Shown here: positions 1-64,000 of the stretch, one piece after another | How positions within the stretch are numbered: the stretch's first letter is position 1 | How the letters are laid out: the number at the start of each line of letters is the position of its first letter | Source: Bacteroidota bacterium | GTDB taxonomy: Bacteria; Bacteroidota; Bacteroidia; Bacteroidales; VadinHA17 | Length of the DNA: 64,000 nucleotides | Assembly: GCA_043800695.1 (NCBI GenBank) | Contig: JAZDMU010000002.1 | Span: 27,944 to 91,943 of the forward strand | Reading direction: 5' to 3' | Notes under the pieces: model-generated | The model's database searches: none | The model's input: the letters and a program-made list of their open reading frames with translations, nothing else | Told to the model about the DNA's origin: nothing | Translations under genes and position numbers: made by a program

Positions 1-286
1 CAATAATTCAGGACAGGTCATTTCCTGGGCTTCTGCAGGAAAAATGGGGTTTAAGGGCTCCAAGAAAAATACACCATATGCTGCACAGATGGCATCGGAA
101 GAATGCAGTAAAGTAGCTTTTGATCTTGGACTGAGAAAAGTTAAAGTTTTTGTAAAGGGACCGGGATCAGGACGTGAATCAGCGATCAGGGCTATTGCTG
201 GTACAGGCATCGAAGTTACTGAGATAGTTGACGTTACCCCAATGCCGCATAACGGCTGCCGGGCTCCCGGAAGAAGAAGAGTTTAA
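1..286 (+). CDS. rpsK: 30S ribosomal protein S11 (5'-truncated by window)
   Basis: Frame open from position 2; contains [13 protein letters not shown] and [11 protein letters not shown]; lies before rpsD-rpoA. Confidence 0.98.
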
Positions 287-318
287 TATAATAAGTAAGT
301 TCAAATATTTTAATAGAC

Positions 319-927
319 ATGGCAAGATATACCGGCCCAAAATCAAGAGTCGCAAGGAAATTCGGAGAGGCAATCTTTGGCCCCGATAAAAACCTGGACA
401 GAAAGAATTTTCCTCCAGGACAGCACGGGATGATGAAGAAGAGAAAGAAAACCTCGGAATATGGCATCCAGCTCAGGGAAAAGCAGAAAGCCAAATATAC
501 CTATGGGGTTCTTGAGCGTCAGTTCCGCAACACTTTCGAAAAGGCTTCAAGAGCCAAGGGTGTTACCGGCTCGGTTCTCCTTCAACTCCTTGAGGCACGT
601 CTCGATAACACTGTTTACCGCCTTGGCGTTGCTCCCACGAGAGCCAGTGCAAGGCAGCTGGTCTCACATCGTCATATTACAGTCAATGGCGAAGTAGTTA
701 ACATCCCTTCATATCAGCTCAGACCCGGAGATATTATCGGTGTCCGTGAAAAATCAAAATCGCTCGAAACGATCGTCGATTCACTGACAACGAGGAGAAC
801 TTCAAAGCTCCCCTGGCTTGAATGGGATGATGCCCAGATGGCTGGCAAATTCATGAATATGCCGGAACGTTCTGATATTCCTGAAAATATAAAGGAACAA
901 CTGATAGTTGAATTGTATTCAAAGTAA
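319..927 (+). CDS. rpsD: 30S ribosomal protein S4
   Basis: MARYTGP start, [23 protein letters not shown] motifs; alpha operon position. Confidence 0.99.
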
Positions 928-945
928 TTATTTAAGATAAATTCT

Positions 946-1938
946 ATGGCTATATTATCATTCCAGAAGCCCGACAAAGTAATAATGCTGGAAGCAGATG
1001 ACAAACTCGGAAAATTTGAGTTCCGTCCTCTTGAACCTGGCTATGGCATTACTGTTGGAAATGCCCTGAGAAGGATACTTCTCTCATCACTCGAAGGTTA
1101 TGCTGTGACCACAGTCAGGATCGATGGCGTCGATCATGAATTCTCCACAATTAAAGGTGTGATGGAGGATGTTACTGAAGTCATCCTGAACCTGAAACAG
1201 ATAAGGTTTAAAAGAATAGTGGATGATGTTGATAATGAGAAAATTACAGTTAAGATTCATAACCAGGAAGTTTTCAAGGCAGGAAACCTGAATAATGCCC
1301 TGAGCAATTTTGAGGTTCTTAACCCTGACCATGTGATCTTCAGGATGGAACCCGGGACCAAGATTCAGATAGAACTTAATATCTCAAAAGGACGTGGATA
1401 TGTCCCTGCTGAAGAAAATGAACCGGTTGATGCTGAGTTCGGGATTATAGCCATCGATTCAATATTCACACCTGTCAGGAACGTCAGGTACTCGGTTGAG
1501 AACTTCCGTGTTGAGCAGAAGACCGACTACGAAAAGCTTCTCTTTGAGATTGAGACTGACGGCTCGATTCATCCGAAAGATGCGCTTAAGGAAGCTGCCA
1601 AGATACTCATTTATCACTTCCTGCTCTTCTCAGATGAAAAGATAACCCTCGATTCAGACGACAAGCTGGCAAATGAAGAATTTGATGAGGAAGTGCTACA
1701 TATGAGACAACTCCTGAAGACAAAGCTTATCGACCTCGACCTGTCGGTGAGGGCGCTCAACTGCCTTAAGGCAGCTGAAGTTGAGACACTGGGAGATCTT
1801 GTCAAGTTCAATAAGAATGACCTTCTTAAATTCAGGAATTTCGGAAAGAAATCACTTACTGAGCTTGATGAGCTTCTTGAATCCATGAGCCTTTCATTCG
1901 GAATGGATGTAAGCAAGTATAAACTGGATAAAGATTAA
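946..1938 (+). CDS. rpoA: RNA polymerase alpha subunit
   Basis: [21 protein letters not shown]; [12 protein letters not shown] and RNFGKKSL. Confidence 0.99.
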
Positions 1939-1965
1939 TTTGAAACTGTTTGAGGATAAATAACA

Positions 1966-2490
1966 ATGCGACATTCAAAAGTTATAAATCATTTAGGGAG
2001 AACGAGCTCGCACAGAAAGGCAATGATGGCGAATATGGCCACTTCCCTTATTCTTCATAAGAGGATCAGTACCACCGTGCCCAAGGCGAAAGCATTGAAG
2101 ACATACGTTGAGCCCCTCATAACTAAATCGAAGGAAGATTCAACCCACTCCAGGAGAGTGGCATTCGGCTATCTGAAGGATAAAGCCGCAGTAGCTGAAT
2201 TATTCAGGGAGATATCCCCGAAAATAGCAGAACGCCCGGGAGGGTATACACGGATACTGAAAACCGGGAACAGGATCGGCGACAATGCCGAGATGTGCAT
2301 TCTTGAGCTTGTCGATTTCAACGAGCTCTTGAAAGGCGGTGCAGAAGCTGCAAAAACCAAGACATCAAGAAGAAGAAGGGGACCTAAGAAAAAAGGCGAA
2401 GCTGAAACTGGCGAAAAGAAGACACCCGAAGCAAAGGTAAAAGAGCCTGAGAAGAATGAACAGCCTGAAACGGCGTCTGAAGAAAAGTAA
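1966..2490 (+). CDS. rplQ: 50S ribosomal protein L17 with charged C-terminal extension
   Basis: [11 protein letters not shown] and [10 protein letters not shown] motifs; follows rpoA. Confidence 0.98.
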
Positions 2491-2511
2491 CAGACTACAA
2501 AATATTTTGGG

Positions 2512-2542
2512 AAAAAAGGGATAAGTCATTATCCCTTTTTTT
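2512..2542 (+). terminator. Intrinsic terminator after rplQ
   Basis: aaaaaagggataa-gtca-ttatcccttttttt hairpin with T tract. Confidence 0.85.
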
Positions 2543-2574
2543 GTATATTGCACAATTGTTTAATAAATAAATAA

Positions 2575-3858
<1,284 letters not shown>

Positions 3859-3886
3859 TTATCAACAATTGTTAATAACTTTTGTT

Positions 3887-3920
3887 AAAACCGGGTTTAC
3901 AACAACGACCCGGTTTTATT
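3887..3920 (+). terminator. Intrinsic terminator after eno
   Basis: aaaaccgggt...acccggttttatt inverted repeat just after the eno stop. Confidence 0.8.
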
Positions 3921-3949
3921 GCATTATTATACTTCCTGTGCTATTTTTG
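3919..3949 (+). promoter_or_regulatory. Bacteroidota primary-sigma promoter (-33 TTG, -7 TATTTTTG) in front of the candidate ncRNA
   Basis: TTG at 3919-3921, 20-nt spacer, TAnnTTTG match at 3942-3949. Confidence 0.7.
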
Positions 3950-3951
3950 AT

Positions 3952-4452
3952 CTGGCGGGTGAGCGATAAAAGGCTGCTCGAAAGATGTGGAACCGGCTTT
4001 GGTTACTTAACTGAAACACGATCCGGTTCATTCAGGCCTCCGGGCCTGCGCATCAAGAGAGCCGAAGCCCGGATGAAAGGACCTAAAGTCCCGGGTATCC
4101 GGCAGATCGAAGAAAACCGGAAACGTTCTTTCAGAGATTGAGTCACAGGGCTTCAGAAAACAAAAGGGTCTCGGCCCGGAGTGATCTGAAACCGGTGCCG
4201 ATTCCTTCGGGAGACGCGCACCGGAGCCTGAAGGACACTTCGTCCCGGAAAGTCAGGCCGCAAGGCAGGAAGAAAGGGACAGCCGGAAGGTTTTGCCGTA
4301 ACAGGTAAAACCGGAAAGCCAGGGGTTGCAAAACCAGATCGTAAGACCTGTAATGCAGCCGGCCAGAATAACAGTAACCCGACGCCGTAAACGGCCTCGG
4401 CTGTAAACGGTGAATGGGAACTAATCGCAAGAATAGTTCCCATTATTGTTTT
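3952..4452 (+). ncRNA. Candidate ~500-nt highly structured non-coding RNA, family not recognised
   Basis: Own promoter and terminator; many nested helices (gaaccgg/ccggttc, caggcc/ggcctg, cagatc/gatctg, ccggtgc/gcaccgg, ggttttgcc/ggtaaaacc, ggttgca/tgcagcc); cTTCGg, GCAA and GTAA loops; no credible ORF. Confidence 0.75.
4413..4452 (+). terminator. Intrinsic terminator closing the candidate ncRNA
   Basis: aatgggaacta-atcgcaagaa-tagttcccatt followed by attgtttt. Confidence 0.8.
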
Positions 4453-4474
4453 ATAAATATCCCGTTTTTATCTT

Positions 4475-4503
4475 ACCCACCCCATGCCCCTCCCAGGAGG
4501 GGA
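4475..4503. repeat. REP-like palindromic repeat (acccacccc...cccctcccaggagggga), copy 1
   Basis: 27/29 identical to 40420-40448; related to the 11054-11300 cluster. Confidence 0.75.
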
Positions 4504-4516
4504 TTCTATAATTAAA

Positions 4517-4563
4517 CTGTCATTGCGAGGAGTCTCGAGTTACTCGGGATGACGAAGCAATCT
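4517..4563. repeat. GTCATTGCGAGG...GACGAAGCAATC-type small palindromic element
   Basis: Recognisable widespread palindromic repeat layout with inner hairpin ctcgag-tta-ctcggg; only one copy in the window. Confidence 0.6.
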
Positions 4564-4614
4564 TTCTGCCATTATTTCAATATCAGTATCTTTGATCATC
4601 AATCATTTTTAAAA

Positions 4615-6435
4615 ATGGCCTATTCAGGACTTTCCTCCTTTATTGATGATCTCGAACGGAATAATGAACTTACCCGTATAAAAACCTTCGTTGACCCGGT
4701 ACTCGAAATAACCGAAATAACCGACCGCATATTAAAAAATAACGGAAAGGCTCTCCTGTTCGAAAATACCGGTACAAAATTCCCCCTTCTTATAAATGCC
4801 TATGGATCAGATAAAAGACTCTCCATGGCGCTGGGAAGAGATACCCTCGATGACACACCAGATGAAATAACCGAACTCTTTGGAACCCTCACTGCCACAG
4901 GAGGCAGATCACTGAAGGCGCTGAGATCGCTCCTGAAAATATCAGGGTATATGCCGAAAAGAATCAGGGGAAGAGTGAGCTGCCAGCAGGTGGTGGACAT
5001 GGATCCCGATACCGGCATTCTCCCTGTTCTGAAATGCTGGCCTCACGATGGCGGACGATTCATAACCCTGCCGATGGTCCATACAAAACACCCTGAGACC
5101 GGTAAAACCAACGTCGGCATGTACCGCATGCAGATTCTTGACCGGAAAAGCACCGCCATGCACTGGCAGCTTCACAAAACAGGAGCAAACCATTTTGAAG
5201 CATGGAAGAAGGCAGGACTAAGAATGCCGGTTTCCGTCACACTCGGAGGCGACCCTGTCTATGCATATGCCTCCACTGCGCCACTCCCGGAGAACTTCGA
5301 TGAATATATCCTTGCCGGATTTCTCAGAAAGAAGAAGGTGAAACTTGTAAAATGCATCACAAATGATCTCTATGTTCCATCCGATGCCGATATTGTTATT
5401 GAAGGCTATGTGGATCCGGCTGAAGAGCTTGTGTGGGAAGGTCCCTTTGGTGACCATACCGGTTTCTATTCCCTTGCCGGCTGGTACCCCCGTTTCCATA
5501 TAAACTGTATAACCTATTCAGGGAATGCTGTTTATCCGGCAACTGTCGTGGGTGTTCCGCCGCACGAGGATGCCTGGCTCATAAAAGCTGCAGAAAAGAT
5601 ATTTCTTGCACCGGTACGGCTGGCTGTTCAACCTGAAATTGAAGACTTTCACATGCCTGCTGCAGGCGTTGCACACAACCTCGTTCTCGTTAAGATCAGA
5701 AAAACATACCAGGGACAGGGGAAAAAGGTTATAAGCTCTCTTTTCGGCACCGGGCAGATGATGTTTACCAAGTACCTGGTTGTAGTCAGCGGCAGAGTTG
5801 ACATCAGGAACTACAGTGAGCTGATCCGGCATGTGCTTGCTAATACCGATTTCAGAGCCGACCTGGTTTTCACCAGCGGTCCCCTTGATGTGCTCGACCA
5901 TTCATCAGATACTTTTGCAATGGGGGGCAAGCTGGGAATTGACGGTACAATAAAAATGCCGGAAGAAAAGAGACCTGATATAGATTGCGGGAGAATAACC
6001 CGGGATGATCTGCCGGTTACCGTTGTGGGAGTGAATCAGGATGAATCTGCAGATTCAGCTGAAAAATCCAGGGAAGGATTCAGGAACAGGGAGACGATTG
6101 ACAGGTTCAGGATAATCCTGGCAGTTGATCATACGGTGGATATGAATGATATGCACATGGTAGCCTGGCAGGTACTGGGTAATTCAGATCCGCAGCGCGA
6201 TATTGAGATCATCTCCGGTAAAACGCTATATGTTGACGGAACGATAAAAGCATATCATGGTGGCAGGTTCCCACGGAAATGGCCCAACGTCGTTTGCTCC
6301 GACGAAAAAACCATAAAAAGGATAGATCAGATATGGGAATCCCTCGTGTGCGGCCCCTTCATTCCTTCCCCGTCGATGAAAACTTCCGGGTTGCTTCGGG
6401 GAGGCACTGATGAAATAATCACCGGAGAATCCTGA
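4615..6435 (+). CDS. UbiD-family decarboxylase (menaquinone/futalosine-pathway type)
   Basis: NVGMYRMQ and EGPFGDHTGFY motifs, GKLGIDGT; start moved to ATG 4615 because TATCTTTG promoter lies at 4587-4594. Confidence 0.9.
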   Translation: MAYSGLSSFIDDLERNNELTRIKTFVDPVLEITEITDRILKNNGKALLFENTGTKFPLLINAYGSDKRLSMALGRDTLDDTPDEITELFGTLTATGGRSLKALRSLLKISGYMPKRIRGRVSCQQVVDMDPDTGILPVLKCWPHDGGRFITLPMVHTKHPETGKTNVGMYRMQILDRKSTAMHWQLHKTGANHFEAWKKAGLRMPVSVTLGGDPVYAYASTAPLPENFDEYILAGFLRKKKVKLVKCITNDLYVPSDADIVIEGYVDPAEELVWEGPFGDHTGFYSLAGWYPRFHINCITYSGNAVYPATVVGVPPHEDAWLIKAAEKIFLAPVRLAVQPEIEDFHMPAAGVAHNLVLVKIRKTYQGQGKKVISSLFGTGQMMFTKYLVVVSGRVDIRNYSELIRHVLANTDFRADLVFTSGPLDVLDHSSDTFAMGGKLGIDGTIKMPEEKRPDIDCGRITRDDLPVTVVGVNQDESADSAEKSREGFRNRETIDRFRIILAVDHTVDMNDMHMVAWQVLGNSDPQRDIEIISGKTLYVDGTIKAYHGGRFPRKWPNVVCSDEKTIKRIDQIWESLVCGPFIPSPSMKTSGLLRGGTDEIITGES

Positions 6436-6502
6436 CAACCTTATTATTTAGAGATCTTAATTATTTCAGGTACCGTTTTTTACTCTATTTTTGCACTTTC
6501 TG

Positions 6503-7531
6503 ATGATACCTGGTATTTTCTTATATGAATCTGATCTGCATCCTGATGCAGACATGCTTGACGGTCTTGTAAAGTACAGGGTGCAGGAAAGCTTTGCTGC
6601 TGATCCGGCTTTAACCTGGCTGATCTTCGGTGGATTCATTCTTTTAACTGTATGTCTCATCATGATGCTCCAGACCAGGAGACTGGTGAAAACCAGGAAA
6701 CTGCTGAAGGAAAAGGAGAGAGCGCTCGAAGATATTGGGAAACGGAAGGCCGAACTTGAATTCAGGGATAAGAATCTGACAGACAGCCTAATATATGCAC
6801 AAAGAATACAGGAGGCCCTGCTGCCATCAGAAGAATATTTCAGGACCCACTTCAGGGAGTCTTTCATCTTTTTCAGGCCGAAGGATATTGTCAGCGGAGA
6901 TTTTTACTGGATAGGGGAGAAGGATGACAGGATATTCATTGCCGGGGCCGATTGTACAGGTCATGGAGTGCCGGGCGCACTCATGTCTATGATTGGCCTG
7001 GAGATTATTGAAAAAACCATCAATGAAGACAACATAATTATCCCGGCAGATATCCTGGCAGTTCTTAACAAATCTCTCGAAAAGACATTCAGCAGGCAGA
7101 AGAATATCGGTACGATAATCAGGGATGGCATGGACATCGGTCTTTGTGTGATTGACAGGAAAAAGAAGAAGGCGGAATATGCTGGTGCTTTCTTTCCGCT
7201 GTACCTGATTCGCGAGGATAAGCTCATTGAGTTCAGTGGAGACAAGCTGATCATAGGCATGAACACGGCCGGATTGTCATATGCCAATCATGAAATTGAG
7301 CTAATGGACAACGATATCATTTACATCTTCTCTGACGGGTATGTCGATCAGTTCGGAGGAACGGAAAATAAGAAGTTCATGTACCGACGCTTCAGGTATC
7401 TTCTTACTACAATTCACCGGTTCCCTGTAAATGACCAGAAAGCGATCCTGGATGAAAACATTAAAACATGGATGTCGGGGAATCACCAGGTAGATGATAT
7501 AATGGTGATAGGTTTCAGGCCGCTTTCGTGA
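6503..7531 (+). CDS. Membrane-anchored SpoIIE/PP2C-family Ser/Thr phosphatase
   Basis: One TM helix, YAQRIQEA, VSGDFYW, ADCTGHGVPGA, SDGYVDQFGG, QVDDI; TATTTTTG at 6486-6493 favours ATG 6503. Confidence 0.92.
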   Translation: MIPGIFLYESDLHPDADMLDGLVKYRVQESFAADPALTWLIFGGFILLTVCLIMMLQTRRLVKTRKLLKEKERALEDIGKRKAELEFRDKNLTDSLIYAQRIQEALLPSEEYFRTHFRESFIFFRPKDIVSGDFYWIGEKDDRIFIAGADCTGHGVPGALMSMIGLEIIEKTINEDNIIIPADILAVLNKSLEKTFSRQKNIGTIIRDGMDIGLCVIDRKKKKAEYAGAFFPLYLIREDKLIEFSGDKLIIGMNTAGLSYANHEIELMDNDIIYIFSDGYVDQFGGTENKKFMYRRFRYLLTTIHRFPVNDQKAILDENIKTWMSGNHQVDDIMVIGFRPLS

Positions 7532-7539
7532 TTCTGCTG

Positions 7540-8886
7540 CTAAATATACTTTTTAATCTTATCGATAAGTGCTGATGGCTGGAAGGGCTTGCTGATATAA
7601 TCGTCAATTCCTGCCGAGATGCATTTCTCCTTATCTCCCAGCATTGCATTGGCAGTAATGGCAATGATGGGTACATGGGTGTTGGTCGTCGATTCGAGGG
7701 CCCTGATCTTTTCAGCTGCAACAAGTCCGCTCATGACCGGCATCTGGATATCCATCAGGATAAGGTCGTAGCCGGATGTTCCGAACTTATCGAGCGCTTC
7801 TTTGCCGTTCGATGCAGTATCAATGCTGTGCACGAGCGGCTTAAGAGTAAGGTGAGTTATTTTTTGGTTGATGAGATTGTCTTCAACGAGCAGTATCTTA
7901 ATGTCTTTCAGCTCCTTATGGACTTTTTCCTTCTGAATCAATTCCTCTATCTTCGGAGAAGCTGTCTGCTGTCTGGGTTCACGGATGATATTGACGAACG
8001 GAAGGCTGATACTGAGAACTGTGTAGTTGGATCCTGACTCCTGCGTGTAAATGCCTCTTCTGAACGAAATAAGCCTGGCAGCAAGGCTGTGTTCCGCGTT
8101 CTTTTCGTCGATAAGAATAATGTTCTTGTCTGTCTGGATCCTCATTCCAAACGTGGTCTCGCTTGCTGTTTCTTTCTCCTTTTTCAGATTGATGGTAACC
8201 TTTGTAGGCCTGCCGGTATCATGATTTTCAATTATGTTGAAGATATCCAGGAAGATCTGCTTGAGTATTATAGGGTCTCCAAGGCATTCAAAATCGCTGA
8301 ATTCCTTCTTATTGAGGATGAAATCGATGCTGGCTTTATCCTTCAGGCTGTATAATTCAATTGTGTTCTGGATGGTAGAGAGCGGGTTAAACCTGATGTG
8401 TTTCCTGGGTTCCAGACTCAGGTTGCCGGCAGACTGCATTGTTAATTCATTAACAGTGGAGACCATATTTGTGGTTGATGCCACAAATGTCTCAAGCAGC
8501 TCTTTTTGTTTTTTATCAAGTCCCGATTCCATCAGCATGTCGCTGATTATAACCAGATTGTTAAGGGGTTCCCTGATCTTGTGAGAGAAATCGGTTATTA
8601 CATTATCTTTCTTTTCGTTCGATGAGGATACATCGACAATGGAGCTCTTTGCAATGTTCAGTACCCTGACAACCAGCCTTGCAAGATAGATCCCGATGCA
8701 TGCGGAAATTATCATGATTATGCCTGCGATAAGCGGTAGGTCGACCATCAGGAGAATTATGGATAAGATCAATCCGGAAATACCTGAATAGGCAAGCATC
8801 TCAACCAGTTTCCGGTTTTTTTCATAATATTCCCCTGAAAGGTTATGAGTATGCTCGTTCCCTGTGTTTGCTGATTCCCTTACCAT
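7540..8886 (-). CDS. Membrane hybrid protein: 2 TM, HisKA-like, degenerate HATPase, C-terminal receiver
   Basis: FSHKIREPLNNL H-box; receiver LLVEDN...ILMDIQMP...TANA...ISKP. Confidence 0.85.
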   Translation of the reverse strand: MVRESANTGNEHTHNLSGEYYEKNRKLVEMLAYSGISGLILSIILLMVDLPLIAGIIMIISACIGIYLARLVVRVLNIAKSSIVDVSSSNEKKDNVITDFSHKIREPLNNLVIISDMLMESGLDKKQKELLETFVASTTNMVSTVNELTMQSAGNLSLEPRKHIRFNPLSTIQNTIELYSLKDKASIDFILNKKEFSDFECLGDPIILKQIFLDIFNIIENHDTGRPTKVTINLKKEKETASETTFGMRIQTDKNIILIDEKNAEHSLAARLISFRRGIYTQESGSNYTVLSISLPFVNIIREPRQQTASPKIEELIQKEKVHKELKDIKILLVEDNLINQKITHLTLKPLVHSIDTASNGKEALDKFGTSGYDLILMDIQMPVMSGLVAAEKIRALESTTNTHVPIIAITANAMLGDKEKCISAGIDDYISKPFQPSALIDKIKKYI

Positions 8887-9021
8887 AACGTTGTTAATGG
8901 ACTGGTAAATTTAATCAAAATATGAATATACTCCCCGTTATAATAACATCCTTTCGGGGAAAAGGTTATTTTTGCCTTAACGGTACGATATTTGAGCGTT
9001 AAAGGTAAAGCTGTGATGATT

Positions 9022-9783
9022 ATGGAAAGGAATATCAGGATCACTCTTATGATTCCTCTTGCTCTGATTGTCTTTTCTGTTCTGCCTGTTACCGGACAGG
9101 TTCAGGAAAAAATGGTGAAGTTCACTCCTGACTTCAGGTTTAACGACGGCATTTATCTTGAATTTGAGCAAGTTAAGAATAATAATCCTATTCCGAAGGC
9201 CAAACTTCTCACTTCAACCGATTACAACGACAGGGAGTTTTTCAGGAAGCTTCTTGAATCAGGGAAGATATATTATTATGACAACATGGGCATCCGCCAG
9301 GAGGTAATAGCAAGTGAAATATGGGGGTATTCCCGTAATGGGATACTCTACTTCCAGGTGCAGGAGAATTTCAACAGGATTACCTTTGTTGGGAGCATCT
9401 GCCATTTTGTCGCGGACATCACTACATATGATCCGAGATATAATAATTCGCCCTACGGGTACTATGATCCATATTATTCCTATTATTCACCTTATTCAAT
9501 GTATCCGGGTTACGGCTATGGAAGCTACAATCAGGGATCTTATTATTCCCCGTACAGGCAGAGCAATTATGCCAGAAATGAGGTTAAGCAGTACATAATT
9601 GAGTTTGAGTCAGGCAAGGTGATGGAATTTGATATGCAGAATACCGAAATGCTTCTTATGAAGGACACTCAGCTGTACGAGGAGTATGTTCAGCTTCCGC
9701 GAAAGAAACGGAAAGATATGATGTTCGTCTACATTCGTAAATTCAACGAAAGAAATCCCTTGTATATACCAGTAAAAGAATAA
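9022..9783 (+). CDS. Secreted hypothetical protein with Tyr-rich insert
   Basis: Signal-peptide-like N-terminus, long ORF with typical codon use; start (9016/9022) uncertain. Confidence 0.75.
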   Translation: MERNIRITLMIPLALIVFSVLPVTGQVQEKMVKFTPDFRFNDGIYLEFEQVKNNNPIPKAKLLTSTDYNDREFFRKLLESGKIYYYDNMGIRQEVIASEIWGYSRNGILYFQVQENFNRITFVGSICHFVADITTYDPRYNNSPYGYYDPYYSYYSPYSMYPGYGYGSYNQGSYYSPYRQSNYARNEVKQYIIEFESGKVMEFDMQNTEMLLMKDTQLYEEYVQLPRKKRKDMMFVYIRKFNERNPLYIPVKE

Positions 9784-9786
9784 AAT

Positions 9787-10641
9787 ATGAAAAGAATATT
9801 TTTTATCCTGACCGTGCTGTGCTTCACGGTGATGCTTTTCAGCCAGGCACCGTTCCCGAGCAAGAAAGAAATTGAACAGTTCAGCAAATCACAGACTTGT
9901 GTGGTACTTGAAGATGATCCTTTGTCTGATTTCAATTTTTACATAAAGGATGCTATGAAGGAATACTGGACAATTACACCATATGAATTCATCACAGTGA
10001 GTGATTTTAATGTAAGGAGAATCAGCAACTCGCTTTCATTCATTGTACTCACCGATACAAATTACGACAAAGACAAATCAAATTCTGTCTTCAACTTTAT
10101 CAATCTTCTTCAGGGTAAAAGGGTAGATAAGCTCGGAGAAATGCCCGAGATCTGTGCTGTTCCGCTTTCATTTGCCGGAGAAGAGGATAGTGAATACGGC
10201 TATAAGCTCGGAGCGCTCCTGTCGTTCATGCAGAAGCATGCACAACTCATTTTGGAAGACCCTTCCAAAACGGGAAGGAAATATCTTAAATATTACAACG
10301 AGAATATTCCTGCCGCAATGGATAAAACCATTCTTTTCAAGCAGGAGGATCTCGCAGCGGAAATAGGAACAATCGATAAGATAAAGGCTGTTTATAAGAA
10401 CAAGGCTGAGGTTGTTTCTGAAGAGGATATTGTAAACGCAATCAGGAACAAGACTCCCAATACGCTGATATTGCACAAGGTGGGCCCTGTTGGTGAAAAC
10501 ATAAAGGAGGGTTACTGCTTTAAAATGCTGATCGGCACTGATGATGCCAATATGTATTATTACAACCTTCATTCTATTGACAAGAACAATCCGAACGGAT
10601 TCCTGCCGGCAGATCTGAAGCGGCTTGCAAGGTTTGACTAA
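9787..10641 (+). CDS. Secreted hypothetical protein
   Basis: MKRIFFILTVLCFTVMLFSQ signal peptide; 284-aa ORF 3 nt after upstream gene. Confidence 0.8.
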   Translation: MKRIFFILTVLCFTVMLFSQAPFPSKKEIEQFSKSQTCVVLEDDPLSDFNFYIKDAMKEYWTITPYEFITVSDFNVRRISNSLSFIVLTDTNYDKDKSNSVFNFINLLQGKRVDKLGEMPEICAVPLSFAGEEDSEYGYKLGALLSFMQKHAQLILEDPSKTGRKYLKYYNENIPAAMDKTILFKQEDLAAEIGTIDKIKAVYKNKAEVVSEEDIVNAIRNKTPNTLILHKVGPVGENIKEGYCFKMLIGTDDANMYYYNLHSIDKNNPNGFLPADLKRLARFD

Positions 10642-10689
10642 TGCATCATTCCTTAAAAACAGACGTCTTTTCAATAAACTGAACATACT

Positions 10690-11046
10690 ATGGAAGAGGT
10701 TAAAAGTTATTCGGAATCAGAAAGGAACTGGGCTATGCTCTGCCATCTGTCGGCATTTGCAGGTTACTTCTTCCCTTTTGGAGGGATAATCGGGCCGCTG
10801 ATCTGCTGGTTATCAAGAAAAGACGAATCCGCATGGGTCAATGAGAACGGGAAAGCTTCACTTAACTTCCAGTCTTCCATGCTTTTATATATGGTTCTGG
10901 CGATCCCGCTCTGTTTCATCATAATAGGTATCCCTATTGAGATATTCCTGAGCATCCTTGAAATCGTCTGTGTGATCATCGCAAGCGTTAAAGCCTCCAA
11001 AGGCGAAAGATTTAAATACCCGTTAAGTATTCCATTTATACAATAA
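10690..11046 (+). CDS. DUF4870-type small membrane protein
   Basis: ERNWAMLCHLS, GPLICWL, GKASLNFQ, FKYPLSIPF pattern. Confidence 0.88.
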   Translation: MEEVKSYSESERNWAMLCHLSAFAGYFFPFGGIIGPLICWLSRKDESAWVNENGKASLNFQSSMLLYMVLAIPLCFIIIGIPIEIFLSILEIVCVIIASVKASKGERFKYPLSIPFIQ

Positions 11047-11053
11047 TATAGTA

Positions 11054-11300
11054 CACGTACCCACCCTCTTGATCCCCCTCCCCTACAGGCTGGCTCCTCG
11101 CTAAAATAGCTCACCGAGCTATTTTTTTACGCTCGGCCCTCTGCTGACGCAAGGAGGTGGCAGGAATCCACTGATATACAACAAAATAAGCCCCCTCCTT
11201 ATGAAGTAGGGAGGGGGCTGGGGGTGGGTACATGTCGCCCAGAGAAGGGGACAAAGGGGGTGGGTACGTGCCTATAAGAGCGAGGGGGACTGGGGTGAGT
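11054..11300. repeat. Composite cluster of REP-like palindromes
   Basis: Outer inverted repeat cacgtacccacc (11054) / ggtgggtacgtg (11270); inner hairpins aaaatagctc/gagctatttt and gccccctcc/ggagggggc. Confidence 0.75.
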
Positions 11301-11378
11301 ATATGTTTTTTGAATCCTGAAAATTCTTCCTTTTCAGGATTTTTCATTATCTTTCTTTGTTATTTTAACTTAACTGCC

Positions 11379-12254
11379 ATGGGATCAGACAATAAAAAAG
11401 ACAAGAAGAAAAAGAAGATCAAGGTCAAAACTTTTAAGAAGGATGACCTTTATCACGATGTAAAGCCTGAAAAAAAGGAAAAACTGGACAACAAGGAATT
11501 TGAAAAACAACTGCTTAAACAGGAGATTGAGCTGGTGAAGCTTCAGGAATGGGTAAAGGCAAATAAGTTAAAGGTGGTGGTGATCTTCGAAGGGAGGGAT
11601 GCTGCCGGGAAGGGAGGAGTTATAAAGACCATTGCAGGATGCATGAATCCAAGGATATGCAGGATTGTTGCACTTGGTATTCCAACCGAAAAGGAGAAAA
11701 CACAGTGGTATTTCCAGCGCTATGTCACACAGCTTCCTGCCGGTGGCGAGATCGTCCTTTTCGACCGCAGCTGGTACAATCGTGCAGGCGTTGAAAAAGT
11801 TATGGGATACTGCACCAATGAAGAATATGAGGAATTCCTGAGAGCTTGCCCCGAATTCGAGAAGATGCTTATCAGGTCAGGCACCATACTTATTAAATAC
11901 TGGTTCTCAGTGAGCGACCATGAGCAGGAGAAACGCTTTCAGGACAGAATCGAGGATCCGACGAAACGATGGAAGATAAGCCCTATGGATGTCGAATCGC
12001 GCGATAAATGGGTTGAATATTCGATGGCCAAGGATAAAATGTTCTCTTATACCGACACAAAACAATCACCCTGGTACGTGGTGCACGCTGACGACAAGAA
12101 AAGGGCAAGACTGAATACAATCGATCATCTGCTTTCACTGATACCGTATAAGGATCTGACACCAAAGCCGTTCAAGCTGCCTCCGCTTAAACACGACGTC
12201 GCTTACGTCCGGCCTCCGCTGACCGACCAGACATTCGTACCGGAAAAATATTAA
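11379..12254 (+). CDS. ppk2: Polyphosphate kinase 2
   Basis: FEGRDAAGKGG, FDRSWYNRAGVE, DDKKRARLN; upstream ORF extension runs through repeats, so start set to ATG 11379. Confidence 0.96.
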   Translation: MGSDNKKDKKKKKIKVKTFKKDDLYHDVKPEKKEKLDNKEFEKQLLKQEIELVKLQEWVKANKLKVVVIFEGRDAAGKGGVIKTIAGCMNPRICRIVALGIPTEKEKTQWYFQRYVTQLPAGGEIVLFDRSWYNRAGVEKVMGYCTNEEYEEFLRACPEFEKMLIRSGTILIKYWFSVSDHEQEKRFQDRIEDPTKRWKISPMDVESRDKWVEYSMAKDKMFSYTDTKQSPWYVVHADDKKRARLNTIDHLLSLIPYKDLTPKPFKLPPLKHDVAYVRPPLTDQTFVPEKY

Positions 12255-12255
12255 T

Positions 12256-12391
12256 AAGTCGGAAAGTCTGTAAAGTCTATAAAGTCTGTAGAGTCTGTAG
12301 AGTCTGTAGAGTCTGTAGAGTCAGTTCGTTGAGAGTGACTACTTTATGGACTTTCGACTTTATAGACTTTTAACTTTAAGACTTTTAACTT
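12256..12391. repeat. 9-nt tandem array (RAGTCTRTA x6) followed by degenerate inverted copies
   Basis: Units at 12264-12322; gacttt-type reverse units at 12337-12391. Confidence 0.85.
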
Positions 12392-12425
12392 ATTATGCAT
12401 ACTTTTGTCTTTTATCTGTTATGCT

Positions 12426-13793
12426 ATGTCATTGAAGCCTTCTATCCCCAAAGGAACCCGCGATTTCTCTTCTGATGAGATACTCAGGAGGGAATATATT
12501 ACTGATACCATTAAAACCATCTTTAAACTCTATGGCTATGAGCCCATCGAGACTCCGGCAATAGAGAATCTCTCAACTCTTCTCGGGAAATACGGTGAAG
12601 AAGGTGACAGACTGATCTTCAGGATACTCAATTCGGGCGATTTCCTTGCATCATCTGCTGATGAAGACCTGCGTAAAAGGGACATTTCAAAACTCTCGTC
12701 TCAGTTGTGTGAGAAAGGATTACGCTACGACCTTACAGTACCCTTTGCACGCTACGTTGTGCAGCATCGCGATGAGATAGTGTTCCCGTTCAGGAGGTAT
12801 CAGATACAGCCGGTATGGAGGGCCGACAGGCCTCAGAAAGGAAGATACCGCGAGTTCCTCCAGTGTGATGCCGATGTAATTGGAAGCGACTCATTACTAA
12901 ATGAGATTGAGTTATTACAGGTTATAAATAACATATTCAGTAATTTAAATATTAAAGTTCAGATCAAAATAAATAATAGAAAAATCATTGAAGGTATTGC
13001 AGAATTTGCAGGTGCTCCTAATAGGGTGGTCGATGTTTCTACAGCTTTAGACAAATACGAAAAGAATGGATGGGCAAATGTTAAGAATGAGCTGGAAACA
13101 AAAGGTATAAATGCAGGAGTTATTGAAGAATTTAGAAAGATAATTCAGGTCTTTGGTTTTAATAGTTGGGAGAAATTAAAATTCTTAAAATCTATTCTAT
13201 CAGATAGTCAAATCGGACTTAAAGGGATTGAAGAAATTGATTTTATCATTAATAAAACAGAAAAGTTAAATTTAAGATCAGAAATAATCTTTGATTTGAC
13301 TTTAGCCCGAGGGCTTAATTATTATACTGGAACCATCATAGAGGTGAAATCAGCAGATGTAAGCATTGGAAGCATATGCGGCGGCGGCCGCTATGACAAC
13401 CTTACAGGTGTGTTCGGACTTGAAGGGGTATCAGGCGTGGGAGTATCATTTGGCGCCGACAGGATTTATGATGTTATGAATCAGCTTGGCCTTTTTGGAA
13501 GTGTTGAATCATCATCCACGCGGGTGCTTGTACTGAACTTCGGGGATGCCGAGGTAAGTTATGCCCTGAAGATCGTGGAGGCACTCAGGGACAGAGGTAT
13601 TAGATCAGAACTCTATCCCGACAACGCAAGGATCAAAAAGCAGATGTCGTACGCCGATTCAAGAAAAATACCTTATATAATAATGGCTGGGGGCGACGAA
13701 ATAAAAAATACCGAGCTGACGATCAAGAATATGTTATCAGGGGAACAGAAGAAGATCCTGATGCAGGATCTTTCTTTCTTCAATTTTTCCTGA
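12426..13793 (+). CDS. hisS: Histidine--tRNA ligase
   Basis: PKGTRDF, LRYDLTVPFAR, GRYREFLQCD, ARGLNYYTG, GGGRYD. Confidence 0.98.
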   Translation: MSLKPSIPKGTRDFSSDEILRREYITDTIKTIFKLYGYEPIETPAIENLSTLLGKYGEEGDRLIFRILNSGDFLASSADEDLRKRDISKLSSQLCEKGLRYDLTVPFARYVVQHRDEIVFPFRRYQIQPVWRADRPQKGRYREFLQCDADVIGSDSLLNEIELLQVINNIFSNLNIKVQIKINNRKIIEGIAEFAGAPNRVVDVSTALDKYEKNGWANVKNELETKGINAGVIEEFRKIIQVFGFNSWEKLKFLKSILSDSQIGLKGIEEIDFIINKTEKLNLRSEIIFDLTLARGLNYYTGTIIEVKSADVSIGSICGGGRYDNLTGVFGLEGVSGVGVSFGADRIYDVMNQLGLFGSVESSSTRVLVLNFGDAEVSYALKIVEALRDRGIRSELYPDNARIKKQMSYADSRKIPYIIMAGGDEIKNTELTIKNMLSGEQKKILMQDLSFFNFS

Positions 13794-13815
13794 GAAGTCC
13801 TTTCTACTGATTTCT

Positions 13816-14283
13816 TTATCCGGGAGACTGCCCCGGATTGATCCTTTGCTCCCTTCTTTCCTGGAGCTCTTTAAGCAGCTGCTGACGGTACTGGTTTTCA
13901 GCCTGGTAAAGCCTGATTATTTTAACCGGAGGAAGCACGGCTTTGAGCGCCTGGTGGAATTTCATGCTTAATTCAGTTTCCGCAACTTCAAGTTCAATAA
14001 ACTTGTCGCCAAGCGTAAGGAGCTGTTCGTCGGTCATGAAGCTTCCTTCCTGGTTGAACATCATGTTAAGTTTCACCCTTTCCTGCTGTAACTCAAGTTT
14101 TTTCTCCTGGAATTCATTGTAAACAGGCCAGAATTTTTCAGCCTCTGAAGGAGTGAGCTTCAGCCTGTTGGTCAGAAAAGCGATTTTGTAGGAATTCAGC
14201 CTCTCCTGGCCCGGGTTCTGTGCGCCGGCAATAAATGTTGACAATATCAGGCCGATAATCAGGGTAATGCTATTTCTTTTCAT
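13816..14283 (-). CDS. Periplasmic helical protein (Spy/CpxP-like) in ECF operon
   Basis: Signal peptide; KIAFLTNRLKLTPSEAEKFWPVYNEF pattern; third gene of sigma operon. Confidence 0.75.
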   Translation of the reverse strand: MKRNSITLIIGLILSTFIAGAQNPGQERLNSYKIAFLTNRLKLTPSEAEKFWPVYNEFQEKKLELQQERVKLNMMFNQEGSFMTDEQLLTLGDKFIELEVAETELSMKFHQALKAVLPPVKIIRLYQAENQYRQQLLKELQERREQRINPGQSPG

Positions 14284-14293
14284 GGCTTCAGGA

Positions 14294-14719
14294 TTATAAA
14301 AGTTCATGAATTTCGTTTATATCAATATTTTCAAGTACAAGATAATCGATGATATCCGCCTGGCTTACCTCAGGAACCTCTTCGGAGAACAACAGGTACC
14401 CTGCGCTCTCTTCAAGCATAAGTATATCTATATCATTAAGATACGAATCTGAGAACTCCTGCATGCTTATTTCGGGAATTGACTTCTGATCCTTCAGTGG
14501 CAGGAATACTTTAACCGTTGCATAGCTTAATACTGCAAGTAGTGCAACCGCAGCGGCCATGGCCAGATATGGTCGCAACCTTGCATATAACCGGAGTTTC
14601 ACCGGTTCAGCTGCTTTCTCCGCAGTTTCCGCAATGATCATCCGGGTTACATCTTCAAAGTAGTTTTCAGGAACTTTGAAGGGATTTCTGCCTGCTGTTT
14701 CATCAATTCTTTTCATCAT
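14294..14719 (-). CDS. Putative anti-sigma factor (single TM)
   Basis: NPFKVPENYFE motif, one TM helix, directly after ECF sigma. Confidence 0.75.
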   Translation of the reverse strand: MMKRIDETAGRNPFKVPENYFEDVTRMIIAETAEKAAEPVKLRLYARLRPYLAMAAAVALLAVLSYATVKVFLPLKDQKSIPEISMQEFSDSYLNDIDILMLEESAGYLLFSEEVPEVSQADIIDYLVLENIDINEIHELL

Positions 14720-14748
14720 CACTTTAGATAGTTTTGAGCATGAAAGGT

Positions 14749-15294
14749 TTAAACTCCTTCAAGGTATTTTTCAATTTTTTTTACGGCATGATGGTATGAT
14801 GCTTTCAGTGCTCCTTCTGATGTTTTAAGCACCTTGCTCATCTCTTCATAGGTCATTTCGTCAAAGTACTTGAGGTTGAATACTATTCTCTGCTTTTCGG
14901 GAAGCTGCAGGATTGCATTCTGAAGCTTTATCTGTGCGGCATCACCATCGAACCACGAACTGCCTTCAAGTGAATTGGACAGATAGCTGCCAATGTCGTC
15001 AAGTGAAGCTGCCGCATTCCTCTTTCTTTTATTTATCAGTGTAAGAGATTCATTTGTTGCTATAGCATAAAGCCAGGTATACAGTGAGCTTTCGTTCCTG
15101 AAGTCAGCCATGTTTTTCCAGGCGCTTATGAAGGTGTTCTGAAGTGCATCGTCAGCATCTTCGTGAAGGATGACAAGCCTTCTGATATGCCAGTATAGCT
15201 TTGAGGAGTATTTTTCCACAACAAGACGGAATCCTCTGTTCACATCGGTCTTAAGGAGGATTATCAGATCTTTATCCTGGTCAGAAGCATTCAA
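14749..15294 (-). CDS. ECF sigma factor
   Basis: DADDALQNTF, YTWLYAIATN, region 4 LPEKQRIVFNL...ASYHHAVKK; TTG start. Confidence 0.95.
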   Translation of the reverse strand: MNASDQDKDLIILLKTDVNRGFRLVVEKYSSKLYWHIRRLVILHEDADDALQNTFISAWKNMADFRNESSLYTWLYAIATNESLTLINKRKRNAAASLDDIGSYLSNSLEGSSWFDGDAAQIKLQNAILQLPEKQRIVFNLKYFDEMTYEEMSKVLKTSEGALKASYHHAVKKIEKYLEGV

Positions 15295-15312
15295 ATATGA
15301 CAGGTTTTATTC

Positions 15313-15342
15313 TTTGATGTAAGATAATGGAAAAGGTTTAAA
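15313..15342 (-). promoter_or_regulatory. Putative ECF promoter TTTAAACCTTT-N13-ATCAAA
   Basis: Same motif and spacing recurs at 14724-14753 in front of the anti-sigma gene. Confidence 0.6.
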
Positions 15343-15381
15343 GAAATAATAACTTTACCCCGATAATTAATTAAGACACTG

Positions 15382-16478
15382 ATGGCTTTACAATGCGGAA
15401 TCATAGGTATTACAAACGTTGGCAAAACGACAATATTCAACTGTATATCAAATACAAGGGGCGAAACGCATGCTTTTACCTTCACCGGTGCAAAATCGAA
15501 CCTGGGCGTGGTGCAGGTGCCTGATCCGAGATTATATGAACTTGAAAAGCATCAGGTTACAGAGAAGATTGTTCCTACGACAGTTGAGCTGGTTGACATC
15601 CCGGGGCTGACAAGGGGATCAAACAGGGCTGAGAGCGAAGGAAACAGATTCCTTGGCGATATCAGGAATACCGATGCCCTTATCCATGTTCTCAGGTGTT
15701 TTGACAACGATGCCCTGCCCCATCCCGACGGATCGGTAAATCCTGTAAGGGATATTGAGACAATTGAACTGGAGCTTCAGGTCAGGGATATTGAGTCGGT
15801 TGACAAGAAGATTGACCGTCTCCGGAAGACAGCAAAATCCGGTGATAAGGATGCATCGCACGGAATTGAGGTGCTCTCTCTTTACCGCGGGCACATTGAG
15901 GGATTCAATAATGCGAGGACCCTTAAGGTTAAGGAGGATGAACGTAAATATGTGGAGGATCTTTTCCTGCTCACGATGAAACCTGTTATGTTCGTCTGCA
16001 ATGTTGATGAGAGGTCATCTGTCAGCGGCAATCAACACACCGAAAAAGTTAAAGAATTCCTTAAAGGCAAAAATGCTGAAATACTGATAATTGCAGGTGC
16101 CGTGGAAGCCGAGATAGCCGAGCTGGAAAATAAGGAGGACCGTCTGTCGTTTTTAAAGGATGCAGGCCTGGATGAACCGGGCGTTGATAAGCTTGTCAGG
16201 GCTGCATACAGGCTCCTTGATCTGCAGACATTCTTTACTGTGGGTCCCAAGGAAATTCGGGCCTGGACAATAAAAAGGGAATGACGGCTTCACAGGCTGC
16301 AGGAGTGATACATAGCGATCTTGAGCGTGGATTCATCAGGGCCGAAATAATGAAGTACAGCGATTTTGTTGCCCTCGGTTCGGAGCATGCATGCAAGGAG
16401 GCGGGAAAGTTCCATGTTGAAGGTAAAACATATATCGTGGGTGATGGCGATATTCTGCATATCAGGTTTAATGTTTAA
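15382..16478 (+). pseudogene. ychF: YchF-family ATPase, divergent paralogue, split by a 1-nt frameshift near 16272-16276
   Basis: [30 protein letters not shown] in one frame; [17 protein letters not shown]...[10 protein letters not shown] in the -1 frame; may be an assembly error. Confidence 0.8.
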
Positions 16479-18189
16479 AAGACTGCATACGGTCAGGAAA
16501 CTGCTCATATTATTTTTATTTCTCATTCCCTCTCCCGACTCAGGAGCCCAGGATCAGGATATAATTAGTATCCTGCGTAATGAAGTTTCCAGGTATGGGC
16601 AGGCAAGAGTCTTAATCGGTTATCCGGGGAGTTTGTCTATGAATGATCTTTCGACGAATGTTTCTGTAAGTGCAGTAAGGGGAAAGAGCATCGAGATAGT
16701 TTTGTCCCCCTTAACTGTCGATTGGTTCATTGAACAGAATATCGGTTACGAAATAATCGAAAGGCCTGATGTTAAATCAATTGTGACTGCTGGTAATACA
16801 AGGCAGGCTATGGAATGGGAGAGTTACCCGTCATATACGCAGTACGATTCGATAATGAGGAGCTTTGCCAGCGTATATCCTCTGCTTTGCCTGCTTGATA
16901 CGATAGGGACAAGCATTAACGGAAAGCTGGTCCTGGTGCTGAAAATATCCGACAATGTATCGGAAGATGAGCCCGAGCCTGAGACTTTTTATTCCTCAAC
17001 CATGCACGGCGATGAAACCGGAGGATTCATACTGATGCTCAGGCTGGCCGATTATCTGCTTAAAAACTATGGTACCGTCAGCACGGTGACCACTCTTATT
17101 GATAACCTGGAGATATGGATCAATCCGCTTGCCAATCCCGACGGAACCTATCGTACAGGTAATACTATTGTTTCACCTACGAGGACTAATGCCAACGGCT
17201 ACGACCTTAACAGGAACTTCCCTGATCCAATGTATACGACTCCTCCTGTGAAGCAGAAGGAGACGCTCGATATGATGCAATTCATGAAGGAGCACCATTT
17301 TGTCATATCGGCCAATTTCCACTCAGGTGTTGAGGTGGTCAACTATCCGTGGGACAGGTGGTCGAGGCTTCATGCCGACAATACCTGGTTTTATAATATA
17401 AGCAGGAGATACGCTGATACTGTGCACTTATATGCGCCTGCGGGATATATGGACTTCAAGAATTCAGGGATCACCAATGGTTTTGATTGGTACTATGTTT
17501 ACGGGGGCAGGCAGGATTATATCACCTGGGAAAAGCAGGGAAGAGAGGTGACGATCGAGATACATGATACCTATGTTACACCTGCAAGTCAGCTGAACTC
17601 ATTGTGGCAGTACAACTGGCGATCCCTGCTCGGATATCTTGAAAATGCCCTGTATGGCATTCACGGTATTGTGAAGAACAAAGTGACCGGCGAACCGCTC
17701 GAAGCCAGGGTCTTTATAGCCGGGCATGACAAGGACAGCTCTCATGTTTACTCCGGCAAGAGTGATGGTACCTTCGTCAGGCTTCTGGCACCAGGCATCT
17801 GGGATCTCACCTTTACCGCCTGGGGATGTCTTCCGGCTGTTGTTGAGGATGTGGTTGTAACCGAAGGGGTAAAAACAGAAATTAGCGTTGAGCTCCAGCC
17901 GATACTTAATCCGGTTGATACGTCCGCAACACCCACTCCTCTTCTATACCCAAATCCTTCAAGCCAGTCGTTAAGGGTTGTTCTTCCAGGCAGGCAGACA
18001 GGCGATATATCGGTACAGATTTATAACTCACTTGGTTACAAACTGGCAGATTATGAAAGAAAGACATCTGAAGGATACCCTCTTATCATAGATGTATCCC
18101 GTTTTCCCGAAGGTATTTATACGCTGGTTTTAACTAATATTGCCACTCATTTTACCGACAAGAGCCGTTTTGTAGTCGTCAGGAATTAA
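16471..18189 (+). CDS. M14 zinc carboxypeptidase with T9SS C-terminal domain
   Basis: HGDE, NPDG, DLNRNF, NFHSG; CTD LYPNPS...PEGIYTL...RFVV. Confidence 0.92.
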
Positions 18190-18214
18190 TCGTTAAATAA
18201 AAGAACAGGAATAA

Positions 18215-19876
18215 ATGAAATTTCAGGAACTGAGAAGAGAGGTTTTGATATTCAGTCTGGCAGTTGTCTGCATGAGCACGGCAGGACAGGGCGCTTATAT
18301 TCCGCCTGAAAAGCCAAAACTTGTAGTGGGCATAATTGTGGAGCAGCTGAGATATGATCAGCTTGAGCGGTTCAGAAACCGGCTAGGCCAAAACGGGATC
18401 AGAAGGATGCTCAATGAGGGGACAAGTTATCAGGATGCCTCTTTTCAGTACATGCTTACTCAGTCGGGCCCCGGCCACGCGACAATTGCAACAGGGACTG
18501 AGCCCGCCTGGCACGGGATAACATCCGACAGCTGGTATCTGCCACTGAGAAATGAAATGATAAACAGCACCAGCGACCAGAACGTCGATCCTGCAGGAGG
18601 CACTACCGAAGCAGGGAAGCATTCTCCTGTCAATCTTCAGGCTTCAACCTTCACCGATGAAATGAAAATGGTATCAGGCGGGAAGGCAAAGGTCTTCAGC
18701 GCAGGCCTGAAGGAGCAGCCAGTCATATTATCTGCCGGACATTCCGCTGATGCTGCCTACTGGTTTGACGACTCAACGGGTTCATGGATATCAAGCACAT
18801 GGTACATCGATTCGCTGCCTGCATGGGTCAATGATTTCAACGCCATGAAATACCCCGAGGCGTTTCTCAACAGCAAATGGGAACTGCTGAGACCTGTGCA
18901 GGATTATCATGACTGCATTTCCGACACAAATTCTTTCGAGGCAGGCTTCAACGGGAAGAACTACTTCCCCTATGACCTAAGCAGGATCAGCAGAAATGGA
19001 AATCCTCCGGTTCATGATCTGTCGGTAATCAGGGAAACACCATTCGGGAATACCCTTACTACTCGGTTTGCCATAAGGCTCATTGAGAATGAAGGACTCG
19101 GCGCTGATGATATAACAGACTATTTGTCAATATGTTATACGGCTTCTGATTATATCGGGCACAGGTTCGGCCCTTCGTCATACGAGATGGCAGATGCAAT
19201 TTTCAGGCTTGACCGGGAGATTGAGGATCTGATGTCGTACCTGGTTGATTCAATCGGAAAAATGAACATACTTGTCTATTTTACCTCTTCGCACGGAATA
19301 TCAGAGATACCCTCTATTCTTCAGGCAGGGCGCATACCTGCAGGATATTTCAACCAGGACCAGGCGATGCTTCTGCTTAAAAGCTATCTTAAGGCATTGT
19401 ATGGCGATGGTGACTGGGTAAAGGGATATTCCGAAAGGCAGATCTTTCTTAACAGGACATTGATTGAGGATTCCAAAATGCCGCTGGAGGAGGTTCAGAA
19501 AAAAGTGGCAAGGTTCATAGTCCAGTTTTCCGGCATTGCATCAGCTTACCCCTATTCAGCTTTTGAGGTAAATGATTTCGGCGAAGGAAACCTGAAGCGG
19601 GTTATAAATAATTTTAGTCCCCAGCGGACCGGTGATGTTATAATAACATTCCTTCCCGGCTGGGTTGAAAGGGTGAATAATGGAGTGACCAATCATAATT
19701 CGCCATACGAGTGCGATTCGCACGTTCCTCTGATATGGTATGGCTGGAGTATTGACAGGGCGACAATAACCAGGAGCATCAACATGACCGGCATTGCTCC
19801 AACGCTGTCGTCGTTGCTCAAGGTGCCTTTCCCGAATGCCTGTACCGGGGAGCCTCTTTTTGAGTTGTTCAGGTAG
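18215..19876 (+). CDS. Alkaline phosphatase family protein (PafA-like)
   Basis: PKLVVGIIVEQLR, GPGHATIATG, DYIGHRFGP, SHVPLIWYG; some metal ligands look substituted. Confidence 0.88.
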   Translation: MKFQELRREVLIFSLAVVCMSTAGQGAYIPPEKPKLVVGIIVEQLRYDQLERFRNRLGQNGIRRMLNEGTSYQDASFQYMLTQSGPGHATIATGTEPAWHGITSDSWYLPLRNEMINSTSDQNVDPAGGTTEAGKHSPVNLQASTFTDEMKMVSGGKAKVFSAGLKEQPVILSAGHSADAAYWFDDSTGSWISSTWYIDSLPAWVNDFNAMKYPEAFLNSKWELLRPVQDYHDCISDTNSFEAGFNGKNYFPYDLSRISRNGNPPVHDLSVIRETPFGNTLTTRFAIRLIENEGLGADDITDYLSICYTASDYIGHRFGPSSYEMADAIFRLDREIEDLMSYLVDSIGKMNILVYFTSSHGISEIPSILQAGRIPAGYFNQDQAMLLLKSYLKALYGDGDWVKGYSERQIFLNRTLIEDSKMPLEEVQKKVARFIVQFSGIASAYPYSAFEVNDFGEGNLKRVINNFSPQRTGDVIITFLPGWVERVNNGVTNHNSPYECDSHVPLIWYGWSIDRATITRSINMTGIAPTLSSLLKVPFPNACTGEPLFELFR

Positions 19877-20594
19877 CTTTGAATTTATTTCTCACTCTGC
19901 AGGCTTCTGTAAGCAATTCAGGTTTTTTCTCGCAGCCGTTGCCCAGGATGATCAGGTCGGCACCGGCCCTGAAAATGCTTTCTACTTCTTTTTTATCCCT
20001 GATTCCTCCGCCAACCGCAAGAGGTACTGAAATATTGTTTCTGACCTCTTTTATCAGTTCCGGCGGAACCGGATGAAGCGCCCCGCTGCCTGCTTCGAGA
20101 TATATCATTCCGAGTCCGAGCATTTCGCCTGCCATTGCCGTTGCAACGACTATGTCATGCTTGTCGGCAGGGATCGCTTCGGTCTGGCTTATGTATTCAA
20201 CGGAGGTCCTTGATCCGCAGCTTATCAGTATATACCCTACTGAGACCAGCTTGTCCCTGACATCTTTCAGGAATGGGGCGGCAATTACGTGGTTCCCGAT
20301 AAGCAATTCAGGATTTCTGCCTGAAATGAGCGAAAGAAGCATAATGGCGTCAGCCTTGCGGCTCAGCTGGAGCAGATTGCCTGGGAAAAGTATTACGGGT
20401 ATTGAACACTGCTTCTTCACAGTAACGATAAGATCGTCGATACTGTTGAAAGTCAGACTTCCGCCAACCATAATATAATCGACCTTGCATCCGGCTGCTA
20501 CTTTAAGAATTTCAGAAAGTGGTTCATTCTCCGCTTTGTCAGGGTCAAGCAGCAATGCAATGCTATTACTCCGGGGAAACTTATCTGACTTCAT
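19869..20594 (-). CDS. Geranylgeranylglyceryl/heptaprenylglyceryl phosphate synthase (PcrB family)
   Basis: LLDPDK, MVGGS, LFPG, SLISGRNP, YLEAGSGA, VGGGIR. Confidence 0.93.
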   Translation of the reverse strand: MKSDKFPRSNSIALLLDPDKAENEPLSEILKVAAGCKVDYIMVGGSLTFNSIDDLIVTVKKQCSIPVILFPGNLLQLSRKADAIMLLSLISGRNPELLIGNHVIAAPFLKDVRDKLVSVGYILISCGSRTSVEYISQTEAIPADKHDIVVATAMAGEMLGLGMIYLEAGSGALHPVPPELIKEVRNNISVPLAVGGGIRDKKEVESIFRAGADLIILGNGCEKKPELLTEACRVRNKFKAT

Positions 20595-21228
20595 AATTCT
20601 TTTTTGTCCAGACTATTGCATAATTATCATACCTTGAGTAGAACAAATCAAAGGAGTCGTTTATTTTTCTTGTATGAACAGAGCCCCTTATTTCGCCTGC
20701 ATCCTTAACCTCAAACGGCTCAATGGTTAAATTTTTCCTGAAGCTTATGCCCTCCTTATCGCAAATTTTGTAGAGAGCCTCCTTGGCGCACCAGTGAAGA
20801 TAAAGATGGTACTTCCTGGCCTCAGGGTCTTTTGTAACCTTCTCCTTACTGTTGATAAACTTGAAAGCGAATGCTCCGATGTTGGAGCTCATATACTCAA
20901 GGTCTATACCCACTTTTTCGGTTGTACTGCAAAGTATTGCTGTCAGTTTATGTGAATGGGATATGCTCATGAACCTTGATCCGTCCTTGAGAAAAGGCTT
21001 GTTGTTTTTGTTATATACTATTTTTGCGTCTTTACCCAGAAGTTCAGCAAGAAGAGCTCTTACGCTCAGAAATTCGAGCCTGCGTGATATGCTGGTAAAT
21101 CCCTTGTATTTCTTTTTGTCATCCGCATCCAGCACAATCATATCGAGCAGGGTGTTTATATCCTCCTCGATCTTCCAAACGCCGAGTATTGATGATCCGT
21201 TAAGATAATGTTTTGTAATACAACCCAT
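20581..21228 (-). CDS. 4'-phosphopantetheinyl transferase superfamily protein
   Basis: SISHS, VGIDLE, WCAKEALYK. Confidence 0.9.
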   Translation of the reverse strand: MGCITKHYLNGSSILGVWKIEEDINTLLDMIVLDADDKKKYKGFTSISRRLEFLSVRALLAELLGKDAKIVYNKNNKPFLKDGSRFMSISHSHKLTAILCSTTEKVGIDLEYMSSNIGAFAFKFINSKEKVTKDPEARKYHLYLHWCAKEALYKICDKEGISFRKNLTIEPFEVKDAGEIRGSVHTRKINDSFDLFYSRYDNYAIVWTKKNYEVR

Positions 21229-21244
21229 TAAGTAGCTGTAAAAG

Positions 21245-21847
21245 TTATTTTTCTTCCCACCTCAGGGTTTCAATCATATGTAAGATATCTTCCCTGAAGA
21301 ATTCATTCACAGGTGCCAGGGAATCAGGATTTGGTTCAGATAAAAAATAAAGCGATCCCCTTATGTAGTGTTTTAAGCTGTCGGTTACAAAAAACTGAAC
21401 GGCTGTTGCGGCATTTCCCCTGAGATCGTAAAGGATTCCGTATACTTTATTATCAGGGTTGCTGAACAACTGTTCGTTGATTGCATCGGCTTTCGAAATA
21501 TGGTTCTTGACGTTAATCCTGTATGTCTCTTCCATTAGTTCTCCCAGATCATTGTTTATCTCCTTGTATGTAAGATATATCCTGGCTTTAAAGGATGGGA
21601 AATCCATATTGAACCAGCCTGGCTCCGGGTTGATATTCCCGTCGAATGATATCGTTCCGTAAACCGGGTATTCAAAGCTTAACGGCAGGAAACCATCCGG
21701 GTGGTTCGCACCATTGAATATGGCATATTCCTTTTCAGGCAGGTCAATCCTGAAGAAGCCCTTTGGCCTCGGAACAGGGACATCCCTGCATCCCTGGGCA
21801 ATAAGGGCAGAAGCAAGAAGCGCTGCAATACTATTCTTCAATATCAT
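21245..21847 (-). CDS. gldD: Gliding motility lipoprotein GldD
   Basis: Lipobox AQGC, PRPKGFFRIDLP, QFFVTDSLKHYIRGSLYF; next to gldE; start could be 21862. Confidence 0.9.
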   Translation of the reverse strand: MILKNSIAALLASALIAQGCRDVPVPRPKGFFRIDLPEKEYAIFNGANHPDGFLPLSFEYPVYGTISFDGNINPEPGWFNMDFPSFKARIYLTYKEINNDLGELMEETYRINVKNHISKADAINEQLFSNPDNKVYGILYDLRGNAATAVQFFVTDSLKHYIRGSLYFLSEPNPDSLAPVNEFFREDILHMIETLRWEEK

Positions 21848-23174
21848 CCTTTTCCGCTTCATTGATGGTTACAATTACTTCTTTAATCCTTCTCCTGTCG
21901 GCTGATTCGATCCTGAAGTTAAACCTCCTGAATTTTATTATCTGTTCTTTTTTTGGAATTTCGCCTGTCAGCTCAAGGATCAGTCCCGCAAGAGTTTCGG
22001 ATTCCCCCCTGACAATATCAAAAGGGTCATCTTCAAGCTCAAGGATCTTAACGAGGTCATTAAGCAGTACTTTCCCTTCAAAAATATATGTCCTGTCGTC
22101 GATCTTTTTATATAATTCCTCATCCTGGTCACTTTCGTCGGTTATTTCACCCACGATCTCCTCAAGTATATCTTCAAGGGTTATTATTCCTGCTGTCCCT
22201 CCATACTCATCAATAACAATTGCCATATGTATCTTCTTGATCTGGAACTCCTTGAGCAGGTCGTTTATCTTTTTTGTCTCAGGAACAAAATAGGGAGGCC
22301 TCAGAAGAGACTGCCACTTGAACGAATCGGGATTGTTCATATACGGCAACACATCTTTTGCATAAAGTAATCCTCTTACATTATCAAATGATTCGGAGTA
22401 GGCCGGGATCCTTGAAAAACCAGAATCAATGATTACCGGGATTATCTTGCTGAAGCCAGACTGGATCTCAACGGCCGTGACATCGATCCTCGGGCACATG
22501 ATTGCGCTTACGTTTATGTTGCCGAAATTGACTATCCCCTTAAGTATCTTTTCGTCTTCGCTGAGGTCGTCAGATGTTAGTTCCAGAGCATCTGAGATAT
22601 CGTCCATGCTTAAATCCGACCTTCGCCTGCCCGCCCGCTTCTTTACAAATGATGTGGAAAGAATGAGAAGGGAAGTCACCGGGTAGAATATTTTCATGAT
22701 CAGGTTTAGCGGATATGCCATGAATAGCGCAAATGACACATTGTGCCGGGCAGCATAAACCTTTGGCATTATCTCACCGAAAAGAAGCAGCATGAAAGTA
22801 ATTACCACAACCTCTATAAGGAATCCGATGACCGGGTTTGAGCTGAAATCAAACAGTTCTGTGCTGATAAAGGCCGACAGCAAAACGATCGCTATATTGA
22901 CGGTATTGTTTGCTGCAAGTATTGTGCTGAGCAATCTCTCGGGCATGTTATAGAGCCTGAGGGCAGTCTGGGTTTTCCCGGCCTTATCGTTTTTAAATCG
23001 TTCAAGGTCATCAGGCCTGAGCGAGAAATAGGCAACCTCAGACCCTGACATGAGTGCAGATACAAAGAGCAGACATGCCAGTACAATAAAGCCTGTTATG
23101 ATCTTATAATCAGGAGAATTTACGATGACGCCTGAAAGCAGAAGCCCGGCTGAATATGAAAATCCGTATCCCAC
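21831..23174 (-). CDS. gldE: GldE (hemolysin/CBS/CorC domain membrane protein)
   Basis: SGSEVAYFSL, FGEIMPK, VIDEYGGTAG, TLEDILEEIVGEI; gldD-gldE-ssb order. Confidence 0.9.
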   Translation of the reverse strand: MGYGFSYSAGLLLSGVIVNSPDYKIITGFIVLACLLFVSALMSGSEVAYFSLRPDDLERFKNDKAGKTQTALRLYNMPERLLSTILAANNTVNIAIVLLSAFISTELFDFSSNPVIGFLIEVVVITFMLLLFGEIMPKVYAARHNVSFALFMAYPLNLIMKIFYPVTSLLILSTSFVKKRAGRRRSDLSMDDISDALELTSDDLSEDEKILKGIVNFGNINVSAIMCPRIDVTAVEIQSGFSKIIPVIIDSGFSRIPAYSESFDNVRGLLYAKDVLPYMNNPDSFKWQSLLRPPYFVPETKKINDLLKEFQIKKIHMAIVIDEYGGTAGIITLEDILEEIVGEITDESDQDEELYKKIDDRTYIFEGKVLLNDLVKILELEDDPFDIVRGESETLAGLILELTGEIPKKEQIIKFRRFNFRIESADRRRIKEVIVTINEAEKDDIEE

Positions 23175-23192
23175 TAAATTTAAGTTAAATGT

Positions 23193-23741
23193 CTAAAAGG
23201 GCAGGTCATCCTCATTTTGCCCGTTCAGTGGTCCGGAACTGAAAGGTTCGCCCTGACCAGGGAATCCGTTATCCGGACCGGATCTCTCGGGCTGGTTCTT
23301 CTTCACTCCGGCAGCACCTGACTGATAGGGTGGAGCAGGGTCATTTACTTCCGGAGCTGATCCTGCTTTCTTCTGGTAATCAGATGATGAATCCTCTCCC
23401 TGCACGGTAGCCGGCCTTTTTTCCATTACTATCATTGTGTCGGCAAGGATCTCGGTAATGTATTTATTGTTCCCATCCTTGTCGACATAAGAACGGGTTT
23501 TTATTTTCCCGACCACATATACCTGGGTTCCTTTCTTTACCGTTTTCTCGGCTACTTCAGCAAGGGCCCTCCATAATACTATGTTATGCCATTCGGTTGA
23601 GGTTATTGTCTCTCCCTGCTGGTTTGTATATGTTTCGCTGGTTGCCAGTGGAAAGGTTGCCTTTGCAACACCCTTGTCAAAGTACCTTACGACGGGATCT
23701 TTCCCGACATTGCCCAGTAACAGGACTTTATTGATCGACAT
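23193..23741 (-). CDS. ssb: Single-stranded DNA-binding protein
   Basis: MSINKVLLLGNVGKDP, TEWHNIV, C-terminal DDLPF; TACCTTTG promoter at 23783-23790 (minus). Confidence 0.97.
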   Translation of the reverse strand: MSINKVLLLGNVGKDPVVRYFDKGVAKATFPLATSETYTNQQGETITSTEWHNIVLWRALAEVAEKTVKKGTQVYVVGKIKTRSYVDKDGNNKYITEILADTMIVMEKRPATVQGEDSSSDYQKKAGSAPEVNDPAPPYQSGAAGVKKNQPERSGPDNGFPGQGEPFSSGPLNGQNEDDLPF

Positions 23742-24002
23742 GAGGTTATCCGGTTTTGTGATTATGCAATCATTACAAACTTCAAAGGTAAGAAAAAAAC
23801 CTCTTCCGGCATCTTTTGACTGCAAACGGCAACAGGCAAACACCCTCATCTCCTATTTAACTGGAATTAAGGCAATAATAAATACTAATAAAAAAATTTA
23901 TTCGTAAAGTGTTTTATTTTAAACAAATAATATTTTTATATTTGCAGGGTTGAAAAAAACGAATAATCAAAATAAGTTGTTGAATTTTAAATCACTAGAA
24001 AA

Positions 24003-24290
24003 ATGACTAAAGCAGACATTGTTAATGAAATTGCCAAGAACACTGGTATTGAAAAGGTAACTGTACAGAAAACTGTCGAAGCCTTAATGGAAACAATTAA
24101 GCATTCAATGGTAACAGGGAATAATGTTTACCTGAGAGGTTTCGGAAGCTTTATCGTTAAGAAAAGAGCAAAGAAGACTGCAAGGAATATTTCAAAGAAC
24201 ACTACAATAATAATTCCTGCACACAATATCCCCGCTTTCAAACCGGCCAAAACATTCATTACAAAAGTTAAATCACACGTTAAGAAGTAA
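24003..24290 (+). CDS. hup: HU/IHF family DNA-binding protein
   Basis: MTKADIV, LRGFGSF, ARNISKN, PAFKP; TATATTTG at 23937-23944. Confidence 0.95.
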   Translation: MTKADIVNEIAKNTGIEKVTVQKTVEALMETIKHSMVTGNNVYLRGFGSFIVKKRAKKTARNISKNTTIIIPAHNIPAFKPAKTFITKVKSHVKK

Positions 24291-24296
24291 TCGTCC

Positions 24297-24386
24297 ATGC
24301 CAAGCGGTAAGAAAAGAAAAAGACATAAGATGGCCACCCATAAACGTAAAAAGCGTTTACGGAAGAACAGACATAAGAAGAAGTAA
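24297..24386 (+). CDS. 29-aa basic protein, ribosomal protein bS22 / AURKAIP1-COX24 (mS38) type; absent from ORF track
   Basis: Translated by hand: MPSGKKRKRHKMATHKRKKRLRKNRHKKK*; followed by terminator. Confidence 0.88.
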   Translation: MPSGKKRKRHKMATHKRKKRLRKNRHKKK

Positions 24387-24423
24387 GAGATCATAGGGTG
24401 GTCTTTACATTAGACTAAAATAG

Positions 24424-24458
24424 TAAACCTAAAGGTCCTCCGATCTTTAGGTTTATTG
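24424..24458 (+). terminator. Hairpin after HU-bS22
   Basis: taaacctaaagg...tctttaggttta inverted repeat. Confidence 0.7.
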
Positions 24459-24510
24459 TATATGGGAGGTTGATGCGACGGTTGAAAAATAATTCAGATC
24501 ATAAGAGCAA

Positions 24511-26070
24511 GTGGCAAACAAGGATCTGATAATTGATGTAAGTGATTCCGATGTTTCGTTGGCATTGCTTGAAGACAAGCAATTAATTGAATTAAACAAG
24601 GAAAAGCGAAATATAAAGTTTTCGGTCGGGGATATTTATCTTGGAAAGGTTAAGAAGATTATGCCCGGGCTGAATGCAGCTTTTATCAATGTTGGCTACG
24701 AACGTGACGCATTCCTGCATTACCTCGATCTTGGCGCCCAGTTCAGAACCCAGCATAAATACTACACAACAGCTCTTCAGAAGCAGGGAAGAGTGGTCCC
24801 TGTCCACAAATTCAAGCCTGAACCCGATATTGACAAGGAGGGTAAGATAACAGATGTGCTTACCCAGGGACAGACGGTCATTGTTCAGATCACCAAGGAG
24901 CCAATATCAACAAAGGGTCCAAGGCTTGCTGCCGAGATATCCCTTGCCGGCAGAAATCTTGTACTCATTCCTTATTCCGACAAAGTATCCATCTCATCAA
25001 AAATTGAGAGCCAGGAAGAAAAAAACAGGCTCAGAGCGCTTTTGCAGAGCATAAAGCCAAGGAACTATGGTATCATAGTCCGCACAGTTGCAGAAGGCAA
25101 AAAAGTGGCAATTCTGGATGCAGAGCTCAGGGATCTTGTAAGAAGATGGGAATCAGCTTTTTATACAATTAAAAAAGAAATTAAGACCCCCCGCCTCTTT
25201 ATCGGCGAATTGAACAGGACAACCACTATCCTGCGCGACATGCTGAATGTCACTTTCAACAGCATCCACCTCAACGATGCAGCTTTTGCAGATGAGATCC
25301 GCAAATATGTAAAGGAGATAGCCCCTGAAAAGGCCAACATCGTAAAGCTCTACAAGGGATCCCTGCCAATATTTGATCATTTTGGCGTCAACAAGCAGAT
25401 AAAATCCCTTTTTGGTAAAACTGTCTCCTTCAGGCATGGAGCTTACCTGATCATCGAGCATACCGAAGCCCTTCATGTAATTGATGTGAACAGCGGCAAC
25501 CGGTCACGGTCGGGAAACGACCAGGAAGCAAACGCGCTGGAGGTAAACATGGTGGCTGCTACTGAGATAGCGCGCCAGCTGAGGCTCAGGGATATGGGCG
25601 GAATAATTGTGATCGACTTTATCGACATGCAGTCAAACGAAAATAAACAGATACTGTATGATAAAATGAAGGAGATCATGGCTAACGACAGGACAAAGCA
25701 TAATATCCTTCCCCTGACCAAATTTGGTCTGATGCAGATCACAAGGCAGAGGGTTCGCCCGGTCATGAACATCGTTACCGACGAAATGTGCCCTGCATGC
25801 GAGGGTACCGGTGTGACCCGGCCGGCAATATTATTAACCGACAAGCTCGAAAGAAACCTTGAATTCATTGTTGACAAGATAAAAACCAGGAGGCTCATCC
25901 TAAATGTCCATCCCTTCGTTGCCTCATTCCTCAAAAAAGGCATCCTTCCTGTTTGCCGCAAGTGGAACTTCAAATACCGGATCAGCCTCAAAGTGCAGGC
26001 TGTAACCTCGTATAATATGCTTGAGTACCATTTTTTCGACAGGGAGGAAAATGAAATAGACCTGGACTGA
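24511..26070 (+). CDS. rng: Ribonuclease E/G family
   Basis: PGLNAAFI, KEPISTKGPRL, IDVNSG, RLRDMGGIIVIDFIDM. Confidence 0.95.
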   Translation: MANKDLIIDVSDSDVSLALLEDKQLIELNKEKRNIKFSVGDIYLGKVKKIMPGLNAAFINVGYERDAFLHYLDLGAQFRTQHKYYTTALQKQGRVVPVHKFKPEPDIDKEGKITDVLTQGQTVIVQITKEPISTKGPRLAAEISLAGRNLVLIPYSDKVSISSKIESQEEKNRLRALLQSIKPRNYGIIVRTVAEGKKVAILDAELRDLVRRWESAFYTIKKEIKTPRLFIGELNRTTTILRDMLNVTFNSIHLNDAAFADEIRKYVKEIAPEKANIVKLYKGSLPIFDHFGVNKQIKSLFGKTVSFRHGAYLIIEHTEALHVIDVNSGNRSRSGNDQEANALEVNMVAATEIARQLRLRDMGGIIVIDFIDMQSNENKQILYDKMKEIMANDRTKHNILPLTKFGLMQITRQRVRPVMNIVTDEMCPACEGTGVTRPAILLTDKLERNLEFIVDKIKTRRLILNVHPFVASFLKKGILPVCRKWNFKYRISLKVQAVTSYNMLEYHFFDREENEIDLD

Positions 26071-26161
26071 GCCGCTTATCCCTTCAGTAATACTCCTTTA
26101 ACAATTTCATCCCATTATTGTTATTTGTTTATTATTTTTGAAACAAGTAATAAACCGGTAT

Positions 26162-28150
26162 ATGCGACTTAAAAGAATTGCAATTCTTACTTTTTCTGTT
26201 TTCGCGGCAGTTAACCTTTATTCCCAGATCTTTGATCCAGCCACCTGGTACTTCTCTTATCAAAAGAGGGGCGTGAACAATTACGAACTGGTAATAACGG
26301 CAACCATTGAAAAGGGTTCCCATATATATTCAATGGATATACCCGAAGGAGGGCCAATCCCCACATCTTTCAGTTTTAATGCCGGTGAGGGATACGTGCT
26401 CGATGGCGATCCGTGGGAAGCAATTGAACCTGAAGACCTGTTTGATGAAGCTTTTAACTTCAATATAAAATCTTTCAGCGATGAAGCCGAATTCAGGCAG
26501 AGAGTAACGGGTAATATCCCCTATTTTACGGTTTCGGGTACTGTAACTTATATGGCCTGCAACAATACAACCTGCTCACCTCCAAAAGATGTTGAATTTG
26601 AAATAACCATCGGCGGGCCGGAAGTAAATAAAGCGGCTGATCCCGGAAGAGAGATCACCCCTGTCAGGGAAAAGAAAGGCTTGCTGGGATTCTTCCTCAT
26701 ATCTTTTCTTGCAGGTTTTGCCGGCATTCTTACACCATGCGTCTTCCCGATGATACCAATGACTGTCGCTTTCTTTTCAGGAGGAGCTGATAACAGGCGA
26801 AAATCTGTCATCAAGGCACTGGTATTCGGGCTTTCAATAATCCTTATTTATTCTTCGCTCGGAGTAATAGTTTCGCTTACCAGTGCCGGTGCAGGATTCG
26901 CCAACGCTCTGAGTACTCACTGGATTCCCAACATAATATTCTTTGCATTATTCCTTGTCTTCGCCATCTCTTTCTTTGGCGCCTTCGAGATCATACTTCC
27001 TAATAAATGGGTGACGAAAGCTGATTCAAGAGTGGACAGGGGAGGAATGGTAGCAGCATTCTTTCTGGGACTCACAACAGTGATCGTATCTTTCTCCTGC
27101 ACAGGCCCTATAATCGGAGCCCTGCTTGTCGAAGCTGCAGGCGGCGACGTGCTGAGGCCGACTGTCGGAATGTTCGGATTCGGTCTTGCTTTTGCTCTTC
27201 CGTTTACACTGTTCGCGCTCTTCCCGTCAATAATGTCAAAACTGCCAAAGTCGGGGGGATGGCTGAACTCTATAAAAGTCGTTCTTGGTTTCATCATGCT
27301 GGCATTCGGCATGAAATTCCTTACTACGATCGATAGTGTTTACTCATTAGGATTGATCAGCAGGGATATCTTCCTGATGATATGGATCGTCCTGGCAGCA
27401 CTTCTCGGTCTTTACCTGATGGGCAAGATAAAATTCGCGCACGACAGCGAGCTTACTCACATAGGCACTTTCAGACTTTTCCTTATTATTACCGTGTTTG
27501 CATTCATGATCTGGCTTTTAACAGGGCTCTTTGGTGCGCCGCTGAAAGGACTATCATCGCTTCTTCCACCTCAGTCAACCTCCTGGTCGTACAGGAATGC
27601 GGCATTGCCTGAAGCCGTCTCTGTTTCACCCTCTTTTTTTCAGATAAATTCAGAAAGCGGGCAATGTCAGAAGCCAAAATACGGAGATCTCTTCAATATG
27701 GCACCTGGACTGACCGGCTATTATGAATTTGAGCAGGGGCTGGAATGTGCCAGGAAACAGGGCAAGCCGGTACTCCTTGATTTCAAAGGCCATGCATGCG
27801 CAAACTGTAAGGTGATGGAGGCAAGGGTATGGTCCGATCCTGAAGTTCTCAGAAGATTGAGGGAAAACTTCGTTATCATCTCGCTTTATGCCGATGACAG
27901 GACCCAGCTGCCTGAGAGCGAATGGGTCACATCAGTTGTTGACGGGAAGGTAAAGAAGACCATTGGGAAGATTAATGAGGACCTTGAGATATCGAGATAC
28001 AAAACGAATGCACTTCCTCTGTATGTGATCACCGATCATGAGGGTAATCCGCTTAATACTCCTATGCCGACAACCCTGGATGTTGATGAGTATATAAAGT
28101 GGCTGGATGAGGGAGTGGCAGCGTTCAGAACTTCCCAAGCTTCAGAGTAA
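26162..28150 (+). CDS. dsbD: Thiol:disulfide interchange protein DsbD-like
   Basis: N-terminal CNNTTC, TM TPCVFPMIP and SCTGP, thioredoxin CANC. Confidence 0.9.
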   Translation: MRLKRIAILTFSVFAAVNLYSQIFDPATWYFSYQKRGVNNYELVITATIEKGSHIYSMDIPEGGPIPTSFSFNAGEGYVLDGDPWEAIEPEDLFDEAFNFNIKSFSDEAEFRQRVTGNIPYFTVSGTVTYMACNNTTCSPPKDVEFEITIGGPEVNKAADPGREITPVREKKGLLGFFLISFLAGFAGILTPCVFPMIPMTVAFFSGGADNRRKSVIKALVFGLSIILIYSSLGVIVSLTSAGAGFANALSTHWIPNIIFFALFLVFAISFFGAFEIILPNKWVTKADSRVDRGGMVAAFFLGLTTVIVSFSCTGPIIGALLVEAAGGDVLRPTVGMFGFGLAFALPFTLFALFPSIMSKLPKSGGWLNSIKVVLGFIMLAFGMKFLTTIDSVYSLGLISRDIFLMIWIVLAALLGLYLMGKIKFAHDSELTHIGTFRLFLIITVFAFMIWLLTGLFGAPLKGLSSLLPPQSTSWSYRNAALPEAVSVSPSFFQINSESGQCQKPKYGDLFNMAPGLTGYYEFEQGLECARKQGKPVLLDFKGHACANCKVMEARVWSDPEVLRRLRENFVIISLYADDRTQLPESEWVTSVVDGKVKKTIGKINEDLEISRYKTNALPLYVITDHEGNPLNTPMPTTLDVDEYIKWLDEGVAAFRTSQASE

Positions 28151-28766
28151 CGGTGTAGCTTAGCGTTCTCAGCGATTCGACGTCGATGCTGTACGATCCC
28201 GGCAGTCCCACATTGAAGGGAGTAGGAAGCCTGTATGAGGCCCCAACGGCAAGCCTCAGAAACCTTGTCAGGTTAAGCTCAACCTCGGCAGCCGGCTCAA
28301 TCAGCAGGAATGCCTTTGAATCTTCCAGGAAGTTTTCGTTGAACTCATTATCGATCGAGATAAATGATATCCCTCCAAATCCAAACAGAACCGGAAATGA
28401 CAGGTGTACCGGGAGCCTTGGAAACAGGACAGGTTCAATGTACAATCCGCCGTATCCTCCGGTGAGGAACACATCTTTATCAATCGCCGGCTCATAGTGG
28501 AATTCATTTATAAATCCTGTTGCTCCCATTCCAATTCCCAGGGAGTGGCTTGCCATCCACGAAAAACGGCCGCCGAACATAACTGCATCAAGATCGTTTA
28601 TTTTCGAATAACCGGTTGAAAATGAGAAGTATCCGCCGCCACCCCTGTCATGACCCAGTAGAGTTTTCATTTCCCGGTTCTTATAATACTCAAATTCAGG
28701 TTCCTGTGAAAATGCAACTGTTGAGAACAGAATGCAGATAATGGATATTAAAGTTGTCTTCTTCAT
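28125..28766 (-). CDS. Putative outer-membrane beta-barrel protein
   Basis: Signal peptide, Gly/aromatic alternating strands, C-terminal LGKF. Confidence 0.7.
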   Translation of the reverse strand: MKKTTLISIICILFSTVAFSQEPEFEYYKNREMKTLLGHDRGGGGYFSFSTGYSKINDLDAVMFGGRFSWMASHSLGIGMGATGFINEFHYEPAIDKDVFLTGGYGGLYIEPVLFPRLPVHLSFPVLFGFGGISFISIDNEFNENFLEDSKAFLLIEPAAEVELNLTRFLRLAVGASYRLPTPFNVGLPGSYSIDVESLRTLSYTVTLKLGKF

Positions 28767-28788
28767 ATTGTATCACTTTTTACTTATT

Positions 28789-29301
28789 TCAGAAAATGTA
28801 GGAAACGGAGATCCCGAAGTCGGCAGGCATCACCTTCACGAAAGCCGGGAATGACAATTCAACAAAAGGCTTTATGTTCACGCTGATGATAAGGGGGATA
28901 TCCCTGAACCTGTATTCGGCTGCTGCCCAGCCATCAGCCCCGACCACCGGGCAGAATCGTTCGCCTGTGAAATTATAATTTTCACCCAGGTACCTTATAT
29001 GATCAGTAACTATGAATCCTGCATGCCCTCCGTAACCCCAGGCAAAAAACAGGTCAGGTGAAATATCAGAGATAGCTGTTTCGTATATGATCCTCATCAT
29101 TGTCAGCTGAAGGCCGTTATTATTGAATCCGAGCATTGCACTGTAGTCGACGGCATTATTGCCGGCAGCGGCAGGCATCTGGATGAAAATACCGCCCCTG
29201 ACACCGGTTCTCACACCTGCCTGCCTGTAGAGTCCCTGGCCTGAAAGCTCAACAGGAAGCAGGATAAGGGCTGCAATTATTATAATGTAAAGTTTCTTCA
29301 T
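28789..29301 (-). CDS. Putative small outer-membrane beta-barrel protein
   Basis: Signal peptide, amphipathic strands, C-terminal VSYIF. Confidence 0.7.
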   Translation of the reverse strand: MKKLYIIIIAALILLPVELSGQGLYRQAGVRTGVRGGIFIQMPAAAGNNAVDYSAMLGFNNNGLQLTMMRIIYETAISDISPDLFFAWGYGGHAGFIVTDHIRYLGENYNFTGERFCPVVGADGWAAAEYRFRDIPLIISVNIKPFVELSFPAFVKVMPADFGISVSYIF

Positions 29302-29310
29302 GCTTTTATA

Positions 29311-30096
29311 CTATTTTACTCTTATTATTCTTCCCGAGCCGGAAATCGTCTGTTCAATCTCGGGATCGCCCTTTAAGTAAATGTTGCCGCTGCCTGAAAT
29401 GTGCCCGTTCAGGTACTCAACAATATTCGTATAGGTGCTCCCTGACCCTGAAATAATGACGGATGCAGTACTGGTTTCCATGTCACTCCCGTAGAAGTTG
29501 CCGCTTCCCGATACTTTAAGATGTGTTGTCTCGCAATTGCCTGAAACAGAGATATTTCCGGAGCCTGATATGAAGATGTCGGAGTTCAGGCATATAAGTG
29601 TCTGAATGTCGATATCACCCGAGCCTGAAAGGATTGTTTCAAAATCATCACATTCCGCCAGTTCGGCTGAAATGTCACCTGATCCGCTGTTTTTAATTGT
29701 AACTGTTTCTCCGGTCATCCTGTCTGCAATGAGAGATCCTGACCCTGAATTGACAACTTTTCTGAGAAGGGGAGAGGTTACCGTAACCACCGGCTTTTCG
29801 TTGTAATCAAGGCAGATCGTTGCAGGGCTGGTCCTTATTTCAAGGCTTTCGTCATAAACATTTGTCTCGATATAATTCATTATATTCTCCTCAGCGCTTA
29901 TGCTGATCCCAAAAGTGTCGGCCTGCTTGTATATTACATCAAATGAGGTTGAATTCCTGAGTTCATTGAATGATGTAACCCTCCTGGTTTCGGATACCAG
30001 ATAACCGTCACCTTCGACACACAGCAGGTCTTTTAGGCAGGAATTGCACACTATCAGGAATACTCCTGCAATTACAAATATGATCCTTGATTTCAT
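29311..30096 (-). CDS. DUF2807 (head GIN) beta-helix lipoprotein
   Basis: Lipobox-like CNSC; repeated SGSG motifs; YLKGDP near C-terminus. Confidence 0.88.
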   Translation of the reverse strand: MKSRIIFVIAGVFLIVCNSCLKDLLCVEGDGYLVSETRRVTSFNELRNSTSFDVIYKQADTFGISISAEENIMNYIETNVYDESLEIRTSPATICLDYNEKPVVTVTSPLLRKVVNSGSGSLIADRMTGETVTIKNSGSGDISAELAECDDFETILSGSGDIDIQTLICLNSDIFISGSGNISVSGNCETTHLKVSGSGNFYGSDMETSTASVIISGSGSTYTNIVEYLNGHISGSGNIYLKGDPEIEQTISGSGRIIRVK

Positions 30097-30124
30097 CGTA
30101 AAAATTATTGGTGTTTGATATAAG

Positions 30125-30150
30125 GACAGCGAAATATCAGTGCAGTTGCA
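30125..30150 (-). promoter_or_regulatory. Putative ECF promoter TGCAAC-N16-TGTC
   Basis: Same motif and spacing as 32302-32327 upstream of the sigma gene. Confidence 0.65.
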
Positions 30151-30160
30151 CGTTGCGGAA

Positions 30161-31246
30161 TTATTTTATATAAATATTCCCCCTTGTGGCATCGATCACC
30201 ACTTTGACACTGCCGGGATTCCTGCCTACTATGCCATAGGTCATGTATTCCTTTTTCTCTTCGCTCAGTACTTTCTTTTCAAGCTTTGCATCATCGTCAG
30301 GGAGCACCACAAAGGCATTAAGATGCCTGATATCCAGGTTATATGAGACTGACTTGTCAAAAAAGAGGCTGATATCGGTATAATCGGAATTCAATGTTAC
30401 AATTTCAATTCCCCTGCCGATAAATTCGGCATCAAGGTCACCGTATTTTGTAACCATATTGATTTCCTTCACAACCTCTTCAATCCTTATATCAGAAAAG
30501 TATGAGCTTCCTTTCAACGAGTTGATTGAACCAATGAAAAACTCATCCCGTCTGGATTCGGTATTTATAGTCCCTGTTTTTTCAAGATGGAATTTTGAGG
30601 AGACCGAGGAGATGGATAGATCGGATGATTCGTCAATCTCAACTTCAGAGAAAGAAGTATTCAGGCGTCCTTTAACGAGCCTGTTAATGGCAGCATCGCA
30701 GAAAACAAGGTCAAAACCGTTAGCCTCGTTGAGCATATTGGCTTTAAAAGCCCCGTTTGAAAGGTTAAGTGTAAGGTTGCCCGTATTGTTTTCCATATAA
30801 ACATCGCCATACTTGTTGGTGATCCTCATATCGATATACTCCGGAGCCTTGATGAAGTAGTTGACCTGGATTCGTGATTCATAAGGTATCAGCTTGCTGA
30901 TAAGCCCCTTGAAACTCTCAAAAAGCATGCTTATGTTTTGTGTGAAGCTCGTGTAGGCCCTAACCAGGTAACTCGATCCCGATATAGTAACTTCAACTCC
31001 CTGGAACATCTTTCTCAGCCTGTCAAGATCGGAGGAGAAGGCTTCCACTTCAGCCCTAATCTCGACAGAGTCTTTATTCCACGAAGTGATCTGGATCGTA
31101 CCATATTTATTGTCTACCTCAAGAGTGGTCTCTCTTGTTACGGGCATGACCTCCCGTGACACTTTCTTTTCGGAAAATGCCTGACCGCAGACTATTTCTG
31201 CCGGAAGAGCAATTGCCAGTATCAATGTAAATAATCTATATCGCAT
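30161..31246 (-). CDS. Secreted beta-repeat protein (DUF4097/adhesin-like)
   Basis: Signal peptide, repeated NKYG/KYGD motifs, typical third gene of this ECF operon type. Confidence 0.75.
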   Translation of the reverse strand: MRYRLFTLILAIALPAEIVCGQAFSEKKVSREVMPVTRETTLEVDNKYGTIQITSWNKDSVEIRAEVEAFSSDLDRLRKMFQGVEVTISGSSYLVRAYTSFTQNISMLFESFKGLISKLIPYESRIQVNYFIKAPEYIDMRITNKYGDVYMENNTGNLTLNLSNGAFKANMLNEANGFDLVFCDAAINRLVKGRLNTSFSEVEIDESSDLSISSVSSKFHLEKTGTINTESRRDEFFIGSINSLKGSSYFSDIRIEEVVKEINMVTKYGDLDAEFIGRGIEIVTLNSDYTDISLFFDKSVSYNLDIRHLNAFVVLPDDDAKLEKKVLSEEKKEYMTYGIVGRNPGSVKVVIDATRGNIYIK

Positions 31247-31739
31247 TGTCTCTCTTTTTTTCGGTATTGTTTTCATCTTGCCTGAGTGCCTCAAGCATCT
31301 CTTCCAGGATCCGTGTCTTTATCCTGTAATTGCTAATAAGCGCTTCAATAACATCCTGGTTATCAACGTTATCCCTGAGATCTTTTTTTATGTCTGCACA
31401 TATGCTGTCAATCTGTGACATATCGGTCAGAAGCTCTTTTTCAAGATCGGGGTATCCGGTAAGCAGGGGAGTGGCCTGGTTGAACAGATCGTTGATAAGG
31501 TTATTATAGTAGATCTCGCTTTCGACCAGCTCAGGATGGGTCTTGTTGTGGTTTGTCGCGTAGAAAAGAGCGGCTGTACCCAGTATTACAGCAATTATTG
31601 CTGCTGCGGAAAGCCATCCGGCAAGCCTGCGTCTTCCACTGTGCATCTCTTTCCTGATCCCTCTCCATACATCCGGTGAGGGCTCATATTTATCCAGGTG
31701 ATCCCTGTTTTTCATTATATATTCTTCCAGTCTGTCCAT
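31236..31739 (-). CDS. Putative anti-sigma factor
   Basis: EPSPDVWRGI, single TM, directly after ECF sigma. Confidence 0.78.
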   Translation of the reverse strand: MDRLEEYIMKNRDHLDKYEPSPDVWRGIRKEMHSGRRRLAGWLSAAAIIAVILGTAALFYATNHNKTHPELVESEIYYNNLINDLFNQATPLLTGYPDLEKELLTDMSQIDSICADIKKDLRDNVDNQDVIEALISNYRIKTRILEEMLEALRQDENNTEKKRDNAI

Positions 31740-31743
31740 ACTC

Positions 31744-32277
31744 TTAAGTTTTTACAAGAATACTCCTTAGTTTTTCCTTTGCACGGGAGTATTGTGATTT
31801 TGATGTTGACTCTGATATCCCCATTATCTGGGATATTTCAGTGTGATCATAGCCTTCAAGCAGGTAAAGCGTCAGTATGATCCTGTAGCCGTCGGCGAGC
31901 TGTTCTATTCCCCTGAATATCTTATTGGTATCGTAATTTATTTCCGGTTCTTCCTCCTCTGCAACAGCAGGAAGGGTTTCATAATAAACAAGTTCTGTCT
32001 TTTTCTTCCTGAGCTGGTTTATGCATCTGTTCATCAGTATGCTCTTCAGCCATGCGCCGAATGTTGATTCAAACCTGAATGTGCCAATGTTCCTGAAGCA
32101 TTCAGTGAACGTCTCCTGGAGGATATCTTCCGCATCTTCCCTGTTGTTCATCATCCTGTAAGCAAGGTTGTACATGGCTTTTGAATATTGTTTATAAAGC
32201 ATATACTGTGCTTTACTGCTTCCCTTTCTGCACTCTTCAATAAGGGGAGCATGAATATTGAAATCCTTCAGATCCAC
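31744..32277 (-). CDS. ECF sigma factor
   Basis: EDAEDILQETF, FGAWLK, LYLLEGYDHTEI, SKSQYSRAK. Confidence 0.95.
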   Translation of the reverse strand: MDLKDFNIHAPLIEECRKGSSKAQYMLYKQYSKAMYNLAYRMMNNREDAEDILQETFTECFRNIGTFRFESTFGAWLKSILMNRCINQLRKKKTELVYYETLPAVAEEEEPEINYDTNKIFRGIEQLADGYRIILTLYLLEGYDHTEISQIMGISESTSKSQYSRAKEKLRSILVKT

Positions 32278-32301
32278 TTTAACTGCTTTCCTGGTTATAA
32301 A

Positions 32302-32327
32302 GACAACGGGTTAATTCAAGGGTTGCA
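32302..32327 (-). promoter_or_regulatory. Putative autoregulatory ECF promoter TGCAAC-N16-TGTC
   Basis: Immediately upstream of sigma gene; second copy at 30125-30150. Confidence 0.65.
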
Positions 32328-32332
32328 CTATT

Positions 32333-33949
32333 TTAACGAAATCGCTGAATTTTTTTTCTTGCCGGCAATGCAATGAATACATATGCCAGGATGAGAATGC
32401 TCAGAATAGCTGAGAACCTCAGTATGTAGTCGCCATATTTTACATAAGGAGTGATCCGGGTTTCAGTGCTGATACTGCCCCTCAGCAGAGCTTCGCTCCA
32501 CCAGGGTGTCTGCTGTAATATTTTACCGCGGATATCGATAAAGCATGAGATCCCCGTGTTGGCTGATCTTGCAACCATCCTGCGGGTTTCTATCGCCCTG
32601 AGTGATGCATATGAAAGGTGCTGTTTGTATCCCGCCGTGTTTTTCCACCATCCGTCATTCGTGATAATGAACAGCACATTTGCTCCTTTTCTCACATATT
32701 CTGCCACATAGCTGCCATAAGCCGATTCGTAGCAGATCACCGGGGCTGCAGTCTGCCCTGTCACGGGATGTATAAAGCATTCCCGCTCTTCCTGTGACCC
32801 GTATCCCCATTTTGTACCGCCCAGGTATGGGACAATTTTGTCTATGAACCTGCCCAGCAGTGAAGAGAGCTGCATTTCAATTCCCGGTACAAGTTTCGAT
32901 TTATGATAGATCTCCCTGACACCAGTACTATCGATCAAAAACGCAGAATTGAAATGATCATACCATAATCCCGTGGTATCGATCTTCCTGGCTGAGTTTG
33001 AAGGCGGATCTTCATTCGAGGGATATAGTATATAACTTACAAGTCCTGAAACAATTGCAGTTCCCGGATTCTGTCCGGCAAATTCCCTGAGAGATTCAAT
33101 ATATTCATTGCTAAGATTATCATGTTCGTTTACAGGATCATCAATCGTAGTCTCGGGAGTCAGCACCCATCGCGAGCCGGCTGTGATGCCGTTCTCTGCC
33201 AGATCAAGAGTATTTTCAAGCTGGTCGCTGAAGGGAATGGTGAATTTTTCAGTAAAGGGATCTATGTTGGGTTGTATTATTACCGTTTCGTGCAGCTCAG
33301 AATTATTTTGTCTGATCGTGTAAAATCTTGTTATAGAGATAATTGCGGGGATTATTACAAGAGCAATCCATAACCCGGTAGAGAGCCTGTGTCTTCTGTT
33401 TTGTGTTAATAAATTAACAATAGAAAATGTAAGCAGAAGGTTAGAAAGCAGTATCCATAAAGTACCGCCTCCGCTGCCTGTTGCTTCGTACCATTGAATG
33501 AATAGAATATCTTTTGCGAGTCCGTTTCCGAGGTTGATCCAGGGTGAAAGCAAAGGTACATTGAGAGTAAGGAATTCAAAAGCAAGCCAGAAGGAGATAA
33601 TTGCAATTGAGGCGGTTACAGTTCCGGCTCTTAATCTTATAATATGAGCCAGCCAAAGGGTGAATGCCATCATGAACGACATGCCAACAATGACGGTGAT
33701 CACGGCAGGGATGCTTGCAGCCCTGACCCATCCGACCGACATCGTATTGAAAATTATCATGCCGGGAAGGAGGTAAACAAAGTAAGAATTAACCCTGTAC
33801 CTGGCCTGATTTATAAAAAAATGGTTTTCTATCAGAAAGAACGGAACAAATGCACCAAGAAGAATAAGCCCGGAGAACCAGCTTGTCCATGCCAGGCCTG
33901 CCATTATCCCTCCTGCAGCAGAAAGTCCTATGAGATGATATTTGTTCAT
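32333..33949 (-). CDS. lnt: Apolipoprotein N-acyltransferase
   Basis: TM N-terminus; triad motifs PET, HKSKLVP, ICYES; ITNDGWW, RSANTGIS; TAATTTTG at 33989-33996 (minus). Confidence 0.93.
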   Translation of the reverse strand: MNKYHLIGLSAAGGIMAGLAWTSWFSGLILLGAFVPFFLIENHFFINQARYRVNSYFVYLLPGMIIFNTMSVGWVRAASIPAVITVIVGMSFMMAFTLWLAHIIRLRAGTVTASIAIISFWLAFEFLTLNVPLLSPWINLGNGLAKDILFIQWYEATGSGGGTLWILLSNLLLTFSIVNLLTQNRRHRLSTGLWIALVIIPAIISITRFYTIRQNNSELHETVIIQPNIDPFTEKFTIPFSDQLENTLDLAENGITAGSRWVLTPETTIDDPVNEHDNLSNEYIESLREFAGQNPGTAIVSGLVSYILYPSNEDPPSNSARKIDTTGLWYDHFNSAFLIDSTGVREIYHKSKLVPGIEMQLSSLLGRFIDKIVPYLGGTKWGYGSQEERECFIHPVTGQTAAPVICYESAYGSYVAEYVRKGANVLFIITNDGWWKNTAGYKQHLSYASLRAIETRRMVARSANTGISCFIDIRGKILQQTPWWSEALLRGSISTETRITPYVKYGDYILRFSAILSILILAYVFIALPARKKIQRFR

Positions 33950-34186
33950 TGGAGGCATTCTTCCTTCTGACATAATGAAACAAATGCACAAAATTAGCAG
34001 AAGAAGTGAAAGCAGGCACCCTGTTTCTGTTGTTTTTGCCTTTTTACTTTGTTCGCCACCTCAAAGCGGCGATTCATCCAATTTTCCCGATCGCTTATGA
34101 AAATGAATCGAATAATATTGCATTATGTAAAAAATTAGTATATTTTTACAATTAGTATTCGATTGACTGAAGTAACAGATCCCTGA

Positions 34187-34663
34187 ATGAAAAGGTATGC
34201 TCTGGTTTTCCTGACAGCAATGTTCGCTTTATCGTTAAGCGCACAGAAACAGGAAGTTATTGCCAGTGCAGGCGGGTATAATTCTGCCGGAGACATATCT
34301 ATCAGCTGGACACTTGGGGAGACGATTATTCCCACATTTTCAGCCGGAGGACTAATACTTACCCACGGATTTCAGCAGCAGCTGATAGTGACAACCATTG
34401 AGGAGAATCTCCTGGAGCTGGTAAATGTAACAGTCTATCCCAATCCAGCCATTGATGTACTCAACATTAAGTTCGAATTGCCTCTTGACGGAGCCGTTGA
34501 TCTTTATCTTCTTACCCAGCAGGGGAGTCTTGTCCTGACCGATTTCATCGAAGCCACATCCGTTGAAAAACAGGTAAATATGCAGGGGTTCCCGGCCGGA
34601 GTCTATTTTGTCAGGCTTGTTAAAGGAAAATTAAATAACGTATATAAAGTTGTAAAACTTTAA
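34187..34663 (+). CDS. Small T9SS type-A CTD protein (copy 1)
   Basis: Signal peptide, ASAGG...SWTLGE...GFQQ, CTD VYPNPA...GVYFV...KVVKL. Confidence 0.88.
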   Translation: MKRYALVFLTAMFALSLSAQKQEVIASAGGYNSAGDISISWTLGETIIPTFSAGGLILTHGFQQQLIVTTIEENLLELVNVTVYPNPAIDVLNIKFELPLDGAVDLYLLTQQGSLVLTDFIEATSVEKQVNMQGFPAGVYFVRLVKGKLNNVYKVVKL

Positions 34664-34680
34664 GGAAGCTTTTACTGTCC

Positions 34681-34742
34681 AAAAGCAATTTTTCCATTCT
34701 TTTCATGGCTGCCCCTGACGTTTACAGTCAGGGGCTTTTTTT
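34681..34742 (+). repeat. Repeat R1: conserved ~30-nt tract plus terminator hairpin
   Basis: aaaagcaatttttccattcttttcatggct-gcccctgac-loop-gtcaggggc-tttt; four copies in the island. Confidence 0.9.
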
Positions 34743-34920
34743 GAATAAACAGTGGTAATACGATTCTCCATGTCCCCAAACCAGGTGGATTGGCTGAGTG
34801 TATTAAAATATATTTGACTCGTATTGGTATTTACTCGTAACTTTATCAAAATCAATTTAATTCTCATCAAATAGTTCCGACTTCTAAACGAAAATCAATC
34901 TAATTTAAAAAGGTCATAAC

Positions 34921-35409
34921 ATGAAACACATAAAAGTCTTATTATGTTTTTTCTTCCTGTGCTGTTTTAGTATAACAACTTTAAAGGCTCAATCAGCCAT
35001 TCCTGCGTCAGGTGGTAATGCCTCAGGGAGCGGGGGATCCGCGAGCTACACAGTTGGTCAGATAGTGTATACAACAAACACAGGATCAAACGGCTCTGAA
35101 GCTCAGGGTGTACAACAGCCTTATGAAATTTCAGTGATAACGGCTGTTAAAGATGCCGGAGGCATATCACTGGAATTTGTTGCTTATCCAAATCCTGCAA
35201 GTGACTTCATAAAAATTAAGATTGAGGACTATGAAGTTGAGAACCTCACCTACAGGCTTCACGACATTAACGGTATTCTGTTACAAACCGATAAAGTTGA
35301 AGGAAATGAAACCACTATTCCCATGAATACACTTTTGCCTTCAATATATTTTTTGAAAGTATTTGAAGGAAACAAAGAAATAGTTACATACAAAATAATT
35401 AAAAATTAA
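34921..35409 (+). CDS. Small T9SS type-A CTD protein (copy 2)
   Basis: Signal peptide, ASGG...SYTVGQ...QGVQQPYE, CTD AYPNPA...IYFLKV...KIIKN. Confidence 0.9.
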   Translation: MKHIKVLLCFFFLCCFSITTLKAQSAIPASGGNASGSGGSASYTVGQIVYTTNTGSNGSEAQGVQQPYEISVITAVKDAGGISLEFVAYPNPASDFIKIKIEDYEVENLTYRLHDINGILLQTDKVEGNETTIPMNTLLPSIYFLKVFEGNKEIVTYKIIKN

Positions 35410-35415
35410 ATCCTG

Positions 35416-37842
35416 ATGAAAAAGTTTTACTCGATTCTTGCAATAGTATTAATTACTGTTACAGCATGGGCTCAAAGTCCGCAGAAGATGAGTTACCAGG
35501 CAGTGATCCGTGATGCACTTAACCACCTTGTGACAACCCAGGTAGGTATGCGAATAAGTATTTTACAAGGTTCTGAAAGTGGAACAGCTGTTTATGCTGA
35601 AACACAAACGCCGACACCCAATATAAACGGGCTTGTAACGATAGAAATCGGTAGCGGCACATTGGTTTCAGGGAATTTTTCAACGATAAATTGGGCAAAC
35701 GGACCTTACTTTATTAAAACCGAAACCGCTGTTGTTGCACCCTTAACAACGTACACAATCGAGGGTACAAGCCCATTATTAAGCGTCCCTTACGCATTGT
35801 ATGCGAAAAATGCTGCTGACTATACCGAAGCCGATCCCATTTTTGCAGGATGGGACAAATCAAGCGATATAAGCATAACCAATGCGCAAATAAGTAACTG
35901 GTCAGTGGCAACATCGACATTCTTAACCGGAATAACTTCTGGTCAGGTTACAACAGCTTTGGGATTCACACCTTATAATAGTACCAATCCATCAGGGTAC
36001 ACGTCAAACACAGGGACAGTTACCTCTGTTGCAATGTCAACTCCAGCTGGCTTGACAATAGCCGGAACACCTGTAACAACCTCAGGTACATTGGCACTAA
36101 CACTGACTTCTGGTTATGCAATACCAACAACAGATCAATTATTTCCCGGCTTGGGTATAACTGCAGATAAAGCAGCAAACGGCAATCATACTCACGATTA
36201 TTCAGGAGAATTTGCTGCACTGGTTCATGATCATAACGGTACTTACGAACCTGTAGTCGTTGCGGGAACAACTTCACAATACCTGAGAGGTGACAAATCA
36301 TGGCAGACATTAAACACAAGTGCTGTTATTGAAGGTTCTAACCTGTATTACACAGATGCAAAGGCGAGGTCAGCAATTTCATTAACAACAACAGGAAACT
36401 CAGGAGCTGCCAGTTATTCTTCAGGAATAATTAATATCCCTGATTATACCATTTCAGGATTAGGCGGACAACCTGCACTTAACGGTACCGGATTAGTCCG
36501 TATGACCGGAACAACAGTAAGTTATGATAATAGTATTTACCTGACCAGCGAAACCGATCCTGTTTTTGCAGATCATGTTTCAAGCGGAATAACCTCTGAA
36601 GATGTTACGAACTGGTCAACAGCCTATGGCTGGGGTAATCACTCTTCAGGGGGGTATTTTGCTAATGGAGGAGAGACAAGAGGTACAAACCGTACTCTCG
36701 GAAATACAGATAATTTTTCTCTTGGATTTAAAACCAATGATGAAACAAGATTATTTCTTTCTAATGATGGTAAAATTGGTATAGGGACTACCACACCAAA
36801 TGGATATCTTGAAGTTACTGATAAGGGAGATGGTACTCCCTATAATCTTATAGTATTAGGTCAAACTGAAACTTCAAACAGGTTAAGGCTTTCTTCAGGT
36901 ACAAATTATGGAATTATTTCTGTTGGCTCTTCTATAGATGAGAGCAAAGGTTTGACAATAAGGCATTCGTCAGGATATATTGGAATGGGGACATCCGATC
37001 CTTCCACTAAACTGGATGTAAATGGAGTTATTACTGCCAGAGGAGGAATGGATGCCGGAAGTAATATCATCTCCAATGTTGCTGGTCCCACCGATGCACA
37101 GGATGCCGCAACAAAAGCTTATGTGGATGTTTCTGCTGAGACAAATGCCAACCTGACTGGGATGGTTACCAGTGTCGGCAACGAAACAACCGTAGTTACC
37201 AATGCTGATCTGACCGGAGAAGTTATGTCTGTAGGGAATGAAACTACAATTTCTAACTCAGCAGTTATAAGTAAGGTATTAACCGGATTTACAAGTGCAG
37301 CAGGAAAAGTTGAAGACAATGACAATATATTGGAGGCTATTCAAAAACTTGATGGGAATAATCCTGTCCACTATATAGGCGAAGAATACGGTGGGGGATT
37401 TGTTTTTTATGTATATGATAATGGTCAGCACGGTTTAATAGCAGCTACTTCCGACATCACTCCGATCAAATGGTATGCAGGAACTAATATGTATACTCTC
37501 GCAACTTCTGATGGCGTTGGAGCAGGTAAAGCAAACACAGCTATTATACTTGCCCAACAAGGCGTTGGGGATGGCACAATGTATGCTGCAAAAGCATGCT
37601 TTCGATATTCAAATTGGATGGCCAGTGTTAATTATAGCGAATGGTATTTACCTTCAAAGTATGAATTGAATTTATTGTTTATGCAAAAAGCATTGACAGT
37701 TTTGAATTTGCAAGAAGCCTACTATTGGAGTTCTACAGAAGCCGAACTTAACGTCGCATGGGCTCAGCACATGGAAACTGGTAGTCTCTCAGAGGCCATT
37801 AAGTCCGCCGTAATTACCGTTCGTGCCATTCGGACTTTTTAA
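35416..37842 (+). CDS. Secreted mosaic fibre-like protein with C-terminal DUF1566/Lcl-like domain
   Basis: Signal peptide; MSYQAVIRD...LSVPYALYA head; ETDPVF, GKIGIGTTTP, DAATKAYVD fibre motifs; WYLPSKYEL...YWSSTE...VRAIRTF. Confidence 0.85.
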   Translation: MKKFYSILAIVLITVTAWAQSPQKMSYQAVIRDALNHLVTTQVGMRISILQGSESGTAVYAETQTPTPNINGLVTIEIGSGTLVSGNFSTINWANGPYFIKTETAVVAPLTTYTIEGTSPLLSVPYALYAKNAADYTEADPIFAGWDKSSDISITNAQISNWSVATSTFLTGITSGQVTTALGFTPYNSTNPSGYTSNTGTVTSVAMSTPAGLTIAGTPVTTSGTLALTLTSGYAIPTTDQLFPGLGITADKAANGNHTHDYSGEFAALVHDHNGTYEPVVVAGTTSQYLRGDKSWQTLNTSAVIEGSNLYYTDAKARSAISLTTTGNSGAASYSSGIINIPDYTISGLGGQPALNGTGLVRMTGTTVSYDNSIYLTSETDPVFADHVSSGITSEDVTNWSTAYGWGNHSSGGYFANGGETRGTNRTLGNTDNFSLGFKTNDETRLFLSNDGKIGIGTTTPNGYLEVTDKGDGTPYNLIVLGQTETSNRLRLSSGTNYGIISVGSSIDESKGLTIRHSSGYIGMGTSDPSTKLDVNGVITARGGMDAGSNIISNVAGPTDAQDAATKAYVDVSAETNANLTGMVTSVGNETTVVTNADLTGEVMSVGNETTISNSAVISKVLTGFTSAAGKVEDNDNILEAIQKLDGNNPVHYIGEEYGGGFVFYVYDNGQHGLIAATSDITPIKWYAGTNMYTLATSDGVGAGKANTAIILAQQGVGDGTMYAAKACFRYSNWMASVNYSEWYLPSKYELNLLFMQKALTVLNLQEAYYWSSTEAELNVAWAQHMETGSLSEAIKSAVITVRAIRTF

Positions 37843-37897
37843 CAATTTTTCCATTCTTTTCATGGCTGCCCCGACCCTCAAGGCCGGGGCTTTTTTT
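37843..37897 (+). repeat. Repeat R2 (5'-shortened, fused to stop codon)
   Basis: caatttttccattcttttcatggctgccccgac...ggggcttttttt. Confidence 0.9.
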
Positions 37898-37916
37898 GTG
37901 GGTGGGGCCAGATTTC

Positions 37917-38100
37917 CCTGTCATGAACGGCTCTGAAAGAGCCAAATATGAATTGAGCCCCTTCAGGGCTCTACAGTCTGGTAGTGAGTGCTTTACCCCC
38001 GGTTGTAACCGGGGGTTATTCAAATTCAGCCACTTCGTGGCTTGTTTGAAAGCCCCATAAGTGTATGGTAAGACATAGAATAAATACTAATTGGATGTTT
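37917..38100. mobile_element. Non-autonomous (tnpA-less) copy of the adjacent Y1 element ends
   Basis: ggctctgaaagagccaaat matches 38263-38281; 37951-38100 is a direct repeat of 38877-39035. Confidence 0.75.
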
Positions 38101-38106
38101 TTTATT

Positions 38107-38167
38107 AAAAGCAATTTTCCCATTCTTTTCATGGCTGCCCCTGACCTTTAAGGCCGAGGCTTTTTTT
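38107..38167 (+). repeat. Repeat R3
   Basis: aaaagcaattttcccattcttttcatggctgcccctgac...ggcttttttt. Confidence 0.9.
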
Positions 38168-38262
38168 GTGACGAAAAATGGACTTACTGTCATAACCTGC
38201 TCTGAGATAGTTTATTATGGATTATAACCCATCGGAACAAGGTGTGATTATCTCACTATGCA

Positions 38263-38970
38263 GGCTCTGAAAGAGCCAAATTTGAATAACCCCCGGTGAC
38301 AACCGGGGGCAAGATACAAACACTACTTGAGCAGCTCTGAAGGAGCTGAATATAAATCTACGGAAAATACTGCTCATCAATCCTGATGCCTGACTCTATC
38401 AGGAGCTTCCTGTACTCTTCCTCGAATTTGTGTTTCTTGTGATGCTCTTGCTGGGACGTAATATACTCAATCACCCTCCCGGCGTCCGGATAGGAGCACG
38501 TAAAAGCTCCATACCTGTCAGCCCAGCCGGTGAAAGCCGGAAATAAGCCATTGGCTTTCATCCACATAGATGTAGCTACTTTCATCTCCCTCATAAAATC
38601 AGCCAGCGCAATAGAGGGATGTATATCAGTTAGCAGATGCAGATGATCTTCTGTGCCATTGACCCTGTAAAGGTGGCAGTTCTTGTTTCTGACTATTCCG
38701 TTTATATAGGAATAGAGCTGCCCTGCGAACTCCTGATTTATGGTGGGCAGGCTATCCCTGGTCCTGAAAACAAGGTGATAAAGCAACTGTCTGTAGCTTG
38801 ACATGATGAAATGGTTTAAATTAATAATACAGCGAGAAAAAGGTAAGATACAAAGATTCCAGGCAAAATCCAAATAAATTGAGCCCCTTCAGGGCTCTAC
38901 AGTCTGGTAATTAGTGCTTTACCCCCGGTTGGCACCGGGGGTTATTCAAATTAAACCACATTCGTGGCTT
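38263..38970 (-). mobile_element. IS200/IS605-type (Y1, REP-associated-like) element: tnpA flanked by inverted ~90-nt three-hairpin ends
   Basis: 38263-38350 is the reverse-complement homologue of 38877-38970 (core taacccccgg...ccgggggttattcaaatt). Confidence 0.8.
38358..38804 (-). CDS. tnpA: Y1 HUH transposase (IS200/IS605 TnpA family)
   Basis: YHLVFRT, DHLHL (HUH), YGAF, EYITSQQEHH; start ATG 38804. Confidence 0.93.
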   Translation of the reverse strand: MSSYRQLLYHLVFRTRDSLPTINQEFAGQLYSYINGIVRNKNCHLYRVNGTEDHLHLLTDIHPSIALADFMREMKVATSMWMKANGLFPAFTGWADRYGAFTCSYPDAGRVIEYITSQQEHHKKHKFEEEYRKLLIESGIRIDEQYFP

Positions 38971-39039
38971 GGCTGAAAGCCTCCATAGGTGTATGGTAAG
39001 ACATAGAATAAAAACTATTAGGCTGCTATATATTTTACC

Positions 39040-39096
39040 AAAAGCAATTTTTCCATTCTTTTCATGGCTGCCCCGACCTTCAAAGTCGGGGCTTTT
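39040..39096 (+). repeat. Repeat R4
   Basis: aaaagcaatttttccattcttttcatggctgccccgac-cttcaaa-gtcggggctttt. Confidence 0.9.
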
Positions 39097-39181
39097 GCTT
39101 TGTTAAATTGTGTTAAACCAGCTTCTTAACCAATACAGGATTATCATATTTTATATCTTTCGGGGCGAAATAATCCGTAAA

Positions 39182-40390
39182 ATGATCAAAAAAATTACCT
39201 TCTCAATTCTCACAGCCATCATTCTTGCTGGTTGCAGTTCAAGTGAAGAACAGCTTGCCAGGAAGGCCGATAAACTCCACAAGAGCTTCCTAACGGTTGA
39301 TACACATTGTGATACCCCGCTGGAAATTGTAAGGTCAGGCTTCAACCTCGGGGAAAAGCACGAGAAGGGTTGCGTTGATTTCCCCAGGATGGTTGAAGGA
39401 GGACTCGACGCTGAGTTCTTCGCAGCTTATATCGGACAGGGACCAAGGGATGATTCGTCTACAAACAGGGCCCACCAGGAAATAATAGGAATTATTGAAG
39501 CAATACATCAGAATGTTGAGAAGAATTCCGACATGGCGGAAATAGCACTAACACCCGATGATGCCTTCCGGCTTAAGAAGGAGGGTAAATTGTCATCATT
39601 CATAGGAATTGAGAATGGTTATCCGGTTGGAAAGGATATCAGCAGGGTAAAACAATATTATGATATGGGCGCGAGGTATATAACTCTCTGCCATTCAGCC
39701 AACAACGATATCTGTGATTCTTCTACCGATCCGAAAGGTTCCGAACATGGAGGGCTTTCATCATTCGGGGAAGAAGTTGTAAAGGAAATGAACCGTTTAG
39801 GGATGATAGTGGATGTATCACATATTTCAGATGAATCATTCTATGATGTTCTCAATAATTCGAAAGCCCCGGTACTTGCCTCTCATTCATCTTCGAGGGC
39901 ACTATGCTCCAGCCCCCGGAACCTTTCCGACGACATGCTGCTTGCCCTGAAGAATAATGGAGGTGTAATCCAGATATGCATTCTGAGCAGCTATATCAAA
40001 ACGCCTGAGCCGAACCCGGAGCTCGAATCAAAACTCGCTGAGCTTAAAAACAGATATGGTGAATTCAACAAGCTCTCAGATGAACAAAGGAACCAGTTAA
40101 GGAACGAAAGATGGGAGATATTTAATAAATACAGAAAGCTGGCAACCGTTGCCGATGTAGTTGACCACATCGACCATGTGGTACAGGTTATCGGTATCGA
40201 CTATGTGGGAATTGGAACTGACTTCGATGGAGGGGGAGGAGTTGAAGGGTGCAAATCGGTCGCTGAAATGAAGAACATAACAGTTGAACTGCTCCGCCGG
40301 GGTTATTCAAAATCAGATATAGGAAAGATATGGGGCGGTAACACCATGAGGGTGTTCCGTCAGGTTGAAGAAATAGCTCGTAGCTCGTAA
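39182..40390 (+). CDS. Membrane dipeptidase (M19), lipoprotein
   Basis: LAGC lipobox, VDTHCD, IENG, VDVSH, ASHSS, GTDFDGG. Confidence 0.93.
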   Translation: MIKKITFSILTAIILAGCSSSEEQLARKADKLHKSFLTVDTHCDTPLEIVRSGFNLGEKHEKGCVDFPRMVEGGLDAEFFAAYIGQGPRDDSSTNRAHQEIIGIIEAIHQNVEKNSDMAEIALTPDDAFRLKKEGKLSSFIGIENGYPVGKDISRVKQYYDMGARYITLCHSANNDICDSSTDPKGSEHGGLSSFGEEVVKEMNRLGMIVDVSHISDESFYDVLNNSKAPVLASHSSSRALCSSPRNLSDDMLLALKNNGGVIQICILSSYIKTPEPNPELESKLAELKNRYGEFNKLSDEQRNQLRNERWEIFNKYRKLATVADVVDHIDHVVQVIGIDYVGIGTDFDGGGGVEGCKSVAEMKNITVELLRRGYSKSDIGKIWGGNTMRVFRQVEEIARSS

Positions 40391-40419
40391 ATCACAGATC
40401 ATATATCTTACCTGTACTA

Positions 40420-40448
40420 ACCCACCCCTGGCCCCTCCCAGGAGGGGA
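40420..40448. repeat. REP-like palindromic repeat, copy 2
   Basis: acccacccctggcccctcccaggagggga, 27/29 identical to 4475-4503. Confidence 0.75.
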
Positions 40449-40460
40449 ACTTAAAAGAAA

Positions 40461-40519
40461 GCCCTGCGCCCTGTGCCCTGAGCTCTGTGCCCTGAGCCCT
40501 GAGCCCTGAGCCCTGAGCC
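40461..40519. repeat. Heptamer tandem repeat (GCCCTGA x8, degenerate)
   Basis: Read directly between convergent genes. Confidence 0.9.
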
Positions 40520-41593
40520 TTATAGCCTAACCCTTGAGAATTTCATTGCTTTCAGTATCCATTCAGGCAGAGGTCTGCCGTGCTTCCTTTTTCTAAGGTC
40601 AAGATACCAGCCAAGTTTTTTAATTATGGGTATTTTATGGGTTTCAACAAGCTCTATCAGGGTGCCATCCGGATCCTCAATATATGCAAAATGCCCGGCA
40701 GCCTCCCCCATATCGAAGCTGTTCCCGTTATGGCTGTGCATGCTGTCGACCCTGAAAGGATAGCCTTGCTTATTGCAGTACGCCCTCATCTCTTCCATGT
40801 TCACGATATCATAGCACAGTTGGATGAATCCGGGGTCGCCCCAATATCTCCCTTCATATATCTTTCTTCCGGGAGTGTCAGCACATATAAGTTCTATTTC
40901 GCTTTTGCCCAGGATCCTGCTGAAAGGACCTTTTTCCGGCTCCGATCTCCTGAGCAGAACCCTTCTCATCGGCTTGTTTCCGTCGGGAAGCTGAGCAAGA
41001 TCGGGGAAAATACCCGTTGAGTCATACGCCACGATATCGTAACCAAGTATATCGGAATAGAAGCTCTTTGCTTTTTCAATGTTCGAGACGCCGATGATTG
41101 CGCCGTAAGATCCCCCGGAAACCTTGTTCTCATTTATGAACCAGTTATTTCCAACCACCAACTGAAAAATATTTCCATAAGGGTCCTTCACAAAGAAGCT
41201 TTTATTGCCGGCAGGATCCTTCAGAGCCTCTCCCATGATGGTCACATTATTATTTTTATAGAAGGAGAATGCCTCATCAATATTTTTAACTTTCATTTTG
41301 CAGGCTGTGATCCCAAGGTCGCCCAGCTTTATTTCTCCGTTTATATAAACAGGCTCTCTTTCCTTGTGCTGCCATATTTCAAATCCTCCGCCGCTCTGCA
41401 TGTTGATTGCCAGCACTGCATGCCTGCTCCTGGGTTTGCCTCCAGTATATGGCAGCATCAGCTTTGCCACGGCCTCCTCCTCAAAGATCCTGCAGTCCAT
41501 CCCGAACTGTTCGATATACCATTTCCAGGCTTCCTTGAGGTTCTCCACCCCGATGCCTATCTGCTGTATCCCACCTATGTAATATCCCTTCAT
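40520..41593 (-). CDS. VOC/glyoxalase family protein (tandem domains)
   Basis: IQQIGIGV, FFVKDPYGNIFQL, YIEDPDGTLIELVE. Confidence 0.88.
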   Translation of the reverse strand: MKGYYIGGIQQIGIGVENLKEAWKWYIEQFGMDCRIFEEEAVAKLMLPYTGGKPRSRHAVLAINMQSGGGFEIWQHKEREPVYINGEIKLGDLGITACKMKVKNIDEAFSFYKNNNVTIMGEALKDPAGNKSFFVKDPYGNIFQLVVGNNWFINENKVSGGSYGAIIGVSNIEKAKSFYSDILGYDIVAYDSTGIFPDLAQLPDGNKPMRRVLLRRSEPEKGPFSRILGKSEIELICADTPGRKIYEGRYWGDPGFIQLCYDIVNMEEMRAYCNKQGYPFRVDSMHSHNGNSFDMGEAAGHFAYIEDPDGTLIELVETHKIPIIKKLGWYLDLRKRKHGRPLPEWILKAMKFSRVRL

Positions 41594-41610
41594 TCCGGTT
41601 TATTATTTGA

Positions 41611-42420
41611 TCATGTTGATTTAATTTTGTCAGCGATCCTGAAAAACAGCCAGGGCCAGATCCTCCTGATATAAAGCATTGACAACTCCCCGGCACCGAC
41701 AAGAATTTCGCGTTTATTCCTCAATATTCCCCTGACTATTATTCTGGCAGCTCTCTCCGGCGTTATTCCCTTTGCCAGTCCTTCATCCATCCTGCCATGC
41801 TCCCGGCCCTCTCCATTGAGGGCATGATAAGATATGTTTGTCCTTACTCTTCCGGGTATAAGTACCGATGTCCTGATATTATTCTGCTTATTTTCGAGAT
41901 AAAGGGTTTCAAAAAATCCGTGAAGCGCCTGTTTGGAAGCAGAATATGCTGATCTCAGGGGAAAACCGAATCTGCCTGAGATACTGCTTGTTGCAACGAT
42001 ATGTCCCCATTTCTGCCTTATCATGTAAGGGAGTACTGCTTTCGTTAATGCAATAGTCCCGAAATAGTTGATCTCGAATATCTTCCTGTCAAGCCAGAGC
42101 GGAGTTTCATCGACTCTTGCTCTCTGGCTGATCCCTCCTATATTAATTAGGTAATCGAGCCTGTCGGTGACTTTCATCTGCCTGTCTGCCATATTTATGA
42201 TGTCAGAAGTGTCGGAAAGGTCAAATGGCAGGCATGTAACTTCCGGTGATCTTTCTCCGCACGCTGCTTTTACCCTTTCGAGGCCCTGAGCGTCATTGGA
42301 TGAGATAATAACCCTGGCCCCCCTGGCTGTGAATTCATAGACAAGAGCTTCTCCTATCCCTGACGACGCACCTGTGATCCAGGCGGTTTTCCCTGAAAAT
42401 ATCTCCTTTTTCTTTTTCAC
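41611..42420 (-). CDS. SDR family oxidoreductase
   Basis: TGASSGIG and YSASK motifs. Confidence 0.93.
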   Translation of the reverse strand: MKKKKEIFSGKTAWITGASSGIGEALVYEFTARGARVIISSNDAQGLERVKAACGERSPEVTCLPFDLSDTSDIINMADRQMKVTDRLDYLINIGGISQRARVDETPLWLDRKIFEINYFGTIALTKAVLPYMIRQKWGHIVATSSISGRFGFPLRSAYSASKQALHGFFETLYLENKQNNIRTSVLIPGRVRTNISYHALNGEGREHGRMDEGLAKGITPERAARIIVRGILRNKREILVGAGELSMLYIRRIWPWLFFRIADKIKST

Positions 42421-43748
42421 GTCAGGCTGGTGATCAGGGTGAGCAGCTCGTCATGGCTGTTTTTAAGGTCGAAGTAGTCCTTGCTTTTCTCTCTCCTGTA
42501 TTTCCATATTTTGAATCCCCCGATTATACGTTTAAAGATGAGTATATAGTTCCAGGCAAAGAGCCCGGAAAGCGGAAGGCTCGCAAAAATCAGGACTGCA
42601 AGCCACCATGGTGAAACAGAGACAAGGAGGAGTATAAGGATCAGCGGGAGAAGCACCAGTGCTATTGCAAGTGATACAGCGTATCTGAATGTACTTTGAA
42701 ACTGGATGTCTTTCATTCTCCTGATCTTAATATCAGGGAGATAAATAAAAATTGTATTAAAAATACTTCCATAAATATAGAGAGGCAGAGTGATGGTCAG
42801 TCCGATTATTCCGAGGATCATCCAGGCACGAGGGTGTTTCTTTTTCTCCAGGAGCCTGTAGTCTATATTCAGCTCCTTTGCCTTCTGTTTTATCAGCAGG
42901 CTGAGGGCGCAGATTTTCCGGTAAGTGGACTGAACGGTTGATTTGAGCTTGTTCAGTTTGTCGATAAGTATCCTGTCCCTGAACAGCTTCGGCAGTCTTA
43001 TATTATCGCTGAAACGTCCGTTGATCATGCTTCTCAGTTCATCGATAGCTTCATAGTCATCCTGCGATTCAATGTGGACCATAAGTTTTTTCATCTCGGA
43101 AGCCAGCCTGGTCCTCAGCTCATTCAGGGCAATTTCAGGGCTTTTCCGGTAAAGCTCATGATATTCGGATGTATCGATGGGTTTACCAAATACAACTGTA
43201 AGGACCTGTCTGAATCTGCTGTAATGTGTGAATTCAAGGCCAACCGGGATAATCTTGATTTTAAGGCTGAAGCCTGAAGCTTCATCGGCCTGGAATGCGA
43301 TCCTGCAGATACCTTTCTTCAGCTGCCTGAGTCTTCTGAAACCTGCATGATCGCCTTCAGGCAGGATCACAAGTCTGTTTTTATTACGGATTACGTCTAT
43401 TGTTTTATTGAAGATCTCATCATTTTCCTTAAGATTGCTGTAGCCATCCCTTATCCTGTAAACGGGCAGCATTTTGAAGTAATAAAGAAGCGATGCAACG
43501 AATTTCTTCCTGAATATGTCGGCACGAGCAAGAAATATCAGTTGCCCCTTTTGTGCGAAAAGGACTGCAAGAGCATCCATCAGTGCATTCTGGTGGTTGG
43601 GTGCAAAAATGATATGATGTTCGGGATTGATGTTTTCCCTTCCCAGGACAATAACCTTTCTGTAATATATATTATTATGCCAGAACCCGAAAACAGATTT
43701 TATTATGCTATACCCTATCGAGTACTTCTCAATATTCTTCCTTCCCAT
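42417..43748 (-). CDS. PlsC-family acyltransferase with C-terminal TM helices
   Basis: PNHQNALMD (HX4D), LPEG, IIPVGL. Confidence 0.9.
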   Translation of the reverse strand: MGRKNIEKYSIGYSIIKSVFGFWHNNIYYRKVIVLGRENINPEHHIIFAPNHQNALMDALAVLFAQKGQLIFLARADIFRKKFVASLLYYFKMLPVYRIRDGYSNLKENDEIFNKTIDVIRNKNRLVILPEGDHAGFRRLRQLKKGICRIAFQADEASGFSLKIKIIPVGLEFTHYSRFRQVLTVVFGKPIDTSEYHELYRKSPEIALNELRTRLASEMKKLMVHIESQDDYEAIDELRSMINGRFSDNIRLPKLFRDRILIDKLNKLKSTVQSTYRKICALSLLIKQKAKELNIDYRLLEKKKHPRAWMILGIIGLTITLPLYIYGSIFNTIFIYLPDIKIRRMKDIQFQSTFRYAVSLAIALVLLPLILILLLVSVSPWWLAVLIFASLPLSGLFAWNYILIFKRIIGGFKIWKYRREKSKDYFDLKNSHDELLTLITSLT

Positions 43749-43884
43749 ATCGGAATCGCAAAATAACTCTTGTTGTCTTCAGTTAATCGGAAAGTATGCA
43801 AGTTAAAAAAAAATAGATTTTGAGTGTTCGTAGCACAAGATGTTTTATGGATAATTTATGGATTTATAAGTCTTTATACTACCA

Positions 43885-44280
43885 TCAGGGGTCGTCAAAA
43901 CCGTTGGTCCATTTGTCAATAACCCTTCTTTCTTTTTTTGTCGGACGGCCGGTTCCTCTCCGTCTGTAACCGGGAAATCCGGGCTGCTGCATTTCAAGTT
44001 TGGCTTTTTCGCTTTCAGGCGTAAGGTCCTCGAAATTGTTTGCTGCAAGTTTTGCGGAGACACGGTTATCGATAAGATGAATAACTTTATATGAGTAGGT
44101 TACCGGAGGTTTCCTGACTGTAATGATTTCATTTACATGCAACATTTTTGACGGTCGGGCAGGATTGTCATCAATCAGTATGCGGCCTCTTCTGCAGGCA
44201 TCAGCTACCATGCTCCGGGTCTTGTAGATCCTTACAGCCCAGAGGAATTTGTCAATTCTTACAGGAGGATTCTCGGTCAT
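43885..44280 (-). CDS. hslR: Ribosome-associated heat shock protein Hsp15 (S4 domain)
   Basis: RIDKFLWAVRIYKTRS, GRPTKKERR. Confidence 0.93.
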   Translation of the reverse strand: MTENPPVRIDKFLWAVRIYKTRSMVADACRRGRILIDDNPARPSKMLHVNEIITVRKPPVTYSYKVIHLIDNRVSAKLAANNFEDLTPESEKAKLEMQQPGFPGYRRRGTGRPTKKERRVIDKWTNGFDDP

Positions 44281-44870
44281 TTTTTTGTGATGCCGGTGGA
44301 GATTTTTCCTGCCTTGTTGAAGGTGGTCATTGTAAGATCGGCACCGACTGTTCCGAAAGATCTGATCATTTCGATTACGACGGCAATTCTTTCTGCAAGG
44401 AATTTTTTCTCTTCAGCGTTCCATCTTCCTAGCACATAATTTACCTGCGAGCCTTTGCTGAAGCCGTTGCCTATGCCAACCCTTACTCTTGCGTATTCAA
44501 CGGTGGCAAGCACACTGCTGATGTGTGCCAGTCCGTTATGTCCTCCATCGCTTCCTTTTGTCCTCATCCTTATACTGCCGAGCGGAAGGGCGAGATCATC
44601 AACTATGACCAGAAGATTTTCGACAGGTATCTTTTCCTTCTTCAACCAGTACCTGACTGCATTGCCGCTGAGGTTCATGTAGGTCGATGGCTTGAGAAGC
44701 ATAAACACCCTGCCCTTGTGTTTGACTAAGGAGATGAACCCGTAACGCCTGTCGGTAAAAAAAACATTGGATGCCGTTGCCATGGCATCCAATACCATAA
44801 ATCCTATATTATGCCGGGTATCAGCGTACCCGTCGCCTATGTTTCCCAGGCCAACTATCAGATACTTCAT
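44277..44870 (-). CDS. pth: Peptidyl-tRNA hydrolase
   Basis: VGLGN, TRHNIGF, KPSTYMNLSG, GGHNGL. Confidence 0.98.
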   Translation of the reverse strand: MKYLIVGLGNIGDGYADTRHNIGFMVLDAMATASNVFFTDRRYGFISLVKHKGRVFMLLKPSTYMNLSGNAVRYWLKKEKIPVENLLVIVDDLALPLGSIRMRTKGSDGGHNGLAHISSVLATVEYARVRVGIGNGFSKGSQVNYVLGRWNAEEKKFLAERIAVVIEMIRSFGTVGADLTMTTFNKAGKISTGITKK

Positions 44871-44895
44871 TGTGCCTGCTTATTAGAAAGGATGA

Positions 44896-45606
44896 CTAAG
44901 CTTTTTTGTCTTTCTCCTTATCCTTACCCTTTTCCTTCTCCTTCTCCTTACCCTTTTCCTTGTCCTTTTCAGCGCCAGGAGTTTCAGCAGCAGCTTCAAC
45001 GCCTTCAGCAGCAGCGGCGGCGGCGGCAGCTTCAGCAGCTTCCTCTTCTTCAGTCTTCAGGGCAACACGTGACGTGGCCACTGTGACGACTGTGGTAATT
45101 TTCGGATCTATAAGTTCAATTTTATCGTATGAAAGATCTCCTATCTTGATGGAGTGAGCGATCTTAAGCCCGGTTACATCAATAACAAGTTCTTCAGGGA
45201 GGTTCTCTGCAAGCCCTTTTACTTTAATGTGCCGCTTCTTGACGATCAGTTTACCACCGGCCTTAACTCCTTCTGCATCTCCGGTAACTGTCACAGGTAT
45301 ATCGATAGTGACTGGCTTGTTGTCAAATATCTGGACGAAATCGGCATGTATGAGCTTGTCGGTAACAGGATGAAACTGCATATCATGAAGAACGGCATTG
45401 TATTCCTGATTGTCAAGGTTTAGTTTTACCAGGTGAGCCTCATGAGTAAAAATGAGATTTCTGAAACTGTTCTCGTGAGCAAAAAAGTGAACGTTGTTGT
45501 CTTTCAGGTACATCACACACGGCACGCTTCCTGATTTGCGGAGCTGTTTTGAATCCTTTTTACCCAGTTCTTTTCTGAGTGATCCTTTGATTTCTATAGT
45601 CTTCAT
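44896..45606 (-). CDS. rplY: 50S ribosomal protein L25/Ctc with Ala- and Lys/Glu-rich tail
   Basis: QFHPVTDKLIHADF, GVKAGG; between prs and pth. Confidence 0.96.
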   Translation of the reverse strand: MKTIEIKGSLRKELGKKDSKQLRKSGSVPCVMYLKDNNVHFFAHENSFRNLIFTHEAHLVKLNLDNQEYNAVLHDMQFHPVTDKLIHADFVQIFDNKPVTIDIPVTVTGDAEGVKAGGKLIVKKRHIKVKGLAENLPEELVIDVTGLKIAHSIKIGDLSYDKIELIDPKITTVVTVATSRVALKTEEEEAAEAAAAAAAAEGVEAAAETPGAEKDKEKGKEKEKEKGKDKEKDKKA

Positions 45607-45693
45607 TATTAGTGTTTTATGTGCTACTCAATCCCGCGTACGCGGGATCCCATTACACGTTAAAAAATCGGACGCAAATATATGACAAAGGAA

Positions 45694-46632
45694 TCAGAAT
45701 ACAAAATTTGTACTGATTGACTGGTTGGTATTTACTGCCTGGATGGTTGTGGCAAATATATCCGCCATTGATAGCACTTTGATCTTATTCGATGTGTTCC
45801 TGAAAGGGACAGAATCGCTAACTACAAGTTCCTCGAGAGCGGAATTGTCGATTCTTTCAACGGCATTTCCGGAAAGTATCGGATGAGTGGCTAATGCCCT
45901 GATACTCTGAGCTCCCCTGTCCTTCATCATACTGGCAGCCAGAACAAGAGTATTTGCTGTATCCACCATGTCGTCAATGATGATGACATTCTTTCCCTCA
46001 ACATCACCGATGATCGACATCTCCTCTACGATATTCGGCTTTTTCCGTAGCTTGTAGCACAGAACCATATCCGACTGAAGGAATCTTGAATAGGCGTTGG
46101 CTCTTTTTGAGCCTCCCATGTCGGGTGCTGAAACCGTAAGATTATTAAGGTTCAGGTTTTCAATATATGGAGCGAATATGGCAGATCCGAAAAGGTGATC
46201 AACCGGGACATTGAAAAATCCCTGTATCTGGTCAGCATGAAGGTCCATCGTTATTACCCTGTCGACTCCGGCAGTGCTGAGAAGATCGGCTGTCAGTTTT
46301 GACCCTATTGAAACCCTGGGACGGTCCTTCCTGTCCTGCCTGGCAAATCCGTAATATGGAATGACGGCGATCACCTTGTATGCCGATGCCCTCTTTGCAG
46401 CATCGATCATAAGGAGAAGCTCAAGAAGGTTTTCAGCCGGAGGATTCGTAGATTGAATGATAAAGACCATATCTCCCCTTACTGATTCATCAAAACAGGG
46501 CTGAAATTCCCCATCGCTGAAGCATGTAACTGAACTTTTCCCGAGTTCTACACCCAGACTGCTTGCAATCTTCTCAGCGAGGACCCTTGACGATCTGCAT
46601 GAAAAAATTTTCAGGGGAGCTTTTCCGAACAT
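45694..46632 (-). CDS. prs: Ribose-phosphate pyrophosphokinase
   Basis: FSDGE, ARQDRK, DLHADQIQGFF, PDMGG, IIDDMVDT. Confidence 0.98.
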   Translation of the reverse strand: MFGKAPLKIFSCRSSRVLAEKIASSLGVELGKSSVTCFSDGEFQPCFDESVRGDMVFIIQSTNPPAENLLELLLMIDAAKRASAYKVIAVIPYYGFARQDRKDRPRVSIGSKLTADLLSTAGVDRVITMDLHADQIQGFFNVPVDHLFGSAIFAPYIENLNLNNLTVSAPDMGGSKRANAYSRFLQSDMVLCYKLRKKPNIVEEMSIIGDVEGKNVIIIDDMVDTANTLVLAASMMKDRGAQSIRALATHPILSGNAVERIDNSALEELVVSDSVPFRNTSNKIKVLSMADIFATTIQAVNTNQSISTNFVF

Positions 46633-46680
46633 TTTGTGGTATTTTAGCTGTTAATCCTAAGAATGACAATGCAAAATTAA

Positions 46681-47304
46681 TTATTCCTCAATAACTCCCG
46701 GCCTTTTTGAAAACTTGTTGATAGATTCTTCAATGAACCCGAGGATCTCTTTTCTCCCCTCCTTCCTTACGGCAGATGCAATAAAAGTGACTGGCAGTGA
46801 TTCCCAGTTCAGGAGCATTTCATCATCATATTTTTTGACCGATCCCCTGAGTTCAAAGCTTCTGACCTTATCGCTTTTGGTAAAGACCCTGGCAAAAGGG
46901 ATCTGATTCCGGCCAAGAAACTCCATGAAACCGATATCGGATTGCTGTGGTTTAAGCCTGCAATCCAGAAGCACAAACAGGCATACCAGATTTTCTCTCT
47001 TAAGAATAAAATCCCTGGTTGATCTGGTCCATTTATCACGCAGCCCGGTGGGAACCTTTGCAAATCCGTAGCCCGGAAGATCCACAAGGTACCATTCTTC
47101 GTTTATCAGGAAATGATTTATCGTTCTTGTTTTACCAGGAGTACCTGAAATTTTTGCAAGTTTGTTCCATCCGGTCAGCATGTTGATAAGTGACGACTTG
47201 CCGACATTCGAGCGTCCGATGAATCCGAATTCAGGCTTGTCCGGTTCCGGGCACTGCTTTATCAGGGTGCTGCTTTTAATATAAGAGGCTGTTCTTATTA
47301 TCAT
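46681..47304 (-). CDS. engB: Ribosome biogenesis GTPase EngB/YihA
   Basis: GRSNVGKSSLIN, PGKT, DLPGYG, TKSDK. Confidence 0.97.
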   Translation of the reverse strand: MIIRTASYIKSSTLIKQCPEPDKPEFGFIGRSNVGKSSLINMLTGWNKLAKISGTPGKTRTINHFLINEEWYLVDLPGYGFAKVPTGLRDKWTRSTRDFILKRENLVCLFVLLDCRLKPQQSDIGFMEFLGRNQIPFARVFTKSDKVRSFELRGSVKKYDDEMLLNWESLPVTFIASAVRKEGRKEILGFIEESINKFSKRPGVIEE

Positions 47305-47313
47305 CTCCGGTCT

Positions 47314-48084
47314 TCAGTTCAGATCGCTGTATGGAAGCTCGATCTTCCTGTAAATGAGGTGACGGTTTCCGAATTGTGTTACTATCTCGGCAATCACTCC
47401 AACGTATGCGGGTTTTGCAGAATCTGATTTTCTAAGGATAAGTGATGTTTTCCCGTTGACAACATCAAGTTCCCTGATAAGCGCCGTATCAAAGCGGCCG
47501 TCAGTGAAATCGCCGCGGTAGAACTTGACTTTTGTCGTTTTGTCCGACATCGAAAGGCCGATCCTGTAATATCCTTTTGAACCGTATTCGTCAATGATCT
47601 CTGTAACTATCTCCGGATAAGTCCGTATAACCCTTCCATTAGGGTCATACTCCTCCAGAAAAGGTGTCCGGAGTCCTTTGCTGAAGCCTATCATAGCCTT
47701 TAATTTCCCTGTCCTGTAGTATTGTTTCTGAATTCCGTCAACTGTATCGGTTTTGTAGGGTGTTGTCCTGAAAGTCTGGCCTTCAAGATAATACCACACG
47801 GCAGAATCTTCTCTGAATCCGTTTTCATACCAGAATGTCTGGTAGAGCTGGCCGCCGGGGTAATATGTTTTCATTAACCCGTCACGCACTCCGTTGCTGA
47901 AGGTCACTTCCTTAAGCATAAGTTCATTGCTGAAGTATTGCTTGATACCTGTATAGCCGGTATCAGGTACTGATACAGTATCGGCATCAGCTGCCAGGCC
48001 TTTTCCGGATGAACCTTTCCCTGAGCACCCGGCAAGGATCACCAGAGCAGCAAACAGTAAAACGGGAGAAGTTATTTTGTTCAT
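47314..48084 (-). CDS. Lipoprotein with MORN-variant (YwqK-like) repeats
   Basis: LAGC lipobox; repeats such as NGVRDGLMKTYYPGGQL, DGIQKQYYRTGKL. Confidence 0.8.
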   Translation of the reverse strand: MNKITSPVLLFAALVILAGCSGKGSSGKGLAADADTVSVPDTGYTGIKQYFSNELMLKEVTFSNGVRDGLMKTYYPGGQLYQTFWYENGFREDSAVWYYLEGQTFRTTPYKTDTVDGIQKQYYRTGKLKAMIGFSKGLRTPFLEEYDPNGRVIRTYPEIVTEIIDEYGSKGYYRIGLSMSDKTTKVKFYRGDFTDGRFDTALIRELDVVNGKTSLILRKSDSAKPAYVGVIAEIVTQFGNRHLIYRKIELPYSDLN

Positions 48085-48089
48085 AAATT

Positions 48090-49100
48090 TTAATTATTTG
48101 ATTTAGAGAGGTATAAGTCAGTGTTGATGAACACTTCAAGGACTTTTGATTCATGGAGCGGTTCGAGTACCACCTCTTTGATCATTGCAGGAAGGAGCAC
48201 GGTCTCCCCCCTTTTTACCGGTTCTGAACTGTCATCCCATCTGATCATGAATTCCCCGTCGGTACAAATGTAAATTATAAATGAATCGAACAGGTTATAG
48301 TCTTTTTTAATTCTTTCATTGAAGCTGATTACGTTTGTGGTGAAGAATTCACAGCTTACAAGATTTTCGGTCCTGTTGAGCACAGGATCCCTGACGATCT
48401 TTGCATTTCCGGAGCTTTTGAAATCGATCGCAACCTCTGCCATATCATTATGGAGCTCCCTGGGGTTACCGTCGTATCCCTTTCTGTTCCAGTCAAATAT
48501 CCTGTAAGTTATATCCGATGTCTGCTGGATTTCAGCAAGGGTGATACCGGCTCCTATGGAATGCACCCTGCCGGCCGGGGTAAAAAATACATCTCCTGCC
48601 TCAGGAGTTTCGATGTTCAGAAGATTTGCCAGGTCGCCGGCCGACACTGAGTCCAGCCAGGTTTCCCTGGTTACGGGTTCCCTGAATCCTGTATAAATTT
48701 TAGAGCCTTTTTCGCTTTCAAGGATATACCACATCTCAGTTTTCCCGTATGCATTGTGCCGTTCTCTGGCCATCTTATCGTCCGGATGTACCTGTATTGA
48801 CAGATCCTCCCGCGCCTCAATGAGTTTGATGAGAAGCGGGAATTCGTTGCCGAATCTTTCGAAAACCGCATCTCCTGTAAGGTCACCCATATAGACTTCG
48901 ATAAGTTCTTCAATGTTATTGCCTGCAAGAAAACCATTGCTGACCACTGAAAGGTTATCCGTGACGGCAGATATCTCCCAGCTCTCGCCATATTTAAGCG
49001 ACGGATCGCCAGGTTTGTGATATTTTGTTACAAGTTTGCTTCCTCCCCACACTTTTTCCTTTAGTACGGGTTCAAATTTTAACGGGTAAAGCTCCGACAT
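48090..49100 (-). CDS. manA: Mannose-6-phosphate isomerase, class I
   Basis: VWGG, GESWE, LSIQVHP, KTEMWY, GRVHSIG, EIQQTSD. Confidence 0.95.
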   Translation of the reverse strand: MSELYPLKFEPVLKEKVWGGSKLVTKYHKPGDPSLKYGESWEISAVTDNLSVVSNGFLAGNNIEELIEVYMGDLTGDAVFERFGNEFPLLIKLIEAREDLSIQVHPDDKMARERHNAYGKTEMWYILESEKGSKIYTGFREPVTRETWLDSVSAGDLANLLNIETPEAGDVFFTPAGRVHSIGAGITLAEIQQTSDITYRIFDWNRKGYDGNPRELHNDMAEVAIDFKSSGNAKIVRDPVLNRTENLVSCEFFTTNVISFNERIKKDYNLFDSFIIYICTDGEFMIRWDDSSEPVKRGETVLLPAMIKEVVLEPLHESKVLEVFINTDLYLSKSNN

Positions 49101-49104
49101 AAAT

Positions 49105-49196
49105 AAGTGCCTAAAGTGCCTAAAGTGCCTAAAGTACTTAGAGTTATGAGTTCTGAAGTTCTGGCTCAATACTCACTTTAGTTCACTTTAAACTTT
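49105..49196. repeat. 9-nt tandem array (AAGTGCCTA x3 plus degenerate) with inverted cacttta copies
   Basis: Read directly upstream of manA start. Confidence 0.8.
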
Positions 49197-49200
49197 TTAT

Positions 49201-49222
49201 TACATTTGGTAAAGCAAATGTA
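49201..49222. promoter_or_regulatory. Two opposed TACATTTG -7 boxes serving udk (+) and manA (-)
   Basis: tacatttg-gtaaag-caaatgta palindrome. Confidence 0.6.
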
Positions 49223-49229
49223 ATAAATA

Positions 49230-49850
49230 ATGCTGATAGTAGGAATCGCAGGCGGCACAGGGTCAGGAAAAACTACAGTCGTTAAAAAGCTGATACAGGT
49301 ATTCCCTGACGGACAGATAGTTGTGATGCCGCAGGATGCCTATTACAAGGACAACGGGCATATTCCCCTCGAGGAGAGGCAGAAGATAAATTTTGATCAT
49401 CCCGACTCGGTTGAATTCAGTCTCCTGATCGATCATCTCAGGCAGATGAGGGAAGGAAAGGCCGTTGAGATGCCGGTCTATTCATACCTGACCTGCCTCA
49501 GGTCAGAAGAAACAATTACATTGAAACCGGCAAAAGTTGTACTGGTTGAGGGCATTCTAATCCTTTGCGACAGCGGTTTGCGCAGCATGCTGGACATCAA
49601 AGTTTTTGTCGATGCTGATGCTGATGACCGCCTGGGAAGGGTTATTCAGCGCGATATTGAGGAGCGTGGCCGTGATGTCCGGATGGTACTTAACAGGTAT
49701 TATGAGACTGTAAAGCCTTCACATCTTCAGTTTATTGAGCCTTCAAAAAGATATGCCGACATAATTATTCCGGGAGGAGCGGAGAACCTGGTTGGCATTG
49801 ACGTGCTCGTAACAATAATAGAAAAACAGCTGTCACACAAAAAATCATAG
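49230..49850 (+). CDS. udk: Uridine kinase
   Basis: GIAGGTGSGKTT, QDAYY, NFDHP, EPSKRYADII. Confidence 0.97.
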   Translation: MLIVGIAGGTGSGKTTVVKKLIQVFPDGQIVVMPQDAYYKDNGHIPLEERQKINFDHPDSVEFSLLIDHLRQMREGKAVEMPVYSYLTCLRSEETITLKPAKVVLVEGILILCDSGLRSMLDIKVFVDADADDRLGRVIQRDIEERGRDVRMVLNRYYETVKPSHLQFIEPSKRYADIIIPGGAENLVGIDVLVTIIEKQLSHKKS

Positions 49851-49852
49851 CC

Positions 49853-50575
49853 ATGCTTGAAAACATAAGGATTGAGGATATTATGTTCATTGACATAGAA
49901 ACTGTACCGCAGGTATCCTTGTTCGATGAGTTGGATAACCCGATGCAAAGCCTTTGGGACAAGAAATCAAAGCTGTTCAGGCTGCCCGATCAGACACCGG
50001 CTGAGGCTTATGAAAGGGCCGGCATCTATTCGGAGTTCGGAAAGATTATTTGCATCTCATCAGGGTTTATAAGGGATAAGAATCCTTACAGTTTCAGGCT
50101 TAAGTCGTTTTACGGCGATGATGAAAAAAAGCTGCTCTCTGAATTCTCAGAAATGCTTTCCAGATTCTCAAAATCAAACAGGGAGCCTCTCCTGTGCGCA
50201 CATAACGGCAAGGAATTCGACTTCCCCTATATTGCAAGGAGGATGATTGTTCATGGCCTTGTGATACCTGAGATACTCGACAATGCCGGTAAAAAACCAT
50301 GGGAGCTGAAACTCCTGGATACAATGGATCTGTGGAAATTCGGCGATCACAAAAATTATACCTCACTTGAACTCATGTCTACGATCCTTGGCATACCGTC
50401 ACCGAAGGATGATATTGATGGAAGTATGGTAGCCAGGGTCTACTATGAAGAGCACGACCTTACACGGATAGTAAGATATTGTGAGAAGGATGTTCTGACA
50501 ATAGCCAGGATACTCCTGCGATTCAGGAATCTTCCGGGAATCACTGATGACAGGGTGGAGTCGGTGACGGTGTGA
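49853..50575 (+). CDS. 3'-5' exonuclease (PolB-related)
   Basis: IDIET, AHNGKEFDFP, YCEKDV. Confidence 0.9.
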   Translation: MLENIRIEDIMFIDIETVPQVSLFDELDNPMQSLWDKKSKLFRLPDQTPAEAYERAGIYSEFGKIICISSGFIRDKNPYSFRLKSFYGDDEKKLLSEFSEMLSRFSKSNREPLLCAHNGKEFDFPYIARRMIVHGLVIPEILDNAGKKPWELKLLDTMDLWKFGDHKNYTSLELMSTILGIPSPKDDIDGSMVARVYYEEHDLTRIVRYCEKDVLTIARILLRFRNLPGITDDRVESVTV

Positions 50576-50639
50576 GCAGATCCCCAAGTGCCTCTGCCAC
50601 TGCTTCAGGATTATCAACATGTATCCAGTGGCCGGCATT

Positions 50640-51356
50640 TCAGTCGGATAGCTGCTGTTTATACATCTGGATCGTATTTTCGAGTCCCATATACAAAGCA
50701 TCGGCTATCAGTGCATGACCTATAGATACCTCCATGAGCCATGGAATATTCTTGTGAAGATAGGCAAGGTTCTCAAGATTAAGATCGTGCCCGGCATTGA
50801 CGCCAAGTCCTTCATCCCTGGCTATCAGAGCGGCTCTAACAAATGGTTTGACAGACTCTGCCGCATTCCTGCTGAAAGCCGAGGCATAAGGTTCCGTATA
50901 TAGTTCAACCCTGTCAGTGCCTGTGAGAGCTGCATTCTCAATGTTCGCAGTATCGGTGTCTACGAAGATTGATGTCCGTATCCCTGCTTTTTTGAATGTG
51001 GAGACAATATCCGTAAGGAAGCTCCTGTATTTCACTGTATCCCACCCGGCATTTGACGTGATGGCATCATGCCTGTCAGGTACCAGGGTGACCTGGTGTG
51101 GCTTTACCGAAAGCACAAGATCAATAAAACTGTCAGAGGGATTTCCTTCGATGTTGAATTCTGTCCTGATGATGGGCCTGATCTCAAGCACATCTTTATA
51201 TCTGATATGTCTTTCATCAGGTCGGGGGTGAACGGTAATTCCTTCTGCCCCGTATACCTGGCAGTTGATAGCAGCATTCAGCACATTGGGGATGTTTCCT
51301 CCTCTCGCGTTGCGCAATGTTGCTATCTTGTTGATATTAACACTCAGCTTGGTCAT
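50640..51356 (-). CDS. pdxJ: Pyridoxine 5'-phosphate synthase
   Basis: [34 protein letters not shown]. Confidence 0.97.
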
Positions 51357-51449
51357 ATAATAAAATGTGTAAGTTAACCGTATTGTATATGTAATGCAAA
51401 ATTAACAGAACTGGCAATTTATTATTATATTAGATGAAAATTAAGCCTG

Positions 51450-52115
51450 ATGATCGCCAACGATTTGATATCTGAGATAATCCCATCCCTGAAAACATCT
51501 GACACAGGCCAAACCGCTCTTAACTGGATGGAAATATTCAGGATATCCCATCTGCCGATAGTGAACAACCAGGATTTCCTCGGCCTTATATCCGATACCG
51601 ATATTTATGACATGAACCAGCCGGAAGAACCTATCGGGAACCATGAGCTTACACTGTTGAAACCATATGTAACTGATAACCAGCATCTTTTTGAGGTTAT
51701 TGGGCTCGTGGCAAGGCTTAAGCTGTCGGTTGTCCCCGTTCTTGATAACAGCAATCATTATAAAGGTGTAATCACTACCAGCGATCTGATCAGGCATATG
51801 GCAGGCATCTCATCAATGGACCAGCCGGGGGGCATTATTGTCCTTGAGCTTATTGAAAGGGACTATTCTCTTTCGCAGATTGCCCAGATAGTGGAAGGCA
51901 ACAATATCAAGGTGTTGAGCATGTATATTACTTCACCCGCGGAATCCACAAGGCTCGAGGTGACACTTAAAGTGAATACCACCGATTTGTTTGCCCTGAT
52001 AAGGACCTTTGAGAGGTATAATTATGAAGTAAAGACCTGGGTTACAACCAATGACTCGATCGACAGGTTCTATTCAGAAAGGTTTGACCTCCTGATGAAA
52101 TATCTTAATATGTGA
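51450..52115 (+). CDS. CBS domain protein
   Basis: Two CBS repeats (HLPIVN...GLIS; VVPVLD...GVIT); usual neighbour of nadK. Confidence 0.88.
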   Translation: MIANDLISEIIPSLKTSDTGQTALNWMEIFRISHLPIVNNQDFLGLISDTDIYDMNQPEEPIGNHELTLLKPYVTDNQHLFEVIGLVARLKLSVVPVLDNSNHYKGVITTSDLIRHMAGISSMDQPGGIIVLELIERDYSLSQIAQIVEGNNIKVLSMYITSPAESTRLEVTLKVNTTDLFALIRTFERYNYEVKTWVTTNDSIDRFYSERFDLLMKYLNM

Positions 52116-52121
52116 ACGGGA

Positions 52122-53000
52122 ATGCTCAGAAAAGTAGCGATATTCAGCAAAGATAACAATGCCAAAACTATTAAAGGAGTGCAGAACCTTATCACCGAGT
52201 TCTGCAAAAGAGATATTCTGGTTCAGTTGTTTCATAATAAGGGAAGTTCGCCAGCAGGGTACGAAGGCAAAATAAGCCGGCGTTTCAGTGATTTTTCCGA
52301 TCTGAAGGATAAGCCGGATATGGTTATGAGCGTTGGTGGCGACGGTACTTACCTGGAGACGGTGTTAAGGGTGATGGATTCAGGAATCCCTGTGGCAGGA
52401 GTAAATACCGGAAGGATGGGTTTCCTGGCAAATATTCCCGGTGAAGAGATCGGCAGGTCAATCGACCTTTTATGCAGTAATGAATATGAGATCATTGAAA
52501 GATCCCTCCTGCAGATATCAGGTCCTTCCGGAATCTTTGCACCCGAACCCGCCACGGCCTTAAATGAAATAACAATCCAGAAGTCGAACGTTAGCATGAT
52601 CACTATCAATGTTTATGTTGATGACGTTTACCTTAACACTTACTGGGCTGACGGACTGATCATGTCGACTGCCACAGGATCGACGGCATACAACCTCAGT
52701 GTGGGAGGACCTATCCTTTCCCCTGATGATGAAAGCATTATCATTTCACCTATCTCTCCTCATAACCTTACTATAAGGCCGATAGTTCTTTCAGGGAACA
52801 GCAGATTGAGAATGGTGATGGAAGCCAGGGCTGACGAATTCCTTGTAACCTGCGATTTCCGCTATAAGAAACTGCCGCTTACGGAAGAGATCGTGATTGA
52901 AAAAGCCGGCATAAAGCTGAAAACTGTAATGCTAAAAGGGATGGATTTCTACAGTACGCTGAGAAACAGGCTGATGTGGGGTGTGGATAAAAGAAATTAA
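52122..53000 (+). CDS. nadK: NAD kinase
   Basis: GGDGT, GRMGFL, ALNE, TATGSTAYNLSVGG. Confidence 0.97.
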   Translation: MLRKVAIFSKDNNAKTIKGVQNLITEFCKRDILVQLFHNKGSSPAGYEGKISRRFSDFSDLKDKPDMVMSVGGDGTYLETVLRVMDSGIPVAGVNTGRMGFLANIPGEEIGRSIDLLCSNEYEIIERSLLQISGPSGIFAPEPATALNEITIQKSNVSMITINVYVDDVYLNTYWADGLIMSTATGSTAYNLSVGGPILSPDDESIIISPISPHNLTIRPIVLSGNSRLRMVMEARADEFLVTCDFRYKKLPLTEEIVIEKAGIKLKTVMLKGMDFYSTLRNRLMWGVDKRN

Positions 53001-53040
53001 TATTCTTATATTTGTATCGACAATATAAATATTTCATGTC

Positions 53041-53787
53041 ATGAAACGAAGTATTCTGGTCATTCTGATAATTTGTCTTTCAGCTCCGTTTTCACAGGCA
53101 CAGCTCTGGAAAATGAGAAGATGGGAAGCAGTTGGCGGAGTTGGCCCGTCGTTCTTCTTTGGTGATATAGGCGGTTTCACTCCAAGCAAGAATATTCTCG
53201 GTTTACGTGACCTGACATACAGGCAGACAAGGTTCGATGTGAACGGGAATCTGAAATTCAGGATCACAAGAGAAATAAATGCCAGGGTGAGTCTGACATA
53301 TGCCCTGTTTCATGCTACAGATGAGAGAGGCTCAAATGAAAATAGAGGATATGATGCAATTACATCAGTATTTGAACCGGCAATAATAGGTGAATACTAT
53401 TTTATCAAAAACATGGCAGAGAACAGTTACCTGTTCGTGAAAGGAAAAGAACGTTTTATTTTCGAGCTCCTTAAGTCCCTTGATTTTTATGCATTTGCAG
53501 GTATCGGAGGAGTATCCTACAGTGTAAAGGGCAATGATGCTCTCATTGACCATGGAATGGAGACAAGTGGATTCACTGCAGTCATCCCGGGCGGCCTCGG
53601 AGCAACCCTTATCTTTTCTCCAAACCTTAATTTCGGTGTTGAGGCTGGGGGCAGGTATGCCTTTACTGATTTTCTTGACGGCTATACTTCACAATATTCC
53701 AAGTCAAACGACGTTTATTATTTTTTAAATTTCACTTTCACCTACAAGCTGAAAACAGGGCCGAACGGATTGCCCTCTTTCAGATGA
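53041..53787 (+). CDS. Outer-membrane beta-barrel protein (DUF6089-like)
   Basis: Signal peptide, FFGDIG, TDFLDG, NDVYYF. Confidence 0.75.
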   Translation: MKRSILVILIICLSAPFSQAQLWKMRRWEAVGGVGPSFFFGDIGGFTPSKNILGLRDLTYRQTRFDVNGNLKFRITREINARVSLTYALFHATDERGSNENRGYDAITSVFEPAIIGEYYFIKNMAENSYLFVKGKERFIFELLKSLDFYAFAGIGGVSYSVKGNDALIDHGMETSGFTAVIPGGLGATLIFSPNLNFGVEAGGRYAFTDFLDGYTSQYSKSNDVYYFLNFTFTYKLKTGPNGLPSFR

Positions 53788-53808
53788 TAATGAGCCGGAC
53801 CTTTTTTA

Positions 53809-54486
53809 ATGAAACGAGTACCTTGGATCTTCTTTTTATTCAGCCTTTCACTTACCGCTGCCGCACAGCGTAATTCTGATTATGGGGTATTTACAGGTGT
53901 CTCATCTTACCTTGGGGATATCAATCCGAACAGGCTTATGTACTCGCCAATGCCCGCCGGAGGCATCTTCTACAGGTATAACTTTCATCCGCGACACTCA
54001 CTCAGAGGCAGTATCTTTTTCGGGGGATTGAAGGCCGACGATCTCGATTTTAATAACAGTTACCAGATTAACAGGGCAGCATCATTTTCAGGGACAGCAG
54101 GAGAACTGGCAGTTCAGTTTGAATTCAATTTTCTTCCATACACCACCGAGGGAAAGTTCTGGGATTTTTCACCCTATTTTGCTGCCGGAGCAGGCCTTGT
54201 AATGATCAATTCAGGATCCTTAGCCTTTCAGCCTGCTATACCGTTTTCAGCAGGCTTTAAGGTGAATATCTATAAAAATATGGGGCTGGAGGCCGAATAT
54301 GGCTTTCGTAAAACTTTTTATGATAACTTTGACGGCCTGAATGATCCGGTTGCCCCATCGGATTTTGCATGGCTCCATAACAACGACTGGTACTCATTTG
54401 CAGGCGTTGCGCTTACATGGAAAATATTCAACAAAATGACCGGTTGCCCGACTTATGACGATGTGGACGGGAAGAGAAGAAGGTAA
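53809..54486 (+). CDS. DUF6089/PorG-like outer-membrane protein
   Basis: YLGDINP, RKTFYDNFDG, NNDWYSF, C-terminal CP; directly before uppS-bamA. Confidence 0.8.
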   Translation: MKRVPWIFFLFSLSLTAAAQRNSDYGVFTGVSSYLGDINPNRLMYSPMPAGGIFYRYNFHPRHSLRGSIFFGGLKADDLDFNNSYQINRAASFSGTAGELAVQFEFNFLPYTTEGKFWDFSPYFAAGAGLVMINSGSLAFQPAIPFSAGFKVNIYKNMGLEAEYGFRKTFYDNFDGLNDPVAPSDFAWLHNNDWYSFAGVALTWKIFNKMTGCPTYDDVDGKRRR

Positions 54487-54489
54487 TGT

Positions 54490-55236
54490 ATGTCATTAAA
54501 GGATAAGATTGATATCGAAAAACTGCCTGCTCATGTTGCAGTGATAATGGATGGCAACGGACGATGGGCCATTCATAATGGAATGGAGAGGATATTCGGG
54601 CACCAGAAAGGAGTTGAATCGGTAAGGAGCGTCATCGAAGCTGCTGCCGAACTTGGCATAGAGTACCTGACCCTTTATGCTTTCTCAACTGAGAACTGGG
54701 AAAGGCCTGATGATGAGGTATCAGCGCTGATGAGCTTAATGATTCAATCCCTTAATAATGAGACATCAACAATGGTCAGGAACAATATCAGGATGAATGC
54801 CATCGGTGATCTCAGCAGGCTCGCTGATGACGTTCGGGAAAAATTGTCTGAGACCATTCAGACAACCTCGGTATCTACCGGTTTAAACCTTATCATTGCC
54901 CTGAGCTACAGCTCCAGGTGGGAAATAACTGAAGCTGCAAGAAAGGCCGCCCGGGAATCAGCCTCCGGGAAACTCAATCCGGAAAAGATCGATGAAGCTC
55001 TGTTTGAAAAGTATCTAAGTACGGAAGGAATACCTGATCCTGACCTGCTTATAAGAACAAGCGGAGAAATGCGGATAAGCAATTTCCTTCTGTGGCAGAT
55101 GGCTTACACTGAATTATACTTTACATATAAACTTTGGCCTGATTTTGGTAAGGAAGATTTCTATGATGCTATTATAGACTTCCAGAAAAGAGAAAGAAGA
55201 TTTGGAAAAACAAGTGAACAGTTACCGGAAAAATAA
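54490..55236 (+). CDS. uppS: Undecaprenyl diphosphate synthase
   Basis: IMDGNGRWA, AFSTENW, IRTSGEMRISNFLLWQ. Confidence 0.98.
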   Translation: MSLKDKIDIEKLPAHVAVIMDGNGRWAIHNGMERIFGHQKGVESVRSVIEAAAELGIEYLTLYAFSTENWERPDDEVSALMSLMIQSLNNETSTMVRNNIRMNAIGDLSRLADDVREKLSETIQTTSVSTGLNLIIALSYSSRWEITEAARKAARESASGKLNPEKIDEALFEKYLSTEGIPDPDLLIRTSGEMRISNFLLWQMAYTELYFTYKLWPDFGKEDFYDAIIDFQKRERRFGKTSEQLPEK

Positions 55237-55240
55237 TCAG

Positions 55241-57775
55241 ATGATGTTGTTCAGGAGATTAAAGCGGACAGTTTTAGCACCATTCCTTATTCTGGCATGT
55301 ATAACAATCAATGCCCAGGAGAAGCAGGAGATCATTGACTATATGACCCAGGATGAATATGTTATCGGAGGGGTAACGGTTTCGGGCATAAGGTTTCTGG
55401 ATATAAACGCCCTTATAGGTATTTCAGGCCTGAGAGTGGGGCAGGAGATCGCAATCCCTGGCGATGCTGTATCAAACGCTGCAAAAAAACTATGGCAGCA
55501 GGGGCTCTTCTCAGATGTGAGAATAACAATAGACAGGTTTCAGGCAGATACTGTTTTCCTGGATATCTTCCTGCAGGAGAGACCGAGAATTTCATCAATC
55601 AGGTTCGAAGGGATCAGAACCGGTGAGACACAGGATATTGTTGATAAGATCAACCTTCCTGTCGGTTCACAGCTAACTTCGTATATCCTGACAACCACAT
55701 CAAAAATCATCAGGGACCATTACATCGAAAAGGGTTTCCTGAACACAACGGTCGATTTTATCCAGAAAGATGATCCTGACCTGCCTAATAATGTGATACT
55801 TACCATTAACGTTGATAAAAAAGAGCGGGTAAAGATCGGGGAATTCACCTTTGAGGGCAACGAGAGCTTTGATATTAAAAAGCTCCGCAGGCAGATGAAG
55901 GGTACCAAGCAAATAAACCTCAACATTTTCAAAGCTTCAAAATACATTGATGAGAAGTATGATGAAGACAAGGAGAAGCTTATAACATTTTATAACGACA
56001 ACGGATTCAAGGATTTTACCATACTCTCTGATTCACTGTACAATATTTCCGAGGACAGGGTAGGACTGAAGATGAAGCTTGATGAAGGCAATCAATACTT
56101 CCTCAGGGGAGTGAACTGGGTCGGCAACAGTGTATACAGGAAAGAAGATCTTGACAGGGTTTTTAATGTTGAAAAGGGCTCTGTTTATAACCAGTCGCTT
56201 ATTCTTGACAGGCTTACCGGTTCCGCAGGGGCAGAAGATGCCGTGAACAATCTTTATCTCGATTACGGGTACCTCTTCTCGCAGGTTGTGCCGGTTGAAG
56301 CAAACGTTGAAGGCGATTCGGTTGATCTGGAGATACGTATTTATGAGGGAGACCAGGCATATGTCAACGACATTATGATAACCGGGAATACCCGTACCAA
56401 TGAGCATGTTGCCAGGCGCGAGCTATATACTCTGCCAGGCGATCTTTTCAGCAAGGAGAAAATCATCAGGTCGATACGCCAGCTTGGGGTTCTCGGGCAT
56501 TTCGACCCTGAAAAGATCAATCCAAACCCTCTGCCTGATCCTGTGAACGGAACCGTTGATCTTCTCTACAAACTTGAAGAAAAAGCAAACGACCAGTTTG
56601 AAATATCCGGGGGATGGGGAGCAGGAATGCTAGTCGGGACCGTCGGGGTGCGCTTCAATAATTTTGCAATGAGGAATTTCTTCAAGCCTGGAGATTGGAG
56701 GCCCTATCCATCAGGTGACGGTCAATCGCTGAGCATAAGGGCACAATCGAACGGAAGGGTATACCAGTCTTATAACCTCTCTTTTATGGAGCCATGGCTT
56801 GGCGGCAAAAAACCGAATTCCTTCTCTGTATCAGTCTACCGTTCAAAGCTTACTAACAATACAAAGAGAGGAGAAGACGGGTACCAGTCGATGATAATTG
56901 ACGGTGCATCAATAGGTCTTGGAAAACGGCTCGAATGGCCTGATGATTTTTTTTCGCTTTTCGGCGAGGCCTCTTACCAACGGTATGATATGAACAATTA
57001 TACGGTGATGCAGTTCCTGTTCCAGAACGGTGTGGCAAACCTTCTTAGTCTGACGGGAAGGCTCCAGAGGTTCTCAACCAGTCCCAACCTTATTTACCCG
57101 AGGAGCGGGTCATCCTTTACACTCTCTCTTCAGGCAACTCCCCCGTATTCGCTCATAAGCGGCAGGGATATGTCGACACTCACCGACCAGGAGAAATATA
57201 AGTGGATTGAGTTCCATAAATGGATTTTCAAGGCTGATTACTATTTCCCGATGACCAAGAATGACAAGCTTGTACTCAATACCCGTTTCTCATTTGGATA
57301 TCTGGGGCACTACAATAACGATATCGGACCTTCACCCTTTGAGAACTTCTCAGTGGGAGGCGACGGCATGACAGGATATTCCTTCTACGGCCGTGAGATA
57401 ATATCACTTAGGGGCTATTCTTCCGGCACCGGAGGCGTGGGTTCATTAACGCCGCTGGATCCTGAAACAGGAGCGCCGGCAGGCAACATATATTCAAAGA
57501 TCACTGCCGAGATCAGGTACCCGATATCGCTTAATCCGCAGGCTACCATTTATGCTCTTGCATTTCTTGAAGCAGGACGGGCATGGACAAAGCTCAATGA
57601 ATACAATCCGTTCAGGATGAACCGCGCGGCAGGGTTCGGACTCAGGGCCAACCTGCCAATGTTCGGACTTCTGGGGATAGACTGGGGTTATGGATTTGAT
57701 GAAGTCCCTGATCCCTCTGCTTTTCCAAATGCCAATAAATCACAATTCCACTTCGTAATAGGACAACAATTCTAA
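55241..57775 (+). CDS. bamA: Outer membrane protein assembly factor BamA
   Basis: POTRA repeats, GNTRT, LRGY, C-terminal HFVIGQQF. Confidence 0.96.
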   Translation: MMLFRRLKRTVLAPFLILACITINAQEKQEIIDYMTQDEYVIGGVTVSGIRFLDINALIGISGLRVGQEIAIPGDAVSNAAKKLWQQGLFSDVRITIDRFQADTVFLDIFLQERPRISSIRFEGIRTGETQDIVDKINLPVGSQLTSYILTTTSKIIRDHYIEKGFLNTTVDFIQKDDPDLPNNVILTINVDKKERVKIGEFTFEGNESFDIKKLRRQMKGTKQINLNIFKASKYIDEKYDEDKEKLITFYNDNGFKDFTILSDSLYNISEDRVGLKMKLDEGNQYFLRGVNWVGNSVYRKEDLDRVFNVEKGSVYNQSLILDRLTGSAGAEDAVNNLYLDYGYLFSQVVPVEANVEGDSVDLEIRIYEGDQAYVNDIMITGNTRTNEHVARRELYTLPGDLFSKEKIIRSIRQLGVLGHFDPEKINPNPLPDPVNGTVDLLYKLEEKANDQFEISGGWGAGMLVGTVGVRFNNFAMRNFFKPGDWRPYPSGDGQSLSIRAQSNGRVYQSYNLSFMEPWLGGKKPNSFSVSVYRSKLTNNTKRGEDGYQSMIIDGASIGLGKRLEWPDDFFSLFGEASYQRYDMNNYTVMQFLFQNGVANLLSLTGRLQRFSTSPNLIYPRSGSSFTLSLQATPPYSLISGRDMSTLTDQEKYKWIEFHKWIFKADYYFPMTKNDKLVLNTRFSFGYLGHYNNDIGPSPFENFSVGGDGMTGYSFYGREIISLRGYSSGTGGVGSLTPLDPETGAPAGNIYSKITAEIRYPISLNPQATIYALAFLEAGRAWTKLNEYNPFRMNRAAGFGLRANLPMFGLLGIDWGYGFDEVPDPSAFPNANKSQFHFVIGQQF

Positions 57776-57797
57776 AATGCGTTTAAAATTGATAATT

Positions 57798-58313
57798 ATG
57801 AAAAAAATAGGTGTTTTAACAGTAATAATGATTCTGACATCAGCCATGGCTGTAGCTCAGAAATATGCGTTTGTTGATTCTGAGTATATCAGAAAAAACA
57901 TACCGGCTTTCACAACAGCCCAGGAGCAGCTTGATAAACTGTCGGAACAGTGGGAGAAAGAAGTTGCTGACGGTTATGCTGTTGTTGAACAGATGTACAA
58001 ATCGTACCAGAATGAAGCCGTGCTTCTTTCACAGGAAATGAAAACCAAAAGGGAGGAAACCATCATCGCCAAAGAACAGGAGATGAAGGAGCTTCAGAAC
58101 AAGTACTTCGGAATGGAAGGCGAGCTTTTCAAGAAAAGGGAAGAACTTGTGAAACCCATTCAGGATGAAATTCTTAAAGCAATCAAGGATATTGCTGTTG
58201 AAGGAAGCTATGCCGTTATTTTCGATACTGCTTCCGGAGGGAATATTCTTTTTGCCAACCCCAAGTACGACATTAGCGATCAGGTACTTGAAAAATTAGG
58301 TTATAACAATTAA
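57798..58313 (+). CDS. skp: OmpH/Skp chaperone
   Basis: AFVDSEYI, coiled coils, YDISDQVL; follows bamA. Confidence 0.92.
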   Translation: MKKIGVLTVIMILTSAMAVAQKYAFVDSEYIRKNIPAFTTAQEQLDKLSEQWEKEVADGYAVVEQMYKSYQNEAVLLSQEMKTKREETIIAKEQEMKELQNKYFGMEGELFKKREELVKPIQDEILKAIKDIAVEGSYAVIFDTASGGNILFANPKYDISDQVLEKLGYNN

Positions 58314-58350
58314 TTAATTACTTTTGCAAATAATTTATAAAACTATCGTA

Positions 58351-58857
58351 ATGAAAAGATTCATAGGAATTGCAGCTCTCCTGATCTTTGTTGCAACTGC
58401 CGGTTATTCACAAAACCTGAAATTCGGGCATATTAACAGCGACGAACTTATCCAGGTACTGCCTGAATTTGATTCATCAAATGTTAAGCTTGAAAGCCTC
58501 CAGAAGGAGCTTGTCAATGCACTCGAACTTATGCAGGTGGAGCTAAATAATAAGAGTGATGCATATAATAAGGAAAGCAAAACCCTTACTGACATTGTAA
58601 GGCAGACCAAGGAACAGGAACTTATCGATCTCAACAGAAGGATCCAGGATTTTCAGACCAGTGCTCAGGAACAGCTTCAGAATAAGCAGGTTGAACTTTT
58701 TCAGCCGATCTATGCCAAGGTTGACAAGGCAATAAAGGATGTAGGTAAGGAGAACGGATTTACATACATTTATAATGTAGCAACCCTGCTCTATGTTGAT
58801 GAAGCCAAAAGCACCAATATTATGCCGCTGGTTAAGGCAAAACTCGGGATCAAATAA
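58351..58857 (+). CDS. skp: OmpH/Skp chaperone (second paralogue)
   Basis: KFGHINS, ENGFTYI, VKAKLGI. Confidence 0.92.
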   Translation: MKRFIGIAALLIFVATAGYSQNLKFGHINSDELIQVLPEFDSSNVKLESLQKELVNALELMQVELNNKSDAYNKESKTLTDIVRQTKEQELIDLNRRIQDFQTSAQEQLQNKQVELFQPIYAKVDKAIKDVGKENGFTYIYNVATLLYVDEAKSTNIMPLVKAKLGIK

Positions 58858-58876
58858 GACTAAATATTTTTATCAG

Positions 58877-58907
58877 TGACCATCCTTTCCGGGATGGTCA
58901 TTTTTTT
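58877..58907 (+). terminator. Intrinsic terminator after skp pair
   Basis: tgaccatcc-tttccg-ggatggtca-tttttttt. Confidence 0.85.
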
Positions 58908-58917
58908 ATAAGATATC

Positions 58918-59718
58918 GTGAAAAAACAACCTATCGGGATTTTTGACTCAGGCGTTGGCGGACTGACAGTCGCACATGCGATAAAACAGATACTGCCGGG
59001 AGAAAGCCTTGTCTATTTCGGCGATACCGCCCATCTTCCCTATGGCGACAAATCAGCTGATTCAATTAAATATTATTCCCGGAGGATAACTGAATTCCTT
59101 CTTGAGAATAATGCAAAAGTGGTGCTCGTAGCCTGCAACTCTGCTTCTGCTTCAGCATTCGATACCCTGAAAAAGGAGTTTAAGGGCAAAACTTTGCTTA
59201 TCGACGTTATCGATCCGGTTGTGGACTACATAAGCACCCGGGATTTAAAGAAAATTGGCGTTATAGGCACCAAGCGCACAATCAGTTCGGGAACATATGA
59301 AGCAAAGATCAGGCAGAAGTCGCCATCAACCACGGTAGTCTCAATGGCAACTCCGCTGCTCGTACCGATGATCGAGGAAGGCTTTATCTTTGACGATATA
59401 AGCAACGCCATCATCCGTGCATACCTTTCCGACCAGTCCCTGGCCGGTATCCAGGCTCTGATACTTGGATGCACTCATTATCCGATAATAAAAAACCAGA
59501 TCAGCAAGATATTCAACTTCAATGTTGAGGTTGTTGATTCGGGCAGGCTCGTTGCATCGATACTCAGGGATGCTTTGGAAATAAACGGACTTCTGAATGA
59601 TTCGGGAAAAGTAAGCGACCAGTTCTATGTTTCAGACTATACACCTTATTTTGAGAAGATCGCAAGAATGTTTTTCGAGGGAGATATAAACCTGAAGAAG
59701 GTTGAAATCTGGAACTGA
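58918..59718 (+). CDS. murI: Glutamate racemase
   Basis: FDSGVGGLTV, PYG, ACNSAS, LGCTHYP. Confidence 0.97.
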   Translation: MKKQPIGIFDSGVGGLTVAHAIKQILPGESLVYFGDTAHLPYGDKSADSIKYYSRRITEFLLENNAKVVLVACNSASASAFDTLKKEFKGKTLLIDVIDPVVDYISTRDLKKIGVIGTKRTISSGTYEAKIRQKSPSTTVVSMATPLLVPMIEEGFIFDDISNAIIRAYLSDQSLAGIQALILGCTHYPIIKNQISKIFNFNVEVVDSGRLVASILRDALEINGLLNDSGKVSDQFYVSDYTPYFEKIARMFFEGDINLKKVEIWN

Positions 59719-59732
59719 GCTTCACGCAAAAC

Positions 59733-59800
59733 ATGACCAAAGTCATACACAATATTCAGGAATATTGTTTTGCTTCGGACTTAATTATAAGGTAAATTTG
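59733..59800 (+). promoter_or_regulatory. Promoter (TTTG 59769-59772, TAAATTTG 59793-59800) with upstream ATGAC-N4-GTCAT palindrome
   Basis: Canonical -33/-7 spacing; palindrome at 59733-59746. Confidence 0.6.
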
Positions 59801-59862
59801 CTTACCCTAAATAATTGATTATAAGTGTAACAAAGCCTCCCATCAAATATTAGAATCTAATC

Positions 59863-61707
59863 ATGGCTAAAAATTCAGAGGTTATTAAGAGAGAAGAGGT
59901 GGTGATCCGCTTTTCAGGTGACTCCGGCGACGGTATGCAGCTGACCGGGACTCTTTTTTCAGATACGGCAGCGCTATTTGGCAACGATCTGTCTACTTTC
60001 CCCGATTATCCTGCCGAGATCCGTGCACCCCAGGGAACAGTCGGAGGTGTCTCCGGCTTTCAGGTCCATCTCGGGCATTCAGAGATAAATACCCCGGGTG
60101 ACTATGCTGATGTCCTTGTAGCAATGAACCCCGCTGCCATCAAGGCAAATGCCAGGTGGGTAAAACCGGGAGGCACTATCATTTTTGATAAGGATAACTT
60201 TACTGACAAGAATATTGAAAAGGCCGGGTATCTGAGTGACCCTGTAAAGGAAGAAAAGATTGAAAACTACAATATCATCGCAGCTCCGATCTCCTCAATG
60301 GTGAAAGAAGCACTGAAGGATTTCGGCCTTGATCCAAAATCGGTACTGAGGACAAAAAATATGTTTGCCCTCGGAATGGTGTACTGGCTTTTTGACAGGA
60401 AACTTAAATATACCGAGCAGTATTTTGAAAAGAAATTCAGCAAGAAGCCTGAAATGGGTGAAGCAAACAAGGTTGCTCTCCGGACCGGTTACTATTATGC
60501 CGAGACCATTGAAGCTTTGAATCCTGTTATTAAAATTGAACCGGCAGAGATTGCCAATGGCACTTACAGAAATATAAGCGGGAATGCAGCTACTGCGTGG
60601 GGTTTTATCGCTGCTGCTGAAAAAGCCGGATTGAAACTTTTTGTGGGCTCCTATCCCATAACCCCGGCAACCGGCATACTTGAAGAGCTTGCTGCCCGCA
60701 AAGACCTTGGCGTTAAGTCATTCCAGGCTGAGGATGAAATTGCTGGCATATGCACCGCCCTTGGAGCAAGCTTTGCAGGAAACCTGGCCGTAACATCAAC
60801 ATCAGGTCCGGGGCTGGCCCTTAAATCAGAAGCTATCGGACTTGCCGTGATGGCTGAGCTTCCGGTAGTCGTTGTCAATGTTCAGCGCGGTGGTCCTTCG
60901 ACTGGGTTACCTACGAAGACAGAACAGGCCGACCTGATGCAGGCTCTCTTCGGCCGCAACGGCGAATGCCCGGTTGTGGTCATTGCAGCCAGCACACCCT
61001 CCGACTGTTTCAGGTATGCCTATGAAGCAGCAAAAATTGCACTGGAACACATGACACCGGTTCTTCTGCTGACTGACGGTTACCTGGCCAACGGTTCCGA
61101 ACCCTGGAAAATTCCCTCAGTCTCAGAGCTGCCCGGTATCAAACCTCCATTTGCCGACAGTAAAGATGTTCCATTCATGCCCTATAAGCGTGATTGCGAG
61201 ACACTTGTAAGGTCATGGGCAGTCCCGGGCACACCGGATCTTGAGCACAGGATAGGAGGGCTCGAAAAAACGTTAAAGGGAACAGTATCCTATATACCTG
61301 AGAACCATGAGATGATGGTAAAATTCAGAGCCGACAAGGTGGCAAAAATTGCCGGTTCAATACCTGATCTTGAGGTTTATGGCGAAGATTCGGGCGACCT
61401 TCTGGTGCTGGGATGGGGAGGAACAAAAGGTTATCTTCTGACAGCTGTAAGGGAACTGCAATCAGAAGGATATAAGGCCAGCCTGGCTCATTTCAACTAT
61501 ATTAATCCGCTGCCGGTAAATACCTGTGATGTATTCCGGAAGTTTAATAAGATCGTCGTTGCGGAACTCAACATGGGGCAGTTTGCTGATTATCTGAGGA
61601 TGAAGTGCCAGGGATTCAGCTATGAACAGATCAACAAAATACAGGGACTTCCATTCACAATAAAGGAGATAAAGGATAAATGCATTAAAATTCTGGAGGG
61701 AAAATAA
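59863..61707 (+). CDS. korA: 2-oxoacid:ferredoxin oxidoreductase alpha subunit
   Basis: GDSGDGMQ, YPITP, QAEDEI, TSGPG, QRGGPSTGLPT. Confidence 0.95.
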   Translation: MAKNSEVIKREEVVIRFSGDSGDGMQLTGTLFSDTAALFGNDLSTFPDYPAEIRAPQGTVGGVSGFQVHLGHSEINTPGDYADVLVAMNPAAIKANARWVKPGGTIIFDKDNFTDKNIEKAGYLSDPVKEEKIENYNIIAAPISSMVKEALKDFGLDPKSVLRTKNMFALGMVYWLFDRKLKYTEQYFEKKFSKKPEMGEANKVALRTGYYYAETIEALNPVIKIEPAEIANGTYRNISGNAATAWGFIAAAEKAGLKLFVGSYPITPATGILEELAARKDLGVKSFQAEDEIAGICTALGASFAGNLAVTSTSGPGLALKSEAIGLAVMAELPVVVVNVQRGGPSTGLPTKTEQADLMQALFGRNGECPVVVIAASTPSDCFRYAYEAAKIALEHMTPVLLLTDGYLANGSEPWKIPSVSELPGIKPPFADSKDVPFMPYKRDCETLVRSWAVPGTPDLEHRIGGLEKTLKGTVSYIPENHEMMVKFRADKVAKIAGSIPDLEVYGEDSGDLLVLGWGGTKGYLLTAVRELQSEGYKASLAHFNYINPLPVNTCDVFRKFNKIVVAELNMGQFADYLRMKCQGFSYEQINKIQGLPFTIKEIKDKCIKILEGK

Positions 61708-61708
61708 T

Positions 61709-62731
61709 ATGACTGACCTTAAAACATACAATTATACTCCCAGGGATTTTAAATCGGATCAGGAGGTAAGATGGTGCCCTGGCTGCGGCGACCACGCTGT
61801 TCTGAATGCCGTTCAGAAAGCTTTGACAGAACTGGGAATTCCCAAGGAAAAATTTGTTTTTATTTCCGGGATAGGATGTTCATCAAGATTTCCGTATTAT
61901 ATGGATACCTATGGATTTCATGGTATACACGGCCGCGCATCAGCAATAGCCACCGGAGTTAAAACAGCAAACCCTGAACTTTCAGTCTGGCAGATCACTG
62001 GTGACGGTGATGCGCTTGCGATCGGCGGAAACCATTTCATTCACGTTGTGCGGCGGAATGTGGATATCAATATTTTACTGTTCAACAACGAGATATACGG
62101 CCTTACAAAAGGACAATATTCACCAACATCCGAGAAAGGCCTGGTGACAAAAACCTCGCCCTTCGGAACAGTGGAAGAGCCATTCTCGGTGGGTGAGCTG
62201 GTTATCGGTGCAAAAGGCAAGTTCTTTGCCCGCACCCTCGATTCAAATGTTGCGCTTTCAACACAGATCTACATTGAAGCGGCAAAGCACAAGGGAACCT
62301 CGGTAGTTGAAGTCCTTCAGAACTGCGTGATCTTCAACGACGGAATACATGATGTTGTTGCCGGAAAAGAAGTCAGGGAAGACCGTACAATTGTGCTGAA
62401 GCATGGTAAACCGATGATCTTCGGTAAAAACAATGATAAAGGTCTTGTGCTTGACGGACTGAAACTTAAGGTGGTCAGGATGGGAGAGAACGGCATTACT
62501 GAGAAAAACCTTATCGTTCATGATGCCCTGGAGCCGAATCCCGGCATACAATACATGCTGGCCAATATGAGATACCCTGAGTACCCTATGGCGCTTGGAG
62601 TTATAAGGTCGGTGCCCGGACACACTTATGAAAATGACCTTGCGGAGCAGATCAATCATATTCAGAAGGATGCAAAGATCAAATCTGTATCCGATCTGCT
62701 TGCAAGCGGCTCCACCTGGAAAGTGGAGTAG
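61709..62731 (+). CDS. korB: 2-oxoacid:ferredoxin oxidoreductase beta subunit
   Basis: WCPGCG, SGIGCS, GDGD, NNEIYGLTKGQYSPT. Confidence 0.95.
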   Translation: MTDLKTYNYTPRDFKSDQEVRWCPGCGDHAVLNAVQKALTELGIPKEKFVFISGIGCSSRFPYYMDTYGFHGIHGRASAIATGVKTANPELSVWQITGDGDALAIGGNHFIHVVRRNVDINILLFNNEIYGLTKGQYSPTSEKGLVTKTSPFGTVEEPFSVGELVIGAKGKFFARTLDSNVALSTQIYIEAAKHKGTSVVEVLQNCVIFNDGIHDVVAGKEVREDRTIVLKHGKPMIFGKNNDKGLVLDGLKLKVVRMGENGITEKNLIVHDALEPNPGIQYMLANMRYPEYPMALGVIRSVPGHTYENDLAEQINHIQKDAKIKSVSDLLASGSTWKVE

Positions 62732-62789
62732 GAGGTGTTCCCATTTATTTTACTATTTTTATCTTCTTATATTCTCACATATTGGTGTG

Positions 62790-64000
62790 ATGGATGGGAA
62801 TAATCATATAACCCCTGAATACAAAAAATTGCTGCACGACCAGCAGGAGAGACTGAAAGAACTGGGGTGCATAAATCAGACAACCTATATACTTAAGGAA
62901 GGGAAACCAATTGAAGAAACCCTTCAGCAGATCGTACTTCTTCTGCCGGCTGCATGGCAATATCCTGAATATACATCTGCCAGAATAAAATTCCGCGACA
63001 AAAGCTTTGAAACACCTGACTTTCGCGAGACTGCCTGGAAGATGGCACAGGAGTTCTATACTATAGACGACGAGAAGGGAGCAATCGAGGTTTTTTATAC
63101 CAGGGAATTTACAGTGGAAAATGAAGGACCATTCCTGAAAGAGGAAAGAGACCTCATCCGCAATATTACAAGTCTTGTGACCGGGTATATAAACAGCTAT
63201 AAGGCACGCGACTTCATCAGGATGACACAGTCGACACGGGAAGAGGAGGACATCTCAAATGTATCGAGCAGGAAACTGCTTCAGAAATTCCTTGAACGCC
63301 ACAATGCTGAAAGAGACGTATTTCACGATCTTCAACCTTTTAAAGTCAAGGAGATACTGCTGGTGGCAAACCTGTATGATGCTTATTCCATTGAGGGAGA
63401 AGGCAGGTTTGCTGACCATATTCTTGGCGAATATTTCCAGCTCAGCCTGACATCATTACCCAGGGTAACAGGGGTTTCGAGCGAGGAGGAAGCATTTAAC
63501 AAGCTGAGATCCAGGCATTATGACATGATAATCATAATGATCGGCATCCATAAGGAGAGTCCTATGCTGCTCTGTAAGAAGATCAAGGACACCTACCCTT
63601 ACATACCAACATTCCTGCTTCTGAATAATCCGGAGGATGTCCCATATGTAAGGAAGCAGAAGGCAGGCGGCATCCCCTTTGATAATTATTTCGTATGGAC
63701 GGGCGAATCGAAGGTTTTTTTCGCAATGGTGAAGCTTCTTGAGGATATGGTCAACGTCGAAAATGACACGCGGAAAGGACTTATCAGGGTGATACTTATT
63801 GTTGAGGATTCAGCCGAATATTACTCCAGCTACCTCCCGATGCTCTACACCCTTGTGCTTGAACAGACCAGGAACCTCATTGAGGATGTCTCGACCGATG
63901 CACTTTATAAAGTACTGAGGCTCAGGGCCAGACCCAAGATACTTCTTGCATCCACCTGGGAGGATGCCATCACGATTTACAATAACTACAAGGAGAGCCT
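62790..64000 (+). CDS. N-terminal part of a PEP-synthase/pyruvate-dikinase-like protein with receiver-like domain (3'-truncated; absent from ORF track)
   Basis: Hand translation MDGNNHITPEY...ERLKEL...AWQYPE...GPFLKEER...VKEILLVANLYDAYSIE; frame open to window end; catalytic part not visible. Confidence 0.75.
   Translation, partial: MDGNNHITPEYKKLLHDQQERLKELGCINQTTYILKEGKPIEETLQQIVLLLPAAWQYPEYTSARIKFRDKSFETPDFRETAWKMAQEFYTIDDEKGAIEVFYTREFTVENEGPFLKEERDLIRNITSLVTGYINSYKARDFIRMTQSTREEEDISNVSSRKLLQKFLERHNAERDVFHDLQPFKVKEILLVANLYDAYSIEGEGRFADHILGEYFQLSLTSLPRVTGVSSEEEAFNKLRSRHYDMIIIMIGIHKESPMLLCKKIKDTYPYIPTFLLLNNPEDVPYVRKQKAGGIPFDNYFVWTGESKVFFAMVKLLEDMVNVENDTRKGLIRVILIVEDSAEYYSSYLPMLYTLVLEQTRNLIEDVSTDALYKVLRLRARPKILLASTWEDAITIYNNYKES

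What the first reader, a model, noticed from the sequence alone, without database searches (positions are those of the whole stretch)
3952..4452. Independently transcribed ~500-nt structured RNA downstream of enolase
Seen: the eno terminator (3887-3920) is followed by a canonical Bacteroidota promoter (TTG-N20-TATTTTTG), then ~500 nt with no credible ORF, then a strong terminator; the next gene has its own promoter. The interval is packed with nested helices: tctggc(3951)/gccaga(4362) could close the whole domain; gaaccgg(3990)/ccggttc(4023); caggcc-tccg-ggcctg(4033); cccgg/ccggg around ggac/gtcc(4068-4095); cagatc(4103)/gatctg(4183); ccggtgc(4192)/gcaccgg(4218) capped by cTTCGg; cctga/tcagg(4227-4257); gcc-GCAA-ggc(4257); ggttttgcc/ggtaaaacc(4289-4312); ggttgca/tgcagcc with a GTAA loop; gccg-taaa-cggc(4384). 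Linkers are A-rich and G-U pairs and GNRA/UUCG loops fit the + strand. Known: this is the profile of large bacterial ncRNAs. I do not see tmRNA, RNase P, group II intron or hammerhead signatures. Inference: a large RNA of unknown function, either new or a member of a poorly known class (e.g. Bacteroidales-2, ROOL/GOLLD-like), which I cannot decide by eye.
Basis: partly seen in the sequence, partly recalled or inferred. Interest (0 to 1): 0.9.

Follow-up and report, generated by a model that had tools for sequence, protein, structure and literature searches.

The report
New abundant large RNA in Bacteroidia
Downstream of the enolase gene lies the gene for a roughly 500-base folded RNA that makes no protein, matches no catalogued RNA family, is kept in nearly every genome of its bacterial family, and occurs in relatives across the class Bacteroidia, so it is probably an undescribed cellular RNA.

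Summary
Window 3953-4452 (+) is a stand-alone gene for a structured non-coding RNA with its own Bacteroidota-type promoter (TTG 3919-3921, TAnnTTTG 3942-3949) and an intrinsic terminator (4413-4452).

- **Fold and covariation:** the + strand folds far better than shuffles (z -7.1). Three sub-alignments show strong covariation (83-92% of cells paired against 21-47% when partners are slid; 0/500 shuffles reach the observed score).
- **Not coding:** no ORF or codon periodicity is conserved.
- **Not a catalogued family:** Rfam 15 gives nothing. RNase P, tmRNA and SRP RNA genes lie elsewhere in the genome.
- **Distribution:** 117 of 121 genomes (20 of 20 genera) of the window's family, one copy each; 32 of 151 genomes sampled across the order; further orders of class Bacteroidia. 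Named carriers include Prolixibacteraceae.
- **Expression:** contigs of four RNA libraries from four studies cover it, 185-4913 contigs per run.
- **Universal core:** the 5' and 3' ends pair into a rod (P1, a near-invariant internal loop GAGNGAUAAAAG / AUAACNGUA, P1b), followed by a UNCG-type hairpin and the terminator. The interior varies from about 180 to 530 nt.

Function is unknown. My best guess is a ribonucleoprotein whose invariant rod docks a partner (about 0.4). No paper found in seven searches describes it.

The parts
3883..3923 (+). Terminator hairpin of the upstream enolase gene (context; it separates eno from the RNA gene)
   Evidence: Folds at -16.8 kcal/mol, z -5.07. Followed by UUUUAUU.
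3919..3921 (+). -33 element TTG of the RNA's promoter
   Evidence: Sequence. A TTG 16-24 nt upstream of the -7 box is present in 81 of 89 distinct homologous upstream regions.
3942..3949 (+). -7 box TATTTTTG (Bacteroidota TAnnTTTG type)
   Evidence: Sequence. A TAnnTTT[GA] box at a fixed distance before the 5' motif is present in 89 of 89 distinct upstream regions. The composite motif occurs only 5 times in the 64-kb window, both strands.
3953..4452 (+). Predicted transcript of the new RNA. The 5' end is inferred from the promoter and the 3' end from the terminator U-tract; neither was mapped.
   Evidence: Contigs of four RNA libraries were laid between bins 3938-3971 and 4414-4447.
3955..3960 (+). 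P1, 5' strand (GCGGGU); pairs with 4377-4382
   Evidence: Six positions paired in 65-74 of 74 distinct homologue combinations, with G-C, A-U, U-A and G-U exchanges.
3961..3971 (+). Near-invariant loop, 5' strand (GAGCGAUAAAA; family motif GAGNGAUAAAAG)
   Evidence: Invariant or nearly invariant columns in A1. Motif found in homologues from the family, the order and other orders.
3972..3975 (+). P1b, 5' strand (GGCU); pairs with 4361-4364
   Evidence: Four positions paired in 61-74 of 74, e.g. GGCU/GGCC against GACU/GGUC against GAUU/AGUC.
3976..4062 (+). Domain A. P2 3976-3979/4059-4062; P3 3984-3989/4049-4054; P4 3990-3996/4023-4029 with apical loop UUAACU 4007-4012 (family consensus C-UUAR-NU-G); P5 hairpin 4033-4048.
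   Evidence: A1: 85.6% of cells paired against 24-45% when slid; 22 of 30 pairs with changes on both sides; 0/500 shuffles. RNAalifold recovers P2-P5 on its own, 17 of 24 predicted pairs compensatory. Domain length is constant at 113-114 nt in 55 sequences.
4063..4242 (+). P6 (4063-4067 with 4238-4242) carrying a variable insertion domain (4068-4237). G4242 could belong to either P6 or P7.
   Evidence: By eye: CGAAG/CUUCG against CGCAG/CUGCG against CGGAG/CUCCG. The insertion is absent or shorter in family homologues of 355-466 nt and is deleted in one same-genus genome (L023). No pair count was made because the script machine was lost.
4242..4280 (+). P7 (4242-4246 with 4276-4280) with inner GCAA hairpin 4257-4266
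   Evidence: A2 helix 1: 4 of 5 pairs with changes on both sides.
4281..4320 (+). P8, GGAA/GGAA internal loop, and P9 hairpin (4289-4312) with conserved loop GUAACA (4298-4303)
   Evidence: A2 helices 2 and 3: P9 has 6 of 9 pairs with changes on both sides. P8 is weak, 66% paired.
4324..4360 (+). P10 (GGUUGCA 4324-4330 with UGCAGCC 4354-4360) with a distal GUAA hairpin
   Evidence: A2 helix 4: 92.7% paired, mostly one-sided changes (U-G, C-G, U-A).
4361..4364 (+). P1b, 3' strand (GGCC)
4365..4376 (+). Near-invariant loop, 3' strand (AGAAUAACAGUA; family motif AUAACNGUA)
   Evidence: Invariant columns in A2, A3 and A4. The N pairs up with the N of the 5' strand: C.A 54, A-U 9, A.A 3, C.C 3, G.A 2, others 3, of 74.
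4377..4382 (+). P1, 3' strand (ACCCGA)
4383..4412 (+). 3' hairpin with a tetraloop (CUCG here; UUCG or UACG in most homologues)
   Evidence: -15.6 kcal/mol, z -3.99. A4 helices 1 and 2: 9 of 10 pairs with changes on both sides.
4413..4452 (+). Intrinsic terminator. Stem 4413-4444 with conserved GGGAA/UUCCC, then AUUGUUUU.
   Evidence: -17.4 kcal/mol, z -4.84. A4 helix 3: 97.5% paired, 8 of 11 pairs with changes on both sides, GGG/CCC in 43-44 of 44.

Best explanation
Window 3953-4452 (+) is the gene for a previously uncatalogued, trans-acting structured RNA of about 500 nt (300-650 nt in relatives).

Shown:
- It is transcribed from its own promoter and ends at its own terminator.
- Its 5' and 3' ends pair (P1, P1b) around a near-invariant, purine- and A-rich internal loop.
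- The interior is a multi-helix domain that is conserved within the family but varies in size and shape between families.
- A UNCG-type hairpin and a sequence-conserved terminator follow.

Inferred:
- The RNA accumulates to high levels.
- It acts as the RNA core of a ribonucleoprotein.
- The invariant terminal rod begins, next to P1, with a GAG/GUA element like a 5S-rRNA loop E submotif. It is the docking site for a conserved partner, most likely a protein other than RNA polymerase. The variable interior serves as scaffold or lineage-specific add-on.

My odds:
- a real, independent structured RNA gene: 0.95;
- a class not yet described: about 0.7;
- the docking-rod RNP mechanism: about 0.4.
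For: Gene boundaries. The promoter boxes are conserved: -7 box in 89 of 89 and -33 TTG in 81 of 89 distinct upstream regions. Both terminators fold.

Structure.
- Fold z -7.08 on the + strand.
- Covariation in three alignments: A1 85.6% of cells paired, 22 of 30 pairs compensatory; A2 82.9%, 13 of 23; A4 91.7%, 17 of 21. In each, 0/500 shuffles reach the observed paired fraction or covariation score, and slid controls give 21-47%.
- An independent RNAalifold fold recovers the same helices in domain A.
- Long-range P1 and P1b are paired in 61-74 of 74 distinct combinations.
- Many G-U pairs fit only the + strand.

Not coding.

Housekeeping-like retention. The 3' module model R3 hits 117 of 121 genomes of the family (85 of 88 high-quality genomes, 20 of 20 genera), one hit each. 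Within the family the order eno - RNA - ubiD-like is kept.

Stand-alone gene. Neighbours differ between families: PfkB, histidine kinase, Nramp, Fe-ADH, PGM, YicC, MatE, DHODH, beta-lactamase-family, SRAP, RelA/SpoT. There is no match in phage or plasmid collections.

Function centred on the rod. The loop strands are the most conserved part across more than 20 families and in other orders, while the interior ranges from 199 to 549 nt between the motifs. The two variable loop positions co-vary (C.A 54, A-U 9 of 74), including within-genus double changes (L054), so the two strands touch.

Expression. 185, 1735, 4913 and 2771 contigs of four RNA libraries from four studies were laid on the interval at 90% identity or more, with summed word depth up to 10^5-10^6 (the tool's caveats apply).
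Against: - No partner protein was identified. No gene co-localises with the RNA across families.
- Hfq and Ro/TROVE are not found in this genome.
- The loop E reading rests on recalled motif rules and on sequence only. The loop is 11 x 12, so its register is not certain.
- The interior is strongly conserved within the family (domain A constant at 113-114 nt; loops UUAR and GUAACA). It may therefore carry function of its own rather than being mere scaffold.
- The RNA evidence is from assembled contigs. These cannot show ends, strand or level, and the summed depth includes relatives.
- One complete same-genus genome (G133) lacks a hit, so the RNA is dispensable in at least one lineage.
Confidence: 0.4

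Rival explanations
1. A 6S- or Ms1-like RNA: an abundant RNA that binds and sequesters RNA polymerase, with the conserved internal loop acting as the 'bubble'.
For: This genome has no detectable 6S, 6S-Flavo or Bacteroidales-1 RNA, even at E up to 10, nor a sequence relative of the 6S-like RNAs of two related genomes. The RNA has the abundance, single copy and near-universal retention expected of a housekeeping RNA. It contains a large conserved internal loop flanked by helices. Bacteroidales-1 is cited as the 6S homologue of B. thetaiotaomicron in a passage of bioRxiv 10.1101/2024.04.05.588293.
Against: The fold is a multi-helix junction, not a rod. P1 has only 6 bp and P1b only 4 bp, too short to mimic promoter duplexes (what 6S needs is recalled). 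Two carriers (G218, G247) also hold a typical 6S-like rod with a long closing stem and U-tract, matching Bacteroidales-1 at 56.8 and 40.7 bits. In those genomes the new RNA is not the only 6S candidate. Of the 32 carriers called by R3 in the order sample, 2 also have a Bacteroidales-1 hit, while 30 of the 119 others do. That is at most a weak anticorrelation among related genomes.
Confidence: 0.15
2. An RNA-only assembly, as reported for ROOL, GOLLD and OLE: copies associate through loop-loop contacts into a multimer whose shape is the function.
For: It is large and ornate, with conserved hairpin loops. The P4 loop core is UUAA or UUAG in the family and in several other families, and both are self-complementary (with wobble). 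No protein partner is apparent. [quoted passage not shown]
Against: The UUAR and GUAACA loops are missing in the more divergent GC-rich homologues, which keep only the terminal rod. U-U-A-purine conservation is equally expected for a protein or tertiary contact. There is no Rfam similarity to ROOL, GOLLD or OLE. It is chromosomal and syntenic, with no phage match.
Confidence: 0.12
3. A ribozyme or ligand-sensing RNA whose active or binding site is the invariant loop between P1 and P1b.
For: Near-invariant nucleotides sit at a junction-like internal loop closed by covarying helices, with co-varying non-Watson-Crick positions. Length and complexity are in the range of known large ribozymes (recalled).
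Against: The interior, which would have to build an active site, is not conserved across families. No substrate or processing site is evident. No metabolic gene association is conserved.
Confidence: 0.1
4. A base-pairing regulator or sponge. The conserved A-rich strands (GAUAAAAG; AAUAACAGUAA, an A-R-N repeat) are seeds for, or mimics of, other RNAs. They are masked by P1/P1b until opened, or after processing to the 3' module.
For: The 3' module (conserved single-strand-capable stretch, hairpin, terminator) looks like a typical bacterial small RNA. The strands are sequence-invariant, as seeds are.
Against: P1 and P1b covary, so the strands are held together. N6/N-6 covariation points to strand-strand contact. 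Hfq is not found. No target was sought or found.
Confidence: 0.1
5. Not an independent ncRNA: a long 3' UTR of eno, a leader of the ubiD-like gene, or a small protein gene.
For: It lies between eno and a UbiD-family gene throughout the family. ORFs of 95-102 aa overlap it.
Against: There is a terminator before it and after it. It has its own conserved promoter. Neighbours differ in other families. No ORF is conserved and there is no periodicity.
Confidence: 0.03

Closest known systems
OLE RNA (ornate, large, extremophilic; Firmicutes)
   Same: A large (about 600 nt), ornate, lineage-restricted, chromosomally encoded RNA with highly conserved nucleotides interspersed in a complex fold. It works as a ribonucleoprotein (abstract start of PMC9723947 in the listing; the rest recalled).
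   Different: No sequence or structure match to the Rfam model. Found in Bacteroidia, not Firmicutes. Here the conserved part is a terminal rod and the interior varies. No adjacent partner genes; that OLE sits beside oapA-type genes is recalled.
6S RNA, including Bacteroidales-1 (RF01693) and 6S-Flavo (RF01685)
   Same: An abundant, single-copy, stand-alone RNA gene with a large conserved internal loop. The window's genome lacks any recognisable 6S.
   Different: A branched fold with short closing helices rather than a 180-nt rod. It co-exists with 6S-like rods in G218 and G247. No covariance-model match.
Ms1 RNA of mycobacteria
   Same: A lineage-specific, abundant RNA of about 300 nt with a 6S-like role (recalled). 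This is a precedent for a larger, non-canonical housekeeping regulator.
   Different: Nothing was tested here beyond the absence of any Rfam hit. Different phylum and fold.
ROOL and GOLLD RNAs
   Same: Large ornate bacterial RNAs of unknown function, with conserved loops.
   Different: No Rfam match. Those are often phage-associated (recalled). This RNA is syntenic in the chromosome and absent from the phage and plasmid collections.
Y RNA / YrlA with Ro60 (Rsr)
   Same: The conserved element is a rod formed by the paired 5' and 3' ends, and the interior is variable (recalled architecture).
   Different: No TROVE/Ro gene in this genome. No Rfam match. Much larger.
Loop E submotif of bacterial 5S rRNA
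   Same: Directly after P1 the two strands read 5'-GAG-3' and 5'-GUA-3'. This is the recalled pattern: sheared G.A, reverse-Hoogsteen A.U, G.G.
   Different: Only the first three positions fit. The rest of the 11 x 12 loop is A-rich and fits no motif I know. The three-dimensional structure was not tested.

Membership tests
6S RNA (RF00013, RF01685, RF01693) | Match to a family covariance model at the gathering score | tested here: not met
   No hit on the window, nor at E up to 10 on 3800-4620. Searches of the whole genome with the three models found nothing at E <= 0.001. At E up to 10, Bacteroidales-1 gave only 4 weak hits elsewhere in the genome. The 6S-Flavo search also rang in none of its control genomes, so it is uninformative.
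6S RNA | One long irregular rod with a central bubble flanked by long closing and internal stems | tested here: not met
   Consensus fold is a multi-helix junction. P1 has 6 bp and P1b 4 bp.
6S RNA | Binds RNA polymerase holoenzyme and templates product RNAs | not testable with these tools
   Needs co-purification and small-RNA sequencing.
RNase P RNA (RF00010) | Model match, and being the genome's RNase P gene | tested here: not met
   RNase P RNA is on another contig at 238.9 bits. No match here.
tmRNA (RF00023) | Model match, and being the genome's tmRNA gene | tested here: not met
   tmRNA is on another contig at 121.2 bits. No match here.
SRP RNA (RF00169) | Model match | tested here: not met
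   SRP RNA is on another contig at 53.4 bits. No match here.
Catalogued large ncRNAs (OLE, ROOL, GOLLD, HEARO, raiA and the rest of Rfam 15) | Match to any of the 4227 covariance models | tested here: not met
   0 hits at gathering on the window. Permissive scans of this copy, 14 family homologues and 14 homologues from other orders gave only unrelated chance hits.
Y RNA / YrlA | A Ro60 (TROVE) protein encoded in the genome | tested here: not met
   PF05731 not found in G000. Controls rang in D. radiodurans and B. thetaiotaomicron.
Riboswitch or cis-regulatory leader | Lies in the 5' UTR of a conserved downstream gene, with no constitutive terminator and promoter in between | tested here: not met
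   Strong conserved terminator. Downstream genes differ between families. A TAnnTTTG box lies before the next gene.
Hfq-dependent small RNA | Hfq encoded in the genome | tested here: not met
   PF17209 not found at E up to 0.1.
Loop E structural motif | 5'-GAG-3' opposite 5'-GUA-3' directly next to a Watson-Crick helix | tested here: met
   Present in 70 of 74 distinct combinations as GAG (4 read AAG) and in 73 of 74 as GUA (one reads AUA). The motif rule itself is recalled and the geometry was not tested.

The most novel reading that the evidence does not exclude
This is a new class of housekeeping-level RNA of the class Bacteroidia. It is a large, very abundant RNA, nearly universal and single-copy in at least one family and present in about a fifth of the sampled families of the order Bacteroidales and in other orders. 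Its invariant loop-E-like terminal rod is the core of a ribonucleoprotein (or RNA machine) with a cellular role not yet known in any bacterium.
Probability: 0.5. Interest if true: 0.9.

Novelty: categorically new. Interest (0 to 1): 0.83.

Why it matters
Bacteria have very few large, abundant, broadly retained RNAs: rRNAs, RNase P, tmRNA, SRP, 6S and a handful of orphans such as OLE. Each has opened a field.

This one is retained in 117 of 121 genomes of its family. It reaches other orders of Bacteroidia, a class that lacks Hfq, ProQ and CsrA (recalled) and whose RNA biology is poorly known. Large numbers of metatranscriptome contigs from groundwater, wetland and freshwater samples match it.

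It also occurs in cultured strains, for example Maribellus maritimus 5E3 and, by MAG titles, Draconibacterium and Mariniphaga. The question of what it does can therefore be tested at the bench now. The invariant rod gives a precise target for mutagenesis and pull-downs.

Tried and rejected
Catalogued RNA families. RNase P, tmRNA, SRP, 6S, 6S-Flavo, Bacteroidales-1, Y RNA, riboswitch/leader and the other Rfam families were rejected as listed in the membership tests.

Protein-coding reading. Rejected.

Mobile element. No copy elsewhere in the genome, and no phage or plasmid match.

Looking for a 6S gene elsewhere in G000.
- Downstream of rplT there is a convergent ORF, not an RNA.
- nhmmer and blastn with the 6S-like RNAs of G218 and G247 found nothing credible.
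- The 6S question for this genome stays open.

Flanks in the RNA libraries. The bins over the eno 3' end and the ubiD-like 5' region had depth 0-27, and the last bins of the terminator were far lower than the interior. I therefore draw from it no transcript ends, no silence of the neighbours and no 3' processing.

Habitats.

Ideas dropped.
- A GUUAC/GUAAC pseudoknot between P4b and the P9 loop: it exists only in the genus.
- A sarcin-ricin register with a bulged G: it would break the N6/N-6 covariation.
- A K-turn or C/D-box reading of the rod: the loop is near-symmetric and has no tandem G.A.

Sensitivity of the searches.
- BLAST alone under-counts badly: 66 of 121 family genomes against 117 of 121 with model R3.
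- Model R1 alone found 10 of 151 order genomes.
- R2 found 35 of 151 at E <= 0.01. Of the 25 loci re-examined, 19 had R1 and R2 in the right order and strand. Six did not: L241, L245, L246, L248, L249, L250. R3 later confirmed L241 and L245.
- R2 found nothing outside the order in the phylum sample, whereas R3 did.

Rows dropped.
- L019 (run of N), L023, L069 and the 626-nt group were left out of A1 and A2.
- Seven odd sequences and one wrongly cut one (L071) were left out of A4.
- L236, L087 and L095 had no regex motif.

Literature. Seven searches found no description of this RNA. Only passages were read of PMC2864571, 10.1101/2024.04.05.588293 and 10.64898/2026.10.21.760802. Supplementary files were not opened. 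The additional files of PMC2864571 and similar motif catalogues could list a motif without an Rfam accession that I cannot exclude.
Full report
**What is in the window.**
- Enolase ends at 3858. Its terminator hairpin (3883-3923, -16.8 kcal/mol, z -5.1) is followed by TTG (3919-3921), a 20-base spacer and TATTTTTG (3942-3949).
- About 500 bases later there is a hairpin of -17.4 kcal/mol (4413-4444) followed by AUUGUUUU.
- The generic scan found no terminator-like site and only sigma-70-like sites on the other strand. Its rules do not fit Bacteroidota promoters or loops longer than 8.
- The + strand of 3945-4460 folds at -204.6 kcal/mol, z -7.08. The - strand gives z -4.53.
- ORFs of 95-102 aa overlap the interval. 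Among 66 homologues the longest open stretch changes strand, frame and length and is no longer than in shuffles. Column variability has no three-base periodicity.

**Homologues.**
- The stretch is single-copy in its genome.
- BLAST finds it full-length, at 71-84% identity, in 22 of 24 other genomes of the genus.
- BLAST finds it in 66 of 121 genomes of the family, counting G000, often only at the two ends.
- nhmmer shows that family homologues come in sizes of 355, about 430, 466, 498, 520-540, 582 and 626 nt, because a middle domain is variable.
- One apparent insertion (L019) is a run of N.
- Within the family the gene order eno - RNA - UbiD-family gene is kept. In three loci (L010, L054, L056) the ORF that precedes eno in the window was matched just upstream.

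**Structure.** I read the alignments and then counted pairs.
- Domain A (113-114 nt in all 55 sequences) contains P2, P3, P4 and P5. 85.6% of cells are paired against 24-45% with slid partners. 22 of 30 pairs have changes on both sides. 0 of 500 shuffles reach the observed values. RNAalifold alone recovers the same helices, 17 of 24 pairs compensatory.
- Domain B (P7, P8, P9, P10): 82.9% paired against 21-43% slid, and 13 of 23 pairs compensatory. For that one measure 16 of 500 shuffles reach the count. For the other four measures 0 of 500 do.
- The 3' module (hairpin plus terminator): 91.7% paired against 32-47% slid, 17 of 21 pairs compensatory.
- The two long-range helices that close the molecule are paired in 65-74 (P1) and 61-74 (P1b) of 74 distinct combinations, with several pair types.
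- P6, which carries the variable insertion, is supported by eye only: CGAAG/CUUCG, CGCAG/CUGCG, CGGAG/CUCCG. The script machine was lost before I could count it.
- Frequent G-U pairs fit the + strand only.

**The universal core.** In every homologue, from the genus to other orders, the most conserved part is the terminal rod. Its order is:
1. P1;
2. an 11 x 12 internal loop reading 5'-GAGNGAUAAAA-3' and 5'-A-N-A-AUAACNGUA-3';
3. P1b.

After the rod come a hairpin capped by UUCG, UACG or a similar loop, and a terminator whose stem keeps GGGAA/UUCCC.
- The two N positions co-vary: C.A 54, A-U 9, A.A 3, C.C 3, G.A 2 and three singletons, of 74. Double changes arise inside otherwise uniform groups. 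I therefore infer that the strands face each other.
- Next to P1 they read GAG opposite GUA. From memory this is the loop E submotif of bacterial 5S rRNA. That is a lead, not a test.
- The interior between the two motifs ranges from 199 to 549 nt.
- The family's conserved loops (C-UUAR-NU-G on P4, GUAACA on P9) recur in several other families but not in the GC-rich divergent forms.

**Promoter.** A TAnnTTT[GA] box sits at a fixed distance before the 5' motif in 89 of 89 distinct upstream regions. A TTG lies 16-24 nt further up in 81 of 89. The composite motif occurs 5 times in the whole window on both strands.

**Expression.**
- Twenty public runs hold part of the stretch, 15 of them on record as RNA, from 11 studies.
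- I laid four RNA runs from four studies: groundwater, wetland, freshwater and 'outdoor' metagenomes. 185, 1735, 4913 and 2771 contigs were laid at 90% identity or more (35, 438, 683 and 568 of them at 99% or more).
- All lie between bins 3938-3971 and 4414-4447, with summed word depths of 10^5-10^6.
- These are contigs. They show presence in RNA libraries, not ends, strand or level, and the depths include relatives.
- I take this as good support that the interval is transcribed and abundant, and no more.

**Distribution.**
- Family: model R3 (the 3' module) hits 117 of 121 family genomes. That is 85 of 88 high-quality genomes and 20 of 20 genera, one hit each. The four misses include one complete single-contig genome of the same genus, G133.
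- Order: 32 of 151 genomes sampled across the order, 31 of 148 genera. Several have two copies (G174, G218, G257, G267).
- Class: 24 of 151 genomes, counting G000, at E <= 0.01. Nine of 14 fetched loci also carry the canonical 5' motif at the right distance, one more (L267) has a visibly shortened variant, and four were not resolved.
- Phylum sample: 4 of 151 genomes, all of the same class. The two largest families in that sample gave 0 of 31 and 0 of 22.
- Models R1 and R2, built from the family, confirm the order-level hits by co-linearity in 19 of 25 loci.
74 of them have an R2 hit beside the pattern. These include Maribellus maritimus strain 5E3 and MAGs labelled Draconibacterium, Mariniphaga, Sunxiuqinia, Mangrovibacterium, Tangfeifania, Prolixibacteraceae, Marinilabiliaceae, 'uncultured Rikenellaceae' and Bacteroidales.
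- The six without an R2 hit are two contig ends and four chance matches: Waterburya, a Clostridia MAG, Puia and a Desulfobacterales MAG.
- Neighbouring genes differ from family to family. There is no match in phages or plasmids.

**What it is not.**
- Rfam 15 has no match at gathering or permissive thresholds, for this copy or for 28 homologues.
- RNase P RNA, tmRNA and SRP RNA are elsewhere in the genome.
- No Ro/TROVE and no Hfq gene is found.
- The genome has no recognisable 6S RNA, which keeps a 6S-like role on the table.
- Against a 6S-like role: the fold is branched with very short closing helices. Two carriers, G218 and G247, also have a classical 6S-like rod matching Bacteroidales-1 below its cut-off.

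**How it most likely works.**
- Shown: a stand-alone, promoter-to-terminator RNA gene; a covarying fold; a near-invariant terminal rod; near-universal single-copy retention in one family; presence in RNA libraries.
- Inferred: function is centred on the rod. It is the only part conserved across all lineages, and its loop positions are constrained in sequence and co-vary across strands.
- The simplest reading is a docking platform for a conserved partner, that is, an RNP. The family-conserved interior would then add lineage-specific contacts or stability. I give this about 0.4.
- Rivals: a 6S/Ms1-like polymerase binder 0.15; an RNA-only assembly 0.12; a ribozyme or sensor 0.10; a base-pairing regulator 0.10; not an independent ncRNA 0.03.

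**Novelty and limits.**
- Seven full-text searches found nothing on this RNA.
- Supplements were not opened, and subscription literature is not covered.
- E-values from my models are rough because calibration was shortened. I therefore relied on bit scores, on co-linearity of independent modules and on the presence of both motifs.

Noticed in passing
window 4455-4600: Between the RNA's terminator and the UbiD-family gene lies a C-rich stretch and a partly palindromic element (around 4515-4565, ...cattgcgaggag...cgaagcaatc...). It looks like a repeat or regulatory element. A TAnnTTTG box at 4587-4594 precedes the ATG at 4615.
   Followed up: no
G133 (same genus, one contig, 99% complete): No hit with BLAST or with model R3. 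This is a possible natural loss of the RNA, useful as a comparison genome.
   Followed up: no
L023/L026 (G006:C2, same genus): This copy lacks the part matching query 128-300, most of the P6 insertion domain, while keeping both ends. The insertion is therefore dispensable in nature.
   Followed up: partly
G174, G218, G257, G267 (order sample); G467 and G482 (class sample); L162: Two copies per genome in different neighbourhoods. In G467 two equally scoring hits lie 1.7 kb apart on one contig.
   Followed up: partly
window 3958, 4149, 4423 (run X6, table 5c): Two low-depth RNA contigs join the 3' part back to position 3958, one of them through a variant terminator arm. They may be library or assembly chimeras of a very abundant RNA, or head-to-tail forms. 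They also hint at a 5' end near 3956-3958.
   Followed up: no
L252 about 1540-1725 (G218) and L253 about 1500-1692, minus strand (G247): RNAs of about 190 nt with a long closing stem and a U-tract match Bacteroidales-1 below its gathering score (56.8 and 40.7 bits). The Rfam model seems to under-detect 6S RNAs in these lineages. 94 of the 151 sampled order genomes had neither that model nor the new RNA as called by R2 and R1 at that stage. I did not recompute this against the R3 calls.
   Followed up: partly
window 1966-2490: The 174-aa ORF upstream of eno looks like ribosomal protein L17 by eye (recalled; no family search run). If so, the RNA gene sits two genes after the end of the large ribosomal-protein cluster.
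   Followed up: no
L243, L234, L230, L238, L244 (divergent order-level homologues): These share extra interior motifs not seen in the window's family (for example UCAGACA..., GUCAGCUUGAA, AAAUCAAGUGG). This suggests lineage-specific conserved domains.
   Followed up: no
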